Of a stretch of DNA of 20,000 nucleotides, positions 1 to 20,000 are shown one piece after another. Numbering within the stretch: the stretch's first letter is position 1; every line of letters starts with the position of its first letter. The translations under genes and the position numbers were made by a program. The notes below the pieces were generated by a model. It ran no database searches. It was given only the letters and a program-made list of their open reading frames with translations, and had not been told where the DNA came from. Origin of the DNA: an uncultured virus (IMG/VR IMGVR_UViG_3300011756_000031) (Duplodnaviria > Heunggongvirae > Uroviricota > Caudoviricetes); IMG/VR virus record IMGVR_UViG_3300011756_000031; one strand, 5' to 3'.

Positions 1-614
1 TGTTTAAAGACGTGCGCCTGCGCCTTGCTGGCTGAGAGGAAAATCTGGTTGCGGCCGGTGGTGATGGCGTCAATCAGCGCCTCCCGGGCAAAAAAGAAAG
101 TCGCCCCGATCTGGCGTGATTTAAGCAGGTTGCGGATACGGTGGCGGTTGCCTGCCTCATACCAGTGGCGCTGGTAGGCGAACATCGAGCCGTGGAAAAC
201 CTCCTGCAGCTTCTCGATCTGTTCGTCGGTAAAAACGTTCTTTTCAGGCTGACGGCGCGGACCCTTGTTGCGGTTGGCTACGTTCGGGTTTAAATCCGCC
301 TCGTTCCCGCCGTCGTTGAATTTACCGATCCGGGCGTGGCGCTCTGACTGGCGCGCCAGCAGGTCAATTTCCTTGAAGTCTTTCCCTTCTTTCTGCTCCT
401 TCATAATGAGCTGGCAGTAACGCGCGGCGGTAGTGAGCTGCATCTGATCCAGCGGCCCATAGTCGCCCCACTTGTCGCGCTTCTTCCAGCTGTGAACGGT
501 TGCAACTTTCTCGCCCAGCATTTCAGCAATGCGGGCTACGCGGTATCCCTGAAAGTACAGCAGCATGGCCTGCCGACGGGGATCGAGGTCTGCGGGGGTC
601 AGTGTTGTGTTCAT
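1..614 (-). CDS. P: Terminase ATPase (large) subunit, 5' part only; runs off the window start
   Basis: Not in the ORF track. Manual translation from ATG at 614 gives [49 protein letters not shown]..., the P2 gpP N-terminus; divergent from O. Confidence 0.95.
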
Positions 615-620
615 GGCACA

Positions 621-719
621 AGCCTACGGCCTTGACAGTGCGCTTTCCCCGGCTGCGGTTTGTATGGCCGACCGCACAAGCGCCGCGCGTTGTTTCACTC
701 CCCCCATCACCGCAACCAT
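621..719. promoter_or_regulatory. Divergent late promoters P_P/P_O with Ogr-family activator site TGT-N12-ACA (661-678)
   Basis: TGTatggccgaccgcACA at 661-678; minus-strand -10 TAGGCT (626-621); plus-strand -10-like AACCAT (714-719); site centred about 55 nt from each predicted +1. Confidence 0.8.
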
Positions 720-756
720 AAGGCTCCAGTAAGTTTTTTCTAACGGAGCAAGGCTC

Positions 757-1590
757 ATGACAGTGAAAGCAAAGCGTTTCCGTATCGGGGTGGAAGGTGC
801 CACCACCGACGGGCGCGAAATCCAGCGTGAATGGCTGGAGCAGATGGCGGCCAGCTACAACCCGGAGGTCTACACCGCGCTGATTAACCTTGAGCACATC
901 AAGTCTTATCTGCCGGAAAGCATCTTTAACCGCTACGGCAGGGTGGCGGCACTGGTTGCCGAAGAAATTCAGGACGGCCCGCTGAAAGGGAAATTGGCGC
1001 TGTATGCCGACGTGGAGCCGACCAGCTCACTGGTTGAACTGGTCAAGAAAGGCCAGAAGCTTTTCACATCCATGGAAGTCAGCCCGAAGTTTGCCGACAC
1101 CGGCAAAGCCTACCTTGTTGGCCTGGCCGCCACTGACGATCCGGCGAGCCTGGGCACCGAAATGCTGACCTTCAGCGCCAGCGCCGCACGAAACCCGCTG
1201 GCAAACCGCAAACAGAATCCTGAAAACCTGTTTACCGCCGCCGAAGAAACGCTGATCGAACTGGAAGAAACTCAGGGCGAAAAACCGTCCCTCTTTGCCC
1301 GTGTCACTGCGCTGTTTACCAAAAAAGAGCAGACCGATGATGCGCGTTTTTCAGATGTGCATAAAGCCGTTGAGCTGGTCGCCACCGAACAGCAGAACCT
1401 GAGCGAGCGCACTGATAAATCCCTGTCCGACCAGGACGCGCGCATTTCTGAGCTTGAAACTTCGCTGCAGGAGCAGCAGTCCGCCTTTGCCGAGCTTCAG
1501 CAGCAGCTGAGCCTTGAAGACAGCCGTAAAGATTACCGCCAGCGCGCGCCGGGCGGTGACGCACCGGCAGGCACCCTGACCAATTGCTGA
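757..1590 (+). CDS. O: Capsid scaffolding protein/protease
   Basis: MTVKAKRFRIGVEGATTDGREI..., LVGLAATDDPASLGTEML motif, coiled-coil C-terminus; precedes major capsid gene. Confidence 0.95.
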   Translation: MTVKAKRFRIGVEGATTDGREIQREWLEQMAASYNPEVYTALINLEHIKSYLPESIFNRYGRVAALVAEEIQDGPLKGKLALYADVEPTSSLVELVKKGQKLFTSMEVSPKFADTGKAYLVGLAATDDPASLGTEMLTFSASAARNPLANRKQNPENLFTAAEETLIELEETQGEKPSLFARVTALFTKKEQTDDARFSDVHKAVELVATEQQNLSERTDKSLSDQDARISELETSLQEQQSAFAELQQQLSLEDSRKDYRQRAPGGDAPAGTLTNC

Positions 1591-1606
1591 TGGAGCATAA
1601 AACCCG

Positions 1607-2668
1607 ATGAAAAAGAATACCCGCTTTGCCTTTAACGCTTACCTGCAGCAGCTGGCGCGTCTGAACGGTGTGGAAGTTGAAGAGCTTTCCAGCAAATTCA
1701 CCGTAGAGCCGTCCGTGCAGCAGACGCTGGAAGACCAGATCCAGCAGTCCGCCGCTTTCCTGACGCTGATTAACATCACGCCGGTTGCGGAGCAGTCCGG
1801 GCAGCTGCTTGGCCTGGGCGTAGGTTCCACCATTGCCGGAACCACCGACACCACCACCAAAGAGCGCGAACCTACCGATCCGATGCTGATGGAGGATGTG
1901 GAATATAAATGCGAACAGACCAACTTTGACACGGTGCTGACCTACGCAAAGCTGGACCTTTGGGCGAAATACCAGGACTTCCAGGTGCGTGTGCGCAATG
2001 CCATCGTCAAGCGCCAGGCACTGGACCGCATCATGATCGGCTTCAACGGCGTGAAGCGCGCCAAAACCTCCAACCGCGAAGAAAACCCGCTGCTGCAGGA
2101 TGTGAATAAGGGCTGGCTGCAGAAAATCCGCGAAGACGCGCCGGACCACGTTATGGGCAGTACCACCCAGAACGGCACCACCACCGCAGGCGCGGTGAAG
2201 GTGGGTAAGGGCGGCGACTATGCCAACCTGGACGCCGTGGTGATGGATGCGGTAAACGAGCTGATCGATGTGGTTTACCAGGACGATGACGAACTGGTGG
2301 TTATCTGCGGACGTGAACTGCTGTCTGACAAGTATTTCCCGCTGGTTAACAAAGAGCAGGAGAACAGCGAGAAAATCGCCGCCGATCTGATTATCAGCCA
2401 GAAACGCATGGGCGGTCTGCAGGCGGTGCGCGCGCCTTTCTTCCCGGCGAATGCCCTGATGATCACCCGCCTGGATAACCTGTCCATCTACTGGCAGGAG
2501 GACACCCGCCGCCGTTCTGTTATCGACAACCCGAAGCGTGACCGGATCGAAAACTTTGAGTCCGTCAACGAAGCGTATGTGATTGAAGACTATCGCTGCG
2601 CGGCACTGGTCGAAAACATCGAAATCGGTGATCACACTGCGCCAGCTGCGCCGGAAGGTGGGGAATAA
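1607..2668 (+). CDS. N: Major capsid protein, P2 family
   Basis: MKKNTRFAFNAYLQQLARLNGV..., ALDRIMIGFNG, NPLLQDVNKGWLQKIRE motifs; 353 aa. Confidence 0.97.
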   Translation: MKKNTRFAFNAYLQQLARLNGVEVEELSSKFTVEPSVQQTLEDQIQQSAAFLTLINITPVAEQSGQLLGLGVGSTIAGTTDTTTKEREPTDPMLMEDVEYKCEQTNFDTVLTYAKLDLWAKYQDFQVRVRNAIVKRQALDRIMIGFNGVKRAKTSNREENPLLQDVNKGWLQKIREDAPDHVMGSTTQNGTTTAGAVKVGKGGDYANLDAVVMDAVNELIDVVYQDDDELVVICGRELLSDKYFPLVNKEQENSEKIAADLIISQKRMGGLQAVRAPFFPANALMITRLDNLSIYWQEDTRRRSVIDNPKRDRIENFESVNEAYVIEDYRCAALVENIEIGDHTAPAAPEGGE

Positions 2669-2671
2669 CGC

Positions 2672-3322
2672 ATGAGCCTGAGTCCCGCACGGCAGCACCG
2701 CCTGCGCATTCAGGCCGAACAGGCCGCCCGGGAGGGCGGCAGTGTTCGCCATGCGTCCGGCTATGACCTGATGCTGCTCCAGCTCGCAGAAGACCGCCGC
2801 CGCCTTAAGGGCGTCCAGTCCACCGTGAAAAAGGCTGCAATCAAGGTGGAGCTTCTGCCGAAGTATGCCGCCTGGGCGGAGGGCGTGCTGGCTGCCGGAG
2901 GTGCGCAGCAGGATGACGTGCTGATGTACGTGATGCTGTGGCGTATCGATGCCGGTGATTATGCCGGTGCGCTGGAAATAGGGCGTCATGCGCTGCGCCA
3001 TGGCTGGGTGATGCCGCTGGGAAACCGCAACGTGCAGACCGTCCTGGCGGAAGAAATGGCGGACGCCGCACAAAGCGCCCTGCTGGCCGCCACCGGTTTT
3101 GATGCCGATCTGCTCCTGCAGACGCTGGATCTGACAAGCGATCTGGATATGCCGGACCAGTCCCGGGCGCGCCTGCATAAAGCCATCGGCGCGGTACTGA
3201 GCGAAAGTAACCCGGCTTCTGCCCTGAATCACCTTACCCATGCGCTGCAGCTCGATCCCCGATGCGGCGTGAAAAAAGAAAAGCAGCAGCTGGAGCGCAA
3301 ATTGCGCAGTGACAGCCGCTAA
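2672..3322 (+). CDS. M: Terminase endonuclease (small) subunit
   Basis: MSLSPARQHRLR..., QDDVLMYVMLWRIDAGDY, ALQLDPRCGVKK; position after N. Confidence 0.93.
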   Translation: MSLSPARQHRLRIQAEQAAREGGSVRHASGYDLMLLQLAEDRRRLKGVQSTVKKAAIKVELLPKYAAWAEGVLAAGGAQQDDVLMYVMLWRIDAGDYAGALEIGRHALRHGWVMPLGNRNVQTVLAEEMADAAQSALLAATGFDADLLLQTLDLTSDLDMPDQSRARLHKAIGAVLSESNPASALNHLTHALQLDPRCGVKKEKQQLERKLRSDSR

Positions 3323-3340
3323 AGAACGTGCCCCGCGCAC

Positions 3341-3394
3341 GGGCGGCACGGGGTGGCGAAAGGCATTGCCACATCAAAACCCCGTCCACCGCCC
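3341..3394 (+). other. GC-rich nested inverted repeats (predicted RNA structure) in the M-L intergenic region
   Basis: GGGCGG(3341-3346)/CCGCCC(3389-3394); ACGGGGT(3348-3354)/ACCCCGT(3379-3385); GTGGCGA(3353-3359)/TTGCCAC(3366-3372). Confidence 0.65.
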
Positions 3395-3415
3395 ACTATT
3401 TCAGGAGAAAGCCGA

Positions 3416-3880
3416 ATGCAGTTTATTGCGCCAGAGCAGGCACCCGAACAGGCGGACGTTATTAAAAATACGCCGTTCTGGCCTGATGTGGACCTGTCGG
3501 AATTTCGTAGCGTGATGCGCACTGACGGCACGGTGACGCAGCCACGTCTCAGGCAGGTTGCACTAACAGCAATTTCTGAGGTTAACGCTGAACTGTACGA
3601 CTTCCGCAACCGCCAGCAAATGCTGGGCTGTAAAGCCCTGGCTGATGTGCCGTCAGAAATGCTGGACGGCAGAAGTCAGCGCATTCAGCACTACCTTAAC
3701 GCCGTTTATTGCTGGGCGCGTGCCGTGCTCAATGAGCGTTATCAGGATTATGACGCCACGGCATCAGGAGTGAAACGAGGGGAGGAGCTGGCGGAGGCCA
3801 GCGGCGATCTGTGGCGCGATGCCCGCTGGGCTATCAGCCGGGTGCAGGATGCACCGCACTGCACGGTGGAGCTTATCTGA
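3416..3880 (+). CDS. L: Head completion/stabilisation protein
   Basis: Start moved to ATG 3416 (SD AGGAG upstream); MQFIAPEQAPEQADVIKNTPFWPDVDL..., YQDYDATASG, RWAISRVQDAPHCTVELI. Confidence 0.92.
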   Translation: MQFIAPEQAPEQADVIKNTPFWPDVDLSEFRSVMRTDGTVTQPRLRQVALTAISEVNAELYDFRNRQQMLGCKALADVPSEMLDGRSQRIQHYLNAVYCWARAVLNERYQDYDATASGVKRGEELAEASGDLWRDARWAISRVQDAPHCTVELI

Positions 3881-4083
3881 TGAAAGTGCGTGCGCACCAG
3901 TATGACACGGTGGACGCGCTTTGCTGGCGTCATTACGGGCGCACGCAGGGTGTCACTGAGCAGGTTCTGCAGGCAAATCCGGGGCTGGCTGAGCATGGCC
4001 CTTTTTTACCGCACGGGCTGCAGGTGGAAATGCCGGATATACCGGCAGCAACCACGGCGCAGACCGTCCAGCTATGGGACTGA
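3880..4083 (+). CDS. X: Tail protein X (baseplate, LysM-like)
   Basis: ATG overlaps the L stop (TGATG); MKVRAHQYDTVDALCWRHYGRTQGVTEQVLQANPGLA...VQLWD, 67 aa. Confidence 0.93.
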   Translation: MKVRAHQYDTVDALCWRHYGRTQGVTEQVLQANPGLAEHGPFLPHGLQVEMPDIPAATTAQTVQLWD

Positions 4084-4086
4084 AAT

Positions 4087-4302
4087 ATGACGCTTGAACG
4101 AATCAGCGCCTTTATCACTTACTGCATCGCCTTGCTGCTGGCATACCTGGGCGATCTGTCACTTAAGGATGCGTCAACAGTTGGTGGCGTGCTGATAGGT
4201 GTGCTGATGCTGGCGATCAACTGGTACTACAAACACAAAACCTACCAGCTGCTGCGCAGCGGGCAAATCACGCGGGGGGAGTATGAATCCTTCAATCGTT
4301 AA
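4087..4302 (+). CDS. Holin (small, two predicted TM segments, HP1/186-type)
   Basis: 71 aa, two hydrophobic stretches, basic C-terminal tail (INWYYKHK); sits at the P2 Y position before the endolysin. Confidence 0.85.
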   Translation: MTLERISAFITYCIALLLAYLGDLSLKDASTVGGVLIGVLMLAINWYYKHKTYQLLRSGQITRGEYESFNR

Positions 4303-4798
4303 GCGCTGCCTTGTCGGGGCGGTGCTGGCTATCGCCGCCACGCTGCCCGGTTTCCAGTCGTTGAATACCTCCGTCGAGGGGCTGAAGCTGTTAGCCGATT
4401 TCGAGGGGTGCCGCCTGCAGCCTTATCAGTGCAGCGCGGGTGTCTGGACTGACGGGATCGGCAATACGTCCGGCGTGGTGCCTGGTAAAACCATTACGGA
4501 AAGGCAGGCGGCGCAGGGGTTAATCAGCAATGTGTTGCTGACGGAAAAAAGGCTGGTTGCCTGCCTTAAGGTCAGACCCCCGCAGCATGTTTACGATGCG
4601 CTGGTAAGCATCGGCTTCAACGTGGGTACTGGCGCAATATGCCGATCCACCATGGTGTCCTACATCAACCGCCAGCAGTGGTGGCAGGCATGCAATGAGC
4701 TGCCGCGCTGGGTTTACGTCAACGGTAAGAAAAATAATGGGCTGGAGAACCGCCGCGCGCGGGAGCTGGCCTGGTGCTTGAAAGGTACTGGCATATGA
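4283..4798 (+). CDS. SAR endolysin, GH24 (T4/P1 Lyz-like) lysozyme
   Basis: N-terminal weakly hydrophobic Gly/Ala-rich anchor; catalytic E41-x8-C50-x5-T56; YDALVSIGFNVG and GLENRRARE motifs. Confidence 0.92.
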   Translation: MNPSIVKRCLVGAVLAIAATLPGFQSLNTSVEGLKLLADFEGCRLQPYQCSAGVWTDGIGNTSGVVPGKTITERQAAQGLISNVLLTEKRLVACLKVRPPQHVYDALVSIGFNVGTGAICRSTMVSYINRQQWWQACNELPRWVYVNGKKNNGLENRRARELAWCLKGTGI

Positions 4799-5223
4799 GC
4801 CGTGCGTTAGTGGTAGTGCTGGCGCTGACGCTCGCGGCGCTGAGCTGGCAGTCGTGGCGGCTTAACAATGCCAGCCACACCATCGAGACGCAGGGCGCGG
4901 CGCTGAAAAGCAAAGCGCAGGAACTGACGAAGAAAAACAGCCAGCTGATCGGCCTGTCCATTCTGACCGAAACCAACAGCCGGGAGCAGACGCGGCTTTA
5001 TGCGGCGGCGGAGCAGACCTCCGCGCTGCTGCGCAGTCGTCAGCATCGGATAGAGGAACTGAAACGTGAAAATGAGGATTTGCGCCGCTGGGCTGACACT
5101 CCTTTGCCTGCTGATGTTATCCGGCTGCGGGAGCGTCCGGCCCTCGCCGGAGGTGCAGCTTACCGTGATTGGCTGTCCCAGAGTGACGCATTGCCGCCTG
5201 GAAAGGTCAGCGCCGCGCAGTAA
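4795..5223 (+). CDS. lysB: Inner-membrane spanin (Rz-like, LysB family)
   Basis: ATG 4795 overlaps the endolysin stop (ATGA); N-terminal TM segment, coiled coil, ENEDLRRWADTPLPADVIRL motif. Confidence 0.9.
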   Translation: MSRALVVVLALTLAALSWQSWRLNNASHTIETQGAALKSKAQELTKKNSQLIGLSILTETNSREQTRLYAAAEQTSALLRSRQHRIEELKRENEDLRRWADTPLPADVIRLRERPALAGGAAYRDWLSQSDALPPGKVSAAQ

Positions 5224-5356
5224 CGGCGACCTGAACGCGATGCTGGATGAAACGGAGGCCGCTTGGGCGGCGTGTGCTGACAAAGTGGACACGATAATTG
5301 CGTGCCAGGAGCGAGATAATGAACAAGCCGCAGTCTTTACGCCGCGCCCTGAATGA
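5066..5356 (+). CDS. lysC: Outer-membrane spanin lipoprotein (Rz1-like, LysC)
   Basis: Signal peptide with lipobox LSGC; GCPRVTHC and WAACADKVDTIIACQ motifs; overlaps lysB and R as in P2. Start may be GTG 5066 or ATG 5072. Confidence 0.87.
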   Translation: MKMRICAAGLTLLCLLMLSGCGSVRPSPEVQLTVIGCPRVTHCRLERSAPRSNGDLNAMLDETEAAWAACADKVDTIIACQERDNEQAAVFTPRPE

Positions 5357-5750
5357 GGCTGTGCCTTATGTCCGCAATAACCCGGACAAGCTGCACCTGT
5401 TCGTGGATAACGGCTCACTGGTGGCAACCGGTGCCAGCTCTATGTCATGGGAATACCGCTACACCCTGAACGTAGTGATCGAGGATTTCAGCGGGAACCA
5501 GAATCTGCTGATGGCCCCGATTCTGCTGTGGCTCACTGCCAATCAGCCTGACGCTATCAATAACCGTGAGTTGCGCGAAAAGCTGTTCACCTTTGATGTG
5601 GATATCCTGCGCAATGATGTGTGCGATATCAGTCTGAACCTGCAGTTGACGGAGCGAGTGCTGGTAAGCACTGACGGGGGCATGTCGAGCGTTGAGGCGG
5701 TGCCAGAACCGGACGTATCGGAAGAAATGTGGACGGTGAAGCATGGATGA
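5319..5750 (+). CDS. R: Tail completion protein R
   Basis: Start moved to ATG 5319; MNKPQSLRRALN..., NPDKLHLFVDNG, SWEYRYTLNVVIEDFSG, LQLTERVLV. Confidence 0.92.
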   Translation: MNKPQSLRRALNEAVPYVRNNPDKLHLFVDNGSLVATGASSMSWEYRYTLNVVIEDFSGNQNLLMAPILLWLTANQPDAINNRELREKLFTFDVDILRNDVCDISLNLQLTERVLVSTDGGMSSVEAVPEPDVSEEMWTVKHG

Positions 5751-6195
5751 TCTGCAGAGGGTGGATGACTGGCTGGCGGCGTTGCTGGCAAATCTGGAGC
5801 CTGCCGCACGCAGCCGCATGATGCGTCAGCTGGCGCAGGAATTGCGCCGCAGTCAGCAGCAGAATATCAGGCTGCAGCGAAACCCGGACGGGAGCGGCTA
5901 TGAGCCGCGCCGGGTAACGGCCCGCAGCAAGAAGGGGCGCATCAAGCGCCAGATGTTTGCAAAACTTCGCACCACAAAATACCTGAAAACCGCTGCCAGT
6001 GCGGATTCTGCCAGCGTGCAGTTTGCGGGGAAGGTGCAGCGGATTGCGCGGGTGCATCATTACGGCTTAAGGGAGCGAATGAGAGGAGGCGGACATGTAG
6101 TTGCTTATGCCCGCCGAGAGTTACTTGGTTTCGATAGAGATATTCGAGCAAACCTGCTTGATTTTATTGTAAAAAATCTTGCTAAAGATGATTAG
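5743..6195 (+). CDS. S: Tail completion / virion morphogenesis protein S
   Basis: QQQNIRLQRNPDGSGYEPR, MFAKLRTTKYLK, RIARVHHYGLR motifs; 150 aa. Confidence 0.92.
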   Translation: MDDLQRVDDWLAALLANLEPAARSRMMRQLAQELRRSQQQNIRLQRNPDGSGYEPRRVTARSKKGRIKRQMFAKLRTTKYLKTAASADSASVQFAGKVQRIARVHHYGLRERMRGGGHVVAYARRELLGFDRDIRANLLDFIVKNLAKDD

Positions 6196-7013
6196 AATGC
6201 TTTGTTCAAATCTATATCATAGCCAGCAGATTTTAATTCTTTGGCTACTGTTAGCTGCCATGCGCTATCGCTAATGTACACAACACCGCTAATATCCCCA
6301 GGTAACTCTACATTTCCATCGACAATTGGCATAACTCGTTCCCGGCTAAGTAGACCGATAAGGAGACCATGTTCAAAAACAACGTTCTGCCTAGCCCTAG
6401 GGTTAAGGGTGCCTTTCTCGGCTTCAGTTGAGCTGTTACCCAAGTCATCCTCGGTGTAAAGCACTAATGCGAAACCGACATCAGTATAATGCTCGAGTTT
6501 CTCTATTATCGTTTTGCCCTTACTCGCTTGCTCATGAAGGATTACTGGATCCAATCCTAGTTTAGAGACAAATCGAGCCGTTCTTTCCTTAACTGCCTCG
6601 CCATGTCCATGGACAATAAAAACGCGATTGTTTTGCGGGGTTGATGATGGAGTTTCTTCGCTAATATTGTCTTCTTTAGTCTCTGGCGGTACATATTCAC
6701 CGCCTTCAAGATCCATGATTAAAGAGTCAATGTAAGCTGCATATCTCCCACCATCGTTATTCAAAAACCAAGTACCTGCATCTTCCCACCGACTGATTGC
6801 TGAGAAAGAATAGCTAATCATTTTCTGATCGAAACGTGCTGATTCAGCAGGCAATGAATTATCAAGTATCTCTCTTGTTTTTCGCTTCAATGCCTCGAAT
6901 CTGTTACGACCAAATTCTGTTCCTCTAGTTGAATATGCTATGACGACCTCTTCTAAGAGACGCCGCTTTAGTTGCACTAACTGATCAACAATTTCGTTCT
7001 CGGGTTGTGTCAT
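6192..7013 (-). CDS. Accessory (moron) protein: unrecognised N-terminal domain plus CAP12/Pycsar-type TIR-like nucleotide-binding domain; putative anti-phage NADase
   Basis: aa130-250 carry RVFIVHGH, LGLDPVILHEQ, TIIEKLE, FALVLYTEDD, RARQNVVFEHG, ELPGDISGVVYI, typical of the PF10137-type TIR-like family; AT-rich and antisense to flanking late genes. Confidence 0.88.
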   Translation of the reverse strand: MTQPENEIVDQLVQLKRRLLEEVVIAYSTRGTEFGRNRFEALKRKTREILDNSLPAESARFDQKMISYSFSAISRWEDAGTWFLNNDGGRYAAYIDSLIMDLEGGEYVPPETKEDNISEETPSSTPQNNRVFIVHGHGEAVKERTARFVSKLGLDPVILHEQASKGKTIIEKLEHYTDVGFALVLYTEDDLGNSSTEAEKGTLNPRARQNVVFEHGLLIGLLSRERVMPIVDGNVELPGDISGVVYISDSAWQLTVAKELKSAGYDIDLNKAF

Positions 7014-7046
7014 TTTTTTTCATCCGCGCAAAGCTGTGTGTAGATA

Positions 7047-7076
7047 ATCATAAAGAGTAATTGTATCTGCTGCCAT
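7047..7076 (-). promoter_or_regulatory. Putative sigma70 promoter for the TIR gene
   Basis: Minus strand ATGGCA (7076-7071), 18-nt spacer, TATGAT (7052-7047), about 35 nt upstream of ATG 7013. Confidence 0.45.
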
Positions 7077-7126
7077 ACAAAAGCTCTCGTTATCAAATGG
7101 TTGAATCTTTCACCATTATGTCTGAA
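7061..7126 (+). promoter_or_regulatory. Late promoter P_V with Ogr-family site; leaderless V transcript
   Basis: TTGTAT-N8-ATACAA palindrome (7061-7080, contains TGT-N12-ACA); -10 CATTAT at 7114-7119 places +1 at the V ATG (7126); no SD. Confidence 0.82.
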
Positions 7127-7704
7127 TGAACGCACAACTCACAGAAATCATGCGCCTTATTACCAACCTGATCCGCACCGGCACCGTGACCGAAGTGGAC
7201 CGGGAAAACTGGCTGTGCCGGGTAAAGGTGGGCGAGCTTGAAACCAACTGGATTAACTGGCTGACACTGCGTGCCGGCGGCGGTCGTACCTGGTGGTGTC
7301 CGTCACCGGATGAACAGGTGGTAGTGCTGAGCCTGGGCGGCAATCTGGAAACCGCCTTTGCGCTGCCCGCCATTTACTCCAATCAGTTTGCACCGCCGTC
7401 GGATTCCGTGGATGGCTGCGTGACGGAATACCCGGACGGAGGCTGGTTTGAGTACGAACCCGCCACCGGGCGCTGGCACGTCAAAGGTATCAAATCAATG
7501 GTGATAGAGGCGGCTGACAACATCACCCTGAAAACAGGTGAGTTTGTTGTGGAAGCAAGCAACACGCGCATAAACAGCGAGGTGGTGATCAATGGTGGCG
7601 TCACCCAGGGCGGCGGTGCCATGAGTTCTAACGGGATCGTGGTGGATAACCATGCCCATATCAAAGTTATGAAAGGCGGCGATACCTCGGGAGGCCCGGT
7701 ATGA
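7126..7704 (+). CDS. V: Baseplate spike protein V
   Basis: NLIRTGTVTEVD, WWCPSPDEQVVVLSLGGNL, YPDGGWFEYEP; C-terminal HxH (DNHAH) metal-binding tip. Confidence 0.95.
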   Translation: MNAQLTEIMRLITNLIRTGTVTEVDRENWLCRVKVGELETNWINWLTLRAGGGRTWWCPSPDEQVVVLSLGGNLETAFALPAIYSNQFAPPSDSVDGCVTEYPDGGWFEYEPATGRWHVKGIKSMVIEAADNITLKTGEFVVEASNTRINSEVVINGGVTQGGGAMSSNGIVVDNHAHIKVMKGGDTSGGPV

Positions 7705-8060
7705 CGCTGTATATCGGCATGAGTCAGGGTAACGGCAGGGCTATCACGGATACGGAACACCTGCGCCAGTCAGTACGGGATATTCTGCTGACCCCGCAAG
7801 GGAGCCGAATTGCGCGCCGGGAATATGGCTCCCTGCTGTCTGCCCTGATAGACCAGCCACAGAACCCGGCGCTGCGTCTGCAGATCATGTCTGCGGTCTA
7901 CGTAGCCCTGAGCCGATGGGAGCCACGGCTTACGCTGGATTCCATCACTATCAGCAGTAGCTTTGACGGCTCAATGGTGGTTGAGCTAACCGGGAAGCGT
8001 AATAACGGCGCGTCTGTATCCCTTTCAGTGCCAACAGGAGCAGATAATGGCAGTAATTGA
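7701..8060 (+). CDS. W: Baseplate wedge protein W (gp25-like)
   Basis: HLRQSVRDILLTPQGSRIARREYGSLL, ALSRWEPRL. Confidence 0.95.
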   Translation: MTLYIGMSQGNGRAITDTEHLRQSVRDILLTPQGSRIARREYGSLLSALIDQPQNPALRLQIMSAVYVALSRWEPRLTLDSITISSSFDGSMVVELTGKRNNGASVSLSVPTGADNGSN

Positions 8061-8955
8061 CCTTTCCCAGCTCCCGGCCCCACAGATTATTGAGGTGCCG
8101 GACTTTGAGGCGCTGCTTGCTGAGCGCAAGGCAGCTTTTGTAGCCCTTCATCCGGTGGATGAACAGGACGCGGTGCGGCGCACACTTGAGCTGGAATCTG
8201 AACCCGTCACCAAATTACTGCAGGAAAACACATACCGGGAAATCCTGCTGCGTCAGCGAATCAATGAGGCTGCGCAGGCGGTCATGGTGGCTTATGCCAT
8301 GGGTAGTGATCTCGATCAGCTGGCAGCCATTAATAACGTAAAACGACTTACGATCATTCCCGGAGACCCGACAGCGATTCCGCCGGTTCAGGCGGTGATG
8401 GAGTCTAATAATGATTTACGCCAGCGCATACCGGCGGCAATGGAAGGTTTGAGCGTTGCTGGCCCATCTGCTGCCTATGAATTTCACGCGCGGAGTGCTG
8501 ATGGCCGTGTGGCTGATGCGTCAGCTATCAGCCCGACACCGGCAAATGTCACCGTTACCATACTTTCCCGTGAAGGAGATGGAACGGCAGCAGCAGACCT
8601 GCTCGCTGTTGTGGCTGCCGCACTCAATGATGAAAGTGTTCGCCCGGTGGCTGACCGGGTAACAGTGCAGTCTGCCTCCATCGTGAATTACACGATTAAT
8701 GCCCAGCTCTATCTCTATCCGGGGCCGGAGGCGGAGCCTATTAAAGCGGCCGCTATTGAGCGGCTGCAATCCTACATTAAAGCCCAGGCACGGCTGGGAC
8801 GTGATATCCGCAGATCTGCCATTTACGGTGCGCTCCATGTGGAAGGGGTCCAGCGTGTAGAGCTGACCGCCCCTGCAGTTGATGTGGTGCTGGATAAATC
8901 AAAAGCGGCTTACTGCACAGCAGCAACCGTAACCATCGGGGGAACGGATGAATAG
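8047..8955 (+). CDS. J: Baseplate assembly protein J
   Basis: MAVIDLSQLPAPQIIE, GLSVAGPSAAYEFHARSADGRV, VRPVADRVTVQSA; 302 aa. Confidence 0.96.
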   Translation: MAVIDLSQLPAPQIIEVPDFEALLAERKAAFVALHPVDEQDAVRRTLELESEPVTKLLQENTYREILLRQRINEAAQAVMVAYAMGSDLDQLAAINNVKRLTIIPGDPTAIPPVQAVMESNNDLRQRIPAAMEGLSVAGPSAAYEFHARSADGRVADASAISPTPANVTVTILSREGDGTAAADLLAVVAAALNDESVRPVADRVTVQSASIVNYTINAQLYLYPGPEAEPIKAAAIERLQSYIKAQARLGRDIRRSAIYGALHVEGVQRVELTAPAVDVVLDKSKAAYCTAATVTIGGTDE

Positions 8956-9469
8956 TCTGCTTCCTCCGGGATCGTCTGTCCTTGAGCGCCGACTGGCGCA
9001 GGCCTGCAGCGATATCAGCAACCTTGATGTGCCGCTGCGTGACCTGTGGAACCCGTGGAAATGCCCGGTGAAGTTTCTGCCCTATCTGGCGTGGGCGTTT
9101 TCGGTTGACCGCTGGGATGAAGCCTGGGCAGAGAACGTCAAGCGCCAGGCTGTCAGTGACGCCTTTTTCATTCACCGCCGCAAAGGGACGCTTGCCGCTA
9201 TCCGCAGTGCGGTTGGCCCGCTTGGGCGAATCATCGGTATTACGGAATGGTGGGAAAACAATGCCACGCCTGGCACGTTCGAACTGGACATAGGAGTGCC
9301 GGAAAGCGGCATGACGCCAAACATGAATATCGAAATGGACCGACTGATCAGTGATGCCAGGCCCGTCAGTCGTCACTGCTCAATCAATATTGTGCAGGAA
9401 GTGCCGGGTTATCTGTATACCGGCGGGGCCATCTATGACGGCGACATTATTACGGTTTATCCAGGGTAA
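8948..9469 (+). CDS. I: Baseplate/tail protein I
   Basis: MNSLLPPGSSVLERRLA, LWNPWKCPVKFLPYLAWAFSVDRWD, HRRKGT, DARPVSRH. Confidence 0.95.
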   Translation: MNSLLPPGSSVLERRLAQACSDISNLDVPLRDLWNPWKCPVKFLPYLAWAFSVDRWDEAWAENVKRQAVSDAFFIHRRKGTLAAIRSAVGPLGRIIGITEWWENNATPGTFELDIGVPESGMTPNMNIEMDRLISDARPVSRHCSINIVQEVPGYLYTGGAIYDGDIITVYPG

Positions 9470-9474
9470 CTATC

Positions 9475-12453
9475 ATGGCGAAATTTAAAACTATTATCAC
9501 CACAGCAGGTGCCGCAAAAATCGCGGCGGTTCTGGCTGGCACCGCCAGCATTGTTCTGGACAATACCGCAAAAATGGCCGTGGGTGATGGCGGCGGCACG
9601 CTGCCCACTCCGAACCCTGCCCAGACAAAACTGGTCAGGGAGGTTTACCGCGCGCCGATTAACAGAGCGAGCATTGATGCCAGCGATACGAAAAATATTG
9701 TTGTTGAACTGGTGATTCCACCGGAAAAACCGGAAACGAGTGGATTCTGGATCCGTGAAATGGCGTTGTATGATGCCGCCGGAACACTTCTGGCCGTCGG
9801 CAGCATGGCAGAAACTTACAAGCCGTCATTAAGCGAAGGAGCCGGGCGAAAGATGGTGATTCGCATGGTGATTGCGGTCAGCGAGGTCAACGCGATCACC
9901 ATCACCATGGACACGTCAACCGTGATGGCCACGCAGGATTATGTTGATAGTGAAATCGACAAGCATGCAAAATCCCGCAACCACCCGGACGCCACCTTGG
10001 CTGCAAAAGGGTTTACGCAGCTCAGCAGCTCGACAACCAGTACATCAGAAACGCTGGCCGCCACCCCGAAAGCGGTAAAAACCGTCATGGATGAGGCCAA
10101 ACTTAAAGCGCCACTTGCAAGCCCGGCGCTGACCGGCACGCCGACGGCACCGACGGCTGCTGCAGGTAACAATTCGCAGCAGCTCGCAAATACGCAGTTT
10201 GTTATGACAGCAATCGCTGCGCTGGTTAACTCCTCGCCTGGCGCACTGGATACGCTCAGCGAACTGGCGGCGGCTCTCGGAAACGATCCGAACTTTGCAA
10301 CTACCATGCTCAATGCCCTTGCAGCCAAAGCGCCGCTTGCCAGTCCTGCATTGACCGGAAAGCCGACAGCGCCCACGGCACCGCAGGCCTCAAATGATAC
10401 GCAGCTGGCAACAACCGAATTTGTCACCCGCGCGCTGGCCCCGGCATTGTTGATGCGTGGCGGCATCCCGGCCAGCTCGAACCTTAACAACTTTGGGCCA
10501 AATTCCGACTATACAGGCGTGTGGAGTCAATCGAGCGTAAGCGCTACCGCTGCCGACATTGCGAATGGATATCCGGCAGCAGAGCGAGGAGTGCTGGAAG
10601 TTTTCGCAGGGGGACGCAACAACGGCACGCAGCGATATACAACTGACGGCGGTCGAATCTTCATTCGCTGGCTTAACGCAGTATGGAATGCAGCAAGCCC
10701 CTCATGGTCTGACTGGACGGAGGTTGGAGGATTAAGCTCAAACACGGTACTGCCTGCGTCTGCCACCCTTTCAGATGCCGCATACTTTGCGCAAAACCAG
10801 ACTTACGTATTATCCGGTTCACGGTCTGATTTACCTGCTGGTATAAACGGTAACGCTGTCATTATGTCGATTCGCCGCCAGGGTGGAACGATCGCAGGGC
10901 TTAATCAGCTCCTGTTTACCACTGCCGGAACGTATGAACGCCATGGCGCACCTAACGCGACAACCGGATGGACTTCAGTCAGTTGGTATCCAGGTGGCGA
11001 TGCTAACGGCTGGCGGCTGATTGGCGCTGATGCAATGGCGGCAATTGGGATTGGCGTTGCCAGTCAAGGGTCTGCTGCAGTGTTTGACTGGCAGCAAGCT
11101 GACTTTGTTTCTGGTCAGATACAGTTAGCCAACGTTACTGGGTGGTTGAATGCGCCGCCTGAGCTTAAAAATCCGGCTGGGGATATCGTTGCAATTGACT
11201 GCCTTATTGCTCGAACCACCTCAAACAGGTTTGTTGTCCGTATAACATCACAATCACCTTCTGCTGTTTACAGGTATGATCATACGGTGGTGATTGTGGG
11301 GGATAAAGGAGCCAGAACATTCACTGTGTCGCAGAACTACAACAGTGACCCCACCACATTAATTCCCCTTGCGAATGGTGGCCTTGGCGCAAATACGCCA
11401 GCAGGAGGCCGAAAAACGTTAGGCTTTGAGGATATGGGAATTGGTCTTGCCAGTAGTGGTTTATTATCTTCATTCGACTGGCAGCAAGCAGACTTTTTAA
11501 CTGGCTCAATTCAGGTCGCAACTTTTTCAGCTTGGGTTAACCCTCCATCAGGAGTGACGTACTCAGCATCCACTACCATTAGCATAGAAACCATTCAGGC
11601 GAGGCCTAACTTCTTTCTTGTCAGGCTGACGCCAATGACAAGCTCAGCAGGTAATAGGCGAGAGTACTTGGTTTCTGTTAATGGTGCTAAAGGTGCCAGG
11701 ACTCTATTTGTTACTCAGAAATTTAATGACGACCCATCAACTGTAATTCCAGTTGCCAACGGAGGCACCGGATCGCCTACACCGGCAGGTGCCCTTGCCA
11801 ATCTTGGAGGCGCACCGCTGGTCAGCCCCGCCTTAACGGGTATTCCAACTGCACCCACGCCAGCCCAGACAGTTAATAACACGCAGATAGCAACAACAGC
11901 TTTCGTAAAAGCTGCCCTCGCCGCGCTTGTTAATGGCTCTCCTGCGGCACTGGATACGCTTAAGGAACTGGCAGATGCTCTGGGGGGTGATGCTAATTTC
12001 TCCACAACAGTGCTGAATGCGTTATCCGGTAAGCAACCCATTAATGCGGCGTTAACGTCTTTATCTGGACTTACTGGCGCTGCCGATAAGCTGCCGTATT
12101 TTGTCGGCAAGGATCTGCTGGTCCTGTCCGATTTCACCGCCTTTGCCAGAACCTTACTTTCACGCAACAGCGCGGCGCTGGTACGGGCAGATTTGAACAT
12201 CCTTACCGGCCCTGGCTGGTACAAGCTCGGCGATCTGCTGATCCAGTACGGCACAATAGATTTTACGAATACAACAACCAAAACAATCAACTTCCCAATC
12301 AGATACCCCACAAAGGTTGACCAGGTGATCGTTTCAGATGCGGGATGGGGTGGGGGGAATATGTGGGGCGCGACCGAACAACAGCCGATTGGCTTCACTG
12401 CACACGTGAACGTCTCTGAGGAAGGTGGTCAGTGGATTTCTTTCGGGAGGTAA
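9475..12453 (+). CDS. H: Tail fibre protein (992 aa, modular)
   Basis: P2-type N-terminal baseplate-binding region (MAVGDGGGTLPTP, GFWIRE, ETYKP, SRNHPDAT...KGFTQLSS), SPALTGxPTAPT shaft repeats, variable C-terminal part. Confidence 0.95.
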   Translation: MAKFKTIITTAGAAKIAAVLAGTASIVLDNTAKMAVGDGGGTLPTPNPAQTKLVREVYRAPINRASIDASDTKNIVVELVIPPEKPETSGFWIREMALYDAAGTLLAVGSMAETYKPSLSEGAGRKMVIRMVIAVSEVNAITITMDTSTVMATQDYVDSEIDKHAKSRNHPDATLAAKGFTQLSSSTTSTSETLAATPKAVKTVMDEAKLKAPLASPALTGTPTAPTAAAGNNSQQLANTQFVMTAIAALVNSSPGALDTLSELAAALGNDPNFATTMLNALAAKAPLASPALTGKPTAPTAPQASNDTQLATTEFVTRALAPALLMRGGIPASSNLNNFGPNSDYTGVWSQSSVSATAADIANGYPAAERGVLEVFAGGRNNGTQRYTTDGGRIFIRWLNAVWNAASPSWSDWTEVGGLSSNTVLPASATLSDAAYFAQNQTYVLSGSRSDLPAGINGNAVIMSIRRQGGTIAGLNQLLFTTAGTYERHGAPNATTGWTSVSWYPGGDANGWRLIGADAMAAIGIGVASQGSAAVFDWQQADFVSGQIQLANVTGWLNAPPELKNPAGDIVAIDCLIARTTSNRFVVRITSQSPSAVYRYDHTVVIVGDKGARTFTVSQNYNSDPTTLIPLANGGLGANTPAGGRKTLGFEDMGIGLASSGLLSSFDWQQADFLTGSIQVATFSAWVNPPSGVTYSASTTISIETIQARPNFFLVRLTPMTSSAGNRREYLVSVNGAKGARTLFVTQKFNDDPSTVIPVANGGTGSPTPAGALANLGGAPLVSPALTGIPTAPTPAQTVNNTQIATTAFVKAALAALVNGSPAALDTLKELADALGGDANFSTTVLNALSGKQPINAALTSLSGLTGAADKLPYFVGKDLLVLSDFTAFARTLLSRNSAALVRADLNILTGPGWYKLGDLLIQYGTIDFTNTTTKTINFPIRYPTKVDQVIVSDAGWGGGNMWGATEQQPIGFTAHVNVSEEGGQWISFGR
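10108..12040 (+). repeat. Three dispersed copies of the tail-fibre shaft motif APLxSPALTGxPTAPT...(LDTLxELAxALGxDxNF)
   Basis: Copies begin at 10108, 10330 (partial) and 11812. Confidence 0.9.
11044..11810 (+). repeat. Diverged tandem duplication of a ~130-aa domain within H
   Basis: GIG..FDWQQADF..G..Q..W.N.P..VR.T..KGART..Q..N.DP...IP.ANGG.G..TPAG occurs twice; GACTGGCAGCAAGC at 11086 and 11476 (390-nt period). Confidence 0.9.
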
Positions 12454-12454
12454 T

Positions 12455-12871
12455 ATGAGTGAATATGTTTATAGCGCATATGAGAATGCGTTTTTCCCCA
12501 ACTCTCTGAGGGATTCTTACGAGCAGGCAGGAACGTGGCCGTTCGACGGGGTGGAGGTGGATAGTGAGACTGCTGCCGAATTTATGAGTGATCCTCCCCC
12601 TGGTAAGCAACGGGCCGCAGGGGAAAATGGAATGCCCTGCTGGGAGGATATTCCACCGCCCACGCCAGAGCAGCTAAAAGCTGCGGCAATTCTGCGATTA
12701 ACAGCATTGCGCAAAGAGGCGGATTCGATAATTGCCCCCCTGAAAGATGCCTCAGAGGGGGGGTATATTGACGAGACAGATAAACCCAGGCTGACGGAAT
12801 GGCAGAAGTATCGCTACAGTCTGACAAAGGTTGATCCTGAAAATCCAATCTATCCCGATAAACCGCTGTGA
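12455..12871 (+). CDS. G: Tail fibre assembly chaperone (Tfa)
   Basis: Start moved to ATG 12455 (SD GGAGG); YVYSAYENAFFP, PPPGKQRAAGENGMPCWEDIPPP, WQKYRYSLTKVD...YPDKP. Confidence 0.9.
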   Translation: MSEYVYSAYENAFFPNSLRDSYEQAGTWPFDGVEVDSETAAEFMSDPPPGKQRAAGENGMPCWEDIPPPTPEQLKAAAILRLTALRKEADSIIAPLKDASEGGYIDETDKPRLTEWQKYRYSLTKVDPENPIYPDKPL

Positions 12872-12875
12872 CAAA

Positions 12876-12902
12876 AGGCCGCTTATGCGGCCTCTTTTTT
12901 TT
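12876..12902 (+). terminator. Rho-independent terminator closing the V-W-J-I-H-G operon
   Basis: AGGCCGC-TTAT-GCGGCCT stem-loop followed by C and T8, directly after the G stop. Confidence 0.88.
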
Positions 12903-12983
12903 GCCTCCTTATTCCGGCAGGTGATGCAAAGGAAACATGGTGATTTAGCCCCCACGCTTGCGGGAATTTTTTAACCCTTTCGT

Positions 12984-13041
12984 TGTGCCATTCCCCAGAC
13001 AAAGCCCGCCGCGTGCGCCGCGCGCATATCAACCAGAACAT
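12984..13041 (+). promoter_or_regulatory. Late promoter P_F with Ogr-family site
   Basis: TGTgccattccccagACA (12984-13001); -10-like GAACAT (13036-13041) at the same spacing as P_V; SD GGAG before ATG 13076. Confidence 0.8.
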
Positions 13042-13075
13042 AGGCGTACCCCTTGTAAACCGGAGAGACTGCCTT

Positions 13076-14248
13076 ATGGCTCAGGATTACCACCACGGCG
13101 TGCGCGTTGTTGAAGTCAACGACGGCACCCGATCCATTACCACGGTAAGCACCGCTATCGTGGGCATGGTCTGCACCGGCGACGATGCAGATGCGTCCAT
13201 GTTCCCCCTCAATAAGCCGGTCCTGCTGACCGATGTGCTGACTGCCAGCGGCAAGGCGGGCGAGTCCGGCACGCTGGCACGCTCGCTGGATGCGATTGCA
13301 GACCAGGCAAAACCTGTGACGGTTGTCGTGCGTGTGGCGCAGGGCGAAACCGAAGCGGAAACCACCTCCAACATTATCGGCGGCGTGACCGCTGACGGTA
13401 AAAAAACCGGTATGAAGGCTCTGCTTTCGGCGCAATCGCAGCTCGGTGTTAAGCCTCGCATTCTCGGTGCGCCAGGGCATGACACGCAGGCGGTTGCCAC
13501 TGAGCTGCTCAGCGTGGCGCAGAGCCTGCGCGGGTTTGCCTACCTGTCCGCCTATGACTGCAAAACGGTGGAGGAGGCTATTGCTTATCGCGATAACTTC
13601 AGCCAGCGCGAAGGGATGTTGATCTGGCCTGACTTTATCAACTTTGACACCGTGCTGAATGCAGATGCGAAGGCTTACGCCTCCGCCCGTGCGCTCGGCC
13701 TGCGCGCCAAAATTGACGAACAGACCGGCTGGCACAAAACCCTGTCCAACGTGGGCGTGAACGGCGTCACCGGTCTTTCTGCAAATGTGTTCTGGGATCT
13801 GCAGGACCCGGCCACCGATGCGGGACTGCTGAACCAGAACGATGTGACCACGCTGATCCGCAAAGACGGCTTCCGCTTCTGGGGTTCCCGCTGCCTCAGC
13901 GACGATCCGCTGTTTGCCTTTGAAAACTACACCCGCACGGCGCAGGTGCTGGCTGACACCATTGCAGAAGCGCACATGTGGGCGGTGGATGGCGTGCTTA
14001 ACCCGTCACTGGCCCGCGACATTATCGAAGGTATCCGCGCCAAACTGCGCAACCTGAAAACGCAGGGCTACATCATCGGCGCAGACTGCTGGCTGGATGA
14101 GTCCGTGAACGATAAGGACTCCCTGAAAGCCGGGAAACTCACAATCGACTACGACTACACGCCGGTGCCGCCGCTTGAAAACCTGATGCTGCGCCAGCGC
14201 ATCACCGATCAATACCTGCTGGATTTCTCCAGCCGGGTCAGCGCTTAA
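13076..14248 (+). CDS. FI: Tail sheath protein
   Basis: Start moved to ATG 13076; [49 protein letters not shown]; 390 aa. Confidence 0.96.
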
Positions 14249-14257
14249 GGGGACCAC

Positions 14258-14773
14258 ATGGCTTTACCACGCAAGTTAAAACATCTGAACCTGTTCAACG
14301 ACGGGAACAACTGGCAGGGGATCATTGAGTCCATGACCCTGCCGAAATTCACGCGCAAATATGAGAAATATCGCGGTGGTGGAATGCCCGGTGCGGTTGA
14401 TGTGGACATGGGACTGGATGACGGCGCGCTGGACACTGAATTTTCCATTGGCGGCACCGAACTGCTGCTCTTTAAGCAGATGGGCAAAACCACGGTGGAC
14501 GGCATCCAACTGCGTTTCACCGGCTCTATTCAGCGGGACGACACCGGAGAGGTGCAGGCCGTGGAGCTGGTCGTGCGCGGACGCCATAAGGAAGTGGATT
14601 CCGGCGAGTGGAAGACCGGCGAAAGCAACACCACCAAAGTCAGCAGCACCAACAGCTACGCGAAGCTGACCATTAACGGCGAAGTGCTCTATGAGGTCGA
14701 TCTGGTCAACATGATTGAAATCGTTGACGGCGTGGACCTGATGGAAGCGCACCGTAACGCGCTGGGCCTCTGA
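14258..14773 (+). CDS. FII: Major tail tube protein
   Basis: MALPRKLKHLNLFNDG, YRGGGMPGAVDVDMGLD, VELVVRGRHKEVDSGEWK. Confidence 0.96.
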   Translation: MALPRKLKHLNLFNDGNNWQGIIESMTLPKFTRKYEKYRGGGMPGAVDVDMGLDDGALDTEFSIGGTELLLFKQMGKTTVDGIQLRFTGSIQRDDTGEVQAVELVVRGRHKEVDSGEWKTGESNTTKVSSTNSYAKLTINGEVLYEVDLVNMIEIVDGVDLMEAHRNALGL

Positions 14774-14784
14774 TTAACCTTAAC

Positions 14785-14802
14785 GGCGCGGGCAGCCGCG
14801 CC
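14785..14802 (+). other. GC-rich hairpin between FII and E, no U-tract
   Basis: GGCGCGG-GCAG-CCGCGCC perfect 7-bp stem. Confidence 0.6.
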
Positions 14803-14827
14803 AGTAACTCATTAACAGGAAGAGAAC

Positions 14828-15130
14828 ATGACCGACACGCTGACCGAAAAGACCGTACAGCTGGATACCCCTATCAAGCGCGGTAACAGTGAAATCACGG
14901 AAATTGTGCTGCGCAAACCCCAGTCCGGCGCACTGCGAGGCACCCGCCTGCAGGCCATTATGGATATGGATGTGGGTGCAATGATGACCGTCATTCCGCG
15001 TATCTCCACGCCGACCCTGACGGCGCAGGAAATGGCAGAGCTGGACCCCGCCGATCTCACCGCGCTGTCGGTTGAGGTGGTGACTTTTTTGTTGAAGAAG
15101 TCGGTGCTTGCCGGTTTACCGACAGCCTGA
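14828..15130 (+). CDS. E: Tail assembly chaperone E
   Basis: VQLDTPIKRG...LRKPQSGALRG...LDPADL...VVTFL; 100 aa. Confidence 0.92.
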   Translation: MTDTLTEKTVQLDTPIKRGNSEITEIVLRKPQSGALRGTRLQAIMDMDVGAMMTVIPRISTPTLTAQEMAELDPADLTALSVEVVTFLLKKSVLAGLPTA

Positions 15131-15264
15131 CGGTTGACGATCTGGTGGCAGATATTGCCACCATTTTTCACTGGCCGCCGTCCGTCACTGACGTTATGCC
15201 GCTGACCGAAGTGCTGGAGTGGCGGCATAAAGCGATTCAGAGAAGCGGGGCCAGCGATGAGTGA
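14828..15264 (+). CDS. E+E': Tail assembly chaperone E+E' (programmed -1 frameshift product, about 145 aa)
   Basis: Slippery TTTTTTG at 15085-15091; the -1 frame is open to TGA 15262-15264 and encodes ...LTVDDLVADIATIFHWPPSVTDVMPLTEVLEWRHKAIQRSGASDE. Confidence 0.88.
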
Positions 15265-18200
15265 CACTAACCTGCGTCTGCAGGTGATTCTTAATGCGGT
15301 TGATAAACTCACCCGCCCATTTCGTACTGCGCAGGCCAGCTCTAAAGAGCTGGCTACCGCCATTCAACAGAGCCGCGCCAGGCTGAAAGAGCTGGACGCT
15401 CAGGCGGGGAAAATTGAAGGCTTTCGTAAAACCAGCGCGCAGCTGGCCATCACCGGTAACAACCTAAAAGCTGCCCGCGAAGAAGCGGCCAGGCTCGCCA
15501 CGCAGTTTACCGATACAAACCGCCCGACGGCGGCACAAGCCCGCCTGCTTGAGCAGGCCAGAAACCGCGTTTCGGAACTGCAGACCAAATACAACGGCCT
15601 GCGTCAGTCGGTACAGAAGCAACGCCTTGCGCTGAACGAGGCCGGAATGGATACCCGGAAGCTCAGCAGCGCCCAGCGCGAGCTGCGCCAGAATGCGGAC
15701 GAAACCCGGCAGGCACTGGACCGTCAGCAGAAGTCCCTTAAACGACTCGGTGAGCAGCAGGCCAGGGTTAATGCCGTCAGGGAGCAGTATTCCCGGAGCC
15801 TGGAAGTGCGGGATCGCATCGCCGGAGCAGGGGCCACAACCTCAGCCGCAGGGCTGGCAATGGGCGCGCCGGTCGTGGCGGCGGTGAAAAGCTATGCCAG
15901 CATGGAAGATGCCATGAAAGGTGTGGCAAAGCAGGTCAATGGACTGCGTGACGATGATGGCAACCGGACCGCCCGGTTCTATGAAATGCAGGATGCAATC
16001 AAGGCTGCCAGTGAACAGCTGCCCATGGCAAATGGCGCGGTGGACTACGCCGCACTGGTCGAGGGAGGCGCACGTATGAACGTGGCGAACCCGAATGACT
16101 CATGGGAAGACCAGAAGCGTGACCTTCTGGCCTTTGCCAGTACGGCAGCCAAAGCGGCAACTGCCTTTGAACTGCCCGCCGATGAACTGTCCGAAGGCCT
16201 GGGGAAAATCGCCAGTCTCTATAAGGTGCCAACCCGTAACATTGAGCAGTTGGGCGATGCACTGAACTACCTGGACGATAACGCCATGTCAAAGGGCGCG
16301 GACATTATCGACGTGCTGCAGCGCATGGGGGGCGTGGCTGACCGGCTGGACTTCCGCAAGGCAGCCGCGCTTGGCTCCACGTTCCTGTCACTTGGCGCTG
16401 CGCCGGAGGTGGCAGCCAGCGCTGCAAACGCTATGGTGCGTGAGCTGTCCATTGCCACCATGCAAAGTGACCGCTTTATGGATGGCTTGGATATGCTGAA
16501 GCTCAAGCCTGAGCAGCTTGAGAAGCAGATGACGAAGGATGCCATGGGCACCATTCTGCGGGTGATGGAAAAGGTGGAAAAGCTGCCGCAGGACAAACGC
16601 CTGTCCGCCATGACGATGCTGTTTGGCAAGGAATATGGCGATGATGCGGCAAAACTGGCTAACAACCTGCCGGAGCTGCGCCGCCAGTTGCAGCTCACTG
16701 CCGGTAGTGGCGCCAGTGGCTCAATGCAGAAAGAGTCCGACATCAACCGGGATTCACTTTCTGCGCAGTGGATGCTGGTAAAAACGGGGGCGCAGAACGC
16801 TTTCAGCAGTCTGGGCGAAACGCTGCGCCAGCCACTGATGGATATTATGGATTACGTGAAAAGCGTAACCGGGGCGTTGCGCCGCTGGATTGAAGTTAAC
16901 CCGCAGCTTGCGGGCACGCTAATGAAAGTGGCAGCCGCTACTGCCGCGATCACATTAGGGTTAGGTGCGTTGGCTGTTGTTGTGGCTGCCGTGCTGGGAC
17001 CGCTTGCTTTACTGCGTTTCGGGATGGGGATGCTCACCACGCGCGGGCTTTCAAGGGTAGGCCCGCTTCTGGGGGGATTGGGCCGGGCATTTTCTTTGCT
17101 CGCACCGGGGCTGGCTATGTCAGGCGGAGGTCTGCAGCGGCTTTTCGGAATGATCACTGGCGGAGCTGCTGGAGAGTCTGTTAGCTGGCTTGAGAAAATC
17201 CGCGCTGCCCTGGCCTCTTTAAGAGGGGATAGCGATAGTGAAAATGGAATTCTGGATGCTTTCAGGGAGGGCGCGCTAGAGAAGATTAAAGAGAAAGCGC
17301 AGGAAGCCGGGCAGACCCTGGTCGCCTCGTTTCGCAACCCCATGGCGGTATTGCGTGGACTCAGCGCACAATTTCGCGGTTTGATCGGCGCTGCCATTAC
17401 ACCTTTTGCTGCTTCTGTACGCGGGGCAGGCGGCGTGCTGATGTGGCTGGTTAAGTCGCCATTTGCTTTATTACGCATCGCATTGATGGGCGTTGCATGG
17501 GCTGTGGGCGCAATGCTAAGTCCCGTCGGGCTGGTAGTTGCTGCGCTTGCGGGTGTGGCGCTTGTCATCTGGAAACACTGGCAACCTATCGGCGCATTTC
17601 TGGGCGGTGTGGTGGAAGGATTCAGGGCGGCAGCAGCGCCCATCAGCGCAGCCTTTGAGCCTGTCCGGCCTTTGTTCCAGTGGATAGGGGATAAAGTGCA
17701 GGCACTCTGGGGGTGGTTCCGGGAGCTGCTGATGCCGGTTAAATCCACGGCTGAGGAGCTGAACAACGCGGCCGCCATGGGGAAAAGGTTTGGTGAGGCA
17801 CTGGCTGAAGGCCTGAGCATGGTCATGCAGCCGCTGGAGTCTCTGAAATCGGGCGTAACGTGGCTTCTGGAAAAGCTGGGAATTGTCAGCCAGGAGGCTG
17901 CGAAAGCGAAGCTGCCGGACCAGGTAGTGCGGCAGCAGGCCGCCACGGTGAACAGTGACGGCAAAGTGGTACTGCCGCCAGGCGGATTCCCTGCGATGGG
18001 CTTTGCGGGTATGTATGACAACGGGGGCGCTATCCCGCGCGGCCAGTTTGGCATAGTTGGCGAGAATGGCCCTGAAATTGTGAACGGCCCGGCAAATGTG
18101 ACCAGCAGGCGGCGCACGGCAGCGCTGGCATCGGTTGTGGCCGGAACCCTGGGCATGGCGGTGACACCTGCAGAGGCCGCGCCCCTGCATCCGTTCAGCC

Positions 18201-18421
18201 TTCCCGCAATGGCATACAAACAGAGCCAGCCCGCAAAGGTGGAGCGCGCACCGGCAGTAATGCACTTTGAAACGCACGCGCCGATCACAATTTATGCGCA
18301 GCCAGGGCAGAACCCGCAGGATATTGCGCGCGAAGTTGCCCGCCAGCTCGACGAGCGCGAACGCCGCACCCGCGCGAAGGCGCGCAGCAATTACAGTGAC
18401 CAGGGGGGATATGAATCATGA
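15257..18421 (+). CDS. T: Tail tape measure protein (1054 aa)
   Basis: MSDTNLRLQVILNAVDKLTRPF start, long Ala-rich helical ORF, C-terminal MYDNGG..GIVGENGPEIVNGPA motif; between E and U. Confidence 0.95.
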   Translation: MSDTNLRLQVILNAVDKLTRPFRTAQASSKELATAIQQSRARLKELDAQAGKIEGFRKTSAQLAITGNNLKAAREEAARLATQFTDTNRPTAAQARLLEQARNRVSELQTKYNGLRQSVQKQRLALNEAGMDTRKLSSAQRELRQNADETRQALDRQQKSLKRLGEQQARVNAVREQYSRSLEVRDRIAGAGATTSAAGLAMGAPVVAAVKSYASMEDAMKGVAKQVNGLRDDDGNRTARFYEMQDAIKAASEQLPMANGAVDYAALVEGGARMNVANPNDSWEDQKRDLLAFASTAAKAATAFELPADELSEGLGKIASLYKVPTRNIEQLGDALNYLDDNAMSKGADIIDVLQRMGGVADRLDFRKAAALGSTFLSLGAAPEVAASAANAMVRELSIATMQSDRFMDGLDMLKLKPEQLEKQMTKDAMGTILRVMEKVEKLPQDKRLSAMTMLFGKEYGDDAAKLANNLPELRRQLQLTAGSGASGSMQKESDINRDSLSAQWMLVKTGAQNAFSSLGETLRQPLMDIMDYVKSVTGALRRWIEVNPQLAGTLMKVAAATAAITLGLGALAVVVAAVLGPLALLRFGMGMLTTRGLSRVGPLLGGLGRAFSLLAPGLAMSGGGLQRLFGMITGGAAGESVSWLEKIRAALASLRGDSDSENGILDAFREGALEKIKEKAQEAGQTLVASFRNPMAVLRGLSAQFRGLIGAAITPFAASVRGAGGVLMWLVKSPFALLRIALMGVAWAVGAMLSPVGLVVAALAGVALVIWKHWQPIGAFLGGVVEGFRAAAAPISAAFEPVRPLFQWIGDKVQALWGWFRELLMPVKSTAEELNNAAAMGKRFGEALAEGLSMVMQPLESLKSGVTWLLEKLGIVSQEAAKAKLPDQVVRQQAATVNSDGKVVLPPGGFPAMGFAGMYDNGGAIPRGQFGIVGENGPEIVNGPANVTSRRRTAALASVVAGTLGMAVTPAEAAPLHPFSLPAMAYKQSQPAKVERAPAVMHFETHAPITIYAQPGQNPQDIAREVARQLDERERRTRAKARSNYSDQGGYES

Positions 18422-18903
18422 TGATGGTGCTGGGGCTATACGTTTTCATGCTGCGCACGGTGCCGTATCAGGAACTGCAGTATCAGCGCAACTGGCGGCA
18501 CGCGGTGAACAGCCGCATCAATCGCCGTCCGTCAACGCAGTTCCTTGGCCCGGATAACGATTCGCTGACGCTTTCCGGTGTCCTGCTGCCGGAAATTACC
18601 GGCGGCAGGCTGTCACTGCTGGCGCTGGAGCAGATGGCAGAACAGGGCAAGGCATGGCCGCTGATTGAGGGGAGCGGGACTATTTATGGCATGTTCGTGA
18701 TCGAGAGCCTGAACCAGACAAAGACGGAGTTTTTCGAAAGCGGGATGGCGCGGCGGATTGAGTTCACGCTGACGCTCAAACGGGTGGATGAATCGCTGTC
18801 CAGTATGTTCGGCAGCCTGAGTGACCAGCTGAGTAACCTGAAAGACTCCGCATCGTCCGCGATAGGGAATGTTACTAAGACGGTTGGAGGACTGCTGCAG
18901 TGA
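18418..18903 (+). CDS. U: Tail protein U
   Basis: MMMVLGLYVFMLRTVPYQELQ, TLSGVLLPEITGG, RRIEFTLTLKRVD. Confidence 0.95.
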   Translation: MMMVLGLYVFMLRTVPYQELQYQRNWRHAVNSRINRRPSTQFLGPDNDSLTLSGVLLPEITGGRLSLLALEQMAEQGKAWPLIEGSGTIYGMFVIESLNQTKTEFFESGMARRIEFTLTLKRVDESLSSMFGSLSDQLSNLKDSASSAIGNVTKTVGGLLQ

Positions 18904-20000
18904 ATTTCAATTCTGAACTCCTCAGCCTGTACGGCAAAAGACCGGCCTTTAACATCGTCATCGAAGGTAAGGACTTAACAACAACACTGGACAAGCGCCT
19001 GATGAGCGTGATGCTCACCGATAACCGGGGCTTTGAAGCAGACCAGCTTGATCTGGAGCTGGATGACGCGGACGGGCAGATTGTCCTGCCGCGTCGTGGT
19101 GCAGTTATTCAGTTTGCGCTGGGGTGGGAAGGCCAGCCGCTTTTCCCTAAAGGGGCGTTTACCGTCGATGAAATTGAGCACAGCGGGGCACCTGATCGCC
19201 TCACGATTCGCGCCCGCAGTGCTGATTTCCGGGCAACCCTGAATATCCGCCGTGAAAAGTCCTGGCATCAGACAACCGTGGGGGACGTTATCAGGGAAAT
19301 CGCCACCCGCCATAATCTCAAAATGGCATTAGGGCAGGACCTGTCAGGCCTGTCGCTGGATCACCTGGACCAGACGAACGAAAGCGATGCGAGCTTTATG
19401 ATGAAACTGGCGCGCCAGTACGGTGCTATAGCGTCAGTCAAAAGCGGCAACCTGCTGTTTATCCGGCAGGGGCAGGGGAGAACGGCAAGCGGAAAGCCGC
19501 TGCCGGTTGTGAGCATCACGCGAAAGGAGGGTGACGGCCACCGTTTTACCCTGGCAGATCGTGGCGCTTATACCGGCGTCATTGCCAGCTGGCTGCATAC
19601 CAGGGAACCAAAGAAAAAGGAAATGACGAAAGTTAAGCGCCGCCGCAGGAAGGCCACGAAACCAAAGGAGCCAGAGGCGAAATCGGGGGATTACCTGGTG
19701 GGGACGGATGAAAATGTGCTGGTACTCAACCGGACCTATGCAAACAGGGCTAATGCTGAACGGGCTGCAAAAATGCAGTGGGAACGGCTGCAGCGCGGGG
19801 TGGCTTCATTCTCGCTGCAGCTCGCAGAAGGCCGGGCGGATCTCTATACGGAAATGCCGGTAAAGGTCAGCGGCTTTAAACAGCCAATAGATGATGCGGA
19901 ATGGACCATAACTACCCTGACGCATACCATCGGCCCGGATAGCGGCTTTGTTACCAGTATTGAGCTTGAAGTGAAAATTGATGATCTCGAAATGGAATGA
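18900..20000 (+). CDS. D: Baseplate hub / late control protein D
   Basis: LTDNRGFEADQLDLELDD, HLDQTNESDASF, WERLQRGVASFSLQLAEGRADL; GTG start, TGA at 19998-20000. Confidence 0.94.
   Translation: MNFNSELLSLYGKRPAFNIVIEGKDLTTTLDKRLMSVMLTDNRGFEADQLDLELDDADGQIVLPRRGAVIQFALGWEGQPLFPKGAFTVDEIEHSGAPDRLTIRARSADFRATLNIRREKSWHQTTVGDVIREIATRHNLKMALGQDLSGLSLDHLDQTNESDASFMMKLARQYGAIASVKSGNLLFIRQGQGRTASGKPLPVVSITRKEGDGHRFTLADRGAYTGVIASWLHTREPKKKEMTKVKRRRRKATKPKEPEAKSGDYLVGTDENVLVLNRTYANRANAERAAKMQWERLQRGVASFSLQLAEGRADLYTEMPVKVSGFKQPIDDAEWTITTLTHTIGPDSGFVTSIELEVKIDDLEME

Follow-up and report, generated by a model that had tools for sequence, protein, structure and literature searches.

A single gene whose composition differs from that of its neighbours, and whose product carries a TIR domain, lies between the tail completion gene S and the baseplate gene V of a Fels-2-like prophage of the P2 type. 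What such a gene does in this position is the question addressed here, within a window of 20,000 nucleotides (the whole stretch of DNA that was analysed). The 273-residue antisense ORF claimed in the original prediction is present at 6192..7013 on the minus strand, with an ATG start, and it encodes an N-terminal four-helix bundle, a disordered linker and a C-terminal TIR domain of the CAP12/Pycsar type. The reading that we favour, with a probability of about 0.6, is that this is a single-protein sensor-effector that would deplete NAD+ and thereby cause abortive infection. The features on which the argument depends are as follows.

5743..6195, plus strand: tail completion gene S (PHROG 26)
6067..7125, no strand: variable cassette, running from the last ~40 codons of S through the TIR gene to the region upstream of it (homology breaks)
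6192..7013, minus strand: TIR gene, PDC-S35 family (PADLOC, Pfam, AF2 model)
6192..6626, minus strand: TIR domain, residues 130-273 plus stop codon (Pfam, Foldseek, PDB profile)
6270-6626, minus strand: PF10137 match, residues 130-248 (Pfam)
6372..6374, minus strand: codon of Glu214, the predicted catalytic glutamate (alignment with Cap12)
6627..6689, minus strand: linker, residues 109-129 (pLDDT, alignment A1)
6690..7013, minus strand: N-domain, residues 1-108, candidate input (sensor or assembly) module (AF2)
7047..7076, minus strand: weak match to a sigma-70-like promoter, lying upstream of the TIR gene (9/12 matches)
7062..7079, plus strand: TGT-N12-ACA dyad, 47 bases before the start codon of V
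7126..7704, plus strand: baseplate gene V, first of the next late operon (PHROG 9992)

The slot between S and V

The flanking genes S and V belong to a complete P2-type late region, and the slot between them holds one gene, with no other free ORF of at least 60 residues in the ORF list of the window. S and the TIR gene are convergent, and their stop codons overlap by 4 bases. Sliding windows give a GC content of 0.39-0.47 across 6100-7100 against 0.55-0.62 in the flanks, and the GC counts made by hand for the original prediction (18/60 at 6181-6240, 23/60 at 6841-6900 and 40/60 at 5761-5820) are exact. The TIR gene has a GC content of 0.427 and a GC3 of 0.361, compared with 0.55-0.61 and 0.53-0.73, respectively, for the R, S, V, W and J genes; by composition it is foreign.

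Homology to the phages RE-2010 and SEN8 ends at 6066, and that to Fels-2 at 6077, to return at 7125/7126. The cassette defined by these breaks (GC 0.418, versus 0.56 for the window) includes the last ~40 residues of S, which are different in each phage compared. Related phages have either nothing in the slot or a different single gene, namely FRG/PDC-S15 in SEN8 and G002, and genes without an assigned family in RE-2010, G001 and P2. The P2 gene is orf30, and the parallel drawn with it at the outset is borne out by the P2 record, in which orf30 is nonessential and lies between S and V on the opposite strand; the available text of one paper counts it as one of three P2 loci that collect horizontally acquired genes (PMC3091744). 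Relatives of the TIR gene occupy the S-V slot in 3 of 5426 complete E. coli genomes and at 8 of 79 viral loci, including phages in which S and V are only ~50% identical. The other 71 viral loci have no S/V flank.

The dyad upstream of V has the pattern TGT-N12-ACA, which we take to be the consensus of Ogr-type activator sites. The same pattern is found between P and O (603-620 and 661-678) and before FI (12984-13001), with 10 matches against 3.6 expected. At the equivalent position the P2 record shows an activator site, and in that record the V operon begins with V; the dyad is thus likely to be where an Ogr-type activator acts on the late V promoter, and it lies outside the TIR gene. The sigma-70-like match on the opposite strand overlaps this dyad, and is no evidence by itself because one such site was found against 2.0 in shuffled sequences.

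The TIR domain and its predicted catalytic glutamate

A TIR domain had been proposed at residues ~130-250. Pfam, one of the checks then suggested, places the PF10137 match at residues 130-248, with an E-value of 1.3e-35, 122.4 bits against a gathering cut-off of 24.7, and coverage of profile positions 1-116 of 119. PF10137 is the only Pfam match at E<=1, a threshold at which TIR_2 (PF13676), ThsB (PF08937) and the STING families are all absent. Profile matches in the PDB at E<=0.01 comprise Cap12 (9lmq, 1e-7; 7un8, 5e-5), PycTIR (8jsj, 2e-3) and one unrelated chain, and the best Foldseek matches are TIR-STING (9lmq and 7un8), SARM1 and the SPARTA TIR.

The motif RARQNVVFEHG, also recognised at the outset, corresponds to residues 206-216 and contains Glu214. 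This residue is invariant in all 35 of the 35 family members in alignment A1, and its counterpart in the Cap12 chains 9lmq and 7un8 is the glutamate of their NVVFE-F-G motif, which we take to be the catalytic residue. A literature search for SfSTING E84A found no paper.

The N-terminal domain and linker

Modelled alone with AF2, the N-domain is an up-down four-helix bundle (helices 3-30, 32-53, 55-65 and 79-103) with a pLDDT of 89.3 and a pTM of 0.80. The linker that follows is acidic (pI 4.05) and rich in Ser, Thr and Pro; it varies in length and sequence in alignment A1, and its pLDDT falls below 50 at residues 114-126. No Pfam family is found in the N-domains of 22 members, a profile search of the PDB gives no sequence relative (best E 0.27), a Foldseek search of the PDB gives nothing at E<=1e-3 (best 1.2), and a search of the ESM Atlas gives no score of 0.9 or above. 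Comparison with 48,161 chains by VIA-align reaches a best Z of 9.0, below the ~13 advised for helical bundles, and returns generic bundles such as CheA HPt, designed repeats, Bpa, a flagellar chaperone and the QseE sensor, with no STING, SAVED or cNMP-binding fold among the matches listed. This fold does not reveal a function. A complex prediction for two copies (alignment A2) returned no answer (score 0.00), which is evidence neither way.

The N-domain profile retrieved 124 representatives at E<=1e-3, and the 89 of at least 198 residues were scanned with Pfam. The domains that accompany the bundle in these are PF10137 (31), TIR_2 (16), CHAT (3), PNP_UDP_1, MCU, EAD7 and CarboxypepD_reg (2 each), and GGDEF, guanylate cyclase, DpnII-MboI REase and SH3_3 (1 each), the rest consisting of 2 weak matches, 1 spurious match and 24 representatives without a family. 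The N-domains of the different fusions align collinearly, and their reuse before many types of effector suggests an input module. Because a word-indexed search with the same profile gave PF10137 partners in 74 of 75 cases, the diversity of effectors comes from one search, of unannotated representatives taken without genomic context. In a set of 57 TIR relatives that are more distant, an HMM built from alignment A2 did not detect the domain at the N-terminus (best E 0.012), and a metagenome scan for a second N-domain subfamily yielded 8 loci. At E<=1e-3 the N-domain is carried by a single ORF per locus, both here and at 31 other loci (L001-L023 and L096-L103).

The original prediction had recognised no sensor domain in the protein. 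This holds for the named ones, since STING, SAVED and cNMP-binding domains have no match at E<=1 in Pfam or NCBIfam. A candidate sensor does exist, however, because residues 1-108 are conserved, well folded and recurrent before many effectors.

Family membership and genomic context

Judged by its sequence, the TIR gene is a member of PDC-S35 and nothing different in kind. Model PDLC05005 of PADLOC-DB v2.0.0 matches residues 23-272 over profile positions 13-262 of 264 (E 2.1e-75, 251.9 bits). The original prediction had itself ruled that a match to a named defence system would bear on novelty only, and since PDC-S35 is already catalogued, it is novelty alone that is refuted. The PDC systems are 145 phage defence candidates, which their own authors label untested and which were drawn from genes lying within BREX, DISARM and type I RM loci, according to the accessible text of their description (10.1101/2024.01.29.577857); a second preprint describes them as unvalidated. 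This origin, taken with the match, makes the TIR gene a candidate for defence. No paper on PDC-S35 by name was found, and the supplementary tables of 10.1101/2024.01.29.577857 may say more. Four other PDC-S35 models match residues ~113-272 only, so that several unrelated N-termini exist within the family.

Members of the family are found across many phyla, in hosts that include free-living bacteria from the sea, from soil and from sediment. Of 42 distant relatives scanned with Pfam, 41 have the TIR as their sole match. Viral contigs contributed 217 candidate stretches, of which 164 encode relatives; a megablast search of phage records with the TIR gene gave no match, and tblastn gave partial TIR matches only, in 5 records. 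The family is sparse in the Enterobacteriaceae, where 3 of 301 genomes matched, over the TIR part only, and this counts against the favoured reading.

The TIR gene stands alone, without a conserved partner. As had been claimed, the slot contains no cyclase or ThsA partner, and a ThsA-type neighbour is likewise absent from the window and from 21 genomic loci of the family. At these 21 loci, none of which has an S/V flank, the 118 neighbouring ORFs share no family. The neighbours are of mobile-element or phage type at 6 of these loci (transposases, a resolvase, an integrase, a capsid with KilA-N, and Ogr/Delta) and of defence type at about 4 (a Cap15 receptor, NERD with DUF6602, Uma2 with a STAND-like ATPase, and HipA). 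Most of the 21 loci are not defence islands, and many neighbours are housekeeping genes, which again counts against the favoured reading.

Selection and transcript traces

Comparison with the E. coli ortholog shows saturated synonymous sites (136 of 181) and a dN of 0.037 in the TIR domain against 0.207 in the N-domain. These values show strong purifying selection on the gene, and the contrast between them reads as that of an effector under conservation whose adjoining input domain evolves faster. A DNA contig from another run is near-identical over 5932-7173 (17 differences), with diverged flanks. Three short contigs from RNA-labelled runs fall inside the TIR gene (6329-6527, 6204-6433 and 6777-6924) and none on its flanks; two of the RNA labels are guesses, and because the runs were chosen with the TIR gene and DNA carry-over is possible, we do not count these contigs as evidence of expression.

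Proposed mechanism and alternative explanations

The analysis establishes how the gene is built, which family it belongs to, that it stands alone under purifying selection in a mobile cassette, that the S-V slot is used repeatedly and that the N-domain is reused with other effectors. For the protein as a whole, we infer NADase activity, a defence function, a trigger and activation by assembly. In the lysogen the TIR protein would presumably be made from its own promoter and held inactive. On infection by another phage, the N-terminal four-helix bundle would respond to some cue of that infection and the bundles would gather copies of the protein together, allowing the TIR domains to build, around Glu214, a composite active site like that of TIR-STING filaments. 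The assembled TIRs would then hydrolyse NAD+, the infected cell would cease to support phage growth, and the lysogen population, and with it the prophage, would be protected.

The gene could instead serve the prophage as a fitness or exclusion factor, rather than as a general abortive-infection system, by excluding only P2-type phages or satellites, by acting as an addiction toxin, or by tuning host NAD metabolism or lysis. Its association with the S-V slot in P2-type phages is long-lived and extends across very different lineages, many genomic copies lie outside defence islands, and the other accessory genes of P2 are narrow exclusion genes, Z/fun being tabled under 'phage exclusion' in the available part of PMC3091744. 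The spread of the family over many phyla, at 71 of 79 viral and all 21 genomic loci without an S/V flank, is difficult to reconcile with such a role, as is the lack of any antitoxin-like small ORF in the cassette, and we consider it unlikely. There is only a slim chance that the gene is hitch-hiking cargo, functionless in the prophage. Foreign composition is what would be expected of such cargo, and traces of expression are limited to the three short RNA-labelled contigs, which are possibly DNA; against this, the ORF is intact and keeps all invariant residues, the low dN of the TIR domain at saturated synonymous sites indicates strong purifying selection, and it is this segment that stays near-identical in the contig of the other run where the flanks have diverged.

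Other alternatives concern what the TIR does. It might make a signal, such as a ThsB-like NAD-derived nucleotide acting on an unlinked effector, or be non-depleting in some other way; Thoeris TIRs make signalling molecules, according to the accessible text of a preprint on TIR signalling (10.64898/2025.12.03.692087), and the fusion partners of the N-domain include GGDEF and cyclase domains, themselves makers of signals. The absence of PF08937 at E<=1, the lack of a ThsA-type neighbour in the window or of any conserved neighbour at the 21 loci, and the nearest sequences and folds, those of Cap12 and PycTIR, which are effector TIRs that deplete NAD+, all speak against this. The cassette, moreover, moves alone as one gene and therefore cannot depend on a partner, so that a signal-making role appears quite improbable. 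That the TIR subfamily is the one found in Cap12 and PycTIR, and that at one locus (L001) the TIR gene adjoins a gene for a Cap15 cyclic-dinucleotide receptor, would accord with an orphan effector of an unlinked host CBASS or Pycsar cyclase, the N-domain being a new nucleotide receptor. We give this very little weight, given a slot without a cyclase, 20 of 21 loci without CBASS or Pycsar neighbours, scores of 30.3 and 26.5 bits with the NCBIfam Cap12 equivalogs against a cut-off of 450, and an N-domain unlike the STING, SAVED and cNMP-binding folds among the matches listed. A helical N-terminus followed by a C-terminal TIR is also the layout of AbTir, TcpC and BtpA, to which the protein is alike in size and domain order, and prophages frequently bear virulence cargo. 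A Tcp-like virulence factor acting on eukaryotic hosts is nevertheless hardly to be expected of a protein that lacks TIR_2 (PF13676) at E<=1, has no Tcp-type chain among its PDB profile matches at E<=0.01, and belongs to a family present in free-living bacteria of sea, soil and sediment.

Comparison with known systems

PDC-S35 is matched over nearly the full length, as a one-gene system whose product ends in a PF10137 TIR. CBASS Cap12 (7un8, 9lmq) shares the TIR subfamily and fold, with the glutamate motif aligned, and is the source of the activation-by-assembly model borrowed here. It differs in having its TIR near the N-terminus of the chain, the reverse of the present domain order, and in its STING domain and CD-NTase operon, both of which are absent here. 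PycTIR (8jsj) resembles the TIR protein in that an N-terminal input region precedes a PF10137 TIR at the C-terminus, but its PADLOC match (E 7.1e-7) covers the TIR part only and no cyclase adjoins the TIR gene. Pairing in EAD-type adaptors needs the domain in a second gene, whereas the N-domain occurs only once per locus.

With P2 orf30 the TIR gene shares its position, between the terminator side of S and the promoter of V, its opposite strand and its character as nonessential foreign cargo; the Orf30 protein (261 residues) has no Pfam or PADLOC match and is unrelated to the TIR protein. The other accessory (moron) loci of P2, Z/fun and the TO-region, likewise carry nonessential foreign cargo. 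The P2 hotspot of Rousset et al. is placed between gpA and gpQ rather than in the S-V gap by the available text (PMC9122126). That text also describes Rst_TIR-NLR of P4 satellites, likewise a single-protein TIR defence on an element of the P2/P4 family, in which the TIR is N-terminal and is accompanied by a STAND NTPase and TPR repeats. The TIR protein, in contrast, has 273 residues, a four-helix bundle and no NTPase. Stand-alone TIRs were discarded in the preprint on TIR signalling, as its accessible text states (10.64898/2025.12.03.692087).

The N-domain and the S-V gap in a wider setting

A broader reading, which we advance tentatively and think somewhat more apt to be wrong than right, takes residues 1-108 as an unnamed, widely reused immune input domain, with PDC-S35 as one branch, and the S-V gap as a third defence hotspot that would stand alongside the gpA-gpQ locus and the Z/fun region. 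The ~100-residue four-helix bundle would then precede at least ten kinds of output in single-protein immune systems, among them two TIR families, a CHAT protease, a nucleoside phosphorylase, a DpnII-type nuclease, an MCU-like pore, an EAD7 adaptor, GGDEF and a class III cyclase, and would switch them on upon one class of infection cue. Given such reuse, escape mutants against one system may name a trigger valid for the whole set.

If the cassette protects, it would provide the first function for one of PADLOC's 145 candidates, in a TIR immune protein that is, at 273 residues, very small. It would also serve as a model for how a TIR NADase can be silenced and switched when it has no partner of the STING, SAVED, NLR or Argonaute kind. 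In P2-type phages, single-gene candidates (TIR, FRG and unclassified genes) replace one another in the S-V gap, which could be mined in the same manner as the gpA-gpQ hotspot.

The strand of the gene within this gap invites a separate remark. Antisense placement might silence the TIR gene during late transcription of the prophage's own genes, an idea that we keep to one side because at two loci (L112 and L171) the TIR gene lies on the same strand as S and V, showing that the antisense arrangement is not universal.

Genetic setting of the TIR gene

PHROG matches place the window in the late region of a P2-type prophage, naming terminase, scaffold, capsid, holin, endolysin and spanin genes as well as baseplate genes W, J and I and those for tail fibre, sheath, tube and tape measure, with U and D; terminase excepted, all of these lie on the + strand. 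The single ORF between tail gene S and baseplate gene V, on the opposite strand, is the TIR gene, and its stop codon overlaps that of S by 4 bases.

Features around the TIR gene (R, S and V from PHROG)
5298-5750, +, tail gene R
5743-6195, +, tail gene S
6192-7013, -, TIR gene, ORF of 273 aa with ATG start
6372-6374, -, Glu214 codon, within RARQNVVFEHG (residues 206-216)
7062-7079, TGT-N12-ACA dyad, 47 bases before the V start
7126-7704, +, baseplate gene V

The original prediction described a 273-aa antisense ORF between S and V, more AT-rich than its flanks and carrying RARQNVVFEHG, and likened its position to that of P2 orf30. This description of 6192-7013 is confirmed. The ORF and motif are present, the GC counts of 18/60, 23/60 and 40/60 recount exactly, and the gene has a GC content of 0.427 (GC3 0.361) against 0.55-0.61 (GC3 0.53-0.73) in the adjoining genes. 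In P2, orf30 does lie between S and V.

The sequence TGT-N12-ACA, which we take to be the consensus for late-promoter activator sites, occurs 10 times in the window, compared with 3.6 matches expected from shuffles. Besides the dyad before V, others precede O/P (603-620, 661-678) and FI (12984-13001). All four sit where the P2 late promoters P, O, V and F are expected, which fits retention of the late promoters.

The S-V slot as a site of exchange

Homology to phages Fels-2, RE-2010 and SEN8, at 87-88% identity, ends at 6066-6077, ∼40 codons short of the end of S, and restarts exactly at the start of V (7125/7126); the C-terminal ∼40 residues of S differ in each phage compared. On these alignments the exchanged unit is 6067-7125, and thus takes in the 3' end of S, a feature that is new here. 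A short form without insert is found in 19 of the 24 listed phage records spanning both flanks, the others being three of RE-2010 type and two SEN8.

Contents of the S-V slot in other phages
Fels-2: 68 bases between S and V
RE-2010: gp27 (L081:1194-2045), 283 aa, antisense, no Pfam or PADLOC match
SEN8: FRG-domain gene, antisense, match to the PADLOC candidate PDC-S15
Nearest provirus (G002): another FRG/PDC-S15 gene
Nearest genome (G001): unrelated 339-aa gene (L092:355-1374), antisense, no PADLOC match
P2: nonessential orf30, opposite strand, between the O-operon terminator and the V-promoter activator site

By position, RE-2010 gp27 and the 339-aa gene are unexplored candidates. The orf30 locus is listed among three P2 loci that gather foreign genes (PMC3091744), and phage R18C has a different ORF there (PMC6823313). 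Rousset et al. studied another P2 hotspot, gpA-gpQ, rather than the S-V slot described here (PMC9122126).

The family itself returns to this slot. In 3 of 5426 complete E. coli genomes an ortholog (74% nucleotide and ∼80% protein identity) occupies the S-V slot of a related prophage in antisense orientation, and S and V flank the gene in 8 of 79 viral loci with family members. Six of these genes are antisense, one 81% identical (L104) and five 47-49% identical (L107, L109, L110, L111, L115); the S and V of the phages that carry these five are ∼50% identical, and several of the five are probably one lineage. In L112 and L171, the latter a relative with another N-terminus, the gene shares the strand of S and V. 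The S-V gap is therefore a recurrent swap site for single-gene candidates, which is also new here.

Comparison with the E. coli ortholog gives a dN of 0.124 for the whole gene, 0.207 for the N-terminal domain (N-domain, residues 1-108) and 0.037 for the TIR domain, with synonymous sites at saturation. A DNA contig from another run matches 5932-7173 with 17 differences, despite diverged flanks. We conclude from these observations that the TIR cassette passes from one phage backbone to another and that purifying selection acts on it.

Family identity and domain structure

The sole Pfam family found is PF10137 (CAP12/Pycsar TIR), at residues 130-248 (E 1.3e-35), so that the predicted TIR domain stands. 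The PADLOC library gives a near full-length match to the phage defence candidate PDC-S35 (E 2.1e-75; residues 23-272 on profile positions 13-262 of 264), and four more PDC-S35 models match solely from residue ∼113 onward. PADLOC scores for CBASS TIR effectors and PycTIR are far weaker (1e-10 to 7e-7), NCBIfam Cap12 equivalogs score at most 30 bits where the cut-off is 450, and PHROG 16442, annotated as function unknown, matches the TIR part. On these profile matches we assign the gene to PDC-S35, a family already catalogued as a candidate, to which it adds a member. The PDC set comprises 145 candidates, derived from genes found within BREX, DISARM and type I RM loci and described by their authors as untested (10.1101/2024.01.29.577857); a second preprint leaves them out as unvalidated. 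A literature search by the name 'PDC-S35' found no paper, and stand-alone TIRs were, by its own account, dropped from a systematic survey of TIR signalling systems (10.64898/2025.12.03.692087).

Among 35 aligned full-length relatives (46-81% identical), an N-terminal block with invariant R18, V23, G31, G35, R38, F83, G88, S97, L98, D101 and E106 is followed by a variable linker and a highly conserved TIR domain that includes E214. Built on this alignment, the AlphaFold2 model of the whole protein (pLDDT 77, pTM 0.47) has helices at 5-30, 32-53, 57-65 and 79-103, disorder at 114-126 and an alpha/beta TIR domain; modelled alone, the N-domain is confident (pLDDT 89.3, pTM 0.80). Foldseek matches the whole model best to TIR-STING (9lmq, 7un8), SARM1 and the SPARTA TIR. 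A profile search of PDB sequences finds Cap12 (1e-7 and 5e-5) and PycTIR (2e-3), and aligns E214 with the glutamate of the Cap12 motif, which is presumably catalytic. In a preprint on related amoeba TIRs, the equivalent residue is the putative catalytic one.

Distribution and genomic neighbours

A word-indexed protein search (8000 candidates scored, 7355 at E<=1e-3) finds full-length relatives of ∼270 aa in Citrobacter, E. coli and Salmonella at 78-81% identity, and others in Yersinia, Klebsiella, Vibrio, Serratia, Stenotrophomonas and further genera. Only 3 of 301 Enterobacteriaceae species genomes match at E<=1e-20, in the TIR part only; in IMG/VR, relatives are encoded in 164 of the 217 candidate stretches. 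Species-representative genomes, when scanned, had 600 matched stretches with 580 relatives among them; 80 loci were kept. Neighbours were compared at the 21 loci with full-length matches (L001-L017 and L020-L023; L018 and L019 duplicate L017), and no family is common to their 118 neighbour ORFs, in keeping with the predicted stand-alone gene. Mobile-element or phage genes adjoin the TIR gene in 6 of the 21, defence-type genes in about 4 and housekeeping genes in the rest. The PDC-S35-type TIR gene is a sporadic, mobile, single gene.

At one Shewanella locus (L016, 7368-9320) a TIR cassette of ∼1.2 kb lies inside a HAD-hydrolase gene, with HAD residues 1-107 before it and 97-248 after it, each junction thus bearing a copy of the same ∼11 codons. 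Another Shewanella genome (L023, 6942-7688) has an uninterrupted HAD gene with the TIR gene after it; the pair resembles the footprint left when a one-gene cassette inserts. In an uncultured Psychrosphaera (L001, 6323-7860) the TIR gene directly follows a gene whose product has a Cap15 cyclic-dinucleotide receptor domain; before that gene comes a 291-aa ORF without Pfam match, and a CBASS operon may adjoin the TIR gene.

The N-terminal domain and its partners

No Pfam family covers the N-domain: scans of 22 members returned 13 families once each (best E 0.022). A profile search found no sequence relative in the PDB, and fold matches are generic four-helix bundles only.

Searches for its partners disagree. 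The word-indexed search, restricted to longer proteins, gave 75 matches, 74 of them PF10137 proteins of ∼270 aa, whereas an exhaustive search of 1.84 billion representatives with an N-domain profile gave 124, 79 at E<=1e-10. The Pfam scan took in the 89 of 198 aa or longer, leaving out 35 shorter ones, mostly fragments.

Families behind the N-domain (number of proteins)
PF10137 TIR: 31 (one weak)
TIR_2: 16
CHAT: 3
PNP_UDP_1: 2
MCU: 2
EAD7: 2
CarboxypepD_reg: 2 (one below cut-off)
GGDEF: 1
Guanylate_cyc: 1
DpnII-MboI REase: 1 (E 1e-52)
SH3_3: 1
Weak matches, Nuc_deoxyrib_tr and DUF350: 2
Low-complexity, probably spurious: 1
No family: 24

Twenty fusion N-domains are collinear with that of the window and have V23, G35, P55, F83, G88, D96 and L98 in common; position 42 is Trp in these and Leu in the window. 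The REase fusion belongs to the window's own N-domain subfamily, keeping G31, R38, S97 and D101. Modular immune proteins usually show this pattern, one conserved input domain before many swappable outputs, toxic or signalling; the N-domain would be such an input module, to judge from fusions seen as sequences outside their genomic context. Its character as a reusable module with many effector partners is new here.

Two proteins of ∼200 aa (P0224, P0236) consist of the N-domain followed by the adaptor domain EAD7 and nothing else; this hints that the N-domain of some lineages signals to an effector encoded as a protein of its own. The N-domain is present in a single ORF per locus, both in the window and in 31 others, so that a paired-adaptor role between adjacent genes is unsupported.

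The distant TIR relatives (57 loci) mostly keep their size, at 254-295 aa. The N-domain profile is undetected on their N-termini (best E 0.012), and Pfam finds TIR alone in 41 of 42 scanned, the other having a Schlafen AlbA_2 domain.

Proposed function

Set beside the observed domains, residues, stand-alone state, selection, mobility, recurrent slot use and domain reuse, the best-supported account of the TIR gene product is a single-protein sensor-effector. The N-domain would respond to an infection cue and drive assembly, the TIR domains would turn active around Glu214 and consume NAD+, and infection would then abort. Enzymatic activity, defence and trigger are what we infer here, and activation by assembly would follow the analogy of TIR-STING. 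The original interpretation, a single-gene NAD+-depleting abortive-infection system, is reasonable but unproven.

Less likely readings give the protein another role. It could serve the prophage more narrowly, in exclusion or maintenance, or its TIR domain could make a signal; it could be the orphan effector of an unlinked cyclase, a reading that the neighbour comparison and the weak Cap12 scores speak against. A Tcp-like virulence factor is a further rival, as is idle cargo, against which stands the low dN of the TIR domain.

Other features of the related prophages

In two E. coli prophages with the TIR ortholog (L085, L086; 11376-12524), antisense hypothetical gene(s) occupy the position of P2 Z/fun, flanked by tail-fibre assembly gene G and sheath gene FI; the G-FI gap in the window (12872-12982) is ∼110 bases and empty. 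The prophage of E. coli FDAARGOS_1250 (L085:1-4217) is a remnant: part of a cII-like gene directly adjoins an incomplete glycoside hydrolase gene, so that the stretch between cII and the lysozyme gene is missing. Immediately beyond its integrase is a gene annotated as an anti-phage dCTP deaminase.
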